Shown one piece after another: positions 1 to 64,000 of a stretch of DNA of 64,000 bases (its first letter is position 1; every line of letters starts with the position of its first letter). The DNA is taken from positions 6,179 through 70,178 of the forward strand of contig JAFQRV010000008.1 in the NCBI GenBank assembly GCA_017409905.1. The letters run 5' to 3'. The DNA comes from Bacilli bacterium (GTDB lineage: Bacteria > Bacillota_I > Bacilli_A > ML615J-28 > CAG-313). A program made the position numbers and the translations under genes. Below the pieces are notes generated by a model. It was not told where the DNA came from and did no database searches. It saw nothing but the letters and a program-made list of their open reading frames with translations.

Positions 1-2
1 AA

Positions 3-98
3 ATTTTGATTTCCGGTTATTTTAAACCTCGGTGTTTTAACGTGCACAACCACGATATGCTTACAAACATTCAAACATTCCGTCGAAACCAATACTAG
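3..98 (+). CDS. 3' end of an unidentified CDS entering from upstream of the window (last 31 codons ILISGYFKPRCFNVHNHDMLTNIQTFRRNQY*)
   Basis: Frame 3 is the only frame open from the window edge, ending at TAG 96-98. The stretch is locally GC-richer than the spacer and is followed 8 nt later by a hairpin plus T-run. No homology recognised. Confidence 0.3.
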   Translation: MLISGYFKPRCFNVHNHDMLTNIQTFRRNQY

Positions 99-105
99 CC
101 CATAT

Positions 106-150
106 AAAGAGTTTAAAAAACTCATAGTTTTTTAACTCTTTTTATTTATT
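106..150. terminator. Intrinsic terminator hairpin (serves the + strand partial CDS; also lies just past the degV stop)
   Basis: AAAGAGTTTAAAAAACT-CAT-AGTTTTTTAACTCTTT forms a 16-17 bp stem with one bulge (106-141). It is followed on the + strand by TTTATTTATT. Confidence 0.6.
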
Positions 151-1014
151 CATAATATAAAGTATACCTGTTGTGTTTCTACCACAGTGACTAGAAATTA
201 CACAACCTGCTTTAGTATTATATACATTTTCGATTCTATCTATTACACCAGATATTTTTTCTTCAATATATTTTGCGTATGGATCGCCTTCAGAATGAGT
301 AATAAATACAACTGATTTATCAATGTTTTCAAAGTTTGTTAAAAATTCATCAATCATAATATTTAATGCTTTTTTGAAAGAACCAATTGATTTCTTCCAT
401 ACATTAAGTTTTCCTGCTTGAACCTTTAACATTGGCTTTATTGATAATAATGTTCCAAAGAATTTTGCTGAATTAGAACATCTTCCACCTTTATGGATGT
501 AATCTAAATTTTCAACACAAAATTGAGCACGTACTCTAGGAGCAACATCTTCACCAATTTCCACAATTTCTTTTGCAGTTTTACCTTGATCTCTTGCTTC
601 ACACATTTTAATTAATGTCAAACTAATTCCAGTAGATAAATTCATACTATCAACTAAATGAATTCGTCCTTCATATTCGGGATGTTTATCATAGACTAAA
701 TCACGAACAATGTGTGTGTTTTGAAAAGTACAAGATAATCCTCCACCAATACCAGCATATACAATTTCTTTGTCTTCTTTTAAAAACTTCATAAAGAAAT
801 CATAAATGTCTTGAATAGAAGCAGCAGCAGTTTTTGGATGAGCTTTAACAGCTTCTGCTTTTTCATACATTTCTTTTGCTTTTAATTCTGCACCATCTTT
901 ATATGTTTTATTATTAATAGTTACATAAAGTGGTACATAATGAATATCATACTTATCTAATAATTCCTGCGATAAGTCACAAGTTGAATCTGTTAATATA
1001 GCGATTTTATGCAT
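142..1014 (-). CDS. DegV family fatty-acid-binding protein (FakB-like)
   Basis: 290-aa ORF. The N-terminus MHKIAILTDSTCDL and the overall length are typical of DegV. Its start overlaps the stop of the upstream TetR gene by 8 nt. Confidence 0.85.
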   Translation of the reverse strand: MHKIAILTDSTCDLSQELLDKYDIHYVPLYVTINNKTYKDGAELKAKEMYEKAEAVKAHPKTAAASIQDIYDFFMKFLKEDKEIVYAGIGGGLSCTFQNTHIVRDLVYDKHPEYEGRIHLVDSMNLSTGISLTLIKMCEARDQGKTAKEIVEIGEDVAPRVRAQFCVENLDYIHKGGRCSNSAKFFGTLLSIKPMLKVQAGKLNVWKKSIGSFKKALNIMIDEFLTNFENIDKSVVFITHSEGDPYAKYIEEKISGVIDRIENVYNTKAGCVISSHCGRNTTGILYIMNK

Positions 1015-1624
1015 TATTTAATTCCTCATTTCTGATTATTCCATATTTGATTAAATCAAACTTTTTTTGTAATGATGCTAAAGCATCATTAATATCAACA
1101 TCTTTAAGATAATATATTATTACTTCATGATAAACAATACTAAGTAAAATTCTAAGTACTTCTTCTTTTTCTTCTAAAGTATTCATTGAATATTCTTCAA
1201 ATCCTTTAAATTTACGAAAACTTTGTAATTCACCATTATTTATTATTTCTTCTAATAATTCAGCCTCACCATTATACCCTATATTATAAAATAAGTCAAT
1301 AATGAAGTTTTGTTTTTGATTATTTTTAAAATTTGATAAAAAGATAAATAAAGAAATAAAAATTTCAAATAAATTTAATCTTTTATCTTGGTTATAAACA
1401 TAGTTATCTAAAAAATCTTTTTTTATTAGTTTAATAATATATTCGTAAATATCTTCTTTTGAAGTAAAGTAATAATAAAATGCTGTTCTTGTAATACCTA
1501 AATTTTGGGATATTTCATTAATTGAAACCAAATGATAAGGTTTATCACAAAAAGTTTTAAAAGCCGCATCTATTAGCAATTGTTTTTTACTATCTGGAAG
1601 ATTAATAAAAACTTCTGTTGGCAT
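1007..1624 (-). CDS. TetR/AcrR family transcriptional regulator
   Basis: 205 aa. N-terminal HTH VSINEISQNLGITRTAFYYYFTSKEDIY is a classic TetR_N signature. Co-oriented with and overlapping degV. Confidence 0.85.
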   Translation of the reverse strand: MPTEVFINLPDSKKQLLIDAAFKTFCDKPYHLVSINEISQNLGITRTAFYYYFTSKEDIYEYIIKLIKKDFLDNYVYNQDKRLNLFEIFISLFIFLSNFKNNQKQNFIIDLFYNIGYNGEAELLEEIINNGELQSFRKFKGFEEYSMNTLEEKEEVLRILLSIVYHEVIIYYLKDVDINDALASLQKKFDLIKYGIIRNEELNNA

Positions 1625-1688
1625 TTTATCACCTCTAATTATATTATATTAGACAGTGTGTCAAAAGTCAAATAAAGTAATAAAATAC

Positions 1689-2858
1689 TTAATTTCTAGA
1701 TTCTTTATGCAAAATACATTCAGTCTTATCAATTATAAAATTTAATACATTCTTTAATAAACCATAAATTAAATCGAAAAGTTTATATAATATTTTTTGA
1801 AGTAAAACTTTATAAATAAAGGCAATTATGTAACTTGCGATAAATAACAATAAAGCATATAATAAACACCATAATAATACTAAGTTATATCCTAATTTAT
1901 TATATATGAATTGCCATACAACAGGGCGATAGAAATCTCTAAAGATTAAATTTTCATGGATGATATAAATTAACATCGAAAAACTAGCTAAGTAATTTAT
2001 TATATTACTATGCAATTGTTTATTTCGATAGATATTAATTGCTGAAAAAGCAATGATATAAATAAAAACATTAAAGTTGTTTAACCAATTAGTTAAGGGA
2101 ATAAATTTATCAATATTTGATAGTGATATTATATTAGCTCCTAAAATTAATAAAAATTGAATAAGAATATTACTAATTAAAATAATTCGGTTTAATTTAA
2201 TATTATTACAAATATCTATACAGTAAATTTTAAAAAAACCAATAATAAAATATACTGATATCCAAAGAATCAGTTCATTTGCAAATGGAAAACTTCTTTT
2301 AAAAGGTAAAACTATATAACAAATAAATAAAACAATGGAAATAATTAAATGTTGTCTTTTATTAATGTTTTTAATAATTATATTTAAAAATGGAAATATT
2401 AAACTAAGTACAATATAATAAGTTAAAAACCAGTTATTAAAATGATATGTAGGCATTAAAGATTGTTTAATGTAATCTTTCGTTAAATTAATATCTGTAA
2501 AACAAATGGTAACTAATAACCAAACTACTGATATAAACCATATCTCACAAACCATTCTAAAGATTTTTTGTCCATTTGTTTTTTCTTTGTCTAAAAGAAA
2601 CCAAATAGAACTAATTAAAAAAATGGCATTTCCTAGAATACCAGAATAGGTAAGCATTCCTAAAATAAAATGTTGAATATTTTTTGTTGGTAATGCGATA
2701 TTTAGAAAATAATCATTATATCCTATTAATTGTAGTTTATCACTTCCAAGTGTAGATACAACATGACAAATTACAATTAAAAATATTCCGATAAATTTTA
2801 AAAGTTCTAAACCAGTTGCTCTATTACTTTTTTTAATACTTAAACACTCATTTTTCAT
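1689..2858 (-). CDS. Acyltransferase family 3 integral membrane protein
   Basis: Polytopic ORF with an N-terminal LELLKFIGIFLIVICHV motif (acyltransferase_3). I prefer ATG 2858 (GGAAGG RBS 7 nt upstream) over the TTG at 2909 used in the ORF track. Confidence 0.7.
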   Translation of the reverse strand: MKNECLSIKKSNRATGLELLKFIGIFLIVICHVVSTLGSDKLQLIGYNDYFLNIALPTKNIQHFILGMLTYSGILGNAIFLISSIWFLLDKEKTNGQKIFRMVCEIWFISVVWLLVTICFTDINLTKDYIKQSLMPTYHFNNWFLTYYIVLSLIFPFLNIIIKNINKRQHLIISIVLFICYIVLPFKRSFPFANELILWISVYFIIGFFKIYCIDICNNIKLNRIILISNILIQFLLILGANIISLSNIDKFIPLTNWLNNFNVFIYIIAFSAINIYRNKQLHSNIINYLASFSMLIYIIHENLIFRDFYRPVVWQFIYNKLGYNLVLLWCLLYALLLFIASYIIAFIYKVLLQKILYKLFDLIYGLLKNVLNFIIDKTECILHKESRN

Positions 2859-2977
2859 AAAAATACCTTCCAATGTATCTATTATATAATATTTATTTAA
2901 TTTAGACAAATTATTTCCTATTTGTTTATTTGTTATTTTTTATGTTTTATGATAAAATACAAAAAGAGGTGATATCC

Positions 2978-5224
2978 ATGAGTGAATTATTAGCTCCTGC
3001 TGGTAATCTAGATGCTTTTTATGCCGCCATAAGTAATGGTGCAGATGCTATCTATGTTGGACTAAATTCTTTTAGTGCCAGAGCATATGCGAATAACTTT
3101 GATTTAGACGATTTAAAGTTAATTACTGATTATGCTCATTTACGATTTGTGAAAATCTATGTTGCGATGAACACTATTTTATTTGATCACGAATTAAATA
3201 TGGCATTTAAAACTGTCGATGAATTAGCTAAAATTGGTATTGATGCTATCATCGTTCAAGATTTAGCATTACTTCATTATATTACAAATAATTATTCTTC
3301 AATAGAAGCTCATATATCAACACAATTTGGTATTGATGATTTAGATGGTATTAAGTTTGTAGAATCTCTTGGTGCGAAAAGAGTAGTTCTTGCGCGCGAG
3401 GTAAATATTGAAAAAATTAAAGAATTTAAAAAGCAAACTAAAATATCATTCGAAACATTTATTCATGGTGCACTATGTGTATCATATTCAGGGAACTGTT
3501 TTATGAGCGGTTTACTAGGCATGCGAAGTGGTAATAGAGGTCGCTGTGTTGGATGTTGTAGAAAAGTTTATACATTAAAAGATGTTACTAACAATATTAC
3601 ATATCCTGCAAGTTATCTGCTTAGTATGAAAGACTTAAATGTCAGTGAAGATATTAAAAAACTAAAAGTCGTTGATTCATTTAAAATCGAAGGAAGAATG
3701 AAAGAAGCTAGTTATGTTGCGGGTATTGTTAAATACTACCGAAGTTTACTTGATAATCAAAAAGTAAATAATAAACATATTTATAAAAACTTCCAAAGAA
3801 CTTTTACTAAAGGTTATATTTTTGGAACTGATCCAAAAGATATTACAAATACGATTAAACCAAATAACTTTGGTTATTTAATTGGTAAAGTAACTAAAAT
3901 TAATGGTAAAAGAGTAACTATTAAATTAACTGATAGTGTTACCCAAAATGATCAAATCCGTATTGAAACTAATAAGATTGGTGAAGAAGTATCAATTCCA
4001 TTAATTAAAATCTATGATAACTCTGGTAAATTAATTAATGAATCTAATAGTTTTATTAATATTGATATTAAAGAAAAAGTTAAAGTTGGAGATTTAGTTT
4101 ATAAAACTAAAGATATTAAATACTTAAATGAAATTAATAAATCATATCCAAAAGAATACCAAAGATTTGGTATAGATATGATTGTTCAAGGAAGTATTGG
4201 AACCCGTTTAAAACTATATGTTAAATTTTTAGAACATAGTGTAAGTGTTGAAAGTGATTATATTATTGAAACTGCTAAAACAAAAGGCATAAGTGACGAT
4301 AACTTTAAAGAATTACTTTCTAAACTTAATGATACTCCATATTTCTTAGAAAACATTTATATTGATTTTGATAACAATGGTTTTGTTCCTTTAAAAGTTA
4401 TCAGTAGTTTAAAAAGAGATGCCATCAATAAACTAAATGAAGATAGACTTAAACATTTTGTAAAAACTAAAAAAGCAAAAGAAATAAATGTACCTTTTTT
4501 TGATAAACCTACTCCAAAACTTACAATTCAAGTTTCAAATGAAGCACAATATAATGCTGTTGAATCAATAGGAATTAAAGATATCTATTATGATAATATT
4601 GTTCCAAGAAATAATGTTTCTTATCGTAATATGTATGGCAATCTATTAGTTGGGGGAGTAAATGGTATTCAACACTATAAAGATACCAATACAATAACAA
4701 CTGATTATTCTTTAAATGTTGTTAATTCAAAAAGTGTCGCAATCCTACATAGTTTAGGAGTTGATACAGTAACCCTTTCTTATGAGGTTAGCAAGAATAA
4801 TATTCAAGATATTATCAATAATTATCTAAATAACTATCAAACTTATCCACAATTAGAATTAATAGCCTATGGCAGACTTAATTTAATGGTTACTAAATAT
4901 TGCCCATTAAGAAAATTAAATATGTGTGGCAATTGTAAAAAGAATCAATATGTTTTAAACGATGATATTGCATCATTCCCACTTAAATTTAATGATGATT
5001 GTACTATTACAATTCTTAACAGTAAAACTCTAAATCTAATTGATGATTTACAAGACCTTAATGATATTGCTTCTTTTAGATTAGTCTTTACTACTGAATC
5101 ACCATCAGAAGTTATAAAAATCATTAGAATGTATTTAGATAAACTTAATAATTTAAAAGCTAATACGAAATACTTTGATTCTAATACTAATACTAGAGGA
5201 CATTTCAATAGAGAAATACAATAA
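2978..5224 (+). CDS. Peptidase U32 family protein (long, two-module form; TrhP/YrrN-YrrO-like)
   Basis: U32 signature ETFIHGALCVSYSGNC and N-terminal ELLAPAGNLDAFYAAISNGADAIYVG. ATG 2978 is preceded by AAAGAGGTGA; the ORF-track start at 2930 is an upstream extension. Confidence 0.85.
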   Translation: MSELLAPAGNLDAFYAAISNGADAIYVGLNSFSARAYANNFDLDDLKLITDYAHLRFVKIYVAMNTILFDHELNMAFKTVDELAKIGIDAIIVQDLALLHYITNNYSSIEAHISTQFGIDDLDGIKFVESLGAKRVVLAREVNIEKIKEFKKQTKISFETFIHGALCVSYSGNCFMSGLLGMRSGNRGRCVGCCRKVYTLKDVTNNITYPASYLLSMKDLNVSEDIKKLKVVDSFKIEGRMKEASYVAGIVKYYRSLLDNQKVNNKHIYKNFQRTFTKGYIFGTDPKDITNTIKPNNFGYLIGKVTKINGKRVTIKLTDSVTQNDQIRIETNKIGEEVSIPLIKIYDNSGKLINESNSFINIDIKEKVKVGDLVYKTKDIKYLNEINKSYPKEYQRFGIDMIVQGSIGTRLKLYVKFLEHSVSVESDYIIETAKTKGISDDNFKELLSKLNDTPYFLENIYIDFDNNGFVPLKVISSLKRDAINKLNEDRLKHFVKTKKAKEINVPFFDKPTPKLTIQVSNEAQYNAVESIGIKDIYYDNIVPRNNVSYRNMYGNLLVGGVNGIQHYKDTNTITTDYSLNVVNSKSVAILHSLGVDTVTLSYEVSKNNIQDIINNYLNNYQTYPQLELIAYGRLNLMVTKYCPLRKLNMCGNCKKNQYVLNDDIASFPLKFNDDCTITILNSKTLNLIDDLQDLNDIASFRLVFTTESPSEVIKIIRMYLDKLNNLKANTKYFDSNTNTRGHFNREIQ

Positions 5225-5256
5225 AAAGAGACCCTTTTAGAGTCTCTTTTATTTTA
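5223..5256. terminator. Bidirectional terminator between convergent U32 gene and rnc
   Basis: AAAAGAGAC-N9-GTCTCTTTT hairpin (5224-5232 / 5242-5250), flanked by an A-run and a T-run. Confidence 0.7.
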
Positions 5257-5926
5257 CCATTTTTTCTAATGCTTTTTTTGCCGCTAATTGCTCAGCATCT
5301 TTTTTTGATTTTCCGACACCTTCACCAAGTTTAATACCATCTAATACAACACTTATAGTAAATGTACGATTATGAGGAGGACCTACAATATTATCAACCC
5401 GGTAAGTTAGTGCTTGTCTAGTTTCTGCTTGAATATATTCTTGTAAACGACTTTTGTAATCAACAAAAGGTTTTACAATATCTTTCCCAATGTGTGGGAA
5501 TACTACATCGATTAATATTTCTTTAACCTTATCTAGACCATTAGTTAAATAGATTGCTCCAAGAAATGCTTCAAATGCATCATTTAAAACAGCTGCTCTT
5601 GTTCTTCCTCCGCCTAGTTCTTCACCATGGCCAAGTCTTAAAACTTCACTAATTCCTAGTTTTTGAGCATAAATATAGTTTGCATCTTCACAAACATAAG
5701 TTGCACGAAGTTTTGTCATTTTTCCTTCTGGTAAAGTTGGAAATTCATTATAAATAAATTCTGTTACTAAAACACTTAATACTGCATCGCCTAAAAACTC
5801 TAATCGTTCATTACTTTTCGTATTGTGTTCATTAGCATATGATGAATGAGTTAAAGCTTCTTCAATAACTGCAATTTGATCTTTTTTAATATTATACTTA
5901 TCAAGTAAATTATCTAATTTATTCAA
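5249..5926 (-). CDS. rnc: Ribonuclease III
   Basis: 225 aa. RNase III signature ERLEFLGDAVL and a C-terminal dsRBD (GxGKSKKDAEQLAAKKAL). Confidence 0.95.
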   Translation of the reverse strand: MNKLDNLLDKYNIKKDQIAVIEEALTHSSYANEHNTKSNERLEFLGDAVLSVLVTEFIYNEFPTLPEGKMTKLRATYVCEDANYIYAQKLGISEVLRLGHGEELGGGRTRAAVLNDAFEAFLGAIYLTNGLDKVKEILIDVVFPHIGKDIVKPFVDYKSRLQEYIQAETRQALTYRVDNIVGPPHNRTFTISVVLDGIKLGEGVGKSKKDAEQLAAKKALEKMVK

Positions 5927-5941
5927 AAAGCTTCCCTCCTT

Positions 5942-7975
5942 TTAGTCTACTTTTTCCATTTTTAATAAATAATTATTATGAGCATACTCATATAGTTTTT
6001 GATATTCTGAATTATTAAAGAATTCCTCTTTATTAATAATTTCTTCAGAATCTTGATTAGCAAGTAATAATAATTCATTATCAACTTTTAAATCAGCATA
6101 TTTAAAGTTCATTGAACCACTTTGTTTTTCTCCAAAGAATTCTCCAGGGCCTCTATTAATTAAATCATATTCGGCAAGTTCAAAACCATCAGTTGTATAT
6201 TCTAACATTTTTAAACGTTTTTCACTAGCTTCAGTTTTATGTTCCGCAAGTAAGAAACAATATGGTTGTTCATCACTACGCATTACACGTCCTCTTAATT
6301 GATGAAGGGTTGCAACTCCAAATCTTTCTGCACCAAGGATTAAAATAGTTGTAGCATTAACAACGTTAACACCTACTTCAATTACGGAAGTTGCGACTAA
6401 AATATCAATCTTCTTTTCTAGGAAGTCTTGCATAACTTGTTCTTTTTCATAACTTGGGAGTCTACCATGAACTAAACCTACTGTTGCTTGGTCCTTGAAA
6501 TATTTTACCATATTATTATATATTTCTGTTGCATTTGCGGTATCTAGAGATTCTGATTCATTAATTAAAGGAGTTACAACATAAATTTGATGTTTCTTTT
6601 TAAGTTCTTCTTTAATATGTTTCATTACTTTTGCTTTATTCTTATTATCAACATATTCAGTAATAACTGGTTTTCTGTTTTTTGGCATTTCTTTAATAAT
6701 TGATATATCCATATCACCATAAGCTGATATTGATAAAGTTCTAGGAATTGGTGTTGCACTCATTTTTAAGTAGTTAACATCTTCACCTTTATTTCTAATT
6801 AAAACTCTTTGTCTTACACCGAAACGATGTTCTTCATCAGCGATAACTATTCCTAGCTTTTCATATTCAACATCTTTTTGGAATAATGCATGAGTTCCAA
6901 TGATTATTTGAATTTTGCCATTTTTTAAATCAGTTACGATTTCTTTTTTTACTTTTGCGGTTGTTGATCCAGTAAGTAATGCAATATTTAAATTATATGG
7001 TTCTAAGATACTTCTAAGCGTTTCAAAATGTTGGCGAGATAGAATTTCGGTTGGACACATTAGAGCTGCTTGGAAACCACCACTAACAACAGCTAAAATT
7101 GCCATTACCGCAACGATCGTTTTACCACTACCAACTTCCCCTTGTAATAATCTATTCATAACATATGGGGCTTTTAAATCATTTAAAATATCATTTATAA
7201 CTTTTTCTTGATCACTTGTTAAATCATAGGGTAATCTTGATTTTAAATCATCAAGTAAAGATTGATCGTAATTAATTGGTGTTGAAGTATGATTTTGTTC
7301 CCTTTTTAAATGTAAGTATTTCATCGATACTTGATATTTTAAAAGTTCTTCATATTTTAATCTTTTCTTACCGATTTCAACTTCTAACAAACTATTAGGA
7401 TTATGCATATACTGCATTAACAATTTAGATCCTATTAAATTATGTTTTTCTAAATATTCTAAAGGTAAGCTTTCTTCAACTAAATCATTATATCTTCTTA
7501 AAGTTTTATCAACAATCTCAATATATTTTGCCTCACTTATATCTTTTGTTTTATAAATTGGGACAATTTCTTTATCAATTTCATCACAAAAAATTAATTC
7601 GGAAATAGTAAAGTTATTCATTGTTTTAATAAATCTACCACTTGCTCTAATTACTGTACCATAATCTAACTTAGTCTTTAAAAATGTTCTATTAAAGATT
7701 GTAGCTCTGATTATTTGACCTTCAACTTCTAATAAGAAGTTTAATGCTGATAATTTAGCTTTAAGATATGTAACAGTTACTTTACTTTGAATACTTCCTT
7801 CTAAGACAATTTGTTCATCTAATTTAGCATCTTTAATACTACTTACTTTAAAGTTTTCATATCTAGATGGATATTCATAAAGTAATTGATCAACTGTTTC
7901 AATTCCTTGTTTTTTTAAAATATTACGATATCTTGATAATATATATTCTTCATGTTCTAAAAATATCGTTTTCAT
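5942..7975 (-). CDS. recG: ATP-dependent DNA helicase RecG
   Basis: Helicase motifs GEVGSGKT, DEEHRFG, MSATPIPRT and QLRGRV, with an N-terminal wedge/OB region. ATG 7975 has a GAGGG RBS 5 nt upstream; 7987 is the alternative start. Confidence 0.95.
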   Translation of the reverse strand: MKTIFLEHEEYILSRYRNILKKQGIETVDQLLYEYPSRYENFKVSSIKDAKLDEQIVLEGSIQSKVTVTYLKAKLSALNFLLEVEGQIIRATIFNRTFLKTKLDYGTVIRASGRFIKTMNNFTISELIFCDEIDKEIVPIYKTKDISEAKYIEIVDKTLRRYNDLVEESLPLEYLEKHNLIGSKLLMQYMHNPNSLLEVEIGKKRLKYEELLKYQVSMKYLHLKREQNHTSTPINYDQSLLDDLKSRLPYDLTSDQEKVINDILNDLKAPYVMNRLLQGEVGSGKTIVAVMAILAVVSGGFQAALMCPTEILSRQHFETLRSILEPYNLNIALLTGSTTAKVKKEIVTDLKNGKIQIIIGTHALFQKDVEYEKLGIVIADEEHRFGVRQRVLIRNKGEDVNYLKMSATPIPRTLSISAYGDMDISIIKEMPKNRKPVITEYVDNKNKAKVMKHIKEELKKKHQIYVVTPLINESESLDTANATEIYNNMVKYFKDQATVGLVHGRLPSYEKEQVMQDFLEKKIDILVATSVIEVGVNVVNATTILILGAERFGVATLHQLRGRVMRSDEQPYCFLLAEHKTEASEKRLKMLEYTTDGFELAEYDLINRGPGEFFGEKQSGSMNFKYADLKVDNELLLLANQDSEEIINKEEFFNNSEYQKLYEYAHNNYLLKMEKVD

Positions 7976-7993
7976 ATTATCCCTCATAAATAT

Positions 7994-8025
7994 AAAGTGA
8001 AGTAAACAAATGTTTCCTTCACTTT
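7994..8025 (-). terminator. Hairpin between yloV and recG (weak terminator or processing site)
   Basis: AAAGTGAAG-N14-CTTCACTTT gives a 9-bp stem. The trailing sequence on the - strand is only moderately U-rich (AUAUUUAUGA). Confidence 0.4.
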
Positions 8026-8032
8026 TATTTTT

Positions 8033-9706
8033 CTATTCTAATGATAAAATATAACTATAAACTTCTTGTTGTCCATCAACTACATCTGTTTCAATATCTG
8101 GATAGTTTTCACTAATAAATGCAAGAATTTCTTCTGTTTCATTAGGAAGAGCATCAACACCAGTAATAACAGCTATAATGTATTTTTCTGATAAGTCAGT
8201 TCCAGTTAACATCTTTTTAACAGTTTCTACTTTATTATTTGTTGAAGCAACCATTCTTCCATTGATAATACCAATGTAATCATCTTTTTTAATTTCAATT
8301 CCATCAATAGAAGCATCTCTAATTGAGTAAGTTACAAGTCCTGTTGTAACATTAGTAATTACTTCTTGAATTGATTCTTTAATTTGTTCTAAGTCATCAC
8401 TTGAGAAATCTAAAATAGTAAGTGCTGAATATCCTTGAGCAATTGATTTAGTTTTAATTACAACAATATTAGCTTTATCATAGTATTTACCAGCTTGTTC
8501 TGCAGCCATAATAATATTACTATTATTTGGGAATACAATGATATTTTCCGCATTAATTGAATCAAAGGCTGTAACAAAGTCTTCTGCAGATGGATTCATT
8601 GTTTGACCACCTGATACAACATAATCAACACCCATTGATTTAAAAATACTTACTAGTCCAGCCCCTGATGCAACCGCAACAACGGCGTATTTTTTTCTTT
8701 CTTGTTTTGCACGCATTTCAACACATTGTTCACAATCACATTGTTCTTGGATTTCTAAAGATTCATTGTGTTGAACTGACATGTTTTCAACCTTCATAGT
8801 AATAAATTCACCATATTTTTGTCCAATGTTTAATACAACACCTGGAGTTTTTGTATGAACGTGAACTTTAACGATATCTTCATCTTTGAAACAAACAATA
8901 GAGTCACCTAATTGTTCTAATTGACTTGTAATTGTTGATTCATCAAAACTTGCGATATCTACTTTACTATGTTGTAATTGTAAAATAAATTCTGTACAAT
9001 AACCATATGTTAATTCGCTGTGGGCATTAAATGAACCACGGCTAACTGTAGATGTTACTACACTTTCAGCTTCTGTATGTTCTAAGATTTCACCATTGAT
9101 TGCTTTTTGCATACCTTCAATTATTTTAATAAAACCTGCAGCACCACTATCAACAACACCTGCATCTTTTAATTGTGGTAAAAGATCTGGAGTTCTTTCA
9201 AGTGAAGCATAAGCTTCAGTTAAGAATAATTCAAAGAATTCATCAATTGTTGATTTTTTGGAAACTTTCTTTAATGCATATTCACTAGCTTCTCTACATA
9301 CTGTAAGAATTGTTCCTTCAACTGGTTTCATAACTGCTTTATAAGCTTGTTCTACACCACGTTTGAAAGCTTTTGCGAATTCTTTTGCACCTACTTCTTC
9401 AAAGCCATCTAAGCCTTTATAAATACCTCTAAAAAATTGTGATAGAATAACACCTGAATTACCACGGGCACCCATCAACATTCCACGAGAGAATTTTTTA
9501 GCCATTGCATAAATCGATGTTTCAACTTCATTTTCTAAAGCAGCAACACCTGCTTCAATTGTCATAGACATATTAGTACCTGTATCACCATCTGGAACTG
9601 GGAATACATTTAATTGGTCGATAAGTTTGTAGTTGTTTCGTAAAGAGACAGCACCATTCTTTACAATTATTTTGTATAATTCACCATTAACTTTAATTGT
9701 ACTCAT
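8033..9706 (-). CDS. yloV: DAK2 domain-containing protein (YloV family)
   Basis: 557 aa. The N-terminal Dak2 pattern LNVFPVPDGDTGTNM and the conserved position next to recG and rpmB are typical of Bacillota. Confidence 0.9.
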   Translation of the reverse strand: MSTIKVNGELYKIIVKNGAVSLRNNYKLIDQLNVFPVPDGDTGTNMSMTIEAGVAALENEVETSIYAMAKKFSRGMLMGARGNSGVILSQFFRGIYKGLDGFEEVGAKEFAKAFKRGVEQAYKAVMKPVEGTILTVCREASEYALKKVSKKSTIDEFFELFLTEAYASLERTPDLLPQLKDAGVVDSGAAGFIKIIEGMQKAINGEILEHTEAESVVTSTVSRGSFNAHSELTYGYCTEFILQLQHSKVDIASFDESTITSQLEQLGDSIVCFKDEDIVKVHVHTKTPGVVLNIGQKYGEFITMKVENMSVQHNESLEIQEQCDCEQCVEMRAKQERKKYAVVAVASGAGLVSIFKSMGVDYVVSGGQTMNPSAEDFVTAFDSINAENIIVFPNNSNIIMAAEQAGKYYDKANIVVIKTKSIAQGYSALTILDFSSDDLEQIKESIQEVITNVTTGLVTYSIRDASIDGIEIKKDDYIGIINGRMVASTNNKVETVKKMLTGTDLSEKYIIAVITGVDALPNETEEILAFISENYPDIETDVVDGQQEVYSYILSLE

Positions 9707-9732
9707 TAGTTTATCCTCCTAAACTTCATATT

Positions 9733-9761
9733 AATATACCATAATTTCTTAAAAATTGCAA
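9733..9761 (-). promoter_or_regulatory. Sigma-A type promoter for the yloV-recG-rnc operon
   Basis: On the - strand: TTGCAA, a 17-nt spacer, then TATATT preceded by TGG (extended -10). It lies about 27 nt upstream of the AGGAGG RBS and ATG 9706. Confidence 0.6.
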
Positions 9762-9831
9762 GTGATATATAATTTAGGGGTATGATAGTTCTATTTTTAA
9801 AAAACTTTTTTGAAATATTTTTCTTATTCTC

Positions 9832-9860
9832 TTGCAAACTTAATAAATTTGTGATATAAT
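9832..9860 (+). promoter_or_regulatory. Sigma-A type promoter for rpmB
   Basis: TTGCAA (9832-9837), a 17-nt spacer, then TATAAT (9855-9860). The RBS AAGGAGG lies upstream of ATG 9899. Confidence 0.65.
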
Positions 9861-9898
9861 ATTGTAGATTTTTAAGAGTATCTCAAGGAGGAAGTATT

Positions 9899-10090
9899 AT
9901 GGCTCGTAAATGTTATGTAACAGGTTTAGGTTCAACTGCAGGTAATAATCGTTCTCACTCTTTACAAGCAACTCGTCGTACTTTCAAAGCTAACTTACAA
10001 AAAGTTCGTATTGTTGATGAAAAAGGTCATGTAAAAAGAGTATATGTATCAACTAGAGCATTACGTTCTGGTTTAGTTACAAGAGCATAA
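9899..10090 (+). CDS. rpmB: 50S ribosomal protein L28
   Basis: 63 aa, MARKCYVTG...[22 protein letters not shown]; an unmistakable L28 sequence. Confidence 0.97.
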
Positions 10091-10107
10091 ACCAAAAAAA
10101 TAAAAAT

Positions 10108-10134
10108 ACAAGACAGATGTCTTGTTTTTTTTTA
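10108..10134 (+). terminator. rpmB intrinsic terminator
   Basis: ACAAGAC-AGAT-GTCTTGT perfect 7-bp stem followed by T10. Confidence 0.8.
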
Positions 10135-10209
10135 TTTTTTAAATAGATTTTTAAAAAAGATAATAATACCTGAAATAAAAGAAGGTAACTCAATTACTAA
10201 AAAACGCAT
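10132..10209 (-). CDS. Candidate 25-aa hydrophobic small protein (MRFLVIELPSFISGIIIFFKNLFKK)
   Basis: Hand-translated. ATG 10209 is preceded by AGGAG (10216-10220) at 6-nt spacing. It is below the ORF-track cutoff and lies downstream of ytfJ. No homology recognised. Confidence 0.3.
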   Translation of the reverse strand: MRFLVIELPSFISGIIIFFKNLFKK

Positions 10210-10260
10210 ACTTAACTCCTTATCATTAATTCACTTAATTATATTAAAGTATACTACTAA

Positions 10261-10614
10261 TTATTCCTTCTTCTTTATTAAATCAACAATTTGTTTAATA
10301 ATATCAATCCCTGAATCTAAAATATATTCTAATACATGTGTATTATTTTCTAAATGTAATACTTTAACAGTATTTTCTTCTTTTACTAAAAAAGCAATTG
10401 GGGTAATAGATAAATTTGATGCAAGAGCACTAGTATTATTTAAGACTTCTTTTTTTTCCATTCCTCCACTAATAAAAGCACATTTTACTTTAGAAATGGG
10501 AACAACTAAAGTATCTTCAAAAATAATTGGTTTACCGATTACAACATTTACATCTATTAAACTTTTAATATCATTAATAGAATTCTTTATAACATTATTA
10601 ATTTCGTTGTTCAT
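10261..10614 (-). CDS. ytfJ: GerW/YtfJ family sporulation protein
   Basis: 117 aa. The central GKPIIFEDTLVVPISKVKCAFISGG pattern is characteristic of the YtfJ/GerW family. Confidence 0.75.
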   Translation of the reverse strand: MNNEINNVIKNSINDIKSLIDVNVVIGKPIIFEDTLVVPISKVKCAFISGGMEKKEVLNNTSALASNLSITPIAFLVKEENTVKVLHLENNTHVLEYILDSGIDIIKQIVDLIKKKE

Positions 10615-11113
10615 GATATCTTCTCCTATGTAATAAATATCTTAGTATTTGATATATTCTAATACTTAAATGAGCATCTACTTTTACTGATAATCCTCCT
10701 ATAGTATTATATCCTACAGAATAGTAAACATCTTTTACTTTATTAAAGTGTTCATGTAATAAACTTTCAATATATAAATTACTCATATTTAATAAAAAAC
10801 AAGTATTAATATTCCAAGTATCTAAGAAGATATTGGTATATTCAATAATAGTTATTTTATCAATATTGATATACTTACATAAACTATTAACCTGTTTACT
10901 TTCAAAGATTAATAAGTCTAATTCTTTCTCTTGAACGCTCTTTATTAGTTTTGGTACTAATTTACTAATATCAATATTAAAACGTAAAAATAGGCCAATT
11001 TTAACGCTAATATTGAAGTTTTCATCTTTAGTTATAAAGATATTAATATTTAAGAATAAAAACATGAAAATAAAGAATAGTATTAAAATAATAATCAAAT
11101 ATGTATTCATCAA
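10598..11113 (-). CDS. Membrane-anchored protein, probable YtfI-like (DUF2953) partner of YtfJ
   Basis: 171 aa with an N-terminal TM segment. It overlaps the ytfJ start by 17 nt, as in ytfI-ytfJ operons. The family call rests mostly on context. Confidence 0.45.
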   Translation of the reverse strand: MMNTYLIIILILFFIFMFLFLNINIFITKDENFNISVKIGLFLRFNIDISKLVPKLIKSVQEKELDLLIFESKQVNSLCKYINIDKITIIEYTNIFLDTWNINTCFLLNMSNLYIESLLHEHFNKVKDVYYSVGYNTIGGLSVKVDAHLSIRIYQILRYLLHRRRYHEQRN

Positions 11114-11179
11114 TAATATTTTTAACTAAAATTCTTGATTTATACTATTTATTTTGAGATAATTATATTGGTGAATAAT

Positions 11180-12067
11180 ATGCATAAACATAAAAATGAA
11201 TTAGTTGTTAAATTAATTAGAGCATATCAAAAAAATAAAGGAATTATTGGAATTGGGCACTGTAAGTTCTATCCAACATGTTCTAACTATGCTTTAGAAA
11301 CATATAAGAAATTTAATTTCTTTTATGCGAGTATTTTAGTAGGAATTAGACTACTTAGATGCAATGCTTTCGCTAAAAGAAGATATTATCCAGTTAAATT
11401 AACTAAAAAAGAAAAACAAATTAAGAATTATTTAAATAGTTTAAAAGATTACTTAAATGATGATTTTATCGATTATCTACAAAGTTTTAATGATATTGAT
11501 ATAACTCCTGAAGATTTATATCTTGCTATTTATGATTATTATTATTTACCAACTAATGTTCACTTTAATATAAACTATCCAACTAATATGGTATATACTA
11601 ATCGTTTTATTGTTACTGATAAACCGATTAATATCGTAAACAAACCAAAAAATCTTCGTCCATTTGAAGAATACTTAAAAATTGTTGATGAATTATATGC
11701 ATTAAATTTAATTAAAACAAGACCAAAAGAAACATCACTAGATACTACTTATGATTATTTAATTCCTATAGATAGTATTTCTATTAATCAACATTTAGAA
11801 TTATTAGATATTAATGAAGGGTTTGTTTTGATTAACAACTTCAATGAAGAAATTAATTATAAAGATTTTAAAGTAATTAATTTTACTACCAATAAATTAA
11901 AAGACTTTAAAGAATTAATTAAAGATGAAACTAAATTAATTATATTAACTAATAATATTAATATATTTGAATATTTAGAGTATTTAACTTACAGTATTAA
12001 TATTTATGATGATATAAAAGATATTAATTATTTTTATGATTTAAATAAAAGAAAAGCAAATTCCTAA
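11180..12067 (+). CDS. YidD (membrane protein insertion efficiency factor) domain protein with a ~200-aa C-terminal extension
   Basis: YidD core GHCKFYPTCSNYALETYKKFNFFYASILVGIRLLRCN lies near the N-terminus. The rest is Asn/Asp/Tyr/Ile-rich with no recognisable domain. ATG 11180 is preferred to the TTG at 11135. Confidence 0.7.
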   Translation: MHKHKNELVVKLIRAYQKNKGIIGIGHCKFYPTCSNYALETYKKFNFFYASILVGIRLLRCNAFAKRRYYPVKLTKKEKQIKNYLNSLKDYLNDDFIDYLQSFNDIDITPEDLYLAIYDYYYLPTNVHFNINYPTNMVYTNRFIVTDKPINIVNKPKNLRPFEEYLKIVDELYALNLIKTRPKETSLDTTYDYLIPIDSISINQHLELLDINEGFVLINNFNEEINYKDFKVINFTTNKLKDFKELIKDETKLIILTNNINIFEYLEYLTYSINIYDDIKDINYFYDLNKRKANS

Positions 12068-12117
12068 AGAATCTGTTCGTTACTAACAAACAAGTTCTTT
12101 TAGAATTTGCTTTTTTT
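12053..12117. terminator. Long bidirectional terminator between convergent yidD-like and ABC ATPase genes
   Basis: AAAGCAAATTC...GAATTTGCTTT outer 11-bp stem with an additional inner pairing (CTAAAGAA / TTCTTTTAG), flanked by A- and T-runs. Confidence 0.7.
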
Positions 12118-12781
12118 ATTTTGAATTCTTTTTCTTTTTACCAGATATTTTAATTAATTCATACTTTTCATCACACATTGAAGCAACTTCATGTGAATGA
12201 CTAACCAATATAACACATTTACCTTGATCAGCAAGTTCACGAAAAATCTCCATTATTTCTATTTGTGTTTCGCGGTCAAGGTTTCCTGTTGGCTCATCCG
12301 CAAGAATTATATCAGGATTGTAAGAAATTGCGCGAGCAATCGCTACTCTTTGTTGTTGACCACCTGAAAGTTTAAGTACACGGCGGTTAGCTTCATCTTC
12401 ATCAAGGCCAACACTTTCTAAAAGTTCAAAAGCTTTTTTCTTTTTATCTTTAATTTTCACTCCCGATACATCCATTGAAAGAATAACATTTTCTAATGCT
12501 GTATATTTGGTAATTAAATTAAAACTTTGGAATACAACACCAATAAACTTAGAGCGAAAGGTATATTTATCAATCTTATCTATATTCTTACCATCATATA
12601 TAATCTCGCCTTCTGTAGGTTTTGCAAGTCCTGATAAAAGAGATAATAAAGTCGTTTTACCTGCACCAGATTTACCAACAATACAATACATCTTTCCTTT
12701 CTCAAAGTCATAAGAAATATCCTTAAGTACAAGTGTTTTTTCATAAGAAAAACAAATATTTTTAAGTGATAATAAAGCCAT
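12116..12781 (-). CDS. ABC transporter ATP-binding protein (MacB/FtsE-LolD type)
   Basis: Walker A GKSGAGKTT, signature LSGGQQQRVAIARA, Walker B ILADEPTGNLD, H-loop VSHS. Confidence 0.9.
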   Translation of the reverse strand: MALLSLKNICFSYEKTLVLKDISYDFEKGKMYCIVGKSGAGKTTLLSLLSGLAKPTEGEIIYDGKNIDKIDKYTFRSKFIGVVFQSFNLITKYTALENVILSMDVSGVKIKDKKKKAFELLESVGLDEDEANRRVLKLSGGQQQRVAIARAISYNPDIILADEPTGNLDRETQIEIMEIFRELADQGKCVILVSHSHEVASMCDEKYELIKISGKKKKNSK

Positions 12782-12799
12782 TTTAAATATTCTCCTTTC

Positions 12800-14392
12800 T
12801 TAATCTCGGTTAGCGAGTATTTTCAATGGGTCATATCGCATAATAAATAATACCGAGGCAGCACTTGCAATAAGAGTAAGTAATAAACCAACACCAATCA
12901 TTTGTAAAACGACCGTTATATTCATTGCTGAATTAACCTCAGTAATGTAGTCGGCAGCTCCGCCAAACATATTTTCAAAAGGATTTTTACTTCCACTAAT
13001 ATCACTTGGTAAATCAGGTGGCATACTACCCGTAAAACCACTTCCCATATTACCAGGACGTCCAAAATTTTGATTAATTTGATTTTGCTTATTATTCTGA
13101 TTCTCTACTTGTCCTTCAAGAAGGACATTAGTTACAGGGACAGAACTTACTGCGCCAATACTTGAACCAATTACTACAGCTATCATTGTAATCACTAGAA
13201 TCTCACAAACAAACTGTGTAGCAACTTTCCATTTTTTCATTCCCATAGCAGTTAGAACACCAACCTCATATTTACGTTCACGAACATTAAAGATATTAAG
13301 AACCACTAATATAACACCACCAATAATTAAAATAACAAGTAAAAACCAACCAGCCATTTTACTGAGTGTAGTAAGTGGTGCAAGACTATTTTCAAATGCG
13401 GTAATATCCGATGAAGAAACTTTATAACTATCATCTAGACCAAGTTTACGAACTTCTTTTTCAAAAGAATAATAAGCACTAGTATCCGAAAAACAATAAG
13501 TTGCGGAAATATTTCCCTCAATCTTAGTATCTTCTTTATTTGTAAAAGAAGCATCAAGTATTGTTTGTAATGCATTAGCACTCATATAAATTCTATTAGC
13601 GGGATCTTGACTAACTCCAAACATCGACATCGAAAAATCATTATTATCATTACTAGTAAAGATACCTGAAATTGTTAATGTATATGCCTCAGTATTAAGA
13701 GAAGGATTTTGAACGATAATTGAATCACCAACAACAACATTATTATACATTGCCAGTTCTTCAGAGATTACACAAATAAGTTCGCTTGTCCCTTCTTCAA
13801 ACATAGAACCATCGACAATAGATGCATTATCGTTAACAAACTCTTTCATTGCACTGTCATTGCTGTAACCAATAATTGAAAAATCCCCAGAAATTTTTAA
13901 TCCCATGCCTCCCATTCCCCCTGGAAAACCACCAGGAAATGAACTATTGCTTGAAGAACTACTATCTTCTTCTGATTCATTACTAACAGGTAAAAAATAT
14001 TCAGAGCCATTCAAATAAGCTGTTATTGTATAATAAAAATCTTCTACAGTTTCAGACTCAGCATATTTTAAATATTCTTCAAGAGTAAGAGAAGAAGATT
14101 GTTTAAAAATATCTTCAAATTGACTTGGATCAAACTGACCACTTTGAAATCCACTACTATCTTTTCCAGGTCTACCGCCACTAATATTACCCATAGCAGA
14201 AGCTCGGTCATAAGAAATTGTAGCAGTTACACCCATTCCTTCAAGAGCAGACATTTTTGCACTTTCAGCAGCTTGTCTAATAGAAAGACCAATACAAGCA
14301 GATATCGCAATAACCAAAACAATAATACCAATTAAAATGTTTCTTCCTTTTGATCTACCTATACACCGAAGCGCATTCTTAATAATATACAT
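12800..14392 (-). CDS. FtsX-like ABC transporter permease with a large extracytoplasmic domain
   Basis: 530 aa. An N-terminal TM segment is followed by a ~300-aa external domain and a C-terminal FtsX 3-TM bundle (VRERKYEVGVLTAMGMKK). It contains two Gly/Ser/Pro/Asn low-complexity inserts. Confidence 0.85.
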   Translation of the reverse strand: MYIIKNALRCIGRSKGRNILIGIIVLVIAISACIGLSIRQAAESAKMSALEGMGVTATISYDRASAMGNISGGRPGKDSSGFQSGQFDPSQFEDIFKQSSSLTLEEYLKYAESETVEDFYYTITAYLNGSEYFLPVSNESEEDSSSSSNSSFPGGFPGGMGGMGLKISGDFSIIGYSNDSAMKEFVNDNASIVDGSMFEEGTSELICVISEELAMYNNVVVGDSIIVQNPSLNTEAYTLTISGIFTSNDNNDFSMSMFGVSQDPANRIYMSANALQTILDASFTNKEDTKIEGNISATYCFSDTSAYYSFEKEVRKLGLDDSYKVSSSDITAFENSLAPLTTLSKMAGWFLLVILIIGGVILVVLNIFNVRERKYEVGVLTAMGMKKWKVATQFVCEILVITMIAVVIGSSIGAVSSVPVTNVLLEGQVENQNNKQNQINQNFGRPGNMGSGFTGSMPPDLPSDISGSKNPFENMFGGAADYITEVNSAMNITVVLQMIGVGLLLTLIASAASVLFIMRYDPLKILANRD

Positions 14393-14424
14393 TATAAAAC
14401 CTCCATTTTATTTTCGTTAATACT

Positions 14425-14458
14425 ATTTTAACATACTAAACTAAAGACAGACTAAAGA
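14425..14458 (-). promoter_or_regulatory. Response-regulator box plus -10 element driving the ABC permease/ATPase genes
   Basis: On the - strand: TCTTTAG-TCTG-TCTTTAG (14441-14458), then a 10-nt spacer ending in TGT, then TAAAAT (14425-14430). The same arrangement is found upstream of the RR gene. Confidence 0.7.
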
Positions 14459-14486
14459 CAAATGTGAATGTTTTGTGATATTGATT

Positions 14487-14514
14487 AAAAAAGGAATCAC
14501 TCAACGTGATTCCC
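14487..14514 (-). terminator. Terminator after the histidine kinase gene
   Basis: On the - strand: GGAATCAC-GTTGA-GTGATTCC followed by TTTTTT. Confidence 0.8.
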
Positions 14515-14529
14515 ATAATATCAATTCCT

Positions 14530-15768
14530 TTAAAGTATAACTTTAAATCCTATATGTGTATTATCTTTCTTATATACAGATATTTCACCCTTATGTTTTT
14601 CAACAATTGCTTTTGCCATTGATAAACCAATACCATAACCGCCTGTAAACTTTCTTGATTTATCAGCACGATAAAAACGATCGAAAAGTCGGTGTAATTC
14701 TATTTCACCTATAGCTAAATAAGTATTTTCAATTGTTAATATAAGTCGTCTACCTCGACGAAGTGAAACAATAATGTCACCACCTAAATCACAATACTTA
14801 ATAGCATTATCTAACAATATACCAATAAGTCTATGTAAAAGCATTTCATCACCGGCATATTTAATTTTTTCGTCAATATTTGCGGTAAGTATTTTTCCTC
14901 TATTTTTAGCTAACGTTTCAAATTCCAATACCGTATTAGCAACTAGTTTCCCAAAAGAAATCTCAGTAATATTAATAGAATCTTTTTCTTCATCCATACG
15001 TGATAATGCCACAAGCTGGTTCACAAGTTCAGTCATTCTATGTCCTTCCAAACGAATATCTTCAAGCCATTCATTTTTTCCAAGTTCAAGTTCAGCTATA
15101 TCTACATTTGCTAAAATTAAAGTTAATGGTGTTTTCAACTCGTGATTAGCATTTGTAATAAATTGCTTTTGTTTTTCATAACTTTCAGCAATTGGTTTTA
15201 CAGCTTTTTTGGAAAGAAAGAAAATTAGTACTAATACAAGTCCTGCACATCCAAATAACACAATCCCCGCAATTATCATAGATTGCATTAAAGCAGATCG
15301 ACTCATACTGCCATCAACAAACACAACACCATATCCATTTTCTAATGAAAAGACTTTATAACGATAATTTGATATCCAACCTCGTTTATCTTTATCAGTC
15401 ATCACTTTTTCTGCATATGTAATTGCTGTTTCATCATCAATTGCATAAATAGATTCTGTAAAAGTTTGAGTAACATTACCGTTTTCATCAAAAAAGATGG
15501 TAAAGTGGCGTGTAGAAAATGGAGTTTCTGGAGTAATAAAATCAAAAGTTTGTTCGTTTTTGGGAGGCATATTATCCGGGAATGGTCTTTCTTCTAGTAA
15601 ACCAGGGAATTTACCTCCTCCTTCTGAAATACGGTCAGCAAGAATATCCATATTCTTATTCATTGAAGATATATTAAGTACAAAAATAAAACAGAAAACT
15701 AAAACAATTACCGAAAAAACTACCCCTATACTTATTAAAATAAATTTACGTCCAAGTTTATAAATCAT
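14530..15768 (-). CDS. Sensor histidine kinase (two TM segments flanking a ~130-aa extracytoplasmic domain)
   Basis: H-box NHELKTPLT, N/G boxes LLDNAIKY and GGYGIGLSMAK. The start overlaps the RR stop (ATGA). Confidence 0.9.
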   Translation of the reverse strand: MIYKLGRKFILISIGVVFSVIVLVFCFIFVLNISSMNKNMDILADRISEGGGKFPGLLEERPFPDNMPPKNEQTFDFITPETPFSTRHFTIFFDENGNVTQTFTESIYAIDDETAITYAEKVMTDKDKRGWISNYRYKVFSLENGYGVVFVDGSMSRSALMQSMIIAGIVLFGCAGLVLVLIFFLSKKAVKPIAESYEKQKQFITNANHELKTPLTLILANVDIAELELGKNEWLEDIRLEGHRMTELVNQLVALSRMDEEKDSINITEISFGKLVANTVLEFETLAKNRGKILTANIDEKIKYAGDEMLLHRLIGILLDNAIKYCDLGGDIIVSLRRGRRLILTIENTYLAIGEIELHRLFDRFYRADKSRKFTGGYGIGLSMAKAIVEKHKGEISVYKKDNTHIGFKVIL

Positions 15769-16439
15769 GTGGTTTTCTCCAACATATATCCAGTACCACG
15801 AACAAATTTAATTGTCACTGGCACAGAAAGTGTTTCAAGTTTTTTACGGATATTCGAAATATGAACCCATATCACACTCGTATCAACATTTGTATCCCAT
15901 CCCCATATATGTGTAATAAGTTGTTCTGCTGTTACAATTTTATTCGAATTCTGCATTAACATTTCCATTAATTGAAATTCTTTTCCACTTAAAGTTTGCG
16001 TTTTACCACAAAACATAAGTTCGTAAGTAGAACGATTTAATAGCAACTCAAAATATGTTAGTATATCAGGTGTAAATTTATCCTTTCGTCGAAGCATTGC
16101 ACGAACACGTGCAAGAAGTTCCCCAATAGAAAAAGGTTTTGGTAAATAATCATCAGCACCTGCATCTAGTCCTTCAATCCTTTGATCAATTTCCGTTCTC
16201 GCAGTCAAAAATAATGCTGGTGTTGTAATTCCATTATCACGAAGTTTTTTAAGTACAGTTACACCATCCATGTCAGGCATCATAATATCAAGAATAAGTC
16301 CATCATATTCATCTGATGAGGCAAAGTCAAAAGCATCTATACCATTGTCTACACCATCAACAGCATATTTATTTAATTCAAATATATGCACAAGGCTTTT
16401 AAGTAATTTTGGATCATCTTCAGCAATTAAAATCCTCAT
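15765..16439 (-). CDS. OmpR/PhoB-family response regulator
   Basis: Receiver MRILIAEDD...LDIMMPDMDG...PALFLTAR and a winged-helix C-terminus VWVHISNIRKKL...VRGTGY. Confidence 0.92.
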   Translation of the reverse strand: MRILIAEDDPKLLKSLVHIFELNKYAVDGVDNGIDAFDFASSDEYDGLILDIMMPDMDGVTVLKKLRDNGITTPALFLTARTEIDQRIEGLDAGADDYLPKPFSIGELLARVRAMLRRKDKFTPDILTYFELLLNRSTYELMFCGKTQTLSGKEFQLMEMLMQNSNKIVTAEQLITHIWGWDTNVDTSVIWVHISNIRKKLETLSVPVTIKFVRGTGYMLEKTT

Positions 16440-16513
16440 GACATCGCCTCCTTTTACGTATTTCTTAAAACATTATACCATAATTCATTTAGTTCATATA
16501 ATAGATATTATAA

Positions 16514-16547
16514 ATTATAACACATTCTACTAAAGACAGACTAAAGA
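16514..16547 (-). promoter_or_regulatory. Response-regulator box plus -10 element (autoregulated TCS promoter)
   Basis: On the - strand: TCTTTAG-TCTG-TCTTTAG (16530-16547), then a 10-nt spacer ending in TGT, then TATAAT (16514-16519). Confidence 0.7.
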
Positions 16548-16561
16548 TATAATATAATAAA

Positions 16562-16600
16562 AAAGTATTGATAAAAACTTTTAGTATTTACCAATACTTT
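16562..16600 (-). terminator. Probable terminator after the EEP-family gene
   Basis: AAAGTATTG / CAATACTTT 9-bp stem with a 21-nt loop, followed on the - strand by TTTTATTATATT. Confidence 0.4.
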
Positions 16601-16630
16601 ATCTTTTTTCTTAAAATATTTTTACATTAT

Positions 16631-17740
16631 TTATTTTAATATAAATTCCATATATACTGGATTATGATCACTATAAACAAAATCTAAATCGATGTTATTA
16701 ATAACACTAACTTCTACATTACTAGAAACAATAAACCCATCTAAAACAACAGTATAATTTTCTCCTTTAGTATAAGGCATATCTGTACTTCTACAAGTAG
16801 GAGCATTTGTACTTGTAACAAACCGCATATTTAAAGCTTTATTTTCAATATCTTCTTTGTTTAATTTATAAACCCATTCCGGTGTTTTTTGATTACTTAA
16901 GAATCCATTGAAAGTATCATCAAAACTAATATCATGATTAAAATCCCCGCCACATACTACATAGTTTCCTAAAGAAGTTTCTACGTTAAATAAAGAAATT
17001 AATTGTTCTAATTGTTTTGCTCTAAATACTCCACCTTCATCATATGCAGATAAATGAACATTCACAAGTACTAAATATTTATCACTGTTTTTAATAGGTA
17101 AATAAGATACACTAAAACAACGATCTAAATCAAAAAATCTAGTAGGAAATGACTCATCTATTTCTAATTTATGTCTTACTGTTTTTTCTATTAATTTAGA
17201 AGATGAAGTAACAATACCAGAATCTACACTTCCCATTGGTTTTAAAATAGGATAAAACAAGAATCTTGAATGAAAATTACTTACTAATAAACTATTATAG
17301 TTATTGAAAGCATTATCTATCATTTCATATTGATTTACTTTATGACTTCTACTAGCTTCAGCATCTACTTCTTGAAAAAACATAAAATCTGGATTTAATT
17401 TTTTCATTTCTTCTATAACACCATTAGTATTATCTAATACTACTTGTTTTGATGAAGCTCTTGATTCACTACCTTTTTTCTTAGTACCATCAAGCATTTC
17501 GCCTTCGTCCATAAAGAAAGAAAAATCGTGATTGTAAGCTCCAAAACCGATATTATAAGTAGTTATCTTATAACTAGTATTTAATTCTACTAACTCATTA
17601 CTTTCTATTGTATCTACTGAATACTCTTTTAAATCATTAATTCTATAATAACCTGTAGTTAAATATATAACATAACCACCAACTATAACTAATATTAATA
17701 CAATAAAAGCTATAAATATTTTAATTATATTTTTAAACAT
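16631..17740 (-). CDS. Membrane-anchored endonuclease/exonuclease/phosphatase (EEP) family protein
   Basis: 369 aa with an N-terminal TM segment. EEP motifs FMFFQEVD, VVCGGDFNHD and the C-terminal SDHNPV. Confidence 0.8.
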   Translation of the reverse strand: MFKNIIKIFIAFIVLILVIVGGYVIYLTTGYYRINDLKEYSVDTIESNELVELNTSYKITTYNIGFGAYNHDFSFFMDEGEMLDGTKKKGSESRASSKQVVLDNTNGVIEEMKKLNPDFMFFQEVDAEASRSHKVNQYEMIDNAFNNYNSLLVSNFHSRFLFYPILKPMGSVDSGIVTSSSKLIEKTVRHKLEIDESFPTRFFDLDRCFSVSYLPIKNSDKYLVLVNVHLSAYDEGGVFRAKQLEQLISLFNVETSLGNYVVCGGDFNHDISFDDTFNGFLSNQKTPEWVYKLNKEDIENKALNMRFVTSTNAPTCRSTDMPYTKGENYTVVLDGFIVSSNVEVSVINNIDLDFVYSDHNPVYMEFILK

Positions 17741-17748
17741 TTTATCTC

Positions 17749-18747
17749 CTATAATAATTTAATATTATGTTTTTTACAATATTCAAATGTATCTTTATCC
17801 CAACTAGATACTTGAACTTCCCCAATATGAGCTTTTTCAAGTAATAACATAGATAAACGAGATTGACCTATTCCTCCACCAATCGTAAGTGGTAATTGGT
17901 CATTTAATAATTTTTGATGGAAATATAAATTAGTTCTTTCTAATTTATTAGCATGTGTTAATTGTTTAATTAAAGACTCTTTATTAACCCTAATTCCCAT
18001 TGATGATATTTCAAATGCAATATCTAGTATTGGATTATAAACTAAAATGTCACCATTTAATTCCCAATCATCATAATCAGGTGCTCTTCCGTCATGTGGC
18101 ATACCATTACTAAGTGGTTTTCCTATTTGCATTAAGAAAGTAACTGGATGTTCTTTCACAAAAGCATTTTCTCTTTCCTTTGGTGTATATGTTGGATACA
18201 TTTGTTCTAGTTCTGATGAAGTAATAAAAGTTACTTCATCTTTTATATTATATGAAAGTTTCGGAAACATTTCATTAATTTCTTGATTTGTTAAATAAAT
18301 GGCATGAACAATTCTTCTTACTACATCTTTTAAATAATCAAAAGTACGATCACCCTCACTTATTACTTTTTCCCAATCCCATTGGTCAACATAAATAGAA
18401 TGAATATTATCTAAAGTTTCATCTTTTCTAATAGCATTCATATCAGTATATAAACCTTCACCAATATTAAATTCATATTCTGCAAGAGCTAATCGTTTCC
18501 ATTTTGCGAGTGAATGAACAATTTGAAGTTCAGTATTATTTTGTTTTAATACAAAAGATACCGGTTTTTCAACACCACTTAAATCATCATTTAAACCACT
18601 AGTTGAATCAACAAATAATGGAGCTGATACTCTTTTTAAATTTAGAGCTTCACTTAAATTCTTTTCAAAACTTTTCTTTAGAAAACCAATTGCTGTTTGC
18701 GTTTCATAAATACTTAGTTTACTTTTATATCCATCTATTATTTTCAT
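17749..18747 (-). CDS. asnA: Aspartate--ammonia ligase (asparagine synthetase A)
   Basis: HSLAKWKR, YVDQWDWE, RAPDYDDW and GGGIGQSRL align with E. coli AsnA along the whole length. Confidence 0.95.
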   Translation of the reverse strand: MKIIDGYKSKLSIYETQTAIGFLKKSFEKNLSEALNLKRVSAPLFVDSTSGLNDDLSGVEKPVSFVLKQNNTELQIVHSLAKWKRLALAEYEFNIGEGLYTDMNAIRKDETLDNIHSIYVDQWDWEKVISEGDRTFDYLKDVVRRIVHAIYLTNQEINEMFPKLSYNIKDEVTFITSSELEQMYPTYTPKERENAFVKEHPVTFLMQIGKPLSNGMPHDGRAPDYDDWELNGDILVYNPILDIAFEISSMGIRVNKESLIKQLTHANKLERTNLYFHQKLLNDQLPLTIGGGIGQSRLSMLLLEKAHIGEVQVSSWDKDTFEYCKKHNIKLL

Positions 18748-18762
18748 TTTGTTCTCCTATCT

Positions 18763-18789
18763 AAAAAGAATAGGTAAACCTATTCTTTT
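18763..18789 (-). terminator. Hairpin plus U-run immediately upstream of asnA (overlaps the stop of the preceding gene)
   Basis: On the - strand: AAAGAATAGG-TTTA-CCTATTCTTT followed by TTAGATAGGAGAACAAAATG; the stem ends 17 nt before the asnA ATG. Confidence 0.6.
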
Positions 18790-19196
18790 GGTAAAATCAC
18801 TAAAGTAGTTTCAATTAAATACTCTTTATATCTGCCAATTCCCTTTTTACCAATAACTGCCGATTTAACAGTATAAGTACCAGGTTCTAATTCAATATCT
18901 AAGTTTTCTAAATTAATCTCACAATGAGATACATCGCTAAACTCAACTTCTAAATCAATATCTCCAATCCAAAAATCATAAGTATAGGTTTTAGCATCTG
19001 TTTCAATATCGAAAGCTATAATTTCGCCAACTTTATATGTATAAACTTCTTCTTTAAATGACACTTCAAACTCTGTATCTACATGAGCATCTAGAAATTT
19101 ATGAAAACCCCAATCAAGAACAAAAAAGATTAATAATGTAATACAAGAAAATAATAGAAACCAACCAAGTCGCTTATACCAACGATCATTAGCCAT
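18780..19196 (-). CDS. Hypothetical single-pass membrane protein with a ~100-aa beta-rich ectodomain
   Basis: 138 aa with TM segment LGWFLLFSCITLLIFFVL. The start overlaps the ffh stop (TAATG). No family recognised. Confidence 0.6.
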   Translation of the reverse strand: MANDRWYKRLGWFLLFSCITLLIFFVLDWGFHKFLDAHVDTEFEVSFKEEVYTYKVGEIIAFDIETDAKTYTYDFWIGDIDLEVEFSDVSHCEINLENLDIELEPGTYTVKSAVIGKKGIGRYKEYLIETTLVILPKE

Positions 19197-20602
19197 TAAA
19201 ATCTAAAGCCTCCTCTATTTTTCCCTTTGCCTTTTTTAACTTTTTGTTGAGGCATATTAGGTACATATTGTCCTTTAGCCATCTTTTCCATTTGAGTTTC
19301 ATCCATACCCATCATCGATTTCATTTGTTTTTTCATGGTTTCAAATTGAGAAGTCAAAGCATTAACTTCTTGATAACTTCTACCAGATCCTTTAGAAATT
19401 CTTTCTTTTCTTGAACGACTTGTACTTATTAAATCTGGATTCTTTCTTTCTTCCACTGTCATTGAACCAATAATAGCTTCAATATAAGCAAATTTCTTTT
19501 CATCAATATCAATATTTTTTAATTGTTTACCCATTCCAGGAATTAAACCAAGTAATCCTTTTAAAGAACCCATTCTCTTAATCATCTTTAATTGTTTTAA
19601 GAAATCATAATAATTAAAATAACCTTTTTGAAGTCTTTCTGCCATATCCATTGCGTCAGCTTCATCAATATTTTCTGTTGCTTTATCAATTAAAGTTAAA
19701 ACATCACCCATTCCAAGAATTCTGCTAGCCATTCTATCAGGATGGAAAACTTCAATTTGGTCAAGTTTTTCCCCCATACCACAGAACTTAATTGGAATAT
19801 TTGTCATATATCTAATAGATAATGCGGCACCACCTCTAGTATCACTATCAAGTTTAGTTAAAATACATCCTGTAACACTTAATGCATTATTAAATTGAAT
19901 AGCCACATTAACAGCATCTTGACCAGTCATCGCATCAACTGCAAGTAAGATTTCATGAGGTTTTGCGATTGATTTAATATTAACTAATTCTTGCATTAAG
20001 GCTTCATCAATTGATAAACGACCAGCAGTATCAATAATTACTAAATTACAGTTCTTTGTTTTAGCATAAGCTAAACCTTCTTGAACAATAACTTCTGGTT
20101 TTTTCAAGATACCTTGTTCATATACTTCAACATCTAATTGTTTACCAAGGGTAACTAATTGATTAACCGCAGCAGGTCGATAAATATCAGCCGCAATCAA
20201 TAGTGGACGAACGTTATAAGTTTTTCTTAAATATGCCGCAAGTTTTCCAGCATGTGTTGTTTTACCACTACCTTGTAACCCAGCAAGTAAGATTACTGTT
20301 GTTCCATTAGGATTCATATTAATTGGAGTTGCTTCTTCTCCCATTAACATTTTTAATTCTTCATCAACAATTTTTAAAACTTGATCACCAGGAGTTAAAG
20401 ATTTCATAACTCTTTCGCCAAGAGCTTTTTCTTTAACATCTTTTATAAATGCTTTAACAACGCGGTAATTAACGTCTGCTTCTAATAAAGAGACTCTAAC
20501 TTCCTTCATCATTTCATCGATATCATTTTCGTTTATTCTTCCACGCCCAGTTAATCTTCTAAGGGCCATCCCTAAACGTTCTGATAAACTTTCAAAAGGC
20601 AT
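19196..20602 (-). CDS. ffh: Signal recognition particle protein Ffh
   Basis: NG domain GLQGSGKTT, DTAGR, TKLD, and a Met-rich M domain. Confidence 0.97.
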   Translation of the reverse strand: MPFESLSERLGMALRRLTGRGRINENDIDEMMKEVRVSLLEADVNYRVVKAFIKDVKEKALGERVMKSLTPGDQVLKIVDEELKMLMGEEATPINMNPNGTTVILLAGLQGSGKTTHAGKLAAYLRKTYNVRPLLIAADIYRPAAVNQLVTLGKQLDVEVYEQGILKKPEVIVQEGLAYAKTKNCNLVIIDTAGRLSIDEALMQELVNIKSIAKPHEILLAVDAMTGQDAVNVAIQFNNALSVTGCILTKLDSDTRGGAALSIRYMTNIPIKFCGMGEKLDQIEVFHPDRMASRILGMGDVLTLIDKATENIDEADAMDMAERLQKGYFNYYDFLKQLKMIKRMGSLKGLLGLIPGMGKQLKNIDIDEKKFAYIEAIIGSMTVEERKNPDLISTSRSRKERISKGSGRSYQEVNALTSQFETMKKQMKSMMGMDETQMEKMAKGQYVPNMPQQKVKKGKGKNRGGFRF

Positions 20603-20607
20603 TTAAC

Positions 20608-20922
20608 TCACTCCATTTCTTTTAATTTTTCAATTAATTCTTTTGTTTCTAAAGTTATATACTCATCATATAACGCATTTCTTTTTAAACTCTTGTTATA
20701 AAGTTCCAATTTTTCTTCAAAATATTCTAAGTTCTTAATAACTTTTTTTAAAGTATCATGAACGGCATTTCTAGAAATACCAAAACTTTCCGCAATCTCT
20801 GCTAAACTAAAATCTTCTTCATAATAAGCAATAAAGATTTCTTGTTGTTTATCGGTTAATAATGTTCCATAGAAACTATATAAATTATTATAATATACTT
20901 TCTTCTCAACTAAATCAAACAT
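20608..20922 (-). CDS. ylxM: YlxM/p13-like putative DNA-binding protein (UPF0122)
   Basis: YYNNLYSFYGTLLTDKQQEIFIAYYEEDFSLAEIAESFGISRNAVHD matches YlxM. It holds the conserved slot between ftsY and ffh. ATG 20922 (GGAG RBS) is preferred to 20943. Confidence 0.85.
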   Translation of the reverse strand: MFDLVEKKVYYNNLYSFYGTLLTDKQQEIFIAYYEEDFSLAEIAESFGISRNAVHDTLKKVIKNLEYFEEKLELYNKSLKRNALYDEYITLETKELIEKLKEME

Positions 20923-21895
20923 CTTCTTCTCCAAATAAACCATAGATATAATCTTCTAAATCAAAGTATTCAAGATCATCCATCTTTTCACCTAAACCAA
21001 TAAACTTAATTGGTAAATTATATCGATCACGAATAGCAAGAACAATACCACCTTTACTAGTACCGTCAAGTTTAGTTAATACAACACCAGTAACATTTGT
21101 AATTTCTTTAAAAGCTTCTGCTTGTGATAAACCATTTTGTCCTGTTGTTGCATCAATTACTAGTAGAGTTTCATGTGGACCATCAGGTACTTCTTTTTGA
21201 ATTACCTTATTCATCTTTTCTAATTCTTTCATTAAATTTGTCTTATTTTGAAGACGTCCAGCTGTATCACATAGTAATACATCATATTTCTTTTCTTTAG
21301 CAACTTTAATAGCATCAAATATAACACTTGATGGATCACTACCTTCAGGTCTTGTAACAACCTCAATTCCTAGTCTTTCACCCCAAACTTTTAATTGATC
21401 AATTGCGCCTGCTCTAAATGTATCACCAGCTGCTAAAAGAACTTTTTTACCTTCATCAATTAAACGATGAGCAATTTTTGCGATTGTTGTTGTTTTACCA
21501 ACCCCATTTACCCCAACAAATAATAATACACTCAAATCATCTTCTTTTAAATTTAATGAAGTATCTACTATTTCATTTTTCAAATATAATTCAAACATCT
21601 TATCAACAATAATTGGATGTAATTCTTCAGGAGTATGAATTCCTTCTACTCTTTCATCTTCTTTTAATTCTTCAATAAAATCAAGAGTAGTTTCAACACC
21701 AATATCTGCCATAATAAAGATATCTGTTAAATCATCAAATAATTCTTCAGTAATATCATCATAACTTTGGAATAAACCTTTTAATTTATTTAATAAACCA
21801 TTTCTAGTCTTTTCCATCCCTAAACGATATTTATTGGCTTTTTCTAATGCTTTATTATCTTTCTTCTTCTTTTTAAATATTGAAAAAAATCCCAT
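20915..21895 (-). CDS. ftsY: Signal recognition particle receptor FtsY
   Basis: GVNGVGKTTT, DTAGRL, TKLDGT. A short N-terminal basic region precedes the NG domain. Confidence 0.95.
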   Translation of the reverse strand: MGFFSIFKKKKKDNKALEKANKYRLGMEKTRNGLLNKLKGLFQSYDDITEELFDDLTDIFIMADIGVETTLDFIEELKEDERVEGIHTPEELHPIIVDKMFELYLKNEIVDTSLNLKEDDLSVLLFVGVNGVGKTTTIAKIAHRLIDEGKKVLLAAGDTFRAGAIDQLKVWGERLGIEVVTRPEGSDPSSVIFDAIKVAKEKKYDVLLCDTAGRLQNKTNLMKELEKMNKVIQKEVPDGPHETLLVIDATTGQNGLSQAEAFKEITNVTGVVLTKLDGTSKGGIVLAIRDRYNLPIKFIGLGEKMDDLEYFDLEDYIYGLFGEEDV

Positions 21896-22060
21896 AAGGC
21901 ACCTCTTCTTTCTTTTGTCTATTATACTATAAAACAGTTAAAACTGCAAGTTTTATAATTAGTAAATAAGTTAAAGTATTTTTTAACAGTAATGATTATA
22001 TCAAATACTAATTTATATGTACATCTTTTTCATATTAAAATGTTTCACATCAAATCAACT

Positions 22061-22090
22061 AAAAAAATAACCGACATTGTCGGTTATTTT
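22061..22090. terminator. Terminator after the LRR lipoprotein gene
   Basis: A6-ATAACCGAC-ATT-GTCGGTTAT-TTT; perfect 9-bp stem. Confidence 0.8.
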
Positions 22091-22092
22091 AA

Positions 22093-23589
22093 TTATTCAA
22101 TTACTTCATAATACTCATTATTTTCATTAAGAACAAATAAATGTTTAGCATAAATCATTGGATTAGAGTCTTCATTATAAAACTCAATATTTTTCCATTC
22201 TTCAAGGGTTCCGTTAAAATATATATTTTCCAAACCTAAACATTTAAAAAAAGCATCTCCACCAATAAATTTTACTGTATTAGGAATTGTTATCGATTTG
22301 ATATTATCAAGAAAACAAAATGCACTATCTCCAATTTCTTCCCCTCCGGTTATTATAACCTCTTCTAAACTTTTTGGGCTATAATTCATCTCTTGACCTG
22401 GGTTGCCAAATATAAAGCCAAAAGTTTCTCCTCTAGAACCTTCTTTTCGAACACCAACAAAAGGAATTGTTATGGACTCTAAATTAGTATATCCAGAAAA
22501 TGACCCTATTTCAATTGACTCTACACTATTTGGAATAATTAGTTTTTTAACACATTTAAATCCTTCAAACTTTTTAATAGTGATTTCTTTAATCGTATCA
22601 GAAATAATTAGCTCCGTTAATAAATAATATTCATTATTATTATCTAGCATATAAAAATTATCAGCATAGTGCATTGGGTTATCTTTAGAATCGGCAAATT
22701 CAATATTTAACCACTCTTCAATTGTTCCTAAATAATATACATTTTCTAATTCATTACAACCCACAAATGCTTCACTTCCAAATTTTTTAATGCCAGCAGG
22801 TAAAGTTATACTTTTTAATTTACCGCATCCAATAAATGTACATTCTTCAATACAAGTAACATTATTAGGTATTACTATGCTTTCCAAACTACTACAACCG
22901 TAAAAAGCATACTGTCCTATGCTTTTAATAGTATTAGGAATTTCAACGTCAGTTATACTAATGCATTTATAAAATGCATAATCATCTATTTTTGTAATAG
23001 TATATTCTATATTAGATACCTTAATATTTTCTTCTACATCAATTTTCTTATTACTTTCTACATTATATTTAGCTAATCTAGCTTCTTTAGTTTGAGAATT
23101 TAATATATAATGTGTACCATTTTGTACATGTATATTTGATGATCCTACTCCCATATGAGTTGGACGATCAATATGTTTCCAAGTAGAAGGTCTTGTTTGG
23201 GCTTCACAATATATAATCAGATTATTACAACCATAGAATGCATTTTCTAATATATGAGTTACACTATTTGGAATAACAATTATCTCCAAGTTAATACAAT
23301 CTGCAAATGCTGATTTTCCAATAATTTGTACAGTATTTGGAATTTTTACACTTTCAATTGATGAATTCAAAAAAGCATTGTCTTTAATTTTAACCACAGG
23401 TAATCCTTCGTGTTCACCAGGAATGATAATATCTTTATCAGTCGCTGTACCTATATCACTTAATATATAATACGTGCCATCAGCACTTAATTGATATTCT
23501 AAACCTTCTGTTTCAGTTTTTTGAGTTTCTTGATCACAACCCCATAAACAAAACATAAATATTAGAATTAAAACAAATATTTTTTTCAA
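22093..23589 (-). CDS. BspA-type leucine-rich-repeat surface lipoprotein
   Basis: Signal peptide with lipobox LWGC. Many repeats of the IPNSV..I...AF..C..L..I type (LRR_5/BspA class). Confidence 0.8.
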   Translation of the reverse strand: MKKIFVLILIFMFCLWGCDQETQKTETEGLEYQLSADGTYYILSDIGTATDKDIIIPGEHEGLPVVKIKDNAFLNSSIESVKIPNTVQIIGKSAFADCINLEIIVIPNSVTHILENAFYGCNNLIIYCEAQTRPSTWKHIDRPTHMGVGSSNIHVQNGTHYILNSQTKEARLAKYNVESNKKIDVEENIKVSNIEYTITKIDDYAFYKCISITDVEIPNTIKSIGQYAFYGCSSLESIVIPNNVTCIEECTFIGCGKLKSITLPAGIKKFGSEAFVGCNELENVYYLGTIEEWLNIEFADSKDNPMHYADNFYMLDNNNEYYLLTELIISDTIKEITIKKFEGFKCVKKLIIPNSVESIEIGSFSGYTNLESITIPFVGVRKEGSRGETFGFIFGNPGQEMNYSPKSLEEVIITGGEEIGDSAFCFLDNIKSITIPNTVKFIGGDAFFKCLGLENIYFNGTLEEWKNIEFYNEDSNPMIYAKHLFVLNENNEYYEVIE

Positions 23590-23668
23590 ATTATCACCAT
23601 CTTTTCATATTAGTTACTTTAATTTTATCATAATAAAAAATAATTTACAATATATTATAAAAACAAAG

Positions 23669-23694
23669 AATAACCGAAATAGTCGGTTATTTTA
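23669..23694. terminator. Terminator after the 500-aa lipoprotein gene (near-copy of the 22061 hairpin)
   Basis: AATAACCGA-AATAG-TCGGTTATT-TTA. Confidence 0.75.
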
Positions 23695-23710
23695 TAAATA
23701 ATAATATGTT

Positions 23711-25213
23711 TTACAAATTATCAGATAAAATACTTATCAAATCATCAAATTCCTGTAAAATACTTTCTCTTTTCTCACTAAAATCTTTAAATTCTACAGT
23801 ATTAATTAATTCTTTTATTGTATCTTTATTTTCTATAATTACATTATTAGACTTTAAAAAATTATTCAATAATTCATCTAATTTTTCATCTTGCCCATAT
23901 AATTTAAAATACTCATATAAAGTTTCACAATAATAAATAACATATGGGTTGGTAGTGATATAATCAACCTCAAAACTTTCTTTATTTGGTAAAACTACTT
24001 GTAATTTATTAATGCCTTCTTTCGAATTCATTGTTGTTTTAAAATTAGGCGACAACTGAGTGAAATTGACATAAACAGATTTATTTTTTGAATATAATAT
24101 TACTCTATATGGATTTTCAACCATACCATCAATTGATATATTTGGGCGTTCTCCAACTTCAACAAAATTTACGATTTTATCTTTATACCCATTTGTTACA
24201 TAGTAATATGCTCCATTTACTTGAGGTAAATCTTTTTGCAGTTCTTGAATTTCTTCATAAGTATATTTTGATTGTTTATAATTTTTAATTTCTTTTTCAA
24301 GCTCTTGAATAATTTCATTTATTAAGTTTTCATAAAAACCATTCTCAGTTGCATGATATACTTTACTACATTTTAAATATTCATGAATCCATGCATTTGA
24401 GCCATAATGACTTAAATCTATTTTTTCGCCAGCTTCATCATAAATTTCTTCATATTCAAATCTATCGATATACGAAATATCTCCATTAATACAAGATAAA
24501 GCATAATCATCAAAATTACTTTCATTTACCGCAAAATAATTATCTTTTTGCCACCATATTAATATATAATAATATTTGTCTTTATTTAGATCATATGAAA
24601 GTTTTAAATAGTCCATGGCCTCAACAGTTCCATCATTATCAAATGATAAGTTATAATAAATCGCATTATGTTTATCAACATTGTATACTTCATAACTACC
24701 ATTTTCACTTAAAATATATTCATTATTCTTTACAATTTTTTCGGTTGAAAAAGCCCATTGTTGAAGAATTAAAATATTATTAATAAATGTTGACATCATT
24801 CCATCAAATGATGAATAAGTAGCTTCTTCGAATTGAATTCCAGCATTTTCTAATTCTTCTTTTCTACTAATTGTCTCTTTTTTATTTTGTCTATATAAAT
24901 AATTGGCATTTTTTTGTTCATCAATATTAATAGTCGCATTTTGAATTAGATCAACTGCATATTTTCCTCTTTCAGATAATTGAGCATAATCAGTATAATA
25001 TTCGACTACCTCATTTTGAGAAACGATATGTTCAAATTCTTTTTTACTATTTGGATCACTTTGTCCACAAGAACACATTCCATCTTCATAAATGTGTTTA
25101 TGTACCTGATTATTATTATTATTATTATTCGATGAACTAATTAAATCGTTAAAGCTACATCCAGATAATAATAGTAAAAATACTAACAAAACTATTTTAT
25201 TAAAAATTTTCAT
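23711..25213 (-). CDS. Hypothetical lipoprotein
   Basis: 500 aa. Lipobox LLLSGCS, a poly-Asn linker, then an HKHIYEDGMCSCG mini-motif. No family recognised. Confidence 0.6.
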   Translation of the reverse strand: MKIFNKIVLLVFLLLLSGCSFNDLISSSNNNNNNNQVHKHIYEDGMCSCGQSDPNSKKEFEHIVSQNEVVEYYTDYAQLSERGKYAVDLIQNATINIDEQKNANYLYRQNKKETISRKEELENAGIQFEEATYSSFDGMMSTFINNILILQQWAFSTEKIVKNNEYILSENGSYEVYNVDKHNAIYYNLSFDNDGTVEAMDYLKLSYDLNKDKYYYILIWWQKDNYFAVNESNFDDYALSCINGDISYIDRFEYEEIYDEAGEKIDLSHYGSNAWIHEYLKCSKVYHATENGFYENLINEIIQELEKEIKNYKQSKYTYEEIQELQKDLPQVNGAYYYVTNGYKDKIVNFVEVGERPNISIDGMVENPYRVILYSKNKSVYVNFTQLSPNFKTTMNSKEGINKLQVVLPNKESFEVDYITTNPYVIYYCETLYEYFKLYGQDEKLDELLNNFLKSNNVIIENKDTIKELINTVEFKDFSEKRESILQEFDDLISILSDNL

Positions 25214-25373
25214 AAAATACCTCCTATTTGTATATATTATATATTATTTATATTTAATTGTCAAACACAAAAATTTTAATCATCCAAAAAAATGCATCAA
25301 TTTCTATGATAATATTAATATGCTTTATTTATAAAGAAATATCTAATATTAAATTATTATATTATTAAAAATT

Positions 25374-25412
25374 AAAACGTAAACACGTTTATTTTAGTGT
25401 CTACGTTTATTT
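25374..25412 (-). terminator. Probable terminator after the ABC exporter pair
   Basis: ACGTAAACAC-N10-GTGTCTACGT (10-bp stem, one mismatch) with AT/T-rich flanks. Confidence 0.4.
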
Positions 25413-25440
25413 AATCATTCACATACTCGGTGTTTTTTTA

Positions 25441-27360
25441 TTATTCTAATTCAAAAGCACCAGTGTATAGTTGATAGTATGTACCTTGTTTATCAATTAA
25501 TTCTTGGTGAGTTCCTCTTTCAATAATTCTACCATGATCTAATACCATTATAACATCCGAATTCATAACAGTAGATAATCTGTGAGCTATTACAAAGACA
25601 GTTCTACCTTCCATTAATTTATCCATACCTCTTTGAACAATAGCTTCAGTTCTTGTATCAATAGATGAAGTAGCTTCATCTAGAATCATTACTGGAGGAT
25701 CTGCAACAGCAGCTCTTGCGATAGCAATTAATTGGCGTTGACCTTGAGATAAATTTGATCCATTATTATATAATACAGTATTATATTTTTCAGGAAGTCT
25801 CTTTATAAAATCATGAGCACCCGCTAATCTTGCAGCTTCAATACATTGTTCGTCTGTTGCCTCTAAATTACCATAACGAATGTTATCCATTACAGTACCT
25901 GTAAATAAATTTGTTTCTTGTAATACAATTCCAAGAGATTTTCTTAAATCAGCTTTTTTAATTTTATTAATATTAATTCCATCATATCTGATTTTTCCAT
26001 CCGCAATATCATAGAATCGATTAATTAAATTAGTAATAGTTGTTTTACCAGCACCTGTTGCACCAACAAATGCAACTTTTTGACCTGGTCTTGCATATAC
26101 CGAAATATCATGTAAAACTGGTTTATTTTCAACATATGCAAAATCTACTTCTGTTAAAACCACATCACCTTTTAATTCAGTATATGTAGTTGTTCCATCG
26201 CCATGAGGATGTTTCCAAGCCCAGCGTCCTGTATGGTTATTTGTTTCAGTAATATTACCTTCTTCATCAATTATAGCATTTACTAAAGTTACATAACCTT
26301 CATCTACTTCTGCTTCTTCATCCATTAAGTCAAATACACGTTTAGCCCCAGCAATTGATCTAACAATAACATTTACTTGTTGAGATAATTGGTTAACATT
26401 ACTTGTAAATTGTCTTGTCATATTTAAGAACGGTACAACAAAGGAAATACCAAAGAAAGCAAATTCTTGATGGAATAATTGAGATAAACTAATATTTGGA
26501 ACTTTTAGAGTAATTAATAGACCACCAACAACTGCCACTATTACATATAGAATATTTCCAATGTTCATAATAACTGGACCTAAAATATTTGCACATGCAT
26601 TGGCTCTAAAACCAGTCATTCTTAATTCTTCATTAATCACTTCTAAATCATCAATTGATTTTTCTTCATGATTAAATACTTTAATAACTTTTTGTCCATT
26701 CATCATTTCTTGAATGAAACCTTCTAATTTTCCAATTGCTTTTTGTTGTGCAAGGAAGTATTTTGCACTACCTCCACCAAATTTCTTGGATACAATTAGC
26801 ATTAATGCAACGCCCGCTAAAATTAGTACAGTCATATATAAACTATAATATAACATGATTACAAAAACACTTAATACAACTGCAGCTGCTCTTAAGATTG
26901 CAGGAATTGAATTAGATATTAATTCTCTAATAGTGTCAATATCATTAGTATATCTACTCATGATATCACCATGTTTATTAGTATCAAAATATCTAATAGG
27001 TAAATTTTGCATTACACTAAATAATTCGATACGAAGTCTTGATAAAAACTTTTGTGATAAGATTGCAAGTAATTGAGTGTATACAACATTTAGAATAATA
27101 CTTACAACATATAAAATTATTAAGAAAATAATAATTGGTAATACTTGTTTTAAAGCTCCATTCCAATCACTTATTACTTGATATTTTTCAATAATCGCAA
27201 TAATTTTTTGTTGAAGAATTGCTGGAACTGTCGCAACTCCTGCACTAAACAACACACAGAAAATTAAGATTGGAACCATTACTGGATGGTACTTAAATAA
27301 CAACTTAACTATTCTTTTGAAAGTGTGACCGTTTTTTTGCTTAACACCATTATTCATCAT
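25441..27360 (-). CDS. ABC exporter permease/ATPase, consensus-site subunit of a heterodimer
   Basis: TMD plus NBD. Walker A GATGAGKTT, Walker B VMILDEATSSID, H-loop VIAHRLS, atypical signature LSQGQ. Start ATG 27360 (GGAGG 8 nt upstream); the ORF-track start at 27465 is an in-frame extension into the upstream gene. Confidence 0.9.
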   Translation of the reverse strand: MMNNGVKQKNGHTFKRIVKLLFKYHPVMVPILIFCVLFSAGVATVPAILQQKIIAIIEKYQVISDWNGALKQVLPIIIFLIILYVVSIILNVVYTQLLAILSQKFLSRLRIELFSVMQNLPIRYFDTNKHGDIMSRYTNDIDTIRELISNSIPAILRAAAVVLSVFVIMLYYSLYMTVLILAGVALMLIVSKKFGGGSAKYFLAQQKAIGKLEGFIQEMMNGQKVIKVFNHEEKSIDDLEVINEELRMTGFRANACANILGPVIMNIGNILYVIVAVVGGLLITLKVPNISLSQLFHQEFAFFGISFVVPFLNMTRQFTSNVNQLSQQVNVIVRSIAGAKRVFDLMDEEAEVDEGYVTLVNAIIDEEGNITETNNHTGRWAWKHPHGDGTTTYTELKGDVVLTEVDFAYVENKPVLHDISVYARPGQKVAFVGATGAGKTTITNLINRFYDIADGKIRYDGININKIKKADLRKSLGIVLQETNLFTGTVMDNIRYGNLEATDEQCIEAARLAGAHDFIKRLPEKYNTVLYNNGSNLSQGQRQLIAIARAAVADPPVMILDEATSSIDTRTEAIVQRGMDKLMEGRTVFVIAHRLSTVMNSDVIMVLDHGRIIERGTHQELIDKQGTYYQLYTGAFELE

Positions 27361-29095
27361 GGTCATCACCTCCATTAGTTTGTTGTTCATATACTTCTTT
27401 ATAGATTGAAGATGTTGCAAGTAATTCTTCGTGTTTACCCATATCAACAATCTTACCATCATCAAGAATGATTATTAAGTCAGCATCCATAACAGATGCA
27501 ACACGTTGAGCAATAATAATCTTTGTAGTTTCTGGAATATACTTTTTGAATCCTTCTCTAATTAAAGCATCAGTTTTCATATCTACAGCACTTGTAGAAT
27601 CATCTAAAATTAAGATCTTTGGTTTCTTTAAAAGTGCTCTAGCAATACATAATCTTTGTTTTTGACCACCTGATACATTAGTTCCACCTTGTTCAATATA
27701 AGTATCATACTTATCTGGAAAAGTTTGAACAAACTCATCAGCTTGAGCAAGTTTACTAGCTTCAATTATTTCTTCATCAGTTGCATGAGGATTTCCCCAA
27801 CATAAGTTTTCACGTATAGTTCCACTAAATAATAAATTCTTTTGTAAAACCATCGCAACTGAATCTCTTAATACTGTTAAATCATAATCTTTAACATTTA
27901 CTCCACCAACTAATAACTCACCTTCAGTTACATCATATAGTCTTGGAATTAATTGAACTAAAGTTGTTTTACTAGAACCAGTACCACCTAATATACCAAC
28001 TGTCATACCAGATTCAATCTTTAAATTAACTTCTTCTAATGCTGCATCTTCAGCAGTTTTAGCATATTTAAAAGTAACTTTATTAAAAGTAATTGAACCA
28101 TCTTTAACTTCCATAACAGGATTTTGTGGATTTAGGATTGCTGGAGTTTCTGTTAAAACTTCACAAATACGTTTGGCAGATTCTGTAGACATTGTAATCA
28201 TTACATAAATCATTGATAACATCATTAAACTCATTAATAATTGCATTGCGTAAACTAACATTGAACTAATTTGTCCTACGTCAATTTTTGTTCCACCATA
28301 TTTTACCGCAAGCATTGAGCCAACAAATAAAATGACAACCATGTTAATATACATACATAAATTCATAAGTGGTGTATTAAATGCGACAATTCTTTCAGCT
28401 TTAGTAAAATCTTGACGAATATCTTCTGAAGCTTTAGCTAACTTTTCTTTTTCAAATTCTTCTCTTGCAAAACCTTTAACTACACGCATTCCACGAACAT
28501 TTTCTTCAATTGATTCATTTAGTTTATCGTATTTTTTAAATACTCTTCTAAATGCTGGCATTGCTTTTTTGGCAACCCATAATAAACCAATAATTAAAAT
28601 TGGAACAACGACAACAAATGATACCGCAAGCATACCTCCCATAATTGTTGACATAACAATTGAGAAGATAAACATTAAAGGTGATCTTACAGCAGTTCTA
28701 ATAATCATCATGAAAGCTTGTCTTACATAACCAACATCGACTGTAAGTCTTGTAACTAAAGATGCTGTTGAAAATTTATCAATATTTTCAAATGAAAATT
28801 CTTGAATCTTATCAAACATATCTTTTCTTAAATTCTTACCAAAACCAGTTGAAGCTTTTGCAGCAAAAACACCAGCTGCAGCCGCACAACCAAGGGATAA
28901 TACAGCCATACCAACAAGTAATAGACCAGTTAAAGCAATAGTTCTAGTTTCAGTTCCTTCTTTTATTTGATTAACTAGTAATGCTGTAATAAAAGGAATA
29001 ATTGTTTCCATTACAGCTTCTAATACCATAAAAATCATTGTAAGAATAGCAGGCTTTTTATTTTCTCTTAAACTTCTGCTAAGTATTTTTATCAT
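27350..29095 (-). CDS. ABC exporter permease/ATPase, degenerate-site subunit of a heterodimer
   Basis: TMD plus NBD. Walker A GGTGSSKTT, Walker B ILILDDSTSAVD (Asp in place of the catalytic Glu), switch IIAQRVAS (Gln in place of His), normal signature VSGGQ. Confidence 0.9.
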   Translation of the reverse strand: MIKILSRSLRENKKPAILTMIFMVLEAVMETIIPFITALLVNQIKEGTETRTIALTGLLLVGMAVLSLGCAAAAGVFAAKASTGFGKNLRKDMFDKIQEFSFENIDKFSTASLVTRLTVDVGYVRQAFMMIIRTAVRSPLMFIFSIVMSTIMGGMLAVSFVVVVPILIIGLLWVAKKAMPAFRRVFKKYDKLNESIEENVRGMRVVKGFAREEFEKEKLAKASEDIRQDFTKAERIVAFNTPLMNLCMYINMVVILFVGSMLAVKYGGTKIDVGQISSMLVYAMQLLMSLMMLSMIYVMITMSTESAKRICEVLTETPAILNPQNPVMEVKDGSITFNKVTFKYAKTAEDAALEEVNLKIESGMTVGILGGTGSSKTTLVQLIPRLYDVTEGELLVGGVNVKDYDLTVLRDSVAMVLQKNLLFSGTIRENLCWGNPHATDEEIIEASKLAQADEFVQTFPDKYDTYIEQGGTNVSGGQKQRLCIARALLKKPKILILDDSTSAVDMKTDALIREGFKKYIPETTKIIIAQRVASVMDADLIIILDDGKIVDMGKHEELLATSSIYKEVYEQQTNGGDDHDE

Positions 29096-29184
29096 ACCTA
29101 TTTTCTCCTTTCAATATTTTTTATTAAACACTTTTACTATTTTAACATTTTATCTTAAAATAATCAAGATTATTAAAATGAAAT

Positions 29185-29937
29185 TTAACTGAAATTAATA
29201 TCTAATACAACTGGAGCATGATCACTACCCATTACTTCTGGTAAAATCATTGAATCTTTAACATTATTTATTAATCTATTAGATACTAAAAAATAATCAA
29301 TTCTCCAACCAATATTCTTTTCTCTTGCATTAAAACGATAACTCCACCATGAATATTCAATCTTATTAGGATATAAATATCTGAAAGTATCAACAAAACC
29401 ACTATCTAATAATTTTGTTAATTTATTTCTTTCTTCAATTGAATAACCTGGATTTTTAGTATTACTTTCAGGATTTTTTAAATCAATTGGCATATGAGCA
29501 ACATTTAAATCGCCAGTATATATAACTGGTTTAACGTTATCTAACTTAACTAAATAATTTCTCATATCATCTTCAAAAACCATTCTATACTCTAATCTTT
29601 TTAAAGCTTCTTGAGAATTAGGAACATAACAACAAACAAAATAAAACTTATCAAATTCTAAAGTAATTACTCTTCCTTCATCATTATATTTTCCATCTAT
29701 ACCATAAATTACAGATAGAGGTCTTTCTTTTGAATAAACTAAAGTACCACTATAACCTTTCTTTTCAGCACTATTCATAAAATGATAATATCCAGCTTGT
29801 GTTACATCCATTTGTCCTTCTTGCATTTTCGTTTCTTGAATTGCGAAAATATCAGCATCTATTAAATCAAAAAAACTACAAAAACCTTTAGTATAACAAG
29901 CTCTTATTCCATTTACATTCCAACTAACTAATTTCAT
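29185..29937 (-). CDS. xth: Exodeoxyribonuclease III (AP endonuclease)
   Basis: MKLVSWNVNGIRA, FAIQETK, GDLNVAH, SDHAPV. Confidence 0.93.
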   Translation of the reverse strand: MKLVSWNVNGIRACYTKGFCSFFDLIDADIFAIQETKMQEGQMDVTQAGYYHFMNSAEKKGYSGTLVYSKERPLSVIYGIDGKYNDEGRVITLEFDKFYFVCCYVPNSQEALKRLEYRMVFEDDMRNYLVKLDNVKPVIYTGDLNVAHMPIDLKNPESNTKNPGYSIEERNKLTKLLDSGFVDTFRYLYPNKIEYSWWSYRFNAREKNIGWRIDYFLVSNRLINNVKDSMILPEVMGSDHAPVVLDINFS

Positions 29938-30000
29938 ATCTTACTCCTTATAATCACTATATTATACCATTTTATTCTAATTTATTGGTTAATTACAATA

Positions 30001-30036
30001 AAAATAAGACTAAGTTTATTTACTCAGTCTTATTAA
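30001..30036. terminator. Terminator after the S8 peptidase gene
   Basis: AATAAGACT-N14-AGTCTTATT, 9-bp stem. Confidence 0.6.
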
Positions 30037-30055
30037 TTATATAGTTTCTAAATAA

Positions 30056-32482
30056 TTATTCTGATTCTAAATCATTGTTATTATTATAAAAAACTAGTGT
30101 ACCATTTTGGTATGCCTCTATATCCTCATCTACTAAAACTATTATTCCATTTATTAAGATATAACTACCATTTATTGAATACTTTTTAACAATAGATTGG
30201 GTTCCTATAATACTTGCTATATCAGTAAATAGATTTAACATTTGATTACATTCAATGCAGTTTGCTCGATTATCTACAACTTCCGATGCTTTAACAACAT
30301 GAACTTTTGTTCTATTTCCAAGAGCTCCACATTCACATTCTTCTATATGTGCAATATTTGTATAATACCTCCAACCATTATAATTATGGATATGTGTAGG
30401 ACGTATTATGCTTATCTCAATCTCATTAGTAAATTCACTTTCTAATGAACTATATTCAATTGTAATAAAATATGATCCTTCAAGTAATAATCTGTTAAAC
30501 TCTATCTTGCAACCTTCATTACTAATTGTCTGTGAAACTTGAAATTCAAAAAAATTGTTATTATAGAATTTTACCGTAATAGGACTTTCAGCATTTATTA
30601 TAAAATTATAATCCCCATTTTCAAGAGCATTAAATTTAACATATGCTATATTTTCATAATAAATTGAACTTTCTGGATCTAAATAGATATCTCTTGTTTC
30701 ACAATCCTCATTATGTGCAATTGTTAGTGTTGGATAATTCTTTAAAACATATTCGAATGCCTTATAAGCATTTATTCTTTTAGCAGGACCTATTACATTC
30801 TCAGAAGTGTCATTCTGAATAACATAATTCAATTTAATTATAATTTCATCAGTAGATTCAAGAATAACTTCTTTTAATTGAGCAGTAGTTAAATTAGGGT
30901 TAACTGATAATAATAATGCAGCCACTCCAGCTACAACTGGTGTTGCAAAAGATGTCCCAGACCCAATTTTATACCCTGTTTGTAGAGTACCTGCATAACT
31001 ATAATTATTTAAGTTTTCAGGAAATGTGCTTGCAACATAAATGCCCGGTGCATAAATATCAACCGTATTTAAGCCATAATTAGACGTTTGTTGCTCCCAA
31101 CTAGATTTCTTATCTTCATCATCAACAGCCCCAACTATTATCATATTAGTAAGTGGATTAGCAAAATGGCTAGTACCATAATATGCCGGATAAGTACACC
31201 ACATAGCTAAATCCATATCTTTACCATAGTTACCACTGGCACAAATAAAAAGACCAGGATATTCTGAGATGGCATCATACAGACGAATTTCTGAACTTTC
31301 TTTTGCTATACTATAATTTATTATTCTTATTGGATAATTGGTATTAAAGCTTTCAGTAGCATATTCAATGGCAGCAATTACTGAATTATAATCAGTATCA
31401 TTATTTGAATCAGACACTTGCAAAGGAACTATAGATACGTTCCAATTCACACCACAAATTCCAACGTTATTATTTCCTTTAGCTCCTATAATACCAGCCA
31501 CAAATGTTCCATGACCATATGTATCATCGCTAGTAATATTATTGTTATTATAAAAATCAAAACCTTCTTCTAAATTTTGAACTAAATCTGGATGATTCGC
31601 AACACCAGTATCTATAACTCCAACTCTTATCACCGATGAACCCGTAGTATAATTCCAAACATCATCAATTTGAGTATTTTCATATAAAAACTTAAAATTT
31701 TCGTTATAATAAAAGTCATTAGGAGTTGTTAAAAAATTGTCAGATGCAAACTTTCCAATCCAATTAGGTTCTGCATATCTTATTCCAGGAATCTTTTCTA
31801 GTAATTTTATTATGCTAATAACTTCTTCTTTCGTTACATTTTTCAAAATTAAGTTCACTTTATTTCTATATGGATTTGAATTATACTGATTCGGTTCACT
31901 ACTCTTATCTACTACTTCTTCAATTCCATTAATAACAAAAAAATCTTTATCAAATGTTTTTCCTGGAGCACTTATTTCAGCAGAAAGACCCACCAAGATT
32001 TGATCTGTTTTAAATTCATCTTCCAAAGTAACATTACACAAGACTTTTTTTTCATATTTACTTAATTCATATTCATGTAATGACTTAGAAATTTTACTTA
32101 ATTCTTCTTTAGTTATTTCATTATTTTCATAAAGTTCTTCTAATGAATAGAATTTTCCATCTTTCCATGCTGAATATTCATTAGAACTACAATAAATAAA
32201 CTCAACATCATCAATATATTTAAACTCAGTATATTTTGAAAATTGTTCTTTATTGTGTTGTACAATTGAAATATAATACCCATTGTACTCCCCATAATAA
32301 TGATAAACTTCAACATCATCTAAAGTAATATCATACTTTTCTTTAGATAATTTGTGATAATAGTGAATAATTGAATCTTTTGCTTTTTCTTCACTTAATG
32401 AAGTATTAATGTCAAAATCACATGATATTAAAGAAAAGCAAAACATAAAAGTGATTAGTATAAAAAATAGCTTTTTTTTCAT
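30056..32482 (-). CDS. Subtilisin-like (S8) serine peptidase lipoprotein
   Basis: Lipobox SLISCD. Catalytic triad contexts VGVIDTGV (Asp), HGTFVAGIIG (His), GTSFATPVVAG (Ser), and oxyanion ASGNYG. ATG 32482 is preceded by AAGGAG. Confidence 0.9.
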   Translation of the reverse strand: MKKKLFFILITFMFCFSLISCDFDINTSLSEEKAKDSIIHYYHKLSKEKYDITLDDVEVYHYYGEYNGYYISIVQHNKEQFSKYTEFKYIDDVEFIYCSSNEYSAWKDGKFYSLEELYENNEITKEELSKISKSLHEYELSKYEKKVLCNVTLEDEFKTDQILVGLSAEISAPGKTFDKDFFVINGIEEVVDKSSEPNQYNSNPYRNKVNLILKNVTKEEVISIIKLLEKIPGIRYAEPNWIGKFASDNFLTTPNDFYYNENFKFLYENTQIDDVWNYTTGSSVIRVGVIDTGVANHPDLVQNLEEGFDFYNNNNITSDDTYGHGTFVAGIIGAKGNNNVGICGVNWNVSIVPLQVSDSNNDTDYNSVIAAIEYATESFNTNYPIRIINYSIAKESSEIRLYDAISEYPGLFICASGNYGKDMDLAMWCTYPAYYGTSHFANPLTNMIIVGAVDDEDKKSSWEQQTSNYGLNTVDIYAPGIYVASTFPENLNNYSYAGTLQTGYKIGSGTSFATPVVAGVAALLLSVNPNLTTAQLKEVILESTDEIIIKLNYVIQNDTSENVIGPAKRINAYKAFEYVLKNYPTLTIAHNEDCETRDIYLDPESSIYYENIAYVKFNALENGDYNFIINAESPITVKFYNNNFFEFQVSQTISNEGCKIEFNRLLLEGSYFITIEYSSLESEFTNEIEISIIRPTHIHNYNGWRYYTNIAHIEECECGALGNRTKVHVVKASEVVDNRANCIECNQMLNLFTDIASIIGTQSIVKKYSINGSYILINGIIVLVDEDIEAYQNGTLVFYNNNNDLESE

Positions 32483-32563
32483 ATTTTCTCCTTCCATTAA
32501 TCAATTTCCCTTATATTCAATTATATTATATCATTTGTTTTTTTATAATGTCAATATTCTCTT

Positions 32564-32603
32564 AAAAAAAGGTTTACTTCTAATTAGAAGTAAACCTTTA
32601 ATT
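32564..32603. terminator. Terminator after the FAD-oxidoreductase gene
   Basis: Perfect 32-nt palindrome AAAGGTTTACTTCTAA/TTAGAAGTAAACCTTT (32568-32599), preceded by A7. Confidence 0.85.
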
Positions 32604-34024
32604 TATTTATTTTCTTTTTCAATGATTGCTCTTGCAATTTTAACACCATTTGCGCCAGCTTGTGCAAGACCTCTAGTAATACCAGCACCATCTCCACCAA
32701 CATATAGATTAGTAATCTTTGTTTCAAAATTACTATTTACTTTTGGACGATCGCTATAGAACTTAGCTTCTACACCATAGAATAATGTATGATCGCTCGC
32801 AATACCAGGAGTAATATAATTTAGCGCTTCCATCATTTCAATTAATGACTTCATAATATTGTATGGTAATGCTAAACCAAGATCACCAGGAATTGCTTCT
32901 TTTAAAGTTGGTTTTACGAAACCTTCATTAATACGTTTTCGTGTCGATCTTCTACCTTTTAAGATATCTCCGTATTTTTGAACAATTACACCACCATTAG
33001 ATAATCTATTAGCTAATTTTGAGATTTCTTCTGCATATCTATTAGGGTCATTAAATGGATCTTCAAATTCATTAGAAACTAATAATGCGAAATTTGTATT
33101 TTTGCTTCCTAATTTTTCATCACTAAATGAGTGACCATTACATACCATAACACCATTATGGTTTTCAACTACAACGTGACCTGATGGATTAGAACAGAAT
33201 GTTCTTACAGTTGTACCTACACTTGTATTGAAAATGAATTTACCTTCATATAAATTACGATTAATTTCATCCATAATAATATTATTAGTTTCAACACGTA
33301 CACCTACGTCAACTTTATTATTTGTAAATTCAACACCATGCATAGATAAAGTACTGCTTAACCATTTAGAACCACTTCTACCAACACCAAGTTGTAAATA
33401 TCTTGTTTTAACTTCTTCACCATTTGATAATACAATTCCAACTACTTTACCATCTTCTACAATAATATCTGATACATCAGTTGCGAAAGCATAATCAATA
33501 TGTGGTTTCATTTCTTCAAAAATATTTTCTAATACTTTTAAATTAATTTCAGTCCCTAAATGTCTTACTTCACTACGTAATAGTTTTAAACCTACTGCTG
33601 CAGCTCTTTTTTCAATATCAAAAACTTCTTGTGTATGTGGATCAGTAATTTCTTTTGGAGCACCATGATTTAAATTAATTTGGTCAACATATTTAATTAA
33701 TTCAATTACTTCTTCTTCTGGTAGATAATCTGTCATCCATCCACCAAATTCAGATGTAATATTAAACTTACCATCAGAGTAAGCACCACATCCACCAAAG
33801 CCTGAAGTCATTGAGCAAGCTGGAAAACATCCGGCATTCCCTTTTTTATTTTTTGGACATTTATCAATCTTCTTTAAAAGAATTGGACATTTACGATTAT
33901 AAATATCTGGTCCTTTATCAATTAATAATACTTTTAAGTTTGGAGCTTTTAACATTAATTCATAAGCAGCAAATATCCCAGTTGGTCCTGCTCCTACTAA
34001 AATTACATCATATTGTTTTTCCAT
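32603..34024 (-). CDS. NAD(P)/FAD-dependent oxidoreductase (COG2509-like)
   Basis: N-terminal Rossmann motif YDVILVGAGPTGIFAAYEL and C-terminal YVGGDGAGITRGLAQA. Confidence 0.8.
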   Translation of the reverse strand: MEKQYDVILVGAGPTGIFAAYELMLKAPNLKVLLIDKGPDIYNRKCPILLKKIDKCPKNKKGNAGCFPACSMTSGFGGCGAYSDGKFNITSEFGGWMTDYLPEEEVIELIKYVDQINLNHGAPKEITDPHTQEVFDIEKRAAAVGLKLLRSEVRHLGTEINLKVLENIFEEMKPHIDYAFATDVSDIIVEDGKVVGIVLSNGEEVKTRYLQLGVGRSGSKWLSSTLSMHGVEFTNNKVDVGVRVETNNIIMDEINRNLYEGKFIFNTSVGTTVRTFCSNPSGHVVVENHNGVMVCNGHSFSDEKLGSKNTNFALLVSNEFEDPFNDPNRYAEEISKLANRLSNGGVIVQKYGDILKGRRSTRKRINEGFVKPTLKEAIPGDLGLALPYNIMKSLIEMMEALNYITPGIASDHTLFYGVEAKFYSDRPKVNSNFETKITNLYVGGDGAGITRGLAQAGANGVKIARAIIEKENK

Positions 34025-34033
34025 AATTTTCTC

Positions 34034-36673
34034 CTATTTTAAATCCCATGTTGTACCACTTTCAACTTCCACAAAAAGTTTTACTTTTAAAGATACAGCA
34101 TTTTCCATTTCTTCTTTTAATATTTTTTCAACAATTGCTTGTTCTTCTTTAATAACATCAATGATTAACTCATCATGTACTTGTGCTATCATTTTACTAC
34201 TTAATTGTTCTTTTTGCAATCTATTATATACATTTATCATCGCAATCTTAATTACATCAGCAGCCGTTCCTTGAATTGGAGCGTTCATACTTGTTCTTTC
34301 TCCAAACATTTTTAAAGCATGATTGCTTGATGATAACTCAGGTATATATCTTCTTCTTCCAAATAAAGTCTTAGTATAGCCATTATTTGTAGCATCTTTT
34401 ACTAGCTTATCTAAGAATGTTTTAATCTCTGGATAAATCGCAAAATACTTTTCAATAAAGATTGCGGCATCAATTGGTAATATATGTAATGTTTCAGATA
34501 ATCCCCAATCACTCATGCCATAAACAATTCCAAAGTTAACTGCTTTTGCAACCCTACGCATTTCTTTAGTAACTTCTTCATATTTGACATTATGAATTTT
34601 TGAAGCTGTAGAAGTATGTAAATCTAAACCATGATTAAAGTCATTAATCATTTCTTCACAATTAGACATTTCCGCAAGTATTCTTAGTTCTATTTGTGAA
34701 TAATCAGCAGTAACTAAAATTCCATCATTATGACTTGGCACAAATGCACTTCTAATAATTTTACCTTCTTCTGTACGAATTGGAATATTTTGAATATTTG
34801 GTTCAGTACTTGATAGTCTTCCAGTAGAAGTTAAAGTTTGTTTGAAAATTGTATGAACTTTACTATCATTATGAATTACAGCTTTTAAACCACTTACATA
34901 AGTTGAATAAAGTTTAGCATATTTACGATATTCTAAAACTAAAGGAATTACTGGGTGTTCATTTCTTAAGTTTTCTAAGATTTCGGCACTAGTTGAATAT
35001 CCTGTTTTATTCTTTTTTGCTTTTCCAACTTTTAATTCTTCAAATAATATTACGCCTAATTGTTTAGGTGAGGCAATATTAAATTCTTTACCAACAAGTT
35101 CATACACTTCTTTTTCAATCGTTTTAATCTTTTCATTAAAAATTTCTCCAATTGATTCAAGACGATTTAAATCAATTTTAAATCCTGTATATTCCATATC
35201 ACCTAAGATACTAGCAAGAGGTAATTCAATATCTTTAAATAACTTTATTAATTCTAATTCTTCTAATTGTTTTAAAATAACACTCTTTAATTCTTTAACA
35301 CAGACACATTTATCGATACTATAATTTGCATAAACTTCAAAATCCGGAACTACATAAACACTTTTTTTACCATATACTTCTTCAGTATATTTTAAATTTA
35401 CGCTACCAAAATGTTCTAATATACTTTTTAAGTCACCATTAATATAATTAGTATTTACTAAATAAATACCAACCATTGTATCAAATACAACATTTCTTAA
35501 AGTAATTCCTAAATATTTCAATGCAACATAAGCTTTTTTTGAATCTAATGTATTTTTAGCATATTCAATACTTTCAAAATATTTATTTAAATCACTATTT
35601 AGGAAAACACCTTTGTCAATAAAGAAACCTTTATCATCAACAACAAAACTAATTCCTAAAACATTCGCATTATGATAGTTTTCACCATCTAATTCAACAT
35701 CAAAATAAAACTCATCAGTTTGATCTAATAAACTTGTTAATAATTCAACATCATTATAATACTTCTTAATATCTTTTTTTTCTTCTACTTTTGTTTCAAA
35801 AGTCATCTTCTTAATAAAAGAAGTAAATTCAACTCTTTCATAAAAACTTCTTAAAAGTTCATTATTAACTTCTTTTACTAAACAGTCATCTAATGAAAAA
35901 TCAAAATTAATATCTTGATAAATTGTAGCTAAAAATTTTGTTTGTCTACAAACTTCCTCACCACTTATAAATGCTTCTTTTACTTTTGGAGTTAAATTAT
36001 CAAGATTTTGATAGATTCCATCAATGTCATGATATTTTGTAAGTAAACTAACAGCAGTTTTTGGTCCAATTCCTTTAACTCCTTCTAAATTATCAGAATT
36101 ATCTCCAATCATTGCTTTATAATCAATCATTTGATTAGCATCAAAACCCATTTTTTCTTTAAAATTGAAAACTGTATATTCATCTAAATCCGTAATCCCT
36201 TTTTTTGTTAACATTACGGTAATATTATTATTTACAAGTTGAAGTAAGTCTTTATCACCTGATAAACAAACTACTTCAAAATCATTGTTACTTGCAAGAC
36301 GTGCCATAGAACCAACGATATCATCGGCTTCATAATCATCTAATTCTAATCTTTTAATACCTAAAACATCTAAATATTCTTTAATTAAAGGTATCTGCAT
36401 TGCAAGTTCTTCAGGCATATGTTTTCTAGTACCTTTATATGTAGACAAGGCAAGATGTCTAAATGTCGCTTTTCCTTTATCAAAGGCTACTAACATATAA
36501 GTACAATCAAACGTATCTTTGATTTTATTTAACATATTAACAAATCCATATAAAGCATTAGTATATATTCCACTACTTGACTGCATTAAATTTCCAGTAT
36601 AAGCAGTAGCGTAATATGCTCTAAACATTAAACTATTACCATCTAATAATACGATACTTTTTTTCATAGCCAT
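34034..36673 (-). CDS. polA: DNA polymerase I
   Basis: 5' nuclease LLDGNSLMFRAYYA. Pol motifs DYSQIELR, RRVAKAVNFGIVYG, QVHDEL. The start is ambiguous (GTG 36682, ATG 36673 or ATG 36667). Confidence 0.95.
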   Translation of the reverse strand: MAMKKSIVLLDGNSLMFRAYYATAYTGNLMQSSSGIYTNALYGFVNMLNKIKDTFDCTYMLVAFDKGKATFRHLALSTYKGTRKHMPEELAMQIPLIKEYLDVLGIKRLELDDYEADDIVGSMARLASNNDFEVVCLSGDKDLLQLVNNNITVMLTKKGITDLDEYTVFNFKEKMGFDANQMIDYKAMIGDNSDNLEGVKGIGPKTAVSLLTKYHDIDGIYQNLDNLTPKVKEAFISGEEVCRQTKFLATIYQDINFDFSLDDCLVKEVNNELLRSFYERVEFTSFIKKMTFETKVEEKKDIKKYYNDVELLTSLLDQTDEFYFDVELDGENYHNANVLGISFVVDDKGFFIDKGVFLNSDLNKYFESIEYAKNTLDSKKAYVALKYLGITLRNVVFDTMVGIYLVNTNYINGDLKSILEHFGSVNLKYTEEVYGKKSVYVVPDFEVYANYSIDKCVCVKELKSVILKQLEELELIKLFKDIELPLASILGDMEYTGFKIDLNRLESIGEIFNEKIKTIEKEVYELVGKEFNIASPKQLGVILFEELKVGKAKKNKTGYSTSAEILENLRNEHPVIPLVLEYRKYAKLYSTYVSGLKAVIHNDSKVHTIFKQTLTSTGRLSSTEPNIQNIPIRTEEGKIIRSAFVPSHNDGILVTADYSQIELRILAEMSNCEEMINDFNHGLDLHTSTASKIHNVKYEEVTKEMRRVAKAVNFGIVYGMSDWGLSETLHILPIDAAIFIEKYFAIYPEIKTFLDKLVKDATNNGYTKTLFGRRRYIPELSSSNHALKMFGERTSMNAPIQGTAADVIKIAMINVYNRLQKEQLSSKMIAQVHDELIIDVIKEEQAIVEKILKEEMENAVSLKVKLFVEVESGTTWDLK

Positions 36674-36741
36674 TTTCCTCACTTTCTTATTTTACCACAA
36701 ATTGTCTTTTTTGAAAACTTATTTAATATTTTATTATTTTT

Positions 36742-36759
36742 ATCCTGTATATCCTGTAT
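36742..36759. repeat. Perfect tandem 9-mer (ATCCTGTAT x2) in the polA / M15B-peptidase divergent spacer
   Basis: Read directly from the sequence: tATCCTGTATATCCTGTATa. Confidence 0.9.
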
Positions 36760-36799
36760 ATTTAATAAAAAATAAACAAATAATAAATAAGAGGTTTAT

Positions 36800-37564
36800 A
36801 TGAAAAAAATCTTAATTATTATTTTCTTATTCTTATTATCTTCATGTAGAAGTGACTTTATAACATTTAAAAAAAATATTAGTAGTTATAAAAGTTATAA
36901 TCCAAATCATTTAAAGGATTACTATGAACTATACAAAACTAATAATTCTTATATTTTAACCTTAAATCTTATTAATCATCCTACATTTTACACTACTAGT
37001 TATAATCAAATATATTATAATGATATTCTTTTAGTTAATAAACTTCATGGATTAACAAAAGACTTTATACCTAAAAACTTAGTAGAAGTAAAAAATATCA
37101 ATTTTGTGAAAAGAACGAATGAAATAATGATGTTAGATAAAGTTGCTTTAACAAATTTAGAATTACTCTTTATGGACGCGAAAAGTCAAAATATTGATCT
37201 CTTACTTTATTCAGCGTATCGTTCTTATGATAAACAATTATCACTTTGGAAGACAACTCCAACTTTTGATAATTTATATAAAGCAGTCCCTGGTTATTCT
37301 GAACACCAAACAGGACTTGCGGTTGATATAAGCACAATTGACGAAGGATTAACAAGTACTAAAACAAAAGCTTATGAATATTTAGAAAAGAATGCATATA
37401 AATATGGTTTTATCTTAAGATATCCTAAAGATAAAACAGATATTACAGGTTATGCCTATGAACCATGGCATTTTCGTTATGTTGGAAGTATTAGTACTTT
37501 TATTTATGAAAACAATTTAACTTTAGAAGAATATATTTATAATTATATAGAAATAAAACAATAA
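36800..37564 (+). CDS. VanY-type D-alanyl-D-alanine carboxypeptidase (peptidase M15B) lipoprotein
   Basis: Lipobox LLSSCRS. Zn/catalytic motifs SAYRSY, PGYSEHQTGLAVDI, EPWHFRYVG. Confidence 0.88.
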   Translation: MKKILIIIFLFLLSSCRSDFITFKKNISSYKSYNPNHLKDYYELYKTNNSYILTLNLINHPTFYTTSYNQIYYNDILLVNKLHGLTKDFIPKNLVEVKNINFVKRTNEIMMLDKVALTNLELLFMDAKSQNIDLLLYSAYRSYDKQLSLWKTTPTFDNLYKAVPGYSEHQTGLAVDISTIDEGLTSTKTKAYEYLEKNAYKYGFILRYPKDKTDITGYAYEPWHFRYVGSISTFIYENNLTLEEYIYNYIEIKQ

Positions 37565-37589
37565 AAGGTGAACAATTTGTTCACCTTTT
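37563..37589. terminator. Bidirectional terminator between convergent M15B and ECF-S genes
   Basis: AAAAGGTGAACAA-T-TTGTTCACCTTTT. Confidence 0.85.
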
Positions 37590-38181
37590 ATAAATTATTT
37601 CGAATTTTTTCTAATGTTTTAATAATTGGGAAACTTACTAAAACACCAACTAAGATTTCTACTAAACCATTTACTCCTACAAATAATAAGATAAAGTGGA
37701 ATGGATTAGCCGCTTTTAATAAATCTACATAACCTTGAATAGTACTACTATTATAGAAGAATAGTACTAATGTTCCCATAAAGAATACTGTATTTAAAAG
37801 TGGTACTAAGAAAGAACAAATAATTCCAAATAAAGTTTTGTTTTGTTCATTTTTAGTAAATACTTTATATAATAAACCAGGTAAGTAACCAGCTAACATT
37901 CTTGTTGGAACACATACAAGAAATGTTAAAAATGGATTAATTGAAAGTAATGCAACTCCTAGTGGGCTATATCCTAAACATTGTAAAAAACTTACAACGC
38001 CGAATACTCCTCCTAAAATTAATCCAGCAGTAGGACCTAATACAATAGCCCCAACCGCAATTGGAATAATTGTTAAAGTTATTTCGAAAAAGATTCTTAC
38101 AGGAATAAATGCAAGTACAACAATTAATGCAGATAGAATCGCTAAGATTGTTAATTTTTGAATTTTTTGACTATTTTTCAT
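37588..38181 (-). CDS. ECF transporter S (substrate-capture) component, substrate unknown
   Basis: 197 aa with about 6 TM segments. LTILAILSALIVVLAFIP...IPIAVGAIVLGPTAGLILGGVFG is typical of the ECF_trnsprt family. It overlaps the upstream gene by 11 nt. Confidence 0.7.
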   Translation of the reverse strand: MKNSQKIQKLTILAILSALIVVLAFIPVRIFFEITLTIIPIAVGAIVLGPTAGLILGGVFGVVSFLQCLGYSPLGVALLSINPFLTFLVCVPTRMLAGYLPGLLYKVFTKNEQNKTLFGIICSFLVPLLNTVFFMGTLVLFFYNSSTIQGYVDLLKAANPFHFILLFVGVNGLVEILVGVLVSFPIIKTLEKIRNNL

Positions 38182-39793
38182 TTTTGATTCCTTCTTTCAT
38201 TTTTTTCTTTTTTATTAGTAAATATATTAAATATGCTACTAATGTTCCAAGTAAATAGCCCGACATATCTAATAATACATCAATTATTTTCCCACTTCTT
38301 CCAGGTATAAATAGTTGAATAAATTCTGTAAGTGATGCAATAAACAATCCAAATGATAAGAAAATAATAACATTTAACCATTGTTTTTTACCCTTGTAAT
38401 AATACATCATCCAAAAAGCTAAAATTGCTTGTAATATAAAGAATGAAAAGTGACCAGCAAATTTACCCAAGATAAATCCAAATATTCTAGATATTCTTGA
38501 TTTTCCATGAGGATTTTGAATGATTATTAAATCAATAACTTTAATAATTGGTTCTTCAAAACCATCATCTACAATAATTTTTAACTTAGCACTTCCTGTA
38601 TTCATTGTTACGATGTTTAGTTTATCTTTTTGTTGGTCAGTTTGTACTTTCTCAATATCTGTTATTAATTCATAAGACCATTCTTGATATTTGACTTCTT
38701 TATCAAATTTAATTAGAATTGCATTATTTGATTCAGTTAATAAAACACCTTTACCTTCTTCATTATAATTAATGTTAGATATAATAGGTTCAACTAAATG
38801 ATTTCTTACTCTAATAGGATAAGTCTTTTTTTCTCCATTTTCTAAAATGATTGTCAAATCAACTAAACCATTCTTATGGAAAAATAAACCGTTTTGAGTA
38901 ATTTCCATTATATCTATATTACTTGTTTCCAATGTATATGGCATTTGAACTTCTTCATCATCTTTATATAGTTTAACAAAATATTGATCATTTACAAATA
39001 TATCATCTGTTATTTCAATAGTATCATATGAATAATTTAATTTAACAGAATCATAAGAATCAACTAAATCTAGTGGATTAATTGTAACTTCATAAGTTTT
39101 AATTATTTCATCATTGTATTTCATTTGTATTGATGTTGTTATTGGTTCAAAACTATCCCCAACTTTAAAATTATCAACTTTTGTTTTTAAATAAATACCT
39201 TTATATCCATCTCCAACATAAGTAAAGTATTTTTCATCATAGATATATTCACATTGTTTTTCAGTTATTAAAGCTTTAGGATCATTATTTAATTCTAATT
39301 TTGAATAAAAGTAATAATTTAATCCTAAATATAATTTATTAGTTGATATTACTTGATTACATTTATCTAATATATAAAAGTCAACAATTTCAGGATAGAC
39401 CTTCGTAAAATTAATCTCAACTTCTTTTCTAAATTTTGGATATTTATTAGAAGTAATTAATAACTTTCCAACAGTCTTATCTTGATTTGTTCTTAATCCT
39501 GTAATTATTCCTCCATCTTTAATAGTAAATATTTCAGGTGTTAGTGATGTAAAAACAATCCCTTTATCATAATTGTTTTCAGGATATGTTTTATATTCTA
39601 ATTGATAACTTTTTTCAATAATGTATTCATCTTCTAAAAAGATTTCAACATCCGTTAATTTTTGAAATTGACTATGGATGATATTGGTTGCGAACTTCGT
39701 AATCTTTCCCGCAACCGTTGTTCCAAAAGTTAAAATTAATACTACTAATATACTCCAGGAAACAAACAATATCATTGAGAGTTTCTTTTTCAT
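38171..39793 (-). CDS. VanZ-like membrane protein with a large N-terminal extracytoplasmic Ig-like (Big_2-like) region
   Basis: C-terminal VanZ core FAGHFSFFILQA...LTEFIQLFIPGRSGKIIDVLLDMSGYLLG. ATG 39793 is preceded by AGGAG; the ORF-track start at 39865 is an extension. Confidence 0.75.
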   Translation of the reverse strand: MKKKLSMILFVSWSILVVLILTFGTTVAGKITKFATNIIHSQFQKLTDVEIFLEDEYIIEKSYQLEYKTYPENNYDKGIVFTSLTPEIFTIKDGGIITGLRTNQDKTVGKLLITSNKYPKFRKEVEINFTKVYPEIVDFYILDKCNQVISTNKLYLGLNYYFYSKLELNNDPKALITEKQCEYIYDEKYFTYVGDGYKGIYLKTKVDNFKVGDSFEPITTSIQMKYNDEIIKTYEVTINPLDLVDSYDSVKLNYSYDTIEITDDIFVNDQYFVKLYKDDEEVQMPYTLETSNIDIMEITQNGLFFHKNGLVDLTIILENGEKKTYPIRVRNHLVEPIISNINYNEEGKGVLLTESNNAILIKFDKEVKYQEWSYELITDIEKVQTDQQKDKLNIVTMNTGSAKLKIIVDDGFEEPIIKVIDLIIIQNPHGKSRISRIFGFILGKFAGHFSFFILQAILAFWMMYYYKGKKQWLNVIIFLSFGLFIASLTEFIQLFIPGRSGKIIDVLLDMSGYLLGTLVAYLIYLLIKKKKMKEGIKNEK

Positions 39794-39801
39794 AATTTCT
39801 C

Positions 39802-40779
39802 CTATATTACAAATTGGAAAATTGTAAATGCTAAGTAAATAACTAATAAGACAATACCTTGCCATTTAGAGAGTTTTCCTCTAATTAATGCAGGTATTAA
39901 CATTAAACCCATTACAATAAATACTATAGGTATATCAATTAGAAGTGATGAGTTAATTCCAAAAACCATTTTAGATGCTGGTACAATAAATGGAGATATT
40001 GTTGTTGCGACACCAGATACTAATATTAAGTTAAAAAGGTTTGCACCAATGATATTTCCTAAAGATAAAGAACCATGTCCTTTAACTAAAGATGTAATTG
40101 CAGTAACAAGTTCAGGAAGTGATGTTCCAAGAGCAACAAAAGTTAATGCAATAACTGATTCTGGAACACCAATTTCTTTAGCAATCAAAGATCCATTATC
40201 AACTAATAAATCAGCACCTATTGCAATCAATGCAGCACCAATAACAATTAAAAAGATTTCTTTAAGAATTGAAGAATCTTTCTTTTCTTCATTTTCTTCA
40301 ACTAATTCTTGAACTTCTTCTTTTGGTTGTTTTCTAATCATTAATATTTGAATAGTTATATATGCAATAAAAATACAAAGTAATACAATTCCGACCCATC
40401 TTGCAAAATAACCTGTAAGATATGCAACAAGTGAATAAAATGTTGCAGCTATTCCAAAAAAGATTACAGGAACTATTAAAGATTTTCTTTCAATTTTAGC
40501 TGGTTTTATCGCAATAGTAATTGCAGCAACTAAAGCTGTGTTACAAATAATTGATCCGATTGCATTACCATAAGCAATTTCACCATGACCTGTTGCAGCT
40601 GATGTTGCAGAAACCATAACTTCTGGTAAAGTAGTACCAATTGATACAATTGTTGCACCAATTAATAATTCAGGTAAATGAAATCTGTGAGCAACTCCTG
40701 TTGCACCATCAACAAACCAATCTCCCCCCTTAATTAATAATACTAATCCTACTATGAATAATAATACATATAACCACAT
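39802..40779 (-). CDS. CaCA-family cation/Ca2+ antiporter (YrbG-like)
   Basis: Two alpha-repeats GATIVSIGTTLPEVMVS and ALGTSLPELVTAITS. ATG 40779 is preferred because the TTG at 40800 lies at or upstream of the predicted transcription start. Confidence 0.88.
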   Translation of the reverse strand: MWLYVLLFIVGLVLLIKGGDWFVDGATGVAHRFHLPELLIGATIVSIGTTLPEVMVSATSAATGHGEIAYGNAIGSIICNTALVAAITIAIKPAKIERKSLIVPVIFFGIAATFYSLVAYLTGYFARWVGIVLLCIFIAYITIQILMIRKQPKEEVQELVEENEEKKDSSILKEIFLIVIGAALIAIGADLLVDNGSLIAKEIGVPESVIALTFVALGTSLPELVTAITSLVKGHGSLSLGNIIGANLFNLILVSGVATTISPFIVPASKMVFGINSSLLIDIPIVFIVMGLMLIPALIRGKLSKWQGIVLLVIYLAFTIFQFVI

Positions 40780-40802
40780 TTTTTGATACCTCTTTGTCAA
40801 AT

Positions 40803-40831
40803 ATTATACCACTTTTTTATATATTGGTCAA
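40803..40831 (-). promoter_or_regulatory. Sigma-A type promoter for the CaCA / VanZ-like / ECF-S operon
   Basis: On the - strand: TTGACC, a 17-nt spacer, then TATAAT preceded by TGG (extended -10). Confidence 0.65.
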
Positions 40832-40834
40832 ATT

Positions 40835-40870
40835 AAAAAAGGAATAATAATTAATATTATTCCTTTTATT
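40835..40870. terminator. Terminator after the 129-aa gene
   Basis: AAAGGAATAATA-ATTAA-TATTATTCCTTT, perfect 12-bp stem, with A-run and T-rich flanks. Confidence 0.8.
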
Positions 40871-41258
40871 ATCTACAAAAAAATGAAAAGTCTTTCTCAC
40901 CAACTATTTTATAGTATTGATACTTACCATCAATTATTGTATAAAATAATCTTTCATTATGAACATACAATCTACCAAAACAAGCTTCAATATAGTAAAG
41001 TGATAAAGATAAAGTTACAGGTCCAAAATACTCTACAAACTCATATTCATCAATACCATCATAAGTTCCTATTAAAGAAGGATTCTTTGTATTTGTATAT
41101 ACATGGTATTTTGTATAACTAACCATAAAAGATAATTTATTAGTTATTGGATCTTCATAGCTAGGAAGTTCTTCTATTTTCGAATAGTTGTTTTTTAAAC
41201 AACTAAAAGACACTACTCCTACAAACAATAATATATATATAAATAATACTTTTTTCAT
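40869..41258 (-). CDS. Hypothetical secreted protein or lipoprotein
   Basis: 129 aa with a signal peptide and a possible lipobox VSFSC. No family recognised. Confidence 0.5.
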   Translation of the reverse strand: MKKVLFIYILLFVGVVSFSCLKNNYSKIEELPSYEDPITNKLSFMVSYTKYHVYTNTKNPSLIGTYDGIDEYEFVEYFGPVTLSLSLYYIEACFGRLYVHNERLFYTIIDGKYQYYKIVGEKDFSFFCR

Positions 41259-41260
41259 AA

Positions 41261-41605
41261 CTAAATTCTAGTATCTTGTTCTATTATTCCTAATGCATAG
41301 CATAGCAATGAATTAGTATATACTTCATTACCTTTTTTATCAACTAAAGTATAATGTAATTTAAATTCTACTGATTCAAATGGTTGTTTATAAACACCAA
41401 AGTTATTCATAATATTAGAATTATTACTTCTCCAACGAATAGTATATTTTTCATCTTTAGTCATTTGTGGTAAAGTAATATTTTCTGTTATTTCGAATGG
41501 AATTTCGTCATATAACCAATCATGATATTTTTGATAATTTGGTTTACAACTGGTTAATAATAAAATGGTAACAACTAAAAATAATACTGTAAAAAATCTT
41601 TTCAT
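41261..41605 (-). CDS. Hypothetical lipoprotein
   Basis: 114 aa with lipobox LLTSCKP. Separated by 2 nt from the downstream gene. Confidence 0.55.
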   Translation of the reverse strand: MKRFFTVLFLVVTILLLTSCKPNYQKYHDWLYDEIPFEITENITLPQMTKDEKYTIRWRSNNSNIMNNFGVYKQPFESVEFKLHYTLVDKKGNEVYTNSLLCYALGIIEQDTRI

Positions 41606-41690
41606 ATGATTCTCCTTTTTTATTGATACTATTATATCACTAATTATCTAATTTGTAAACATAATTTATCTAAAACTAAATAGATAAAGT

Positions 41691-41721
41691 AAAATCTCAA
41701 GAGAAACTCTTGAGATTTTTT
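41691..41721. terminator. Terminator after the P-type ATPase gene
   Basis: AAATCTCAAGAG-AAA-CTCTTGAGATTT plus T-run. Confidence 0.85.
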
Positions 41722-41723
41722 AA

Positions 41724-44339
41724 TTAATTCTTCTTATTTTTCAATCTAAGTATTAACTTAGCAATTTCAACAATTAAAATTGTTGAAGCAGATAAACCTA
41801 AACAAATTAATAATTGAACAGGTTCTAATGGAATTACTTTAAAGATAGATGCAAGTGGTGCAATATAAATAATGCACATTTGTAATGCAATACCTAAAAT
41901 AAATGAACCTACTAAATATTTGTTTTGGAATAAATGTTTATTAAAAATTGTCTTATCACTCTTAACATTAAATGAGTGGAATAATTGAGCACTAGATAAA
42001 GTTACAAATGCCATTGTTTGACCTAAATAACTTAATGGATTAATTGAATGACCAATAACATATGCGGCTAGTGTCAATAGACCTACCATGATACCTTCTA
42101 GAATAATTGATGAACCCATACCATGTGCAAAGAAGCTTTCTTCTTTTGGACGAGGTTTTTGATTCATAATATCATCTTCAGGATCTTCAGTACCAAGAGC
42201 AAATGCCGGTAAACTATCTGTGATTAAGTTAACCCATAATAAATGAATTGCAAGTAGTGGAACACCAAAGTTAAGAGATGGAACTACTAACGAAATAAGT
42301 GAGGCTAAGAAGATAGTTAATACTTCACCAATGTTACTAGATAATAAGTATTTAACAACTTTTTTAATGTTAGCATAAATTCCTCTACCTTGATGAACTG
42401 CACTAACAATTGTTTGGAAGTTATCATCTACAAGTACAACGTCAGCAGCTTCTTTAGCAACGTCTGTTCCTGTAATACCCATTGCACAACCAATATCAGC
42501 ACGTTTTAAAGCTGGAGAGTCATTAACACCATCACCTGTCATCGCAACAACATGACCTTTTGTTTGCCATGCTTTAACGATACGTACTTTATCTTCTGGT
42601 GCAACCCTGGCATATACTGAATATTTTTCAATATTTTCATATAGTTCTTCATCAGATAATAATTTTAATTCTGCACTAGATAAAGCTATATCGCCTTCTC
42701 TTAAAATATTAAGTTGTTTTGCGATAGCTTTTGCAGTTGATACATGGTCACCTGTAATCATAATTGTACGAATACCAGCAGTAGTAGCAACACCAATTGC
42801 ATCTTTTACTTCTGGTCTTGCAGGGTCAATCATACCAACTAAACCTAAGAATGTTAAACCAGTTTCAACAGTTGCAGGTGTTAATTCAGTAGGTAGTGCA
42901 TCTACTATTTTATATGCAACCCCTAATACTCTTAATGCTTTATCAGCCATTTGATTATTAGCATCTAGCATTTGAGCTTCTTCTTCACTTGTATGAATAC
43001 TATTTGCCATTACGATATCTGGAGCACCTTTAGTTATAACTAAATATTTTCCATTATAATCTAAAATAACTGTCATCATTTTACGATCACTATCAAATGG
43101 TAAATCTTCAATACGTTGATATTGATCATAAATAGGGTTTTTAACATAATTTTGACATGCAATAATTAATGCAACCTCAGTTGGATCTCCAATGTCTTTT
43201 CTCACACCATCAACTATAGTAGATGATGCATCAGTACAAATACTAAAGAATTCTAACATTTTAGAAGCATCATCTGATAATTCTTCTTCAAAATTATGTA
43301 AACCATTATTGTAATATTCAACTACAGTCATTTTGTTTTGTGTAAGAGTACCAGTCTTATCACTACAAATAACTGAGGCACAACCTAATGTTTCAACAGC
43401 TGGTAATTTTTTAACAATAGCTTGACGTTTAACCATTTTTTCAACACCAATTGCAAGTACAACCGTAACAACAGTTGCTAAACCTTCAGGAATTGATGCA
43501 ACAGTTAAAGCAATAGCTGTCATAAAGGCATCACCAAATTCAGTACCTCCAAGTAATTCCATACCTAGAACTACTACACAAACAATAATACAAATAAAAC
43601 CAATAAATTTACCAATTTGATCTAGTTTTAATTGTAGTGGAGTAACTTCTTTTTCACTTTCCATAAGTGATGAAGCAATCTTACCAATTTCAGTATTCAT
43701 ACCTGTACCTGTAACAATTGCTTTACCACGACCATATGTAACATAAGTAGATGAGAATAAGCAGTTATGCATATCACCTAAAGATACATCTTCTTTTTCA
43801 ATAGTTTTAATATCTTTTGTTACTGGAACAGATTCACCAGTTAAAGCAGATTCATCTACTACTAAAGAAACTGCTTCAATTAAACGACAATCAGCTGGAA
43901 CGAAATCCCCAGCTTCTACATTAATAATATCACCTGGAACTAAATCCATTGATTTAACTGAGATTAAATGACCGCCACGCCATACTTTTGCGTTTGGTGT
44001 ACTTAATTTCTTTAAAGCTTCAAGTGATTTTTCGGCTTTACTTTCTTGCCAAGTACCAAGGATTGCATTAATCAATACTACTACTAAAATAATAATACTT
44101 TCAATCCAATCTTCTGGATTAATCACTACAGATATTACTGCAGCAATCAATAAAATAATTACCATGAAATCTTTAAATTGACTTAAAAATTTAACGATTA
44201 ATGGTGTTTTCTTTGCTTCTTTTAAAGCATTTGGTCCATACTCATTAAGACGTTTTTGAGCTTCTTCTTCAGTTAAACCAGTTAAGATATTTGTGTTTAA
44301 CTCTTGAGCCACTTGTTCAAAACTTTTATTTGCGTTCAT
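41724..44339 (-). CDS. P2-type cation-transporting ATPase (Ca2+/Mn2+ efflux type)
   Basis: DKTGTLT phosphorylation site, TM4 IPEGL, TGDHVSTA, MTGDGVNDSPALK. Preceded by a yybP-ykoY riboswitch. Confidence 0.92.
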   Translation of the reverse strand: MNANKSFEQVAQELNTNILTGLTEEEAQKRLNEYGPNALKEAKKTPLIVKFLSQFKDFMVIILLIAAVISVVINPEDWIESIIILVVVLINAILGTWQESKAEKSLEALKKLSTPNAKVWRGGHLISVKSMDLVPGDIINVEAGDFVPADCRLIEAVSLVVDESALTGESVPVTKDIKTIEKEDVSLGDMHNCLFSSTYVTYGRGKAIVTGTGMNTEIGKIASSLMESEKEVTPLQLKLDQIGKFIGFICIIVCVVVLGMELLGGTEFGDAFMTAIALTVASIPEGLATVVTVVLAIGVEKMVKRQAIVKKLPAVETLGCASVICSDKTGTLTQNKMTVVEYYNNGLHNFEEELSDDASKMLEFFSICTDASSTIVDGVRKDIGDPTEVALIIACQNYVKNPIYDQYQRIEDLPFDSDRKMMTVILDYNGKYLVITKGAPDIVMANSIHTSEEEAQMLDANNQMADKALRVLGVAYKIVDALPTELTPATVETGLTFLGLVGMIDPARPEVKDAIGVATTAGIRTIMITGDHVSTAKAIAKQLNILREGDIALSSAELKLLSDEELYENIEKYSVYARVAPEDKVRIVKAWQTKGHVVAMTGDGVNDSPALKRADIGCAMGITGTDVAKEAADVVLVDDNFQTIVSAVHQGRGIYANIKKVVKYLLSSNIGEVLTIFLASLISLVVPSLNFGVPLLAIHLLWVNLITDSLPAFALGTEDPEDDIMNQKPRPKEESFFAHGMGSSIILEGIMVGLLTLAAYVIGHSINPLSYLGQTMAFVTLSSAQLFHSFNVKSDKTIFNKHLFQNKYLVGSFILGIALQMCIIYIAPLASIFKVIPLEPVQLLICLGLSASTILIVEIAKLILRLKNKKN

Positions 44340-44354
44340 ATTTCCTCCTTATAC

Positions 44355-44497
44355 AAATAAAAAGACCCCTCACTAATTTTTAGTAAAAGGTCTTGCATTA
44401 ACGAAGAATCGTTCTGTTATATCCGGTGTATAAATACGACGTGATGACGAATATAACATAGTAAAACTATATGCTACTCCCCTTTTAGGGATATTTC
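44355..44497 (-). promoter_or_regulatory. yybP-ykoY (Mn2+) riboswitch with a terminator expression platform
   Basis: On the - strand: CUAAAAGGGGAGUAGC...GUCAUCACG...CACCGG...GAACGAUUCUUCGUUAAUGCAAGACCUUUUAC. P1 is UAAAAGG/CCUUUUA. The conserved GGGGAGUAG, CACCGG and GCAAGACC blocks are collinear with the L. lactis Mn2+ riboswitch as I recall it. The terminator GACCUUUUACUA-AAAAU-UAGUGAGGGGUC-U5 (44355-44392) shares its 5' arm with the P1 3' strand. Confidence 0.85.
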
Positions 44498-44506
44498 AAC
44501 GCTATT

Positions 44507-44535
44507 ATTTTAACATAACACAACTTTTTTGTCAA
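44507..44535 (-). promoter_or_regulatory. Sigma-A promoter for the riboswitch-ATPase transcript
   Basis: On the - strand: TTGACA (44530-44535), a 17-nt spacer, then TAAAAT (44507-44512). Confidence 0.75.
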
Positions 44536-44590
44536 ATGAATATTCTATTAATTCATATTAACTTCGGTTTAAAATTATTCTTAAAAATAA

Positions 44591-45541
44591 CTATCTATTT
44601 TCTCCCCACCAAGCAGGAAGTAAATCTTTTAATTTTATTGTTTCTTTTGTATCAATATCAACTAGAATTTCTAATTCTTGATTAGATGGATCTAATTGCA
44701 TTAACATTTCTCTACAAGCTCCACATGGAGATCCTACTTTTTTATCACTCATTACCGCAATAATTCTTTTAATTCTATTTTCACCATGTGTTAGCATGTT
44801 CCCAATGGCATTACGTTCAGCACACATTCCAAGACTAGAACAAGTATCAATGCAAACACCTAGATAAATATTGCCATCAATTGTTTGAATGGCTGATGCA
44901 ACTCCTCCTGCTTCAACAAATGAATTATAATGGACGGGATTTAAAACGCTTAATGCTTTGTTATATAAAACATCCCAAATGTCTTTTTCTTTAAAATAAT
45001 CTTCTTTTAAAATACTATACCAAACTTCATCACAAATACCTTGATTATTAATATAAGTTTGTCTAAATGTGCCATCATAGTGCATATTACATTTTTTCAT
45101 AACTTTACCAGAGTTTGGATTTCTTGGATCATGACTTGCACATACTTGATTAACGCCAACTTCTTCAAATAAATATTTAATAACCTCTGTTAGTGCTTCT
45201 TTAACAATTTCCTTACCCCACCAAGATGTCCCAATTGAATAACCAATCATAGCACAAGATGTTCTTTCATCAAAATTAACAACAGAAATTCCACCTATTG
45301 CTTGATTAATTTCTTTTAGTTCAATTAACCAATTATATTTATTTAATTCTTCTGCTTCTTTTTCCCAAATAGTTAATAATTCAATCGCATCATCGATTTT
45401 TTCTTGAGCTTTCCAAGACATAAATTTAGCTACTTCTTGACTACTAGCCCAATTATTAAACATATCATCTGCATCACTTACTTTTGGTTTTCTAAGTATT
45501 AGTCTTTTTGTTTCGATTAATTTTGTTCCTAAATGTTTCAT
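44591..45541 (-). CDS. Fusion protein: RimJ/RimL-type GNAT N-acetyltransferase (N-terminal) plus small cytidine/blasticidin-S-deaminase-fold domain (C-terminal)
   Basis: N-terminal half: RLILRKPKVSDADDMFNNWASS...IGYSIGTSWWGKEI (Acetyltransf_3 pattern). C-terminal ~125 aa: zinc motifs MCAERNAI and SPCGACREML, ending in DLLPAWWG. Confidence 0.8.
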   Translation of the reverse strand: MKHLGTKLIETKRLILRKPKVSDADDMFNNWASSQEVAKFMSWKAQEKIDDAIELLTIWEKEAEELNKYNWLIELKEINQAIGGISVVNFDERTSCAMIGYSIGTSWWGKEIVKEALTEVIKYLFEEVGVNQVCASHDPRNPNSGKVMKKCNMHYDGTFRQTYINNQGICDEVWYSILKEDYFKEKDIWDVLYNKALSVLNPVHYNSFVEAGGVASAIQTIDGNIYLGVCIDTCSSLGMCAERNAIGNMLTHGENRIKRIIAVMSDKKVGSPCGACREMLMQLDPSNQELEILVDIDTKETIKLKDLLPAWWGENR

Positions 45542-45625
45542 AACATCACCTTTTTTCTTTTAAATAGTATATCATATCATTCATACAAAATCAAGTCTAT
45601 AGGAAATTATTATTAAGTAAAGAAA

Positions 45626-45656
45626 TAAAAAACTACAAGAATTTCTTGTAGTTTTA
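45626..45656. terminator. Terminator after the tryptophanase-family gene
   Basis: AAAACTACAAGAA-T-TTCTTGTAGTTTT. Confidence 0.85.
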
Positions 45657-45660
45657 TCTT

Positions 45661-47109
45661 TTATAAACTTTCTCCAAAGTCTTCTTTAAACTTCTTAACT
45701 AACTCTTCTTGCCAATTTCCAATTGGTTCTAAACGACCAATAAAGAAACGCATAACTTCTGGTTCTTCAACGAATCTTAGTCCACCAATTAAGTGTCTAT
45801 TTTCATATAACCAAGCGATTCGATCGGCAACAAAACGAATTTGAGATAGTGTAAATACTCTTCTTGGAAGAGCTAAACGAACTAGTTCACAAGCTGCGAT
45901 ATGTTCAGATCCATCAGGATTTTTTTCTTCACTTAATGTTCCTCTTTCCATACCTCTTGCACCACTAACAATATAGATAGCTGCCGCAAGTGCTGCTGCT
46001 TGATATTGTTCACCTGGAATATGACCCACGATTTCTCTAGCATTTAAGTGAATTCCAAGACCACCAGTTGGAGTTACAATTGGTACATTATATGAAGATA
46101 ATAAACGACCAAATTCTTTAATAAATTCTGGACCATGAGAAATCATATCCATATCAACTGCTTCTTCTAAACCAATCGCTACAGCTTCCATTTCTCTTGT
46201 AGACATACCACCATATGTTAAGAAACCTTCATAAATTGGAATTAAAACTTTCATTTGATCATATAAGTTCTTATCATCTACAACAATAGCGCCACCTTTA
46301 GCACTACCAAGTTTACGAGCTGAAAAATAAATGATATCTGCACAGTTACAAATTGCTAAAGCAATTTCCGCAATACTCATATCTTTACATTCTTCTTCTC
46401 TTGTCTTATTAAAATATAGATTATCTGTAATAAGTGAGGCATCAATCATTAATAAAATACCATATTTTTTACAAACACTAGATACTTCTTTAATGTTTGC
46501 TAAACTAATTGGTTGACCACCAATTAAGTTTGTTCCCATTTCTAAACGAACAAATGGCACATGTTCAGCCCCAACTTCTTCAATTAAAGCAATTAATTTT
46601 TGAATATCCATATTTCCTTTAAATGGATGATCACTTACTAACTTAACCGCTTCTTCTGTAAATAATTCTTCAACTCTACCACCACATAAATTAATATGTG
46701 TTTTTGTAGTTGTAAAGTGATAGTTCATTGGAACTACATCACCAGGTTTAACTAAAGTTTTTGCTAAAATATGTTCACATGCTCTTCCTTGGTGAGCAGG
46801 TAACATATATTGTTTTCCACAGAACTTTCTTACAGCCTCTTCTAAACGATAATATGTTGCACTACCAGCATATGAATCATCCGCAACCATCATTGCACCT
46901 AGTTGTCTATCACTCATTGCGTTAGTTCCGCTATCAGTTAACATATCTAAATAAACATCACTATTACGAAGTAAAAATGTATTATTTCCAGCTTCTTTAA
47001 TTGCTTCTAATCTTTTTTCAATTGGTAATAAATTAAGTTTTTGTACTATTCTTACCTTATGCATTTCTAAAGGTAAATTGTCTTCTTTAAAAAATTTAAT
47101 TCCTGCCAT
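45661..47109 (-). CDS. Beta-eliminating lyase family protein (tryptophanase / tyrosine phenol-lyase)
   Basis: 482 aa. DMLTDSGTNAMS, PAHQGRACEH and the PLP-lysine context FSARKLGSAKGG align with TnaA/TPL. Confidence 0.8.
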   Translation of the reverse strand: MAGIKFFKEDNLPLEMHKVRIVQKLNLLPIEKRLEAIKEAGNNTFLLRNSDVYLDMLTDSGTNAMSDRQLGAMMVADDSYAGSATYYRLEEAVRKFCGKQYMLPAHQGRACEHILAKTLVKPGDVVPMNYHFTTTKTHINLCGGRVEELFTEEAVKLVSDHPFKGNMDIQKLIALIEEVGAEHVPFVRLEMGTNLIGGQPISLANIKEVSSVCKKYGILLMIDASLITDNLYFNKTREEECKDMSIAEIALAICNCADIIYFSARKLGSAKGGAIVVDDKNLYDQMKVLIPIYEGFLTYGGMSTREMEAVAIGLEEAVDMDMISHGPEFIKEFGRLLSSYNVPIVTPTGGLGIHLNAREIVGHIPGEQYQAAALAAAIYIVSGARGMERGTLSEEKNPDGSEHIAACELVRLALPRRVFTLSQIRFVADRIAWLYENRHLIGGLRFVEEPEVMRFFIGRLEPIGNWQEELVKKFKEDFGESL

Positions 47110-47165
47110 ATTTACTAACCTCTTTTTTTAATAACTATTACTATTATATACCATTCGACTTTTTT

Positions 47166-48119
47166 TTACAAATTAAGAAGTAAATTATCTTTTAAAATAC
47201 TTGTATCAACTTTATTAATATTTGTTAAGAAAATTAGACAAATCTTTAAATCTATTGAAAATAAAAACAAAGTATTAGTTCCTATTGTATCTCCACAATG
47301 ATAATATATTTCTTTTCCATTGTGTTTAATAATTCTAATACCTAAACCATATTCATTATATTCTTCTTCATTTATATAATTAGGTATCTTCATATCAACA
47401 AAGTTTTCACTTTTTGACAAATACACTGCCCATTTCTTTAAATCATTAACAGAAGAATATAAGCCTCCATCCCCAATTGTTGCGCTACACCAATATTGGT
47501 CTTTTACTTTTAATATGTCATCTTCAATTATATGACCATATGCGCGATTTTTAATATTAGTAACTCCTTCAATATTTACTTTGGAATTATGCATTTTAGC
47601 TTTTTGAAAAATTTCTTCTTCAATAAAAGTACTAATATCTTTACTAGATACTTTTTCAATAATTAAACCTAGTAAAACATAAGCTGTATTACTATACTTA
47701 TATTTTGTACCTACTTTAAAATAAGTAGTATTGGTTTTCTTTAAAAAAGTTAAAATATCTTGATCTTTTATTTGTGTATCATCATGTTCCATATCTTCAT
47801 AATCATATATACCTGATGTATGATTAAGTAGATTCTTAATAGATATTTCATTAAAATAACTAGGTAATTCATTAAATATTTGACTTACCTTTGTATCATA
47901 ACTAATTAAACCTTGTTTTATTAACGATACAATACCATAAGCAATAAAATGTTTAGTAACCGATGCTAAACGAAAATTAGAATCAAATGTTATTGGATTA
48001 CTATTTTCTTCTTTTAAAACACCATTGGTTTTTTCTATAACCTTACCATTATTATAGTAATATAATGCATACCCTTGATCTTTATGAATAATTACATTTT
48101 TTAATAATTTTTCTAACAT
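47166..48119 (-). CDS. Serine hydrolase, beta-lactamase/PBP4*-like (class C fold)
   Basis: SxxK motif ASVTKHF and a YSN motif (KYKYSNTAY). ATG 48119 is preferred (GAGGTG upstream). Confidence 0.75.
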   Translation of the reverse strand: MLEKLLKNVIIHKDQGYALYYYNNGKVIEKTNGVLKEENSNPITFDSNFRLASVTKHFIAYGIVSLIKQGLISYDTKVSQIFNELPSYFNEISIKNLLNHTSGIYDYEDMEHDDTQIKDQDILTFLKKTNTTYFKVGTKYKYSNTAYVLLGLIIEKVSSKDISTFIEEEIFQKAKMHNSKVNIEGVTNIKNRAYGHIIEDDILKVKDQYWCSATIGDGGLYSSVNDLKKWAVYLSKSENFVDMKIPNYINEEEYNEYGLGIRIIKHNGKEIYYHCGDTIGTNTLFLFSIDLKICLIFLTNINKVDTSILKDNLLLNL

Positions 48120-48231
48120 ATTACACCTCATAATGTATTTATTATATCATAGGTTATTCTTTTTATCTACTTAATTATATTAATTGAATTATTTAGATTA
48201 TTTTGTTAAAATAATATAAGAGGTGATATAG

Positions 48232-49215
48232 ATGTTATTCTTAAAGTATCATTTGAAGAAATACCCGAAAATGACTAATCAAGATATTATTAAACTAATC
48301 TATCAAGAAACTTTAGGGCCTAATCATATTATTAGTGATCAAAATAGAGTCTTAAATTATCTTCAAAAAGAACTAGAAGAAAATCATAATTTAAATAATA
48401 ACTTATACGAATATATTGGAACTAATTATGTAAGAATGGATATTCATAAATATTATCAATATTTTAATTCTTTAGATTTATTTGTTGATTTATTTTTTAA
48501 ATCTTTAAGTCTTAATCAAGATTTAAGTTTATTAAAAGAAACTTTAAATAACTTTTTATCAAAAGAAGATTTAAAAGACTATAATTATTTACCAGTATCT
48601 CATTCAGATATTTATAGAAGTTCTTATTTACCTCATTACCGTATAATTAAGAGTTCTTTATTAACTATTGAACACAAAGTTATTCAATTAGATAATTATT
48701 TAAGTTTATTACCTAATAAAACTATTATTAGTCTAGAAGGTAGATGTGCTAGTGGGAAGTCTACTATTACTTCTAAATTAAAGCATAAATATACAGTTAT
48801 TCCAATTGATGACTTCTTCTTACCTATTAATTTAAAGACAAAAGAAAGACTTAATGAAATAGGTGGAAACATTAATTATGAACTAGTTAAAAAGATGCTA
48901 GTGGAGCTAAAACAGGCCTTAAAGCGCAATCTAGAAGTCTTTTCTTATTCTGCATTTGATTGTAGTAAACAAGAGTATTATACTAAAGAAATAATCTTAA
49001 AAGATAAAGTAATTTTAGAAGGGGTATATTCGGCATCTATATACTTTAGAGAATTAATTGATAAAATTGCTTATCTTTATGTTGATAAAGAAACTCAATT
49101 AAAAAGAATTAATAACAGAAGTTTAAAAGAAAAATTTATTAATGAATGGATTCCTTTAGAAGAAAAATATTTTGAACATATTTTAATTGAAGAAATCTCA
49201 GATATTATCATATAA
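48232..49215 (+). CDS. Two-domain protein: unknown N-terminal domain plus uridine-kinase/PRK-like P-loop domain
   Basis: Walker A LEGRCASGKST at about residue 170, in a PRK-like C-terminal half. The N-terminal ~160 aa (IKLIYQETLGPNHII...) is unassigned. RBS AAGAGGTGA. Confidence 0.55.
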   Translation: MLFLKYHLKKYPKMTNQDIIKLIYQETLGPNHIISDQNRVLNYLQKELEENHNLNNNLYEYIGTNYVRMDIHKYYQYFNSLDLFVDLFFKSLSLNQDLSLLKETLNNFLSKEDLKDYNYLPVSHSDIYRSSYLPHYRIIKSSLLTIEHKVIQLDNYLSLLPNKTIISLEGRCASGKSTITSKLKHKYTVIPIDDFFLPINLKTKERLNEIGGNINYELVKKMLVELKQALKRNLEVFSYSAFDCSKQEYYTKEIILKDKVILEGVYSASIYFRELIDKIAYLYVDKETQLKRINNRSLKEKFINEWIPLEEKYFEHILIEEISDIII

Positions 49216-49247
49216 AAAAAGTGGTAGAAATTCTACCACTTATTTTT
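49214..49247. terminator. Bidirectional terminator between the kinase-like gene and the 808-aa lipoprotein gene
   Basis: A7-AGTGGTAGAA-A-TTCTACCACT-TATTTTTT. Confidence 0.85.
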
Positions 49248-51673
49248 TATGCTTGTAAATCGTATAATTTAAATACAATACACATACCACTATAGTAAAT
49301 ACCAATATAATCACCAGTAAATAAATTATTAGTTGGATCCGTAATTGGATTACCTTGAGCATCTACTAAATATGTACCATTAAAGTAACCAAAACCATTG
49401 ATACCTTCAACTTTATCACCTTGGAATGTTGGAGCACCTAAAGTAAAAGTTTGATCTAAAACAGTTTGTAAATATGGATTAGTTGCACCAAAATCAAATA
49501 CTACATCATTATAAGTTAATGAACCTTGAACTTTTTCACCTGTAAATGATTGAGCATTACCTGATTTAATAATACTTACAAAGTTAAAGTATGAAATTGA
49601 TGGATCACTAGGATTTGGAGTTAAGAAAGTTTTACCATAGGCATTTAAGATTTGGTCTAATTGTTTAATTTGTGGAACAAGTATAGTTGCGTTAACTACA
49701 GAGAACCAACCTTCTGTACCTGCAACATATGAATCTAATGTACAATCAATAAATTCTGTATGAGCAATACTTTCATCTGCTTCTCCAGGTCTAACATGGT
49801 CTTGAATTAAAATTGGTCCACCAGCACCTTCAAATGTACAGTTTTTAACAGTAAATAATGGACTACCCCAGTTATATAAGAATGAGTTGAATGAATCATA
49901 AGATTTAGAATCTTCAACAGTCATTTGAGCTTTTGTAAGTTCTGGGAAGAAGGCAATAAATAATCCAGTAGATAATGTGTTTTTAACCATTGCTTCAGGT
50001 CCTTGTACTTGAACTAAAATTAATCCACCAGCTTTTTGTTTTTCTTCAACTTTAGGAGCATTTCCTAAGAATGAAATATTCTTAACATTAACTTTACCAG
50101 TTGCATCACCATTAAAGTGTAAGATTACAGAGTGACTAATTACTGTACCTTCTGCAGTAATATTATCATTTTCTCTTGTAACAAGAGGAAGAGTTGAAGT
50201 ATCCATATTGAAATAGTTACCGTATAAACCAAATTCTGCGCCAACTGCATGATGATGATATAAATTAACATAGTCTCTTAATGAACCTAATGTTCTAGCA
50301 TAATCAGAATGTGATGGTGATAAATCACTATCACCTTCATTATAGAAGAATTCTTTTGGAAGATCTTCTTTTGTAACTTTAATATTAGCATGTAAAATTA
50401 CATTTGCTGGATGATAATTTGCATCTAAATTATGTTCTTGTTTAAATGCAGCCCATTCTGCATATCCTTCAACATCACTTGGTCTATTTTCCACAAAAGC
50501 TAAATCAAGTGCAGTATATGCATTAAAGCCATCAACAACTTGACAATAATAAGTAACTACATATTTACCAATTTGATCAGCAGCTTGTTGTCTTGCTGTT
50601 AAATACATTGGAACGATTTCCACTTTTAATGATTTACCAACAGCAGCTTCACTAAAATTAATTGAACCACTTTCTTTATCAAAACTATCAACTAATAAAG
50701 CTTCTTCACTAACAGCTACATATTCTCCACCAACTAATTCATATAAATTATAAGTGAAATGCCATGCACCAGTATATGCATCAAAATCATCACCAGCTGC
50801 ATTTAATATACCTAATTCATAAATTGGTAATACTTTCCAACCATTGTCATCGCCAACCATGTATGGTTGTGTTCTATCAACATATTCAATTTCTTTATTT
50901 GTTTGTTCTTTAATATTATTATTATAAGCAACCCAATTTCTGTTTGCAGAAGTAGATAATACATAAACATATTGTTCCCATTTAGCATATAATACTAAAT
51001 CTTCATATACTTCTGTTGAGAAATCATATTTTTGAGTTAAAGCTTCATCAGTATACCAACCAGTTACTCTATGAGCAGTACTCTTTAATTCAGCAGGTGC
51101 AGTTGCAGTATTAGAATATACAACATTTTGTTGTTCTACTTCAAAACCAGCACCAGCATTAAATTCAACAGTAAATACTTCAGCAGTATCAACCCATTTT
51201 GCATATAAAGTTAAATCACTAGTAACTTGAGAATTAAAATCATATCTGTTTTCAAATTCAGCATCAAGATACCAACCCATTAAAGTTAATTCAGCATTTT
51301 CTACAGTAGGACGTTTTACAACTTCCCCTTCTTTAACTTCTACAGGTTCAACTACTGCATCACAATTTGTTTCAAATGCAACTGTAAATAATTCAGCCCA
51401 TTTTGCATAAATAATAATACTCTTATTTAATGCTGTATCGAATTTATATTCTTCAGTTAATTCAGCATCCTTATACCAACCAACAAATACACTGCCTTCT
51501 TTTTCAGGATCTTCTGGTTTTGTTGGAATAGCGCCTTTAACAACTTCCATTTGTGCAATTTCGCTTCCACCATTTGTTCTAAAAGTAATTCTATAAGATG
51601 AAGCTTGTCCTACACATCCAGTTGTCACTAAAGCTAATAAAACTAAAACAACTAATTTTTTTAATAATTTCAT
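49247..51673 (-). CDS. Large surface lipoprotein with three InlB B-repeat (Listeria-Bacteroides / Flg_new) modules and a ~570-aa unassigned C-terminal domain
   Basis: Lipobox LVTTGCVG. Three repeats ending in GWY.D..L...Y.F.......L.LYAKW. Confidence 0.75.
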   Translation of the reverse strand: MKLLKKLVVLVLLALVTTGCVGQASSYRITFRTNGGSEIAQMEVVKGAIPTKPEDPEKEGSVFVGWYKDAELTEEYKFDTALNKSIIIYAKWAELFTVAFETNCDAVVEPVEVKEGEVVKRPTVENAELTLMGWYLDAEFENRYDFNSQVTSDLTLYAKWVDTAEVFTVEFNAGAGFEVEQQNVVYSNTATAPAELKSTAHRVTGWYTDEALTQKYDFSTEVYEDLVLYAKWEQYVYVLSTSANRNWVAYNNNIKEQTNKEIEYVDRTQPYMVGDDNGWKVLPIYELGILNAAGDDFDAYTGAWHFTYNLYELVGGEYVAVSEEALLVDSFDKESGSINFSEAAVGKSLKVEIVPMYLTARQQAADQIGKYVVTYYCQVVDGFNAYTALDLAFVENRPSDVEGYAEWAAFKQEHNLDANYHPANVILHANIKVTKEDLPKEFFYNEGDSDLSPSHSDYARTLGSLRDYVNLYHHHAVGAEFGLYGNYFNMDTSTLPLVTRENDNITAEGTVISHSVILHFNGDATGKVNVKNISFLGNAPKVEEKQKAGGLILVQVQGPEAMVKNTLSTGLFIAFFPELTKAQMTVEDSKSYDSFNSFLYNWGSPLFTVKNCTFEGAGGPILIQDHVRPGEADESIAHTEFIDCTLDSYVAGTEGWFSVVNATILVPQIKQLDQILNAYGKTFLTPNPSDPSISYFNFVSIIKSGNAQSFTGEKVQGSLTYNDVVFDFGATNPYLQTVLDQTFTLGAPTFQGDKVEGINGFGYFNGTYLVDAQGNPITDPTNNLFTGDYIGIYYSGMCIVFKLYDLQA

Positions 51674-51690
51674 AATTAAATTCTCCTTTT

Positions 51691-52131
51691 TTACCCTAAT
51701 ATATCTTCTAAGCTTGGTTTACAAGTAATTTTAATTCTTAAAGATATATTGGAATTTCTATCTGTTGGAACGATTTCAATAAATGTCGTACCAGAATCTA
51801 ACATTTTGATAGTACATGTACCATCCCCATTTTCTACAAACTCAAATTTCTTTCCTAATTCATCACTATCATAGTCAAATCGTAGATTTGGATTAGTTGC
51901 ATTATCTGGTTCAACCTGGCATTTAATAACCACTTCTTGATTTTTTTGAACTGTAATAACTCCATCACAATATTCATCATTCTCAACAGCTACATATCCA
52001 TCTGTTATACATATTATTTTTTCTACATATACCTTTTCATTATAAACTTTTAAAGCTATTCCTAAAAATCCAACTACGACGATTGCTAGAATATATATTA
52101 TACTTATAGTTAAAATTACTGATTTTTTCAT
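51691..52131 (-). CDS. Membrane-anchored Big_2-like (bacterial Ig-like) domain protein
   Basis: 146 aa with an N-terminal TM segment. VEPDNATNPNLRFDYDSDE...GTTFIEIVP fits the Big_2 pattern. Confidence 0.6.
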   Translation of the reverse strand: MKKSVILTISIIYILAIVVVGFLGIALKVYNEKVYVEKIICITDGYVAVENDEYCDGVITVQKNQEVVIKCQVEPDNATNPNLRFDYDSDELGKKFEFVENGDGTCTIKMLDSGTTFIEIVPTDRNSNISLRIKITCKPSLEDILG

Positions 52132-52139
52132 ATTTTCAA

Positions 52140-53810
52140 CTACCCCTCATAATAATAAGCTTTAATCTTTTTAATAAACAATATTACACAACTTGTACAA
52201 TAAACTAAAGAAATAATCAACATTCTAATACATGCAGGTAAATAACTACCATGTTGTACACCTGATTCATCGAATAAAATGAATGCGATTACTGCATAAA
52301 CAAATGATAAGATAAATGCTAAAATAGTTGATTTATTTTCATTAGGATTATCGTTTACAACCCCAGTTGATGCATATTGTTCATTTTGTGGATTCATTAC
52401 ATCAAGTAAAGCACTATATATCATGTGCCCATAATGTAATAATAATATTGCAAAGCCAAGAATAATTATATTCCATGCATTAAATCCTACTGAATCGCCA
52501 AATATCCAAACAGTTATAAATACTGTAGGTATTGATAATATTAAGTTAAAGAACAATTTAGTAAACAGTGGATATAACGCGTATATTGGTTTAACTTTTT
52601 TCAAATATCCGGCTTTACCTTCACGACTGTAGTATGTCGCAACTAATGCATTAGATGCAAGCAATGGTAAACAAATAATTAAAATATTAAATGTAAAGAT
52701 TAATATTTCCCCTAAATATTTTAAGTCCATTGCCCCATATAAAGCATTTAGTAACAAAATAAGAATTGGAACAACTATATAAACCATTAAATAATTAATA
52801 GATATTGATATAGTTCTTAAATTAATTTTTAACTCTTTATTTACAAATGTAAAATATTTAGAATGTCTAACATTCTTATTATGACTTTGACGTGATTTAT
52901 TCACTTCAAAGTTTTTAGCCATTATACTAAAGAATAATGGTCTTGCAAGTAAATATACAAATGCTAATAATGCAAAATCGATAACTAATAATAGACCAAA
53001 CTTTAAAATAGTCATAATATTGATTACACAATCAGCATCAATACTTGCTTGTTCTCCAACAATAATTCTTATTAAGAATCGCATTGGTGGAAGATTAGCT
53101 TCTACATTAACTAAGAATTGATATAACCATTTCTTAATAGTAGGCCATTGATTAATTAAGTCAATCTTTTCAGGAATCAAATTAATTAATCGAACGATTG
53201 CTATAATAACTAAAGTTAATATAGAACCAAATAAGATAACTTGTAAAATTGAATATCTTTTAAAGAATTTATATACATACATTGTAGGTATTGATAAAAT
53301 TGCCCCTAATAATACAGGTATCGCAATTATCAATAGTAATGGAAACCACATCCATAAGAATGCAAATGGACTTGCACATCCTTTACTAACTAATAGTATT
53401 ACACTACCAAGCGTAATAGGTATTAAGAAACTTAAACTTCTTTTTATTTCATAGATATAAAATACAATTAATTTTGATAAGAAAATAATGTTACTATTTA
53501 CTGGAAATGTAATTAATACTCTATTATCTTCTGCAAAATATAAATTAAGCATTAAATCTTTTGTACAAGATATCAATGAAAGAATTAATGAAAATGTAAC
53601 AACTAAGATCATTATTCTTGGTGATTCACTATAATAAAAGATACCAATTACTTGACATAAATAAAGTACTACATAAGTGATAGCTGTTATAATCGCAAAT
53701 TTTAAAAAACCAAATAATAATGTTCTAAAAATATTCATTTTAGTTTTTGCCCAACTAAAATCAATTTTATTTCTTAGTTGCATCATTACTAGAGTCTTTA
53801 AGTTTTTCAT
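52140..53810 (-). CDS. Polytopic membrane protein, putative ABC exporter permease
   Basis: 556 aa with at least 12 hydrophobic segments. The start overlaps the stop of the upstream ABC ATPase fusion (TAATG). Confidence 0.6.
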   Translation of the reverse strand: MKNLKTLVMMQLRNKIDFSWAKTKMNIFRTLLFGFLKFAIITAITYVVLYLCQVIGIFYYSESPRIMILVVTFSLILSLISCTKDLMLNLYFAEDNRVLITFPVNSNIIFLSKLIVFYIYEIKRSLSFLIPITLGSVILLVSKGCASPFAFLWMWFPLLLIIAIPVLLGAILSIPTMYVYKFFKRYSILQVILFGSILTLVIIAIVRLINLIPEKIDLINQWPTIKKWLYQFLVNVEANLPPMRFLIRIIVGEQASIDADCVINIMTILKFGLLLVIDFALLAFVYLLARPLFFSIMAKNFEVNKSRQSHNKNVRHSKYFTFVNKELKINLRTISISINYLMVYIVVPILILLLNALYGAMDLKYLGEILIFTFNILIICLPLLASNALVATYYSREGKAGYLKKVKPIYALYPLFTKLFFNLILSIPTVFITVWIFGDSVGFNAWNIIILGFAILLLHYGHMIYSALLDVMNPQNEQYASTGVVNDNPNENKSTILAFILSFVYAVIAFILFDESGVQHGSYLPACIRMLIISLVYCTSCVILFIKKIKAYYYEG

Positions 53811-55930
53811 TAACTTCTTTCCTCTACAACTTCTTCATCAAATTGTTCAATTGTTTGCATGTAAAATTCTTCTAATGTTTTTCCTGTAGCTTCTATTTCT
53901 TCTAATGTTTTTACACAAAGAATTTGACCTTTTCTAATAATCGCAATTCTTTGACATAACTTTTCAACAATATCGATTAAGTGTGAACTAAAGAATACAA
54001 TATTACCTTCAGAGGCATGGATTCTCATACACTCTTTTACTTGGAAAATACTATTTGGATCAAGCCCAGTAAGCGGTTCATCTAAAATCCATACTTTAGG
54101 ATTATGTACTAAAGCTGACATAATAGTAATCTTTTGTTTCATACCATGAGAGTAAGTAGCAATCTTACTATCAATGGCATGTTCTAATTGGAAGATTTTA
54201 ATATATCTTTCTAATCTTTCATTTCTTTCTTCTTCTGTAACATTGAAGATATCCGCAATATAATTTATATATTCACGACCTGTTAATTTTTCATATAAAG
54301 CATAGTGGTCAGGAACATAACCAACATTGAATTTAGCTTTTGTTGGTTCTTTTGTTACATCATAACCACAAATCTCAATTGCACCTTCACTAAGTGGTTG
54401 TATACCAACAACTGATTTAATTATTGTTGATTTACCGGCACCATTTGGACCTAAGAAACCAAATATTTCACCACCGAACACTTCAAATGATGCATCTTTT
54501 ACAGAATAATGTTTATTAGTTCCATACTTCTTTGAGAAATGCTTTAATTCTAATTTTATCTCACCATTATTGTTCATCATTTCCTCCTTTTGTTCAGTAG
54601 ATAAATTTTTCAAATATTCTAATTTTTGTTGTTTGCTAACAACTAAACGTACATGTAAATCATAATGACTATCCGCAATTCTAAAGAATTCTGCATAAAT
54701 AAACCATTCAGCAAATCCTAATATTACATAAACGATAAAGAATAGAATTTGATAAATTGGTCTAAATACTAATTGATATCCCATAACATCTAAACTTACA
54801 TTAAATTCAAATAAATGTTCTGCCCATTTACCTAATTTATCAGCAATAAAATCTGAATTAATAAAGAAGAAATCGACATCATGTCCCATAGCTGTAAATA
54901 ACACATTACATACTAAAGCAATAACGAAATATGCAAAGAATCCAACCATTGAATAGTAAAACTCTTTAATTTTAGGACGTTTAAAGATTTTTAAAGCAAC
55001 TATTAGTAATGGCATAAAGAATGCAACCCAGTGATTATACCAGAATCTTATAAGCCCTGGATCAAATAAATTTGTCGAACTACTATAGTTAGGCATAAGC
55101 ATTGCGAACAATGCACCAAGTACGTTAATAAAATATGTAAAATAGAATAATTTTTTTAACTTAAATATTAAACAAAGGGGAATAATAAATAATGCAGTAT
55201 TACATAAATGAATTGGCCAAGACCATGGTTCTTTAAGACTAGCAAAATCATAACCAACCATAAAGCCAATTAAAACACCACAACTTACAAATACTAATGC
55301 AAATCTTCTTATAACTTCTTCTTTATCTCTTAATAAGAAATACATTACCATTGGTACAATAACACCTAAGTATAAGAAAATTCGATGTGCAAATGAAATA
55401 TCAATTACACTTATGATTGGATTTGCTAATCCAAAAGCAAACTTTAAAAAATATGTTGGCATAGTTGGTATCATCAATAATAACCAAATACCAATCATAA
55501 CTAAAATTGACTTAATAGTTACTTTTTCTTTTAGATCGATTATAAAATAATAACCCCATATTACAAAACCTAATAAGCATTCAATAAGCAACAATGTTTT
55601 AAATGCATTAAAATCAATAGTTCCAGTTAATAATACACTACATGAGTTAATATATAGTAAGTTTATAACATAAGTTATTGGAACAATAAATCTAGTAATA
55701 AATCTTAGACTCTTAATATTAAAGAAAGGTCTACATCCAAGAGTAAGTGTCGCGGTAAACTGAAACCATATCGCAAGTAAAGTAATTAAAGTAATACCTT
55801 TCGAATAAGGTGATGAGTCTAAACCTTCATAAGCATAAATACTATTATTATAAGAAAATATTCTTACAATTAAGATTAGCATCAACAAAATTGGCAATAT
55901 TCTTTCGAATATTATCTTTCGTATTTTCAT
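53810..55930 (-). CDS. Fusion: N-terminal ~440-aa polytopic membrane domain (YwaF/TIGR02206, TMEM164-like core) plus C-terminal ABC ATPase
   Basis: NBD: GPNGAGKST, SHGMKQK, WILDEPLTGLD, FSSH. Membrane part: WPIHLCNTALFIIPL...AMLMPN...FWYNHWVAF, paralogous to the stand-alone gene at 56161. Confidence 0.7.
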   Translation of the reverse strand: MKIRKIIFERILPILLMLILIVRIFSYNNSIYAYEGLDSSPYSKGITLITLLAIWFQFTATLTLGCRPFFNIKSLRFITRFIVPITYVINLLYINSCSVLLTGTIDFNAFKTLLLIECLLGFVIWGYYFIIDLKEKVTIKSILVMIGIWLLLMIPTMPTYFLKFAFGLANPIISVIDISFAHRIFLYLGVIVPMVMYFLLRDKEEVIRRFALVFVSCGVLIGFMVGYDFASLKEPWSWPIHLCNTALFIIPLCLIFKLKKLFYFTYFINVLGALFAMLMPNYSSSTNLFDPGLIRFWYNHWVAFFMPLLIVALKIFKRPKIKEFYYSMVGFFAYFVIALVCNVLFTAMGHDVDFFFINSDFIADKLGKWAEHLFEFNVSLDVMGYQLVFRPIYQILFFIVYVILGFAEWFIYAEFFRIADSHYDLHVRLVVSKQQKLEYLKNLSTEQKEEMMNNNGEIKLELKHFSKKYGTNKHYSVKDASFEVFGGEIFGFLGPNGAGKSTIIKSVVGIQPLSEGAIEICGYDVTKEPTKAKFNVGYVPDHYALYEKLTGREYINYIADIFNVTEEERNERLERYIKIFQLEHAIDSKIATYSHGMKQKITIMSALVHNPKVWILDEPLTGLDPNSIFQVKECMRIHASEGNIVFFSSHLIDIVEKLCQRIAIIRKGQILCVKTLEEIEATGKTLEEFYMQTIEQFDEEVVEERS

Positions 55931-55963
55931 ATTCCCACCTATTTACATAATATCTCAGTATAT

Positions 55964-55992
55964 ATTTTACAATTTATTAGTTTTTTTTTCAA
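55964..55992 (-). promoter_or_regulatory. Sigma-A promoter for the ABC-fusion operon
   Basis: On the - strand: TTGAAA, a 17-nt spacer, then TAAAAT. Confidence 0.6.
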
Positions 55993-56104
55993 GTGTTTAA
56001 CAAATAGAATACATATTCTTAATACTAGAAAGCACATGTATTTTTTAATAAAAATAACAATATGCTTTCTAATAGCAATTTTATGCATTTTAGTTTTTTT
56101 GCCA

Positions 56105-56133
56105 TTGAATTATTGAATAACTTATGATAAAAT
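56105..56133 (+). promoter_or_regulatory. Sigma-A promoter for the YwaF-like / YhhN-like genes
   Basis: TTGAAT (56105-56110), a 17-nt spacer, then TAAAAT (56128-56133) preceded by TGA (extended -10). Confidence 0.6.
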
Positions 56134-56160
56134 ATTGAAAGTTTATAATGGAGATTATTT

Positions 56161-56997
56161 ATGAATTGGCTTGAAAGATTTTTAATATTATTAGATTCTA
56201 GTATGACTACACCAAATACTTTTGGGTGGTTTCACTTTATGTTTGTTTTAATAGTAATTGGGGTAACCTTTTTATTATGTCACTATTTCAAAGATTGTAA
56301 TGAAAAAACATTTAAGAAAATTATACTAATTACTTGGATTGTTATTTTTGTACTTGAAGTATATAAGCAAATCAACTTTTCTTTTAACTATGAAAATGAT
56401 ATTGTATCTTGGGATTATCAATGGTATGCTTTTCCATTTCAATTGTGTTCAACACCTCTTTATATTTTACCTCTTATTGCTTTTTTCAAAGATGGTAAAA
56501 TTTATCAATCTGCAATCGCTTATACCGCAACTTTTGCATTCTTTGGAGGTCTTGCGGTAATGATTTATCCAGGAAATGTTTTTATCGAAACAATCGGTAT
56601 TAACATTCAAACAATGGTTCACCATGGTTCACAAGTTGTTATGGGAATCTTTTGTTTAGTACATGAAAGAAAAAGATTTGATTTTAAATATTATTTAAAA
56701 GGATTACCAGTATTTGGCATATTATTAAGTATTGCGGTAATCTTAAATATTACTGTTTATCATATTTTTCAAAACTTAAATATTGATGAATCATTTAATA
56801 TGTTTTATGTAGGACCATATTTTGAGTGTTCTTTACCGCTTTTAAATATCATTTATCCCCTTGTTCCATTTGTTGTTTTCTTACTAATTTACTTAATTGG
56901 TTTTGTTTTGATTTCTTATATCATTTATTTTGTCTTTACTAAAATAAATAATGCAGTTGGAAAAAAACATGTATATACTAAAATACAAGAAGATTAA
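56161..56997 (+). CDS. YwaF/TIGR02206 family integral membrane protein (TMEM164-like)
   Basis: 278 aa. WYAFPFQLCSTPLYILPL...VMIYPGN...TMVHHGSQVVMG matches the P-x-x-LC / P-[DGN] / H-rich pattern of the family as I recall it. Confidence 0.6.
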   Translation: MNWLERFLILLDSSMTTPNTFGWFHFMFVLIVIGVTFLLCHYFKDCNEKTFKKIILITWIVIFVLEVYKQINFSFNYENDIVSWDYQWYAFPFQLCSTPLYILPLIAFFKDGKIYQSAIAYTATFAFFGGLAVMIYPGNVFIETIGINIQTMVHHGSQVVMGIFCLVHERKRFDFKYYLKGLPVFGILLSIAVILNITVYHIFQNLNIDESFNMFYVGPYFECSLPLLNIIYPLVPFVVFLLIYLIGFVLISYIIYFVFTKINNAVGKKHVYTKIQED

Positions 56998-57661
56998 TTT
57001 TACATTTATATTCATTTTATTAGAATTAATCCTAGGAATTTTGGTTCAAACAACAAAAGGAATAGTTACTACGGTAGTTTCTTATTCAGCTATTATTTTA
57101 GCGTTTCTTTATTCATTAATTATTTTTTTAAAAACTAAATCAAATGTTAATATAACAATAGGTTTAGCTTTTACTTTATTAGCGGATTTCTTTTTAGTCG
57201 TTTTAAATCCTATTAAACAACTTCCCGCAATGTTATGTTTTAACGTAACCCAAATTATGTATTTCATAAAAATATTAAAAGACCAAAATAAAAAAGAACA
57301 AATAATTCATCTTGTTATTAGATGTACTATTTGTTTAATTAGTATTATTTTAACAATTCTTGTTTTAAAAGAAAAAACTGATTTACTAACTATTGTCTCA
57401 ATTATTTATTATGCAAATCTAATAACTAATATTATTTTTAGTTTTATTAAAGAAAATAAAAATCTTTTATTTTCTATAGGTTTAATCTTATTTGCTTGTT
57501 GTGATGCAATCATTGGTTTATCTGTTTTAAGTGATGCATATTTGAATATTAATAATGCATTTATTAATTTCTTATTACATCCTGGTTTTAATTTGGCTTG
57601 GCTATTTTATGTTCCTTCACAAACATTATTAGCACTTTCTACCTATCATATCACTAAATAA
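56951..57661 (+). CDS. YhhN-like (lysoplasmalogenase/TMEM86-like) membrane protein
   Basis: About 230 aa, polytopic. LAFTLLADFFLVVL...AMLCFNVTQIMYFI and GLILFACCDAIIGLSVL resemble the two YhhN half-motifs (L.FS..GD..L / F..SD). It overlaps the upstream gene; ATG 56969 is an alternative start. Confidence 0.5.
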   Translation: MQLEKNMYILKYKKINFTFIFILLELILGILVQTTKGIVTTVVSYSAIILAFLYSLIIFLKTKSNVNITIGLAFTLLADFFLVVLNPIKQLPAMLCFNVTQIMYFIKILKDQNKKEQIIHLVIRCTICLISIILTILVLKEKTDLLTIVSIIYYANLITNIIFSFIKENKNLLFSIGLILFACCDAIIGLSVLSDAYLNINNAFINFLLHPGFNLAWLFYVPSQTLLALSTYHITK

Positions 57662-57663
57662 AC

Positions 57664-57700
57664 AAATCCAGTTCATTTTATTTGAACTGGATTTTTTCTT
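57664..57700 (+). terminator. Terminator after the YhhN-like gene
   Basis: AAATCCAGTTCA-N7-TGAACTGGATTT plus TTTTC. Confidence 0.85.
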
Positions 57701-57868
57701 TATCAAACTAATTGACTTTTTTATTTTTGAGGAGTATATTTTCGTTTTGTTATAATAGAGTTAAGCATAAAAATGCCTTTTGAAAATATATTTAAAATGT
57801 CAGTATTTCCAACATGACATATTAACTCATACTTAAATTTAAATGTTTTTATAAGGGAAGTGAACTAA

Positions 57869-59161
57869 ATGATAATATCAGATACTGCAAGTATTATGTT
57901 AAGTTTTTCCATTGCTTTATTGGTGGGATTACTATTATCCAGACTTGCAAAAATTATTAAACTACCTGCTGTTACTGCATATTTAGTGGCAGGAATTCTA
58001 GTAGGTCCTTTTGTATTAGGAAAATTAAATATTCCAGGAATTGGTATAACTAATGATCAAATTGAAAATTTAGGATTTATTTCTGACTTAGCATTAGGTT
58101 TTATAGCTTTTGCAATGGGAAATGAATTTAGAATTTCAGAATTAAAAACAATAGGAAAACAGGCTACAATAATCGGGATTGTACAAGCTATTTTCACAAC
58201 AATTATTGTTGATATTTTTCTTATTATTTTACACTTTATTATGCCAGATAAACTTTCACTTGCTTCAGCCATTACATTAGGTTCAATTGCTACTGCAACA
58301 GCTCCTGCTGCTACATTAATGGTTATTAAGCAATATAAAGCAAAAGGCCCTTTAACAAATATACTATTACCTATTGTTGCCTTAGATGATGCTGTTGGTC
58401 TTGTCGTATTTGCAATTTCTTTTGGTATAGCAAAATCAATTAACATTGGTAATGTAGATGTTTTATCTGTAATTTTAGAACCTTTACTTGAAGTTTTTCT
58501 TTCATTATTACTAGGATTTATAATGGGATTATTGTTTACTCTATGTGAAAAATATTTCCACTCTCGTTCTAAACGTATGGCTGTTTCAGTAACCTTTGTT
58601 ATGATGACAATTGCTCTTTCAAGTATTAAATTTTCTTTAGGAAATATTCACATTGGTTTTTCTTCATTACTTTCTTGTATGATGCTCGGAACTGTTTTTT
58701 GTAATATTTGTGAAGTTTCAGAAGAATTAATGAGAAGAGCTGATAGATGGACTGCCCCAATTCTAATCTTATTCTTTGTTATTAGTGGTGCTGAATTAGA
58801 TCTTGGAGTTTTTGCTAACTTAGCAGTAGTAATTATTGGTATCGTCTATATTTTATCTCGTTCATTTGGAAAATATTTTGGAGCTAATCTTAGTGCAAAG
58901 CTAACTAATTGTGATACTAACATTGTGAAATATTTAGGAATAACTTTACTACCACAAGCAGGTGTTGCCTTAGGTATGGCAATCAAAGCTGTAGAACTTG
59001 GTCCTGATGGTTTTATTGTTCGTAATATAACCCTTTTTGCGGTATTAATTTATGAAATTGTTGGCCCATTCCTTACAAAGATTGCTTTAACAAAAGCTAA
59101 TGAAATTAATGAAGATGATATTATTAGTGCTAGAGGAGAAACTCTTCCTAAACATCCATAA
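57869..59161 (+). CDS. Cation:proton antiporter (CPA2 family, no KTN domain)
   Basis: 430 aa, polytopic. LLLSRLAKIIKLPAVTAYLVAGILVGPFVLG is a typical Kef/CPA2 N-terminus. Confidence 0.85.
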   Translation: MIISDTASIMLSFSIALLVGLLLSRLAKIIKLPAVTAYLVAGILVGPFVLGKLNIPGIGITNDQIENLGFISDLALGFIAFAMGNEFRISELKTIGKQATIIGIVQAIFTTIIVDIFLIILHFIMPDKLSLASAITLGSIATATAPAATLMVIKQYKAKGPLTNILLPIVALDDAVGLVVFAISFGIAKSINIGNVDVLSVILEPLLEVFLSLLLGFIMGLLFTLCEKYFHSRSKRMAVSVTFVMMTIALSSIKFSLGNIHIGFSSLLSCMMLGTVFCNICEVSEELMRRADRWTAPILILFFVISGAELDLGVFANLAVVIIGIVYILSRSFGKYFGANLSAKLTNCDTNIVKYLGITLLPQAGVALGMAIKAVELGPDGFIVRNITLFAVLIYEIVGPFLTKIALTKANEINEDDIISARGETLPKHP

Positions 59162-59176
59162 TTAAATTGATAAAAT

Positions 59177-59210
59177 AAAAATAGTCTATTTAAAAATAGA
59201 CTATTTTTTT
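59177..59210. terminator. Bidirectional terminator between the CPA2 and P-loop genes
   Basis: ATAGTCTATTT-AA-AAATAGACTAT followed by T8. Confidence 0.85.
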
Positions 59211-59719
59211 TATTCAACATTTATTTCATATCTATCATCTATTAGAATATATTTAATATTATTTTTCTGAGCTTTATCTAATAACCTTTTATTTTCTTTA
59301 ATTAATTCTTCAATATCTATTTGATCATCAATACGATTTTCAATAATATTGGCATATTCTAAAATATTATTAAAGTTTTTCTTAATATATTCTTCACTCA
59401 TGATTATACAATAAAATTTAATATTTTCTAAATATATTTCAGTAAAATCTTTTTGCCAATCAAGGGGAATATAACATCCTTCAATAATTAAATTTTGTTT
59501 ATTCTCTATCGCAGTTTTTATAATTTCTTTTACTATTGGCCATAAATAATCAGTAAGATCTTTATCACTACTAAGAGGAGTAAGATTAGTATTATGGCTT
59601 CTTATTAATCCCATTTTTAAATGATCGATAGAAAGATATGGATATTGATATTTTTCTAGTAATCTTTGGGCTAATAATGTTTTTCCACTATGTGTAGTTC
59701 CTGTAATTAATATTATCAT
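59210..59719 (-). CDS. Small P-loop NTPase/kinase-like protein
   Basis: 169 aa. Walker A ITGTTHSGKT at the N-terminus. Specific family not recognised. Confidence 0.55.
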   Translation of the reverse strand: MIILITGTTHSGKTLLAQRLLEKYQYPYLSIDHLKMGLIRSHNTNLTPLSSDKDLTDYLWPIVKEIIKTAIENKQNLIIEGCYIPLDWQKDFTEIYLENIKFYCIIMSEEYIKKNFNNILEYANIIENRIDDQIDIEELIKENKRLLDKAQKNNIKYILIDDRYEINVE

Positions 59720-59800
59720 AATTCACCTTCTTCTTTATTATAACATTTATTAATCTATTTATATATTTTTTTGTAATTTAATTTGTAAAAAATAAATAAA

Positions 59801-59843
59801 AAATGCAAATTAAATTCAATATTGGAATTTTAATTTGCATTTT
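59801..59843. terminator. Terminator after the rRNA methyltransferase gene
   Basis: AAATGCAAATTAAATTC-N9-GAATTTTAATTTGCATTT, a long stem with one bulge. Confidence 0.75.
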
Positions 59844-59845
59844 AT

Positions 59846-61165
59846 TTATTTTCTTTCCAGACAAACAATATTTTCAACATGTCCAGAATGAGGAAACATA
59901 TCAACAGGTTGAACGAATGTTATTTTATAATCATTTACTAAATGTTTTAAGTCAACAACTTGTGTATGAGGATCACATGATATATAAATAATTTTATTTG
60001 GTTTTAATTTTAAAACCGCTTTTAAAAATTGTTCCGTACTTCCTTTTCTTGGAGGATCTAAAACAACACAGTCAACACGTTCTTTTTTGTTAGCTAAATT
60101 AATAATAAATCTTGTTGCATCATCATTATAAAAATGAATGTTTTTAATATCATTAAGTTTAGCATTTATAATAGCATCTTGAACAGCTTGTTTTTCAAGT
60201 TCTACACTAATTACTTTTTTGACTTTAGAACTTGCGATTATTCCTATTGTTCCTACTCCTGAATAAGCATCTAGTAAAACATCTTCTTTAGTTAATTTTG
60301 CTGCATTAATTGCAGTTTCATAAAGAACTTTTGTTTGAATAGGGTTTATTTGATAAAAAGATTTAGAAGATATTTTAAACTTTTTATCACAAAGAATATC
60401 ATTAATATATCCCTTACCAAATAATACTATTTCTTTATCACCCAATACTTGAGTAGTTTTTTTACTATTAATGTTTTGAATAACTGTAGTAATTTCTTTA
60501 TTACTAGAAAGTAAAGCTTTTAAGAAATTATTTCTTCCTGGAAATACTTCTGTTGATGTAACAATTACAACCATTGTTTCATTTAAAACTTTACTTCTTT
60601 TAACCATTACATGACGAATTAAACCTTTTTGTTTATCTTCATCATATGGCATAATATGCATCTTAAACATTAATTCTTTAATAAAATTAACAATTTTATC
60701 TGCAATCTTATCTTGCACTGCACAATTTGTAAAATTTACAATACGGTGTGAAAATTCTTCATAAAACCCACTAACAATTCTTCTTTTTTCATCATAACCA
60801 AATACTACTTGATTTTTATTACGATATTCATATGGTTCTTTCATACCAATTACATCATTAACATGACATTTATAATTATTTTCAATAAAAAGTCTTTTAA
60901 CCATTTCTGTTTTTAATTTTAATTGGTAATCATAATTAACATGTAATAACTTACATCCACCACATCTTTCATATATTGAACAAACTGGTTTAATTCTTTC
61001 TTTTGAAGCATTAATGATTTTATCAATCTTGATGCTTCTTTTTTCTTTATTAACACTAACTTCTAAAGTTTCCCCTTCAACAACATTACTTAAATTATAA
61101 GTTTTGTTATTTAAATTAACAACATATTGAAAGTTATCATTTAATTTACCAACTACTATTTTCAT
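59846..61165 (-). CDS. 23S rRNA (uracil-5-)-methyltransferase, RumA/RlmCD family
   Basis: N-terminal TRAM-like region, Fe-S cysteines CSIYERCGGCKLLH, SAM fold DAYSGVGTIG, VVLDPPRKG, and the catalytic region ISCDP. Confidence 0.88.
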   Translation of the reverse strand: MKIVVGKLNDNFQYVVNLNNKTYNLSNVVEGETLEVSVNKEKRSIKIDKIINASKERIKPVCSIYERCGGCKLLHVNYDYQLKLKTEMVKRLFIENNYKCHVNDVIGMKEPYEYRNKNQVVFGYDEKRRIVSGFYEEFSHRIVNFTNCAVQDKIADKIVNFIKELMFKMHIMPYDEDKQKGLIRHVMVKRSKVLNETMVVIVTSTEVFPGRNNFLKALLSSNKEITTVIQNINSKKTTQVLGDKEIVLFGKGYINDILCDKKFKISSKSFYQINPIQTKVLYETAINAAKLTKEDVLLDAYSGVGTIGIIASSKVKKVISVELEKQAVQDAIINAKLNDIKNIHFYNDDATRFIINLANKKERVDCVVLDPPRKGSTEQFLKAVLKLKPNKIIYISCDPHTQVVDLKHLVNDYKITFVQPVDMFPHSGHVENIVCLERK

Positions 61166-61175
61166 TAGTCTTACC

Positions 61176-62393
61176 TTATTGATTTCTTTGATCGTTTAAA
61201 TAGTCAATACATTGAACAAATTCAAAGACTTTCTTTTTATTAGTTGGTACTACTCTTAAGAAGAATTCTTCATTTGGAATTTCAAATCTTCTTCCAGGAT
61301 CATATGGTAATTGAGGAATTAATGGTAATTTAAATTCTTTTTTAATTTCTTCATCAAGAAGTTTACCCTCTATATAGAATTCATCTTTCTTAAGAACTAC
61401 CTTACCACTACCACAAATTTCTAATTTCTTTGGATTAATTAGATTAGACATATATTCGCATTCATCATTAAATTCAATTCCATCTTCGAATTCTTTACCA
61501 ATAACTTGTTTTTGCCAAGACATCCATTCACTTACCATTTCAAAAACTTTATCCTGTTCTGTTTTTGGATGCATAAAGCCAAATTGATCCATAACCAATG
61601 CATTACCACATTCAGTACAATGGCATTCATTTTTATGTGATTCATAAGAATATTTTTTACCACACTTAGGACATCTAATAAAGATATTTTCTAAACCTTC
61701 AGCAATTCTTTTAGTATGAATTTTTCTTTTTAGAGTTCTTTGTTCAGCAAATTCATCAACATGAATTGCTTCTTCAATTCTTCTTAAGATTTCTTCATCT
61801 ATTAATGTAGTTAATTCTTCTTTTTTAAGAACTGTTACAAATTCACTAGTAACCTTACAACTTCTTTTGCTTGTACGCCATTTTGGGAAAGTTAAGTGTG
61901 CACCATGTGTACGCATTGCGACTACATCTGCTTTTGCAAGTTTTACTAATTTTACGATTGCAGGAGACATATATGATGGTTTTCCATCAATAGTGATTTG
62001 TCCAGTTGGAGCAATCGCTACAATTCCTTTTTTATCAAGAACTTTTTTTATTTTTCTTATTGCTACTAAATCCGGCTTAAATTGTTCTTTACTAATAGCA
62101 TTAGCTAATCTTAATAAAGTACCAACTGGCTTTGTTAGTAAGAAACAACTTGCAACAACATAGCTTACTCTTCTAAAATTTAATGATGCTTTGATAAAGA
62201 AATGATCTTGATTAGAATAATGGTTATATACTAGTAAGAACCCATCTTTATGATTTTTTAGAGCTTTACGGTTATATCTAATTCCAGTTTTAAAGAATAG
62301 CATTATCTTACTAGCAATAGTCAAAATAATATTAAGCCACATAGGCATTAGTATTCGTTCTTTTTTCTTTTTCTTCTTTTTATCTTTTTCCAT
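61176..62393 (-). CDS. PlsC-like lysophospholipid acyltransferase with a zinc-ribbon-containing C-terminal domain
   Basis: HX4D motif NHYSNQDH, N-terminal TM segment, a block similar to the PEG motif (IAPTGQ), then CPKCG-N13-CTECG. Confidence 0.7.
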   Translation of the reverse strand: MEKDKKKKKKKERILMPMWLNIILTIASKIMLFFKTGIRYNRKALKNHKDGFLLVYNHYSNQDHFFIKASLNFRRVSYVVASCFLLTKPVGTLLRLANAISKEQFKPDLVAIRKIKKVLDKKGIVAIAPTGQITIDGKPSYMSPAIVKLVKLAKADVVAMRTHGAHLTFPKWRTSKRSCKVTSEFVTVLKKEELTTLIDEEILRRIEEAIHVDEFAEQRTLKRKIHTKRIAEGLENIFIRCPKCGKKYSYESHKNECHCTECGNALVMDQFGFMHPKTEQDKVFEMVSEWMSWQKQVIGKEFEDGIEFNDECEYMSNLINPKKLEICGSGKVVLKKDEFYIEGKLLDEEIKKEFKLPLIPQLPYDPGRRFEIPNEEFFLRVVPTNKKKVFEFVQCIDYLNDQRNQ

Positions 62394-62405
62394 ATTTAAT
62401 CCCTT

Positions 62406-64000
62406 TTAAATTACATTACCGGCAAATTGAGTTTGATACAACTTGTAGTATGTACCTTGTTTTTCAATCAATTCATCATGATTACCAATTTCAATTACTC
62501 TACCATGGTCCATAACAACTATCTTATCGGCATCTCTAATTGTTGATAATCTATGTGCAATTATTAAACTAGTTCTTTCTTTCATTAAGTTAACCATTGC
62601 ATCTTGAATATTTTTTTCTGTTCTTGTATCAACACTAGATGTAGCTTCATCTAGTATTAATATTAATGGATTAGTAATAGCTGCTCTTGCGATAGTAACT
62701 AATTGTCTTTGACCTTGAGAAAGATTTGCGCCACTATTTGCAAGATAAGTTTCATATTTATTTTCTAAATGTTTAATAAACTTATGAGAATTTGCAAGTT
62801 TAGAAGAAGATAATACTTCTTCAACTGTCGCATCAGGTTTGCCATATTTAATATTATTTTCGATTGTATCACTAAATAATACGGTATCTTGTAAAACAAT
62901 TGAAACCATATTTCTTAAATCTTCTTTTTTAATATTTCGAATATCAATACCATTTATTTCAATAGAACCTGAATCTATATCATAAAAACGCATTAACAAA
63001 TTAACAACCGTTGTTTTTCCACTTCCAGTATGACCAACCAATGCAATCTTTTGACCACTTTCAACTTTTAAATTGAAATCTACTAATACTGGTTCATTAG
63101 GAACATATGAGAAATAAACATTTTTAAATTCAATAACTTCTACTTTGAAATCACTTGGAATACTAATAGTTCCTTGATTAATTTCTTTATCTGTATCCAT
63201 AACTGCAAATACTCTTTCAGCAGCAGCTAAACTTGTTTCAATTTGTGCAAATAATTGAGCAACCTCATTTAAAGGTCTATTTACTTGTTTAGAACAATTT
63301 GTAAACATAATGATTGTCCCAATAGTAATTGGACCAAATAAGCCAGCACCAATTTCTAAATTAGAAAAAATTGCACCAAATACAACTACTAGTAAGAATC
63401 CAATGTTACCTACAACATTCATTATCGGTCCCATTGCACCACCATAAACTTGAGCTTTTATTGCATAACCTTCTAATTCATTAGATGTTTTATTAAATTC
63501 TTTTTGTAAATCTTTTTCTTTAGTGAATGCACTAACAGTTTTTTGTCCACTAATACCTTCTTCAACTTTACTATTAATTTCTCCTAACATGCTTTGTTGA
63601 ATTTTAAAATATTTACGCATTCTTTTTGATAAGAATCTAGATAATGTTAAAGTTAAAACAATTGTTGAAGATGCAACCAATGTTAACAATGGACTAAATA
63701 ATAACATAATAGTAAATGCACCAATTATAATTATTATTGTTGAAATAAATGATGCTACACTTTGAGATATCGTACTTGAGATTGAATCAACATCATTAGT
63801 CATTCTACTCATAATATCACCATGAGCATTAGTATCAAAATATTTAATTGGTAAATATACTAATCGGTCAAATAAATCTTTTCTAATCTTCAATACAGTT
63901 TTTTTGGAAAGTTTTGCGGCCATAATTCCTTTAAAAAAGGCACATAAAATATCAAACACATAACAAGTTCCAAGAGCAAACAATAATGTAATAAATAAAT
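62406..64000 (-). CDS. ABC exporter permease/ATPase (5' end lies beyond the window)
   Basis: Walker A GHTGSGKTT, signature LSQGQ, Walker B ILILDEATSSVD, H-loop IIAHRLS. The reading frame stays open to the window edge. Confidence 0.9.
   Translation of the reverse strand, partial: LFITLLFALGTCYVFDILCAFFKGIMAAKLSKKTVLKIRKDLFDRLVYLPIKYFDTNAHGDIMSRMTNDVDSISSTISQSVASFISTIIIIIGAFTIMLLFSPLLTLVASSTIVLTLTLSRFLSKRMRKYFKIQQSMLGEINSKVEEGISGQKTVSAFTKEKDLQKEFNKTSNELEGYAIKAQVYGGAMGPIMNVVGNIGFLLVVVFGAIFSNLEIGAGLFGPITIGTIIMFTNCSKQVNRPLNEVAQLFAQIETSLAAAERVFAVMDTDKEINQGTISIPSDFKVEVIEFKNVYFSYVPNEPVLVDFNLKVESGQKIALVGHTGSGKTTVVNLLMRFYDIDSGSIEINGIDIRNIKKEDLRNMVSIVLQDTVLFSDTIENNIKYGKPDATVEEVLSSSKLANSHKFIKHLENKYETYLANSGANLSQGQRQLVTIARAAITNPLILILDEATSSVDTRTEKNIQDAMVNLMKERTSLIIAHRLSTIRDADKIVVMDHGRVIEIGNHDELIEKQGTYYKLYQTQFAGNVI

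Follow-up and report, generated by a model that had tools for sequence, protein, structure and literature searches.

A direct repeat shared by the promoters of a two-component system and a MacB-type exporter as the predicted operator of an OmpR-family response regulator

In a 64-kb stretch of a Bacilli genome (the window, that is, the whole of the DNA analysed), a short direct repeat precedes both a two-component system (TCS) and a MacB-type ABC exporter, and with a probability of about 0.85 it serves the adjacent OmpR-family response regulator (RR) as its operator, an activator site that would replace the -35 element. The repeat is read as an RR site because it is unique to promoters, is conserved in orthologous loci and co-varies with the recognition helix of the RR. 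The initial annotation had proposed an OmpR-family RR site at the -35 position of the RR's own promoter and of the exporter promoter, and this proposal has been strengthened by the conservation and co-variation described below, with binding and activation predicted from sequence. While an on-switch of this type is ordinary, it is conserved and changes with the RR across many uncultured gut bacteria, and it provides a testable operator for an uncharacterised TCS family that is frequent among uncultured Firmicutes of the gut and rumen, comprising the RR, its predicted site and the spacing to the -10 element.

The module and its two box promoters

All genes of the module are encoded on the minus strand. 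The RR (224 aa; 15765-16439) carries the Pfam domains Response_reg (PF00072, 1.9e-28) and Trans_reg_C (PF00486, 4.8e-24), which place it in the OmpR/PhoB family; its phospho-acceptor is D51, within LILDIMMP, its recognition helix is VIWVHISNIRKKL, and its nearest solved chains are DrrD (1kgs) and PhoP. The start of the histidine kinase gene (HK, 412 aa; 14530-15768; HisKA and HATPase_c) overlaps the RR stop by 4 nt, and the kinase has two TM helices around an extracytoplasmic loop of ~135 aa. The second unit encodes a MacB/FtsX-type permease of 530 aa (12800-14392), which matches Pfam FtsX (PF02687) and, below the cut-off, MacB_PCD (PF12704), has no match in NCBIfam, and finds its nearest solved chains, 5XU1_M and MacB, over the FtsX region only. 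It is followed by an ABC ATPase of 221 aa (12116-12781), which is of the MacB/LolD/FtsE type by profile matches. The permease has four TM helices; an outer domain of ~310 aa separates TM1 from TM2, a low-complexity loop of 85 aa joins TM3 to TM4, and this FtsX-fold topology together with the separate ATPase is that of a MacB-type (type VII) ABC exporter; a membrane-fusion partner for the pump was not found in the locus.

The sequence ACTAAAGACAGACTAAAGA has two exact copies in the window, at 14440-14458 and 16529-16547, and no further window match when up to three mismatches are allowed; in 100 shuffles the mean was 0.06 matches, and none contained two. On the minus strand, which is the coding strand, both copies read TCTTTAG-TCTG-TCTTTAG (TCTTTAGTCTGTCTTTAG, 18 nt; core CTTTAG-N5-CTTTAG), at 16547-16530 in promoter P1 of the RR-HK operon and at 14458-14441 in the promoter of the permease-ATPase operon, and each copy would accommodate a tandem RR dimer. 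Between each copy and its -10 hexamer (TATAAT at 16519-16514 for the RR promoter, TAAAAT at 14430-14425 for the pump promoter) lie exactly 10 nt, TAGAATGTGT and TTTAGTATGT, respectively, both with TGT as their last three bases. Both -10 elements are extended, of the form TGnTAnAAT (TGTTATAAT at 16514-16522 and TGTTAAAAT at 14425-14433), and identity between the two promoter copies ends at the edges of the box and the TGT. No -35-like hexamer was seen 16-18 nt upstream of either -10 (the best has 3/6 positions), and a consensus promoter scan returned no -35/-10 pair at either box promoter. Tandem hexamers of 11-bp period on the coding strand, 10 nt from the -10 and lacking a -35 form the class II (-35-replacing) direct-repeat arrangement. 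A reading of the pump promoter as TTCACA (-35) with TTTAGT (-10) was rejected, as orthologues have TTTAGC or TTTAGG, without the final T.

Between the RR-HK unit and the pump unit lies an intrinsic terminator (14486-14514, minus strand) with a 9-bp stem (14514-14492) and a U run, whose fold of -17.2 kcal/mol has a z-score of -4.2 against shuffles; orthologues have GC-rich hairpins with T runs at the equivalent position. The initial annotation had thus described the locus correctly as to the identical 19-nt repeats, the heptamers with 11-bp periodicity on the coding strand, the 10-nt spacing to TAAAAT or TATAAT, the strong terminator, and the genes that each copy precedes.

In the whole draft genome, TCTTTAG-N4-TCTTTAG has two exact sites, both at promoters, so that the genome-wide search suggested earlier found the motif not scattered; this draft amounts to 1.37 Mb and is 70.7% complete, and more regulon members could be missing from it. 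Sites with two mismatches are not commoner than for a reversed-pattern control (41 versus 33). The single site with one mismatch, at 37414-37431 of the window, lies antisense within an ORF and has no -10, and it was rejected as an additional regulon member. A permissive Rfam search for an RNA element returned only sub-threshold eukaryotic miRNA and snoRNA noise, and no description of this CTTTAG box was found in full-text literature searches.

In the proposed mechanism, the outer loop of the HK would sense a signal, leading to phosphorylation of the RR, and the phosphorylated RR would bind the box as a head-to-tail dimer on one helix face, across positions -41 to -24 or so. From here it would make up for the lack of a -35 hexamer by bringing RNA polymerase to the extended -10, switching on the permease-ATPase operon and, from P1, the RR-HK operon, while a weaker proximal promoter, P2, would supply basal RR and HK. 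As P1 transcribes RR-HK and carries the RR's own predicted operator, the system is predicted to be positively autoregulated. Binding, the direction of control (activation), the inducer and the pump substrate are all inferred; the extended -10 elements could also permit box-independent transcription.

The putative promoter P2 was absent from the initial annotation. Its extended -10, TGGTATAAT (16472-16480, minus strand), is independent of the box and ends 32 nt before the RR start codon, and it is probably the basal promoter of the RR gene. TGnTATAAT also occurs ~30 nt before the ATG in orthologues, and among these are some whose RR gene has no box immediately before it, namely L025 and, with the variant form TGGTATACT, L053.

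Conservation of the box and its match to the recognition helix

Among 60 genomes that share genus, family or order with this one, none was found to contain the permease at E <= 1e-20, and orthologous loci were therefore drawn from distant Clostridia (~20 loci, from MAGs and metagenome contigs). In these, the box, the 10-nt spacing and the -10 are kept and the flanks are not. The closest protein relatives share 78-79% aa identity and lie on contigs of 46-49% GC, which is also the range of the orthologous contigs where measured, against 27% here; one of them (L120) keeps the same 18-mer at both promoters. For this genome the yield is modest, namely a regulon of two promoters in an accessory module gained by horizontal transfer.

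Presence of the box in orthologous TCS/ABC loci, named in the initial annotation as a check, was borne out. A box lies upstream of the permease in 20 of the 22 loci that have either an orthologous TCS or a promoter of this type, and eight of the ten genomes scanned have a second box, in the same direction, ahead of RR-HK. In locus sequences of 8-9 kb every box is on the coding strand and at a promoter, and the composite pattern has 2-3 matches per genome (10 genomes) compared with ~0 for the control. All 29 aligned promoters have a box-to-(-10) distance of 10 nt, and the information content of orthologous promoters peaks at the two half-sites, the spacer CTG, the TG and TAnAAT. In about half of the orthologues the box is directly before the RR gene (L014, L019, L024, L029, L048, L049, L085 and L120); elsewhere it stands before cargo genes leading into RR-HK, and autoregulation in these loci would require read-through.

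Across four sibling lineages, the type of box varies with the recognition helix of the RR encoded next to it. The helix VWVHISNIRKK is paired with CTTTAG-N5-CTTTAG, VEVYMSFTRKK with TTCAAT-N5-TTCAAT, and VWVYISYLRKK with TTTAAG-N5-TTAAGG. Stated more generally, A-type helices, V(W/Y)VH(I/V)SNIRKK, go with CTTTAG repeats, B-type helices, VEVY(M/L)SF(T/S)RKK, with TTCAAT repeats (in 22 of 22 loci), and the C-type helix, VWVYISYLRKK, with TTTAAG/TTAAGG repeats. A natural swap is provided by L086, where the gene order is A-like but helix and box are both of the B type. Metagenome RRs that are 48% identical overall, with the helix VWVHISNLRKK, are encoded in operons headed by the same CTTTAG box; of the 80 matches returned by the pattern scan of metagenomes, roughly half were chance ones, inside ORFs of unrelated environmental contigs. 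This natural series (HISNIRKK/CTTTAG, YISYLRKK/TTTAAG and YMSFTRKK/TTCAAT) constitutes compact data on specificity change in the OmpR family.

Other readings of the box and relation to known regulators

An RR bound at the box might instead act as a repressor that occludes the -35 region of extended -10 promoters until a signal releases it; both promoters do have a TGn extended -10, which is workable without a -35, and the box overlaps the RNA polymerase footprint. This is nevertheless improbable, as the strict same-strand 10-nt register in 29 promoters is the arrangement of CiaR-activated promoters, a fixed helical register is not needed for repression, and no -35-like hexamer is present to make a strong basal promoter. 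Slightly less probable still is recognition of the box by a DNA-binding protein other than the adjacent RR, a reading that gains something from the second repeat at the pump promoter, seemingly that of a different regulator. Against it, an 11-bp period between tandem half-sites is characteristic of winged-helix dimers of the OmpR/PhoB family, the loci share no other conserved regulator gene, and it is the helix of the adjacent RR that the box type follows, including in the L086 swap and next to the RRs of 48% identity. Short repeats abound in AT-rich genomes, and the two copies could be taken for a chance match or the functionless remnant of a local duplication, but with ~0.06 matches expected at up to three mismatches, with copy identity that stops at the edges of the box and TGT, and with the box kept across genomes 20 GC points apart, this is the least credible of the three and in effect refuted by conservation.

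The reading of the box as an activator site of the adjacent RR has its closest parallel in CiaRH of streptococci. CiaR-activated promoters carry NTTAAG-N5-TTTAAG followed by 10 nt to the -10, with an essential final G (PMC3091779), and positive autoregulation has been proposed for the CiaR-like RR of Bacillus anthracis, BAS0540 (PMC4938410). Shared with this system are the OmpR-family RR, the coding-strand hexamer-N5-hexamer, the spacing of exactly 10 nt and a terminal G in each half-site. Another likeness concerns htrA, which is controlled by CiaR, as an HtrA-like gene belongs to the predicted regulon of relatives of the present module. The RR is, however, not assignable as a CiaR orthologue, having the helix VIWVHISNIRKKL in place of VVEVYVSKVRKKL or of the form VVEVYVSK(V/I)RKKL, and the half-site CTTTAG in place of TTTAAG. 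Unlike CiaR, whose main targets are small RNAs, it has the adjacent MacB-type pump as its main predicted target, and its hosts are uncultured gut Firmicutes.

A similar genetic arrangement has been described for YclJK-YclHI of Bacillus subtilis and PieRS-Lmo1505/1506 of Listeria, where a TCS adjoins and activates an ATPase and MacB-like permease pair whose substrate is not known, and where the OmpR-type RR binds a direct repeat of 11-bp period and is linked to secretion chaperones and proteases (prsA, possibly htrA) (PMC9545042). The cognate box here is CTTTAG as opposed to TTCATA, and the gene order differs. Identity with PieRS/YclJK was rejected on the NCBIfam equivalogs NF041209 and NF041210, with scores of 121 bits for the RR (cut-off 450) and 85.9 bits for the HK (cut-off 850).

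Module function and the distal repeat at the pump promoter

The initial annotation had suggested a peptide-antibiotic or envelope-stress module; the antibiotic half is unsupported here, and the envelope- or secretion-stress half is favoured by the co-operonic HtrA-like protease of relatives and by a CssR-type distal box. As in BceRS-BceAB, where BceRS induces the transporter, the TCS is genetically coupled to an FtsX-family ABC transporter, which it is predicted to induce. TCS-plus-ABC modules of Firmicutes are typically concerned with antimicrobial-peptide resistance, the ATPase scores best in NCBIfam against a putative bacteriocin-export ABC family (below the cut-off), and the nearest solved permease chain, 5XU1, is from a pneumococcal MacAB-like pump, all of which speak for peptide-antibiotic detoxification of the Bce kind. 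BceB-type permeases have 10 TM helices, BceS-type kinases have no outer sensing domain, and known BceR-like sites consist of inverted repeats that lie upstream of the -35 and do not take its place as a tandem repeat would. The proteins here are of neither Bce type, the permease having four TM helices with its large domain between TM1 and TM2 (in BceB, the loop between TM7 and TM8) and the kinase an outer loop of ~135 aa, and the module was not assigned to the Bce type.

In most orthologous operons the third gene encodes an HtrA-like protease lipoprotein, and in relatives the same CTTTAG box also lies upstream of HtrA-like protease lipoprotein genes and of a surface-related set of VTC (polyphosphate-polymerase-like), DUF4956 and Cthe_2159 genes, predicted targets that it would drive. 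With the topology, the HtrA-like gene, the VTC set and the CssR-type box at the pump promoter, envelope or secretion stress fits better than Bce-type detoxification, which appears rather unlikely, and the evidence points to such a stress role for the module. The tie between a MacB-type pump of unknown substrate and HtrA-like proteases and VTC/DUF4956/Cthe_2159 genes narrows the search for the roles of the pump and the surface genes.

A second conserved repeat, absent from the initial annotation, is found at the pump promoter only. It reads ATCACA-AAACA-TTCACA (14463-14479, minus strand), has an 11-bp period, and is kept as TTCAYA-N5-TTCAC in 14 of the 19 group A loci and in 12 of the 25 loci without an adjacent TCS, with 0-2 for the reversed-pattern control. 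The YclJK/PieRS consensus TTCATA-N5-TTCATA resembles this repeat (PMC9545042), and the canonical CssR box of CssRS-HtrA/HtrB in B. subtilis, TTTTCACA (PMC6749698), matches it in its TTCAYA/TTCACA form. Binding of the distal repeat by a second, CssR-like stress RR is a hypothesis. The RRs of contigs C10 and C48 were rejected as its binders, as no such repeats lie near their genes, and group B RRs and the RR of contig C24, at 32-37% identity, are not orthologues. The same contig C24, from the same genome, carries an RR-HK-HtrA operon preceded by four phased TTCAYN repeats; the best NCBIfam matches of its RR are PhoB-like and below the cut-offs, with no CssR model among the best-scoring matches. 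It is conceivable, if only tentatively so, that the pump promoter integrates two regulators, the cognate RR at -41 to -24 and, at -62 to -46, a broadly conserved CssR-like envelope- or secretion-stress RR, here that of C24, and that the module is the minimal form of an undescribed envelope-quality regulon of gut Firmicutes, in which RR specificity has been re-wired at least three times through changes to a few helix residues.

Architecture and conservation of the two box promoters

The module is encoded on the - strand by genes for an OmpR-type response regulator (RR, 16439..15765) and a histidine kinase (HK, 15768..14530), which overlap by 4 nt, followed after a terminator (9-bp stem at 14514-14492, then a run of U; folding at -17.2 kcal/mol, with z = -4.2) by a pump operon for an FtsX/MacB permease (14392..12800) and an ABC ATPase (12781..12116). 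Within the window the 19-mer ACTAAAGACAGACTAAAGA has exactly two copies, 14440-14458 and 16529-16547; permitting up to three mismatches finds no others, and shuffled sequences average 0.06 matches. In the coding (-) sense each copy reads TCTTTAG-TCTG-TCTTTAG, and 10 nt ending in TGT separate this box from the hexamer TATAAT (16519-16514, -) at the RR-HK promoter and TAAAAT (14430-14425, -) at the pump promoter. The initial annotation, which had described these copies and their register, RR-HK genes after one and FtsX permease/ATPase genes after the other, and a strong terminator between the two units, agreed exactly with the re-reading. Since TGT precedes each hexamer, both promoters are of the extended -10 type (TGnTAnAAT), and in direct reading of the sequence both lack a -35-like hexamer 16-18 nt before the -10 (best 3/6). 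Identity between the sites stops at the box and TGT, so they are not copies of a duplicated segment.

In the surrounding draft genome (1.37 Mb, 28% GC, 50 contigs, 70.7% complete), TCTTTAG-N4-TCTTTAG has only these two exact sites. The sole 1-mismatch site (37414-37431) lies antisense within an ORF, and 2-mismatch sites are no commoner than those of a reversed-pattern control (41 vs 33). When the spacing between exact heptamers was varied over 0-29 nt, two pairs had a spacing of 4 and no other value gave more than one. On the evidence of this draft, the RR regulon would comprise two promoters.

For comparison, gut and rumen MAGs of Clostridia yielded 80 loci, which were grouped by mapping the four genes: group A (RR-HK-permease-ATPase, RR at least 66% identical), group B (permease-ATPase-RR'-HK', RR' 41-46% identical), group C (RR''-HK''-permease-ATPase, 39-49% identical) and group D (permease loci with no two-component system within 4 kb). 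Of 22 loci (group A plus three D loci that are A-like), 20 have the box ahead of the permease gene; it is invariably in coding-strand orientation, and across these 8-9 kb loci it never occurs outside promoters. In a box-anchored alignment, information peaks at TCTTTAG, spacer CTG, YCTTTAG, TG and TAnAAT, with other positions freely variable, and the box-to-(-10) distance is 10 nt in 29/29 promoters; one locus of 46% GC (L120) has an identical 18-mer at both its promoters. The operator proposed in the initial annotation has thus held up in both searches, its exact genomic sites being two promoters rather than scattered and its orthologous loci keeping it before the permease, and on these comparisons the box is judged a real, conserved operator.

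The RR gene is immediately preceded by a box in the window as well as in L014, L019, L024, L029, L048, L049, L085 and L120. When ten genomes with group A loci were scanned for a composite pattern (box, 10 nt, TAnnnT, at most one mismatch), each gave 2-3 matches against about 0 for the control. RR genes that lack an adjacent box have a second co-directional one at a distance of 2.6-3.7 kb upstream, before cargo genes running into RR-HK; this cargo is VTC-DUF4956-Cthe_2159 in two genomes, and GNAT, MaoC and metallo-beta-lactamase-fold genes in G061/L144 and metagenome contig L118. With direct and cargo-preceding boxes counted together, 8/10 genomes have a box able to drive RR-HK. The RR gene has a second extended -10, TGGTATAAT (16480-16472, -), whose end is 32 nt upstream of its start codon. 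Many orthologues, including some without a box directly before RR (e.g. L025), share such a proximal TGnTATAAT some 30 nt ahead of the start, and it probably marks a basal promoter, P2, in addition to the inducible box promoter, P1.

Nature and origin of the module

The permease is a four-TM protein whose outer domain (~310 aa) is flanked by TM1 and TM2, and the kinase has two TM helices enclosing an outer loop of ~135 aa; the module pairs a MacB-type pump with an extracytoplasmic-sensing kinase. A Bce-type module is ruled out by the 4-TM permease and the ~135-aa kinase loop. Low-complexity stretches rich in Gly/Ser/Pro/Asn occur in the permease outer domain (13901-13978) and in the 85-aa TM3-TM4 loop before the last helix, and homologues vary in length from 530 to 555 aa. 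Between the convergent ATPase and YidD-domain genes, a long hairpin (12040-12126), for which Rfam gave only sub-threshold miRNA-like noise, is probably a bidirectional terminator.

A search of 60 genomes from the same genus, family or order turned up no permease at E <= 1e-20; metagenomes contain thousands of homologues. The closest homologous proteins (78-79% aa identity, and 78-86% when the whole module is considered) are encoded on contigs of 46-49% GC, and the module (12116-16547) has 32% GC in a window of 27%. Together these observations indicate an accessory, horizontally acquired module and an old rather than recent event.

Probable box recognition by the adjacent regulator

Group B promoters carry TTCAAT-N5-TTCAAT, ~9 nt and TATAAT (this box also at 12/21 promoters of B-type RR'), and those of group C TTTAAG-N5-TTAAGG, 10 nt and TAnAAT; the recognition helices are V(W/Y)VH(I/V)SNIRKK in group A, VEVY(M/L)SF(T/S)RKK in B and VWVYISYLRKK in C. 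Locus L086, which has the A/C gene order yet a B helix and B box, acts as a natural swap control for this pairing. An exact-pattern metagenome scan returned 80 loci, of which ~43 have the box before VTC-DUF4956-RR operons, Cthe_2159-like genes, ABC-HK modules or permease, the others being chance matches mostly within ORFs. The RRs of the VTC-type loci are only 48% identical to that of the window but carry the helix VWVHISNLRKK; those of the ABC-type loci, at 35%, carry INTHISHIRKK. From L086 and these regulators, box type tracks the helix irrespective of gene order and overall relatedness, and this co-variation is the strongest evidence at hand, short of experiment, that the adjacent RR would read the box.

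No description of the CTTTAG box was found in a literature search. In streptococci, CiaR-activated promoters have NTTAAG-N5-TTTAAG, 10 nt to the -10 and an essential final G (PMC3091779), and the CiaR-like BAS0540 of Bacillus anthracis, for which positive autoregulation has been proposed, binds the same consensus (PMC4938410). Since the geometry at the window's promoters is the same, a tandem dimer of the phosphorylated RR would occupy the box (roughly -41 to -24), take the place of the -35 contact and activate both P1 and the pump operon. An RR bound at this site might instead repress by occlusion, but the fixed box-to-(-10) register fits this poorly. The system resembles CiaRH and YclJK-YclHI/PieRS in its working while being a member of none of them, and it differs from the Bce type.

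The distal repeat and likely function

At the pump promoter only, a distal repeat with 11-bp period, ATCACA-AAACA-TTCACA (14479-14463, -), lies 4 nt upstream of the box. TTCAYA-N5-TTCAC is kept in 14/19 group A and 12/25 group D loci and in only 1/32 of groups B and C (reversed control 0-2). Similar motifs are the YclJ/PieR consensus (PMC9545042) and TTTTCACA, the canonical CssR box (PMC6749698). One of the genome's four OmpR-type RRs (228 aa) is encoded with an HK (468 aa) and an HtrA-like protease (422 aa) outside the window (contig C24, 6305-9913), in an operon of the order RR-HK-HtrA preceded by four phased TTCAYN repeats, which are kept before its orthologues in 19 relatives; distant Clostridia with group A loci have the order htrA-RR-HK, with nTCAnn-N5-nTCACA, 9 nt and a -10 before the operon. 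At somewhat less than even odds, this CssR-like RR may also act on the pump promoter. The cognate RR would be independent of the distal repeat, because P1-type promoters lack it. This possible dual-regulator promoter, with the family-wide re-wiring of specificity, gives moderate added interest.

In most group A loci the third pump-operon gene encodes an HtrA-like lipoprotein of 473 aa that combines a trypsin-like protease with a PDZ domain, a few bases after the ATPase gene (L118:6274-7695, L120:6294-7511 and 13 other related loci); the window lacks it, its pump operon stopping at the ATPase. Taken together, this gene and VTC-DUF4956-Cthe_2159 under the same box, both in relatives, and the distal repeat point to a putative role in envelope or secretion stress more than in peptide-antibiotic detoxification. 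The window's genome has no VTC-DUF4956-Cthe_2159 genes and no VTC gene. In related and metagenome loci, the CTTTAG box with 10-nt spacing also heads VTC-DUF4956-Cthe_2159(-RR-HK) operons (L143:2934-6586, L145:2793-6466, L146:2-624, metagenome L154, L160, L171, L196 and others). An inverted copy (CTAAAG-N5-CTAAAG) often lies ~15 nt upstream of the box at these VTC-type operons, and the paired inverted and direct copies suggest divergent box-dependent promoters.

Follow-up and report, generated by a model that had tools for sequence, protein, structure and literature searches.

Four genes, termed A, B, C, and D in the following, are packed as one unit on the minus strand of a 64,000-nt stretch of DNA from a Bacilli bacterium (GCA_017409905.1, JAFQRV010000008.1:6179-70178; hereafter the window), where ORF calling yields products of 706, 556, 146, and 808 aa, respectively. 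A promoter-like site precedes the unit, and a bidirectional terminator hairpin follows it (Table 1). The coordinates given for the four genes in an earlier note on this DNA were reproduced exactly by the ORF call, from which gaps of 8 nt between B and C and of 17 nt between C and D follow as described there, and the TAATG stop/start overlap of 1 nt between A and B can be read directly in the sequence. Both bounding elements named in that note were found as well, as were the motifs listed for gene A, namely GPNGAGKST (residue 494), SHGMKQK (594), ILDEP (615), HLCN (241), LMPN (278), and FWYNHW (296). A GGTGGG ribosome binding site is situated 5 nt before the ATG of gene A. Since the number of promoter-like sites in this AT-rich stretch shows no enrichment over the shuffle expectation (53 found, 62 expected), the promoter candidate is to be taken as plausible only. 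Due to the many homologues of each gene, e.g., more than 115 full-length fusion clusters for A (52-93% identity), 267 matches for B, and 104 for the C-terminal domain of D, we regard all four ORFs as genuine genes and not as chance ORFs.

Table 1. Genes, domains, and signals of the four-gene unit (positions in the window).
Feature	Position	Strand	Basis
Sigma-70-like promoter candidate, TTGAAA-17-TAAAAT, upstream of gene A	55964..55992	-	10/12 matches
Gene A, 706 aa, 12-TM YwaF/TMEM164-like domain plus C-terminal ABC ATPase	53810..55930	-	ORF, profiles, AF2
A, membrane domain, residues 1-445: six extra N-terminal TM helices, 6-TM ATGY core (205-415), long linker helix	54596..55930	-	AF2
A, Pfam TMEM164 (PF14808) match, residues 180-373	54812..55393	-	profile search
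A, codon of Cys243 (HLCNT), putative catalytic nucleophile, predicted outer end of TM8	55202..55204	-	conservation, AF2
A, codon of His300 (FWYNHW), putative catalytic base, outer half of TM10	55031..55033	-	conservation, AF2
A, ABC nucleotide-binding domain (NBD), residues 459-705	53816..54556	-	profiles, alignment
Gene B, 556 aa, polytopic (~12 TM) presumed permease, start overlaps stop of A by 1 nt	52140..53810	-	ORF
Gene C, 146 aa, one extracytoplasmic Ig-like (Big_2-like) domain behind an N-terminal TM anchor	51691..52131	-	ORF, hhalign
Gene D, 808 aa, predicted lipoprotein: three Flg_new repeats plus conserved unannotated C-terminal domain	49247..51673	-	ORF, profiles
D, codon of Cys20, lipobox cysteine (LVTTG-C)	51614..51616	-	sequence reading
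D, three Flg_new (Listeria-Bacteroides / InlB B-repeat) repeats, residues ~27-240	50954..51595	-	profiles
D, conserved ~560-aa C-terminal domain	49247..50938	-	homologue search
Bidirectional intrinsic terminator between convergent genes: hairpin with 10-bp stem and 3-nt loop, T-runs on either strand	49219..49241	.	hairpin scan

The Membrane Domain of Gene A

The N-terminal part of A had been recognised as a YwaF/TMEM164-type domain, and this assignment is borne out by a significant PF14808 match (E 1.3e-16, 61.2 bits, gathering cutoff 25) and by an invariant Cys/His dyad. The domain belongs to a distinct subfamily of 217 clusters at 50% identity, the best 150 of which comprise 52 full-length fusions and 33 stand-alone proteins without an NBD. 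Cys243 is invariant in 115 fusion homologues as well as in 22 distant stand-alone or fused sequences; His300 is invariant in the 115 fusions and at least 90% conserved in the 22 distant sequences. The spacing of the two residues (57 residues) resembles that of the C123/H181 dyad of human TMEM164 (58 residues; Reed et al.), the comparison being one of spacing alone.

In the AF2 model of A (mean pLDDT 85.8, pTM 0.64), 12 TM helices precede the NBD, with C243 on helix 242-256 (core TM2) and H300 on helix 291-312 (core TM4); a pTM of 0.64 leaves the relative orientation of NBD and membrane domain uncertain. Topology and placement of the active site were derived from a secondary-structure summary of this model together with the positive-inside rule. 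With the NBD set as cytoplasmic, lysine and arginine make up 15/58 in the predicted cytoplasmic loops versus 5/122 in the outside loops, and C243, H182/R183, P280/N281, D353-N358, and Y393/Q394 come to lie on the predicted outer face. The dyad and almost all other invariant residues of the membrane domain are thus predicted at the extracytoplasmic side. The predicted cavity portals of human TMEM164, which open to the bilayer and the cytosol (Reed et al.), count against an outward-facing site. From its conserved residues we infer that the membrane domain is acyltransferase-like, with putative catalysis via an acyl-enzyme intermediate.

The Nucleotide-Binding Domain and the Fusion

The C-terminal part of A matches Pfam ABC_tran (PF00005; 95.8 bits versus a cutoff of 25, residues 478-620). 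In an alignment with 115 homologues, GPNGAGKST (494-502; Walker A), ILDEP (615-619; Walker B with the catalytic Glu), GLD (622-624; D-loop), and H650 (H-loop His) are invariant, a canonical Q-loop Gln and LSGGQ were not found, and the signature reads YSHGM with Ser and the second Gly kept. The Q-loop position is taken by an invariant VPD541-H542; the VPDHYA motif is common to many stand-alone NBDs across phyla and is therefore considered a trait of the subfamily. By its best NCBIfam matches, GldA and DrrA, the NBD belongs to the ABC-2, DrrA/GldA-like type; it falls outside both families proper because it scores below both equivalog cutoffs. In structure, it is matched best by EcsA of the RasP-EcsA model 9a6w_B (31% identity, target-normalised TM 0.91).

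Judged from its homologues, A is a real and widespread fusion. An assembly or frameshift artefact joining two genes, a concern raised in the earlier note, is ruled out by more than 115 independent clusters of full-length fusions and by the conserved linker helix, the fusions being found on contigs of up to 300 kb in NCBI, ENA, JGI, and Logan assemblies. A two-gene version, to which that concern pointed and which would favour an artefact, does exist in an Anaeroplasmataceae MAG (locus L017), where a 512-aa TMEM164 protein (82.4 bits versus PF14808) and a 245-aa NBD are encoded by separate adjacent genes followed by B, but it represents a natural variant and not a frameshift artefact. The occurrence of split and fused versions suggests, in the Rosetta-stone manner, that the TMEM164 domain and the NBD are functionally linked.

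The Presumed Permease and Its Putative Extracytoplasmic Partners

Profile searches of the 556-aa product of gene B revealed no Pfam or NCBIfam match. Some homologues at 52-59% identity carry PF09847 (12TM_1), and a paralogue of 20% identity gave sub-threshold matches to PF16949 and ABC2_membrane_4. Foldseek matches of the AF2 model of B (pLDDT 81) are weak throughout (E 0.09-1.7) and are headed by CcmB (target-normalised TM 0.58-0.63), ABCG5/8, Wzm (6oih_D), and NosY; a 12-TM mycobacterial pump (540 columns) is also among them. The two halves of B show no detectable sequence similarity to each other, and due to this and to the weak fold matches a pseudo-dimeric ABC-2 transmembrane domain can be assigned only tentatively. 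B is located directly 3' of the gene bearing the NBD wherever a locus extends far enough downstream, irrespective of whether the NBD is fused, split, or stand-alone, with a junction that is usually an overlap or a gap of at most ~36 nt. Since paralogous operons pair a stand-alone NBD with a B homologue and lack the TMEM164 domain, B is presumed to be the transmembrane partner of the NBD of A. The role of ABC membrane partner previously proposed for B agrees with this adjacency, with the NBD/B paralogue pairs, and with the weak fold matches.

Gene C encodes a protein with a single TM helix at residues 5-23. Its former designation as a Big_2 protein stands as a remote homology (hhalign probability 95.5%, E 1.3e-8, versus the N-termini of giant Big_2 proteins in the paralogous operons) but not as a direct Pfam assignment, as no Big_2 (PF02368) match was obtained even at E <= 10. 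The region matched comprises the N-terminal anchor and the first Ig-like module of the Big_2-repeat proteins. C is thus best described as a predicted TM-anchored Ig-like protein, Big_2-like by remote profile homology.

For D, the description as an Flg_new lipoprotein holds. Its N-terminus reads MKLLKKLVVLVLLALVTTG-C20, i.e., a signal peptide with lipobox as expected for a lipoprotein; 98 of the 99 full-length homologues show a lipobox-like motif, and the column of the lipobox Cys is at least 90% conserved. Flg_new was matched in three stretches (E 6.6e-44, 148 bits), in addition to TIGR02543 and InlB B-repeat. For the C-terminal domain, profile searches gave neither a Pfam nor a PDB match; its homologues are confined to the 104 clusters mentioned above and carry varying N-terminal decorations (Flg_new, Big_2, Big_3, or none). 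Sub-threshold matches to Beta_helix in three of these homologues and to Pectate_lyase_5 in three others make a right-handed β-helix fold possible for this domain.

Conservation of the Four-Gene Unit

Loci of ~20 kb each were compared. The order A-B-C-lipoprotein is kept in 23 out of 23 TMEM164-containing loci with enough sequence, one of which is the split locus L017, and linkage of the four genes, which the earlier note had wished to see examined, is present in every related locus examined. These loci belong to Erysipelotrichales/Bacilli, Acholeplasmataceae, Anaeroplasmataceae, Christensenella, and Clostridia MAGs, the fusion itself being present in the Acholeplasmataceae MAG loci L014-L016. 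The unit is conserved in uncultured low-GC gut Bacilli and their relatives, and fusion or adjacency is held from Acholeplasmataceae to Clostridia while the identity of the membrane domain drops to 26%. The genes flanking the module differ completely between loci, and the four genes therefore appear self-contained.

Pairs of a stand-alone NBD and a B-like protein without the TMEM164 domain were found in loci L018-L028. In case of the clostridial paralogues, the NBD is ~50% identical and located beside a B homologue, with no TMEM164 domain within 10 kb. In the sample of loci, the TMEM164-containing operons end in a lipobox lipoprotein, whereas the downstream giants of the TMEM164-less loci L018, L019, L020, and L025 are TM-anchored and not lipoproteins; this association of the TMEM164 domain with a lipoprotein at the end of the operon is drawn from a small sample of phylogenetically non-independent loci.

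Comparison with Known Systems

A search of the accessible literature found no description of a system with such an architecture, in agreement with the earlier note, which knew of no characterised example. Closest to the membrane domain is the TMEM164/YwaF branch, which shares the above-threshold PF14808 match, the 6-TM core, and a Cys followed two helices later by an invariant His, and whose members are likewise predicted membrane-embedded enzymes forming an acyl-enzyme intermediate; human TMEM164 is a lyso-ether-phospholipid transacylase (Reed et al.). A differs from this branch by six additional N-terminal TM helices, by its C-terminal ABC ATPase, by its location in an operon with an ABC permease and surface proteins, and by the predicted outward-facing active site.

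The nearest precedent is LhaT (YpjA, DUF1405), a lipoprotein N-acetyltransferase of B. subtilis that acts at the outer face with a lipid-carried acyl donor and represents a sister branch of the ATGY superfamily (mBio 2025, PMC12345273). Both belong to this superfamily, and the extracytoplasmic side of a monoderm membrane, on which LhaT acts, is the predicted site of action of A. The acceptor of LhaT is the lipoprotein N-terminus, and its donor, a lipid carrier supplied by the PcrB/YvoF acetyl-heptaprenylglycerol pathway, has to be brought across the membrane by a flippase that is not yet identified (PMC12345273). A lipoprotein is always co-encoded in the TMEM164-containing loci. Unlike A, LhaT is a stand-alone 6-TM protein of a different branch without an ABC partner. 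As a profile search (E <= 0.01) revealed no DUF1405 match for A, the two proteins share the superfamily but not the family.

With the type V (ABC-2) exporters NosDFY, CcmAB(CD), Wzm/Wzt, and GldAFG, the module has in common the type of NBD, the weak matches of the permease model, and the encoded extracytoplasmic partners, one of them possibly a β-helix protein like NosD and one a lipoprotein (compare NosL). B differs in being a single ~12-TM polypeptide without a Pfam ABC2_membrane match, and the NBD in bearing a fused enzyme domain; sequence homology to NosD, NosY, CcmB, or GldF/G was not found. EcsAB/RasP of the Bacillota provides the closest solved or modelled NBD (EcsA) and an example of an ABC ATPase with both a functional and a physical connection to a polytopic membrane enzyme. 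Intramembrane proteolysis is inhibited when Ecs is lost, and the substrate transported by Ecs is not identified (PMC2996298). In EcsAB the partner is a separate metalloprotease, whereas the acyltransferase-like domain of A is covalently fused, and B shows no similarity to EcsB (PF05975). The clostridial operons L018-L025 resemble the module in NBD and permease (20-29% identity for the latter) and in a third gene that opens with the same MKK-TM-anchor-plus-Ig module as C, but are devoid of the TMEM164 domain and of a D-type C-terminal domain and encode huge surface proteins of 880-2090 aa.

Possible Function of the Module

With a probability of roughly 0.5, the four genes encode one cell-envelope machine, in which an ABC-2 exporter is tethered to outward-facing acyltransferase domains acting on a surface lipid or lipoprotein. 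B would form the transmembrane part of an ABC-2/type-V-like core driven by the NBDs of two copies of A (a stoichiometry that we infer), each of which would covalently carry the 12-TM YwaF/TMEM164 acyltransferase-like domain at its N-terminus, and C and D would serve as extracytoplasmic partners. ATP hydrolysis would drive B to flip or extract a membrane lipid, either the acyl donor or the acceptor, and the outward-facing Cys-His domain would form an acyl-enzyme intermediate and transfer the acyl group to a surface acceptor, for which a surface lipid, the lipoprotein D of the operon itself, and lipoproteins at large are candidates. Transport and acylation may be coupled in this way. The invariant VPD541-H542 at the Q-loop position speaks against this machine, as does the occurrence of the long membrane domain without an NBD in at least 33 clusters.

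The suggestion that the ATPase energises, or is regulated by, a lipid-modifying membrane domain holds in part: the TMEM164 domain is real, but since pairs of a stand-alone NBD and a B-like protein exist without it, the ATPase most likely energises the permease B. The acyltransferase-like domain itself appears to be a tethered accessory and not the part that receives the energy.

A first alternative, which we consider unlikely, is a role in the export and acylation of a glycolipid or glycopolymer, with export by the NBD of A and B, O-acylation outside by the YwaF-like domain, binding or processing of the glycan by D, and C as a scaffold. TarGH and Wzm/Wzt export lipid-linked glycans or glycolipids, and Wzm and other type V exporters are among the weak best structural matches of B, including NosY, for which NosDFY sets the precedent of an ABC-2 transporter with an extracytoplasmic β-helix partner. 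β-helix proteins typically bind or process glycans, which would suit the six D homologues with Beta_helix or Pectate_lyase_5 matches, although this assignment stays below threshold, and an outward-facing active site is expected for such a role as well. However, glycosyltransferase or polymer-synthesis genes are not conserved beside the module, the flanks of which differ between loci, and the characterised ATGY members act on lipids or lipoproteins and not on glycans (Reed et al.; PMC12345273).

Likewise of low probability is a functionally loose fusion, in which a transporter composed of the NBD of A, B, C, and D has a surface-protein role (assembly of an adhesion complex, mechanotransmission, or EcsAB-like support of another membrane enzyme) and the YwaF-like domain is a membrane anchor, co-localised or regulatory, or an independent lipid-remodelling enzyme. 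It is in agreement with the existence of a core of NBD, B, and surface protein without the TMEM164 domain, with the homology of C to the N-terminus of the giant Big_2 proteins of the paralogues, with the modelling of the closest NBD structure, EcsA, together with the intramembrane protease RasP, and with the occurrence of the long YwaF domain as a stand-alone protein. On the other hand, the putative catalytic and outer-face residues are strictly conserved within the fusions, which argues for an active enzyme under selection; fusion or adjacency has been maintained from Acholeplasmataceae to Clostridia, with membrane-domain identities down to 26%; and the product of the last gene changes to a lipoprotein in all cases in which the TMEM164 domain is present.

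Within the preferred reading of an exporter tethered to acyltransferase domains, a narrower version can be formulated, to which we assign little credence: an ATP-coupled extracytoplasmic acyltransferase machine for lipoproteins or surface lipids, in which the ABC-2 pair would flip or present the lipid acyl donor and the ATGY domain would acylate lipoproteins, either the co-encoded one or any, at their N-terminus.

Biological Significance

We know of no function for the bacterial YwaF-type members of the ATGY superfamily, and LhaT is, to our knowledge, its only characterised bacterial member. The operon described here places the YwaF-type domain in a fixed context, together with an ABC-2 transporter, an Ig-like protein with a membrane anchor, and a lipoprotein of its own, and by this context makes an orphan family amenable to testing. 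If enzyme and transporter cooperate, the covalent union of an ABC motor with a membrane acyltransferase would represent a new design principle and could explain the route of acyl donors to the outer face in monoderm gut bacteria. Acholeplasma laidlawii reportedly carries N-acylated lipoproteins in spite of lacking an Lnt homologue. Should the narrower version with acylation of lipoprotein N-termini be true, the module would provide a new way of modifying lipoprotein N-termini in Mollicutes-related Bacillota that lack Lnt, and the first flippase and transferase in one polypeptide. Modification of lipoprotein N-termini by LhaT tunes recognition by TLR2, and the module is carried by abundant bacteria that have not been cultured, namely low-GC gut Bacilli, Erysipelotrichales, and Acholeplasma-like bacteria, the surface lipoproteins of which meet host innate immunity.

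Organization and Surroundings of the Operon

The four minus-strand genes encoding proteins A to D were recovered by ORF calling exactly as the earlier note had delimited them (706, 556, 146, and 808 aa), and the close packing described there is borne out, with a TAATG stop/start overlap read directly from the sequence at the A/B junction and gaps of 8 nt (B-C) and 17 nt (C-D) derived from the ORF coordinates. Purine-rich ribosome-binding sites are situated upstream of A and of D. With regard to the two signals proposed to bound the unit, the terminator was found as a hairpin that is predicted to serve bidirectionally, for the operon and for a convergent 327-aa gene. The promoter-like site is present as well, but constitutes weak evidence, since such matches are no more common in the region (53 observed) than in shuffled sequence (62 expected). 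An Rfam scan of 48-58 kb at E ≤ 0.1 returned no riboswitch or other RNA element.

Features of the operon, its surroundings, and compared loci (window coordinates unless a locus is named)
Feature	Position	Strand	Basis or remark
Gene A, 706 aa	53810-55930	minus	ORF calling
Gene B, 556 aa	52140-53810	minus	ORF calling
Gene C, 146 aa	51691-52131	minus	ORF calling
Gene D, 808 aa	49247-51673	minus	ORF calling
Promoter-like site TTGAAA-17-TAAAAT	55992-55964	minus	sequence match
Hairpin, perfect 10-bp stem, T-runs on both strands	49219-49241	both strands	between D and convergent gene
Codons of D541-H542 in A	54304-54309
Convergent gene, 327 aa	48232-49215
PF00144 hydrolase gene	47166-48131	minus	just downstream of operon region
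Stand-alone TMEM164/YwaF gene, 278 aa	56161-56997	plus	divergent from A
YhhN-family gene, 236 aa	56951-57661	plus
Paralogous TMEM164-less operon	L018:9998-18022
Paralogous TMEM164-less operon	L020:659-9442
Paralogous TMEM164-less operon	L025:3428-14129
Locus with split A	L017:1962-12423		Anaeroplasmataceae MAG
Extra 151-aa ORF	L006:14486-14941		between C and D
Very large lipoprotein, fourth gene	L015:14130-22061		Acholeplasmataceae
Very large lipoprotein, fourth gene	L016:14069-16592		Acholeplasmataceae

The GC content of the operon (0.25-0.31) resembles that of the flanking DNA (27.4% for the whole window), and a horizontal-transfer island was therefore rejected. A known anti-phage defence system was likewise discarded, as PADLOC gave generic ABC-ATPase partial matches for A alone and none for B, C, and D. 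The convergent gene product ends in a uridine-kinase-like P-loop domain, which makes up its C-terminal half and is weakly matched by NCBIfam/Pfam models. The PF00144 gene (E 2.8e-46) encodes a serine beta-lactamase/PBP4*-like hydrolase and lies outside the conserved four-gene module. The stand-alone TMEM164/YwaF gene (PF14808, E 2.9e-14) encodes a protein with its own Cys96/His154-155 pair and, as called, overlaps the YhhN-family gene (PF07947) by 47 nt. Two paralogues of the AIG1/TMEM164/GPC1/YwaF/YpjA (ATGY) superfamily together with a YhhN membrane protein at one locus suggest lipid remodelling. As conserved partners of the operon this divergent pair was rejected due to its absence at other loci; a YhhN gene occurs elsewhere only in locus L005, approximately 9 kb from the operon.

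Fusion of a YwaF-Type Membrane Domain to an ABC ATPase

In A, a TMEM164 domain (PF14808, residues 180-373, E 1.3e-16, 61 bits versus a cutoff of 25) shares one polypeptide with an ABC_tran domain (residues 478-620), in agreement with the YwaF core recognized previously in the N-terminal part. By these profile matches A is assigned to both the ABC ATPase superfamily and the TMEM164/YwaF Pfam family; at the family level, Pfam and NCBIfam place it with neither LhaT/DUF1405, GldA, DrrA, nor EcsA. Its nucleotide-binding domain (NBD) belongs to the ABC-2, DrrA/GldA-like type and falls under every NCBIfam equivalog cutoff. A frameshift or assembly artefact was rejected, because a search of 5.8 billion proteins yielded more than 115 full-length clusters of the same architecture with 52-93% identity. 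These fusions are named “YwaF family protein” at NCBI (Erysipelotrichales and other MAGs) and labelled “ABC-2 type transport system ATP-binding protein” at JGI. Used by itself as query, the membrane domain (residues 1-445) proved to form a small subfamily of its own (217 clusters at 50% identity), the best 150 clusters of which include 52 full-length fusions and 33 stand-alone proteins (~445-506 aa) without NBD; the metagenome scan for this domain used a 4-sequence alignment.

The AlphaFold2 model of A (115-sequence alignment, mean pLDDT 85.8, pTM 0.64) comprises 12 TM helices, a long helix (391-441), and the NBD (459-705). With the NBD set cytoplasmic, K and R account for 15 of 58 residues in cytoplasmic loops versus 5 of 122 in outside loops, which agrees with an N-in/C-in topology. 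The ATGY superfamily is defined by a 6-TM core in which core TM2 bears the nucleophile (Cys, Ser, or Thr) and core TM4 an invariant His; these residues correspond to C123 and H181 in human TMEM164, whose transacylase activity needs C123 (Reed et al.). In A, the first six TM helices (residues 1-200), which are confined to this subfamily, precede the core. The counterparts of the dyad are C243 (HLCNT) and H300 (FWYNHW), spaced by 57 residues and both invariant across the 115 fusions; C243 stays invariant even in very distant fused and stand-alone relatives (18-37% identity), in which H300 is conserved to at least 90%. In the predicted topology, C243 lies where TM8 reaches the outer side and H300 within the outward half of TM10, and the outer face is also the predicted location of most of the remaining invariant polar positions (H182/R183, H241, N244, P280/N281, N299, D353-N358, and Y393/Q394). 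Due to this placement of the dyad and of most invariant polar residues, the membrane domain resembles an active enzyme whose active site, according to the model, would be directed toward the outer leaflet or the cell exterior.

The NBD carries canonical Walker A, Walker B, D-loop, and H-loop motifs, with D541-H542 at the Q-loop position and the signature YSHGM. Asp-His in place of the Q-loop glutamine is invariant in this NBD subfamily (G[YF]VPDHYA; signature YSHGMKQK), and motifs of the G[YF]VPDHYA type occur at at least 600 places in bacterial and archaeal genomes; the Q-loop and signature variants are subfamily traits common to many stand-alone NBDs. Foldseek matches of the whole A model are dominated by the NBD, the closest structure to which is EcsA in the integrative RasP-EcsA model 9a6w_B.

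Conserved Gene Order

Gene-neighbourhood comparison confirmed the proposed linkage of the four genes. In all 23 long-YwaF loci with enough downstream sequence (GTDB genomes; ENA, JGI, and Logan metagenomes; NCBI MAGs), A, split in L017, is followed by B, a small MKK-TM-anchored protein, and a lipobox lipoprotein, and most of these loci have a detectable D-type C-domain. The records are assigned to Erysipelotrichales, unclassified Bacilli/Bacillales, Acholeplasmataceae, Anaeroplasmataceae, Christensenella, and Clostridia MAGs. Since the flanking genes differ completely between loci, the module is regarded as self-contained. In L017, a 512-aa long-YwaF protein (TMEM164, 82 bits) is adjacent to a separate 245-aa NBD and B, and further downstream a 967-aa TM-anchored Big_2 protein replaces the small C and precedes a 1214-aa lipoprotein. 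Such a naturally split arrangement supports a functional linkage of membrane domain and NBD.

B as the Predicted Partner of the ATPase

For B itself, neither Pfam nor NCBIfam gave a direct match even at E ≤ 10, and profile search found no PDB match at E ≤ 10. PF09847 (12TM_1) is present in some homologues at 52-59% identity, and one paralogue from the TMEM164-less loci described below has sub-threshold matches to PF16949 (ABC_tran_2) and ABC2_membrane_4. The AlphaFold2 model (pLDDT 81) gave weak PDB matches (E 0.09-1.7), of which the top ones are type V/ABC-2 transmembrane domains, namely CcmB (target-normalised TM 0.58-0.63), ABCG5/8, Wzm, and NosY, together with a 12-TM mycobacterial efflux pump aligned over 540 columns. 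An internal duplication of B was not detected by hhalign of its two halves (probability below 1%). Thus B behaves like an ABC-2 permease by context and weakly by fold, and fits no curated ABC-2 permease family.

In loci L018-L028 of Clostridia and Christensenella, a stand-alone NBD approximately 50% identical to that of A is directly followed by a B homologue (534-583 aa, 20-29% identity), and no TMEM164-like ORF is found within 10 kb. The occurrence of these pairs is decisive for regarding B as the predicted transmembrane partner of A's NBD. We conclude that NBD and B represent an ancestral ABC-2-like transporter, to which a YwaF-like domain was added at the N-terminus of the ATPase. The earlier suggestion that the ATPase may energise the YwaF domain is modified accordingly by these loci: B is most likely the component that the ATPase powers, the enzyme domain being tethered to this transporter.

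The operons of L018-L025 consist of a stand-alone NBD, a B-like ~12-TM permease, and one or two giant TM-anchored Big_2-repeat proteins, and this type seems to represent the module in its ancestral state. Where the YwaF domain is present, the last gene encodes a lipoprotein; in the TMEM164-less loci L018, L019, L020, and L025 the downstream giant proteins are TM-anchored, the sample being small and phylogenetically non-independent.

The Surface Proteins C and D

C consists of one N-terminal TM anchor and a domain of ~110 aa. The designation Big_2 given to it previously holds as remote homology only: Pfam makes no Big_2 call and no Pfam/NCBIfam match was found even at E ≤ 10, but a profile of 15 C orthologues matches the anchor and first Ig-like module of the giant Big_2-repeat proteins (hhalign probability 95.5%, E 1.3e-8). 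These giants (880-2090 aa) hold the operon position of C in the TMEM164-less paralogues. The extra ORF of L006 has a lipoprotein signal nearly identical to that of D, and the Ig-domain sequence of C recurs past the lipobox (YVEEIKIILPEQTLDIEDRS...); by its sequence, this ORF seems to be a duplicated C anchored through a lipobox.

D was correctly described as a Flg_new-repeat lipoprotein, with three repeats and a predicted lipobox Cys at residue 20 (LVTTG-C20); a lipobox-like motif is present in 98 of 99 full-length homologues. The conserved portion of D comprises ~560 aa at the C-terminus and is present in only 104 clusters, whose N-terminal additions differ (Flg_new, Big_2, Big_3, or none). 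This C-domain has no Pfam/NCBIfam match and no PDB profile match, each even at E ≤ 10. Sub-threshold matches within this domain to Beta_helix (three homologues, best E 4.9e-4) and Pectate_lyase_5 (three, best E 1.3e-3) give a hint, and no more, of a possible right-handed β-helix fold. In the Acholeplasmataceae loci L015 and L016, the fourth gene encodes a lipoprotein that is very large and contains many Flg_new repeats; in L015 it exceeds 2640 aa and extends beyond the locus end. Since BLAST detected no D-type C-domain in the available part of either, exchange or strong enlargement of the lipoprotein partner is possible.

Proposed Function

The best-supported reading is that the four genes specify one envelope machine, an ABC-2-like transporter with acyltransferase-like domains and surface partners. 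B and presumably two A-NBDs would form the transporter, which would hold two outward-facing Cys-His acyltransferase-like domains, with C and D as its extracytoplasmic partners. Powered by ATP, B could move a membrane lipid and so supply donor or acceptor to the neighbouring enzyme domain of A, which would pass an acyl group on to an acceptor at the surface. Among precedents, LhaT (YpjA), from a branch sister to that of A within the same superfamily, is the most relevant. In B. subtilis, LhaT N-acetylates the N-termini of lipoproteins on the outer face with acetylated heptaprenylglycerol as donor, for which its authors identified no flippase (PMC12345273). Due to this precedent, the invariably co-encoded lipoprotein, and the predicted outer-face active site, acylation of lipoproteins or of surface lipids is the leading specific hypothesis.

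As a rival, the module may export and acylate a glycolipid or glycan, D being a glycan-processing protein with the β-helix hinted at by its homologues. A looser coupling is a further alternative, in which the YwaF domain works on its own and the ABC core either serves surface proteins, like its counterparts in the paralogous operons, or plays a part like that of EcsAB, which supports the intramembrane protease RasP.

As the earlier note had presumed, a characterised system of this architecture was not found: the literature searched on YwaF, ATGY, and TMEM164 in bacteria describes neither a YwaF-ABC fusion nor this operon. We regard the module as an ABC-2 transporter that carries a fused membrane enzyme and has surface partners of its own; its sequences are already in databases, where they bear generic names. 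On the basis of sequence and models, this clean, conserved system gives context to an orphan enzyme family.

What the first reader, a model, noticed from the sequence alone, without database searches (positions are those of the whole stretch)
55993..57661. Divergent YwaF-like plus YhhN-like gene pair: both have eukaryotic homologues in ether-lipid/plasmalogen metabolism
What the sequence shows: directly opposite the ABC-fusion operon, a stand-alone paralogue of its membrane domain (56161-56997; FPFQLCSTPLYILPL, MIYPGN, VHHG) overlaps a ~230-aa polytopic gene (56951-57661). That second gene carries two motifs, TLLADFFLV...CFNVTQIMYFI and LFACCDAIIGL, that resemble the YhhN family half-motifs.

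Established knowledge, from memory: human TMEM164 (YwaF-like) has been reported as an acyltransferase that makes C20:4 ether phospholipids. TMEM86A/B and bacterial YhhN proteins are lysoplasmalogenases.

Inference: the whole 49.2-57.7 kb locus may be a membrane (ether-)lipid remodelling and export module.

The 112-bp gap between the two -35 boxes also holds a 14-nt palindrome, AGAATACATATTCT (56006-56019), and an 8-bp inverted repeat, AGAAAGCA-N28-TGCTTTCT (56027-56070). Either could be an operator, but no regulator gene is adjacent.
Basis: partly seen in the sequence, partly recalled or inferred. Interest (0 to 1): 0.65.

Follow-up and report, generated by a model that had tools for sequence, protein, structure and literature searches.

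The report
Conserved YwaF–YhhN membrane lipid-enzyme operon
Two overlapping genes for membrane enzymes, whose human relatives both handle lyso-ether (plasmalogen-type) lipids, form a gene pair kept together in about two thirds of the uncultured gut Firmicutes that carry the second gene, which points to an undescribed bacterial ether-lipid turnover step that has not been tested biochemically.

Summary
ORF1 (56161-56997) passes Pfam's cut-off for TMEM164/YwaF, and ORF2 (true start probably 56969, end 57661) passes it for YhhN. Together they form a two-gene operon with its own promoter, a 29-nt overlap and a terminator hairpin.

YwaF keeps the Cys/His dyad (C96, H154/H155) at the spacing of human TMEM164. 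The YhhN protein belongs to a divergent subfamily. It keeps both catalytic Asp residues, the Gly and the Tyr of TMEM86B, but has Gln in place of His and no Lys.

The pairing is conserved. ywaF is directly adjacent on the same strand in 46 of 71 informative genomes of uncultured gut Bacilli and Clostridia. The flanks differ, two gene orders occur, and no other neighbour is shared. Seen from the YwaF side, only about one third of relatives have the partner.

The most likely function is two coupled steps on one ether lipid: sn-2 acyl removal or transfer, then vinyl-ether hydrolysis. The plasmalogen link stays inferred. One relative has plsA/plsR-like genes directly upstream, but none lie in this window.

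The palindromes occur no more often than chance and are not conserved. Two TATGC(A/T)TT boxes are conserved instead. The link to the neighbouring ABC-fusion operon is weak but not excluded. I found no paper describing this pair.

The parts
55964..55992 (-). Promoter-like site of the leftward ABC-fusion operon (TTGAAA-17-TAAAAT)
   Evidence: Consensus scan, 10 of 12 matches. Both hexamers lie in blocks conserved in window, L093, L094 and L096.
56006..56019 (.). It is imperfect and forms part of a degenerate inverted copy of the two-box unit at 56008-56036.
   Evidence: Sequence. The right arm is lost in L093 and L094. It is at chance level. The inverted two-box match has 3 mismatches.
56027..56070 (.).
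   Evidence: Exact in the window and in L093. L094 has two uncompensated changes. It is at chance level. The right arm lies inside conserved box 1.
56061..56089 (+). Two TATGC(A/T)TT boxes 13 nt apart, ending 15 nt upstream of the -35 of ywaF. A candidate regulator site, function unknown.
   Evidence: Apart from the promoter hexamers, these are the only spacer blocks conserved in all four relatives. The motif is not enriched elsewhere in the window.
56105..56133 (+). Promoter of the ywaF-yhhN operon: TTGAAT-17-TAAAAT with an extended -10 (TGATAAAAT)
   Evidence: Consensus scan with TG. CATTGA and ATGATAAAAT are conserved in window, L093 and L094.
56150..56153 (+). Ribosome-binding site GGAG, 7 nt before the ATG of ywaF
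   Evidence: Read directly from the sequence. Conserved in L093 and L094.
56161..56997 (+). ywaF: a 278-aa polytopic membrane protein of the TMEM164/YwaF family with a putative Cys96 / His154-His155 catalytic dyad
   Evidence: PF14808 hit. C96, H154 and H155 are invariant in 30 homologues. The AlphaFold model has pLDDT 81 and seven long helices, with C96 and H154 at helix starts. NCBI names it 'YwaF family protein'.
56969..57661 (+). yhhN-like gene: 230 aa from 56969 (236 aa if read from 56951), 8 TM helices, a divergent YhhN/TMEM86 subfamily. It overlaps ywaF by 29 nt.
   Evidence: PF07947 hit. Start supported. D79, D185, G177 and Y220 align with the catalytic residues of TMEM86B, and Q101 replaces the His. 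The AlphaFold model has pLDDT 90.5.
57664..57694 (+). Intrinsic terminator: a 12-bp hairpin followed by a T run, closing the two-gene operon
   Evidence: Terminator scan: 2 sites found against 0.4 expected in shuffles.
53810..55930 (-). Neighbour, not shown to be part of the module: a 706-aa fusion of a YwaF-like membrane domain (Cys243/His300) with an ABC ATPase. It is the first gene of the operon at 49247-55930.
   Evidence: Pfam hits, dyad positions, rarity and recurrence of the fusion, and context in relatives.

Best explanation
Positions 56105-57694 hold a self-contained two-gene operon for two integral-membrane lipid enzymes that work on the same substrate pool.

- YwaF belongs to the TMEM164/AIG1/GPC1 superfamily. 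It most likely uses Cys96 with His154/155 to take the sn-2 acyl chain off a glycerolipid through an acyl-enzyme intermediate, and then passes it to water or to another lipid.
- The YhhN-like protein belongs to the TMEM86 lysoplasmalogenase family. Its translation is coupled to YwaF by a 29-nt overlap. It most likely uses Asp79, Asp185 and Tyr220 to hydrolyse the sn-1 vinyl-ether bond of the lyso-lipid that results, giving a fatty aldehyde and a glycerophospho-head group.

Together they would dispose of or remodel plasmalogen-type lipids. These could be lipids the cell makes itself or lipids taken up from the gut. Lysoplasmalogenases act only on the sn-2-deacylated form, so they need such a partner.

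Shown: family membership, conserved catalytic residues, operon structure, and conserved gene pairing.
Inferred: the substrates, the direction of the YwaF step, and the order of the two steps.
For: Operon structure:
- Promoter, ribosome-binding site, overlapping genes and terminator are all present.

Family membership and active sites:
- Both proteins score above Pfam's cut-offs.
- C96 and H154/H155 are invariant in 30 YwaF homologues. They are 58 residues apart, as are C123 and H181 of human TMEM164. C123 is required for transfer of an acyl chain to lyso-ether phospholipid (Reed et al., bioRxiv 10.1101/2022.07.06.498872).
- D79, G177, D185 and Y220 of the YhhN-like protein align with D88, G175, D183 and Y206 of TMEM86B (hhalign E 1.2e-4; HMM alignment). 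Both Asp residues are essential in TMEM86A/B (PMC11994398).

Conserved pairing:
- ywaF lies directly upstream on the same strand in 42 genome loci and directly downstream in 4, out of 71 informative loci. It lies within 5 kb in 3 more.
- The ORFs overlap in 39 of the 42 upstream cases.
- The flanking genes differ between loci.
- No other gene family recurs in more than 11 of 82 loci.
- In L083 and L085 the order is reversed and the YwaF partner is only 30-33% identical, which suggests the pairing arose more than once.

Link to plasmalogens:
- In L001, plsA/plsR-like genes sit directly upstream on the same strand. Their architecture matches that described in PMC12838417.
- The hosts are Clostridia and Erysipelotrichaceae-like Bacilli, groups in which plsA/plsR are reported (PMC9702350).
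Against: - No biochemical data exist for any bacterial YwaF in the library searched.
- The subfamily has an invariant Gln where TMEM86B has His108, and no Lys at the position of K53. Mutating K53 cuts activity to below 10%. The chemistry or the substrate may therefore differ.
- The Pfam score is modest, and 7 of 32 members miss the model.
- plsA/plsR-like genes are absent from the window and from all other fetched loci. Whether plsA/plsR occur in the same genomes as the pair could not be tested.
- Among YwaF relatives, 43 of 63 informative metagenome contigs lack the YhhN partner. YwaF therefore has a function that does not need YhhN.
- No aldehyde-handling gene is linked to the pair.
Confidence: 0.42

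Rival explanations
1. The pair is a lysolipid detoxification or repair module with two parallel routes. Lysoplasmalogens and other lysolipids reach the outer leaflet from the gut (host, diet, phospholipase A2). YwaF re-acylates them, as TMEM164 does, or YhhN destroys them, as proposed for M. tuberculosis YhhN. The two enzymes share a substrate but do not act in sequence.
For: - TMEM164 acylates lyso-ether phospholipid using a diacyl phospholipid as the acyl donor.
- M. tuberculosis YhhN protects against toxic host lysolipids although the bacterium makes no plasmalogen (PMC9052158).
- Every homologue found comes from an animal-gut or fermentation metagenome.
- By the positive-inside rule applied to the AlphaFold helices, C96/H154 and D79/D185/Y220 all sit in the outer half of the membrane (this is inference).
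Against: - Two competing enzymes in a translationally coupled operon is an unusual design.
- Nothing distinguishes this reading from the sequential model with the data in hand.
- The caveats about the missing Lys and His apply here too.
Confidence: 0.2
2. The pair acts on a lipid that is not a plasmalogen. The Gln-for-His and missing-Lys active site would mark a YhhN subfamily with a different substrate or reaction, for example another glycerolipid, a glycolipid or a polyprenyl-linked intermediate. YwaF would then be a general acyl-transferase or hydrolase.
For: - Q101 is invariant and no conserved Lys is present.
- The match to the YhhN model is borderline in strength.
- Most YwaF relatives lack YhhN.
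- Members of the superfamily use varied substrates: FAHFA hydrolysis by AIG1 and acyl-CoA by GPC1.
- No plsA/plsR lies in the window.
Against: - Both essential Asp residues, the Gly and the Tyr are kept in register.
- All four characterised YhhN proteins are lysoplasmalogenases.
- H108A keeps more than 10% of activity in TMEM86B, so a Gln there need not abolish the reaction.
- L001 places the pair directly after plsA/plsR-like genes.
Confidence: 0.25
3. One reading: the whole stretch 49.2-57.7 kb (ABC-fusion operon plus ywaF-yhhN) is one ether-lipid remodelling and export module under shared control from the divergent spacer.
For: - The divergent arrangement is kept in L093, L094 and, at 74% YwaF identity, in L096.
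- In the distant L078, a YhhN-subfamily gene with no stand-alone ywaF lies 103 nt from the end of a homologous fusion operon.
- The fusion keeps a Cys/His pair.
- The spacer holds a mirrored pair of two-box units at equal distance (15 nt) from both -35 hexamers.
Against: - 79 of the 80 genome loci with the YhhN subfamily have no such operon within 10 kb.
- L096 has the operon and ywaF, but yhhN lies on another contig.
- L179 has two copies of the operon and no yhhN.
- The operon's other conserved gene is a large surface protein, not a lipid enzyme.
- The leftward copy of the boxes is degenerate and is not kept in L096.
Confidence: 0.1
4. The adjacency is inherited gene order with no functional meaning.
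For: Many loci come from related uncultured lineages, and some local gene order is shared within clades.
Against: - The pair is kept across two classes (Bacilli and Clostridia) while all flanking genes change.
- Both gene orders occur, with different YwaF subfamilies.
- The reading frames overlap in most pairs.
Confidence: 0.03

Closest known systems
Human TMEM164 (PF14808), the CoA-independent acyltransferase that makes C20:4 ether phospholipids
   Same: - Same Pfam family.
- Cys and His are invariant and 58 residues apart, each at the start of a TM helix, as for C123/H181.
   Different: - The bacterial protein has no tested activity.
- Bacteria of this kind lack arachidonate, so the acyl specificity must differ.
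- It is encoded in an operon with a YhhN gene, an arrangement that has no counterpart in animals.
TMEM86A/TMEM86B and the bacterial YhhN lysoplasmalogenases of Legionella pneumophila and Mycobacterium tuberculosis (PF07947)
   Same: - Same Pfam family, with eight TM helices.
- Both catalytic Asp residues, the Gly eight residues before the second Asp, and the Tyr of the last helix align.
   Different: - His108 becomes an invariant Gln, Ser182 becomes Cys and Gly87 becomes Ala. There is no Lys at the K53 position, where Ser is usual.
- An extra conserved N-terminal helix carries E25 and Q33.
- The subfamily is restricted to gut Bacillota metagenome-assembled genomes.
AIG1/ADTRP lipid hydrolases and yeast GPC1, the other branches of the 'ATGY' superfamily
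   Same: They share the 6-TM core with a nucleophile/His dyad, according to Reed et al.. This shows that the fold supports hydrolysis as well as acyl transfer.
   Different: They use a Thr nucleophile (AIG1) or an acyl-CoA donor (GPC1). Sequence similarity to them was not detectable here.
PlsA/PlsR, the anaerobic plasmalogen synthase
   Same: It belongs to the same presumed pathway area. A plsA/plsR-like pair lies directly upstream of ywaF-yhhN in L001.
   Different: The proteins are unrelated (soluble HAD/BCR-type reductases). They are not linked to the pair in the window or in any other fetched locus.

Membership tests
TMEM164/YwaF family (PF14808; ATGY superfamily) | Score above Pfam's gathering cut-off over most of the model | tested here: met
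   53.5 bits against a cut-off of 25; residues 21-244 match model positions 2-205 of 217.
TMEM164/YwaF family (PF14808; ATGY superfamily) | A nucleophile (Cys, Ser or Thr) on core TM2 and an invariant His on core TM4 | tested here: met
   C96 and H154/H155 are invariant in 30 sequences. They are 58 residues apart, as in human C123/H181, and lie at the starts of helices 95-108 and 149-168 of the model. A direct alignment to human TMEM164 was not made.
TMEM164/YwaF family (PF14808; ATGY superfamily) | Six-TM core fold | tested here: inconclusive
   The AlphaFold model (pLDDT 81) has seven long helices, read as one extra helix plus six. No solved structure of the family is in the PDB for comparison; the best Foldseek E-value is 0.78.
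TMEM164/YwaF family (PF14808; ATGY superfamily) | Acyl-transferase or hydrolase activity on lipids | not testable with these tools
   Needs biochemistry.
   No NCBIfam family matched at E <= 0.1. Whether TIGR02206 is in release 20 is not known to me. NCBI's own record nevertheless names the protein 'YwaF family protein'.
YhhN family (PF07947) | Score above Pfam's gathering cut-off | tested here: met
   47.9 bits against a cut-off of 25.6. 25 of 32 subfamily members match at E <= 0.01, with no competing family.
YhhN family (PF07947) | Eight transmembrane helices | tested here: met
   The AlphaFold model (pLDDT 90.5, pTM 0.87) has eight long helices plus one short one. It shows a weak rhodopsin-like resemblance (TM-score about 0.45), as reported for YhhN models.
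Lysoplasmalogenase (TMEM86A/B, LpYhhN, MtbYhhN) | The two essential Asp residues (TMEM86B D88 and D183), with G175 and Y206 | tested here: met
   D79, D185, G177 and Y220 align with them (hhalign; HMM alignment). D79, D185 and Y220 are invariant and G177 is nearly invariant.
Lysoplasmalogenase (TMEM86A/B, LpYhhN, MtbYhhN) | The conserved Lys (K53) and His (H108) of the proposed active site | tested here: not met
   Q101 is invariant at the His position. Ungapped extension of the HMM alignment puts S44 at the Lys position, and no conserved Lys exists in the first two helices. The alignment around K53 is the least certain part.
Lysoplasmalogenase (TMEM86A/B, LpYhhN, MtbYhhN) | Hydrolysis of the vinyl ether of lysoplasmalogen | not testable with these tools
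   Needs an enzyme assay, for example the hydrazone HPLC assay of PMC11994398.
Anaerobic plasmalogen pathway context (plsA/plsR) | plsA/plsR present in the same genome or locus | tested here: inconclusive
   None was found in the 64-kb window or in any of the 91 loci then in hand except L001 (tblastn). In L001, plsA/plsR-like genes lie directly upstream. Whole genomes could not be searched.

The most novel reading that the evidence does not exclude
The YwaF-YhhN operon would be the first bacterial plasmalogen turnover pathway: an sn-2 deacylase or transacylase coupled to a vinyl-ether hydrolase with a Gln-containing active site.

It would give the large, uncharacterised bacterial YwaF family its first function. 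It would also show that the functional link between TMEM164-type and TMEM86-type enzymes in lyso-ether-lipid handling is ancient, or arose more than once.

In gut Firmicutes it would govern how bacterial, dietary or host plasmalogens are broken down to fatty aldehydes.
Probability: 0.3. Interest if true: 0.75.

Novelty: new variant of a known kind. Interest (0 to 1): 0.55.

Why it matters
- Plasmalogens are abundant in anaerobic gut bacteria and in host tissues. Their synthesis genes in bacteria were found only in 2021, and no bacterial route for their turnover in plasmalogen-producing anaerobes is known.
- YwaF is a large bacterial family with no tested function.
- A conserved, translationally coupled YwaF-YhhN pair gives a concrete hypothesis for both families that a few experiments can test.
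- It ties two human enzymes of ether-lipid metabolism (TMEM164 in ferroptosis, TMEM86A/B in plasmalogen breakdown) to a single bacterial module.
- It also defines a YhhN subfamily with an altered active site (Gln for His, no Lys). That subfamily can be used to probe the still unknown catalytic mechanism of lysoplasmalogenases.

Tried and rejected
- **Palindromes as operators: rejected.** They are at chance level. The right arm of the first is lost in L093 and L094, and the second has uncompensated changes in L094.
- **Rfam scan of the whole window:** nothing found.
- **hhalign of the subfamily profile against the single E. coli YhhN sequence: uninformative**. E. coli YhhN reads ISN where TMEM86B has S182-D183 by motif position, so it is a poor reference.
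- **TMEM86B sequence recalled from memory:** it was one residue off in numbering and only 80-91% identical to database primate orthologues. I used it only to fetch authentic orthologues, and the profile comparison rests on those.
- **Sequence search of the PDB with the subfamily profile:** no hit. Fold searches of both models found no solved homologue.
- **Search for plsA/plsR-like genes near the pair:** found only in L001.
- **Search for any third conserved neighbour:** none. The recurring genes (SmpB, RadC, a GT2 glycosyltransferase, a methyltransferase) reflect shared gene order within clades.
- **HMM search for cryptic YwaF-like genes in the loci that lack one:** none.
- **TATGCATT boxes as a regulon motif:** not enriched in the window.
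- **Literature searches for a YwaF/YhhN or TMEM164/TMEM86 link:** none found.
Full report
**Observation.**
- ORF1 (56161-56997, 278 aa) matches Pfam PF14808 'TMEM164 family' at E 2.9e-14, 53.5 bits against a cut-off of 25.
- ORF2 (56951-57661) matches PF07947 'YhhN' at E 1.7e-12, 47.9 bits against 25.6.
- No NCBIfam model matched either protein.
- The neighbouring 706-aa protein (53810-55930, minus strand) carries a TMEM164-like domain (residues 180-373) fused to an ABC ATPase.
- ORF1 is only distantly related to that domain: 33% identity over 58 residues, E 1e-4.

The window is part of a 145-kb contig of an uncultured 'Bacilli bacterium'. NCBI names ORF1 'YwaF family protein' and ORF2 'hypothetical protein'.

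**Operon anatomy.**
- Promoter: TTGAAT (56105-56110), 17 nt, TAAAAT (56128-56133), preceded by TG. It is conserved in close relatives.
- Ribosome-binding site: GGAG at 56150-56153.
- Start of the second gene: most likely the ATG at 56969, not 56951. Met7 is nearly invariant among homologues. The gene call in L093 and the NCBI protein of 230 aa both start there.
- The two genes then overlap by 29 nt, which suggests translational coupling.
- Terminator: a 12-bp hairpin with a T run at 57664-57694.

**Active sites.**

*YwaF.* In an alignment of 30 homologues (49-96% identical), C96, H154 and H155 are invariant. They are 58 residues apart, the same spacing as C123 and H181 of human TMEM164. There, C123 is required for transfer of an acyl chain from phosphatidylcholine to lyso-ether phospholipid (Reed et al.). 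That paper also states that bacterial YwaF proteins carry a Ser, Thr or Cys nucleophile with an invariant His. In the AlphaFold model (pLDDT 81), both residues sit at the start of transmembrane helices.

*YhhN-like protein.* I compared a profile of 32 subfamily members with a profile of 16 authentic mammalian TMEM86B sequences (hhalign E 1.2e-4, probability 55%). A separate HMM alignment agrees for the first half. Eight residues are proposed as catalytic and were tested by mutagenesis in TMEM86A/B (PMC11994398):

| TMEM86B residue | This protein | Result |
|---|---|---|
| D88 | D79 | kept |
| G175 | G177 | kept |
| D183 | D185 | kept |
| Y206 | Y220 | kept |
| G87 | A78 | replaced conservatively |
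| S182 | C184 | replaced conservatively |
| H108 | Q101 (invariant Gln) | replaced |
| K53 | probably S44 | no counterpart |

Both Asp residues are essential in the human enzymes. H108A keeps more than 10% of activity, and K53A does not. The protein is therefore a true member of the YhhN family (25 of 32 members hit the model). It belongs to a distinct subfamily whose chemistry may be altered. The AlphaFold model is confident (pLDDT 90.5) and has eight long helices. The PDB holds no solved relative of either protein.

**Conservation of the pair.** This is the main new result.

*From the YhhN side.* A scan of one genome per species (GTDB) with the subfamily profile returned 80 loci. All come from uncultured gut Bacilli, Erysipelotrichaceae, Oscillospiraceae, Christensenellaceae and other Clostridia. 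Counts below include two loci fetched earlier.

| Position of ywaF relative to yhhN | Loci |
|---|---|
| Directly upstream, same strand | 42 |
| Directly downstream | 4 |
| Within 2-5 kb | 3 |
| Absent, with enough flank to tell | 22 |
| Too little flank to tell | 6 |

- That makes 46 of 71 informative loci with direct adjacency.
- In 39 of the 42 upstream cases the maximal ORFs overlap.
- The surrounding genes differ from locus to locus.
- An all-against-all clustering of every ORF in 82 loci found no other family in more than 11 loci. Those families reflect shared gene order within clades: SmpB, RadC, a glycosyltransferase and a methyltransferase.
- In L083 and L085 the order is yhhN then ywaF, and that YwaF is only 30-33% identical to ORF1 while keeping its Cys and His.
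- One MAG (GCA_017398545.1) has both genes on different contigs.

*From the YwaF side.* Among 63 informative metagenome contigs with a YwaF relative, 20 have the YhhN gene next to it and 43 do not. The dependence therefore runs one way: this YhhN subfamily usually comes with YwaF, whereas YwaF often stands alone.

**The spacer.**
- The 14-nt 'palindrome' is really 6+2+6. Together with the 8-nt inverted repeat, it is no more than chance gives in a 230-nt spacer of 20% G+C.
- The right arm of the first repeat is lost in L093 and L094. The second has two uncompensated changes in L094.
- Besides the promoter hexamers, what is conserved in four relatives, including the more distant L096, is a pair of TATGC(A/T)TT boxes at 56061-56068 and 56082-56089. 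They end 15 nt before the -35 of ywaF.
- A degenerate inverted copy at 56008-56036 ends 15 nt before the -35 of the leftward promoter.
- The motif is not enriched elsewhere in the window, and no regulator gene is adjacent. I record this as a lead only.

**The ABC-fusion operon.**
- Its membrane domain keeps a Cys/His pair, C243 and H300.
- The domain belongs to a rare family: 216 relatives among 1.84 billion representatives. Many are 700-830 aa, a length that fits the same fusion.
- The operon type (fusion, polytopic protein, small protein, large surface protein) recurs in L078 and L179.
- It faces ywaF-yhhN only in near-identical relatives. It faces ywaF alone in L096.
- In L078 it ends 103 nt from a yhhN gene that has no stand-alone ywaF.
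- It is absent from the other 79 genome loci.

This is too little to call the 8.5-kb stretch one module, and too much to dismiss.

**Link to plasmalogens.**

For:
- Every characterised YhhN protein is a lysoplasmalogenase.
- TMEM164 acts on lyso-ether phospholipid.
- The host lineages are ones in which plsA/plsR are reported.
- In L001 a plsA/plsR-like pair lies directly upstream on the same strand. It consists of a 971-aa protein with two activase domains plus DUF2229 and a 412-aa DUF2229 protein, which matches the published architecture.

Against:
- That is one locus among more than 80.
- The window itself has no such gene.
- Genome-wide co-occurrence could not be tested.
- The active site is altered.

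**Mechanism.** Lysoplasmalogenase acts only on the sn-2-deacylated lipid. The YwaF superfamily includes both acyl-transferases and hydrolases built on the same dyad. The simplest reading of a translationally coupled pair is therefore two consecutive steps. YwaF removes or transfers the sn-2 acyl chain, and YhhN cleaves the vinyl ether of the lyso-lipid.

The one-way dependence fits this: a deacylase or transacylase can work alone, but the vinyl-ether hydrolase needs a supply of lyso-substrate. The main rivals are a parallel 'repair or destroy' handling of imported lysolipids, and action on a different lipid.

By the positive-inside rule applied to the predicted helices, both sets of catalytic residues lie in the outer half of the membrane. 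That is compatible with action on outer-leaflet or imported lipids. This is inference only.

**Novelty.** Both families are known. The library holds no paper that links them in bacteria or assigns a function to any bacterial YwaF. The conserved operon and the Gln-type YhhN subfamily are therefore new variants of known kinds. They are supported by comparative genomics and not yet by experiment.

Noticed in passing
window 49247-55930 (minus strand); L078 7538-14629; L179 2738-15038: An operon whose first gene fuses a roughly 440-aa membrane domain to an ABC ATPase. The membrane domain holds a YwaF/TMEM164-like core with Cys243/His300. It is followed by a 556-aa polytopic protein with no Pfam hit, a 146-aa protein and an 808-aa lipoprotein with Listeria-Bacteroides repeats. 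The membrane domain has only 216 relatives among 1.84 billion representatives, many of a length that fits the same fusion. The operon type recurs in distant Clostridiales. A putative lipid enzyme fused to a transporter ATPase is unusual and has not been described, as far as I could find.
   Followed up: partly
window 56061-56089 and 56008-36: Two TATGC(A/T)TT boxes 13 nt apart are the only spacer blocks, besides the promoter hexamers, conserved in four relatives. A degenerate inverted copy lies at the same 15-nt distance from the opposite -35. This may be a shared regulator site for the two divergent promoters. No regulator is known, and the motif is not enriched elsewhere in the window.
   Followed up: partly
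L001 861-6714: In one Clostridia-type MAG (GCA_052830805.1), plsA/plsR-like genes lie directly upstream of ywaF-yhhN on the same strand with a 172-nt gap. They encode a 971-aa protein with two activase domains plus DUF2229 and a 412-aa DUF2229 protein.
   Followed up: partly
L083 1757-3339; L085 8428-10027: Erysipelotrichaceae- and Mollicutes-labelled MAGs carry the pair in reverse order (yhhN, a 38-nt gap, then ywaF). The YwaF there is only 30-33% identical to the window's and still has the FPFQFC and HTMMWH motifs.
   Followed up: partly
window 61176-62393 (minus strand): A 405-aa PlsC-type acyltransferase (NHYSNQD, an HX4D motif; weak PF01553 hit on the L093 orthologue). It has a Lys-rich N-terminus and a C-terminal extension with a four-Cys CPKC...CTEC motif. 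In close relatives, two ABC exporter genes, a DNA-alkylation repair gene and then a cardiolipin-synthase-like PLD gene lie beyond it (L093, L094).
   Followed up: no
L179 862-2541: A FakA-like fatty-acid kinase gene lies directly upstream of two tandem copies of the YwaF-ABC fusion operon. This hints that the operon type relates to the use of exogenous lipid.
   Followed up: no
L097 483-1286: A patatin-like phospholipase gene lies two genes upstream of a stand-alone ywaF (57% identical to ORF1) on a 383-kb metagenome contig.
   Followed up: no
L092 10752-11378 (E. coli K-12 yhhN): By motif position (not by a significant alignment), E. coli YhhN reads ISN where TMEM86B has the essential S182-D183. 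The family's namesake may therefore not be a typical lysoplasmalogenase.
   Followed up: no
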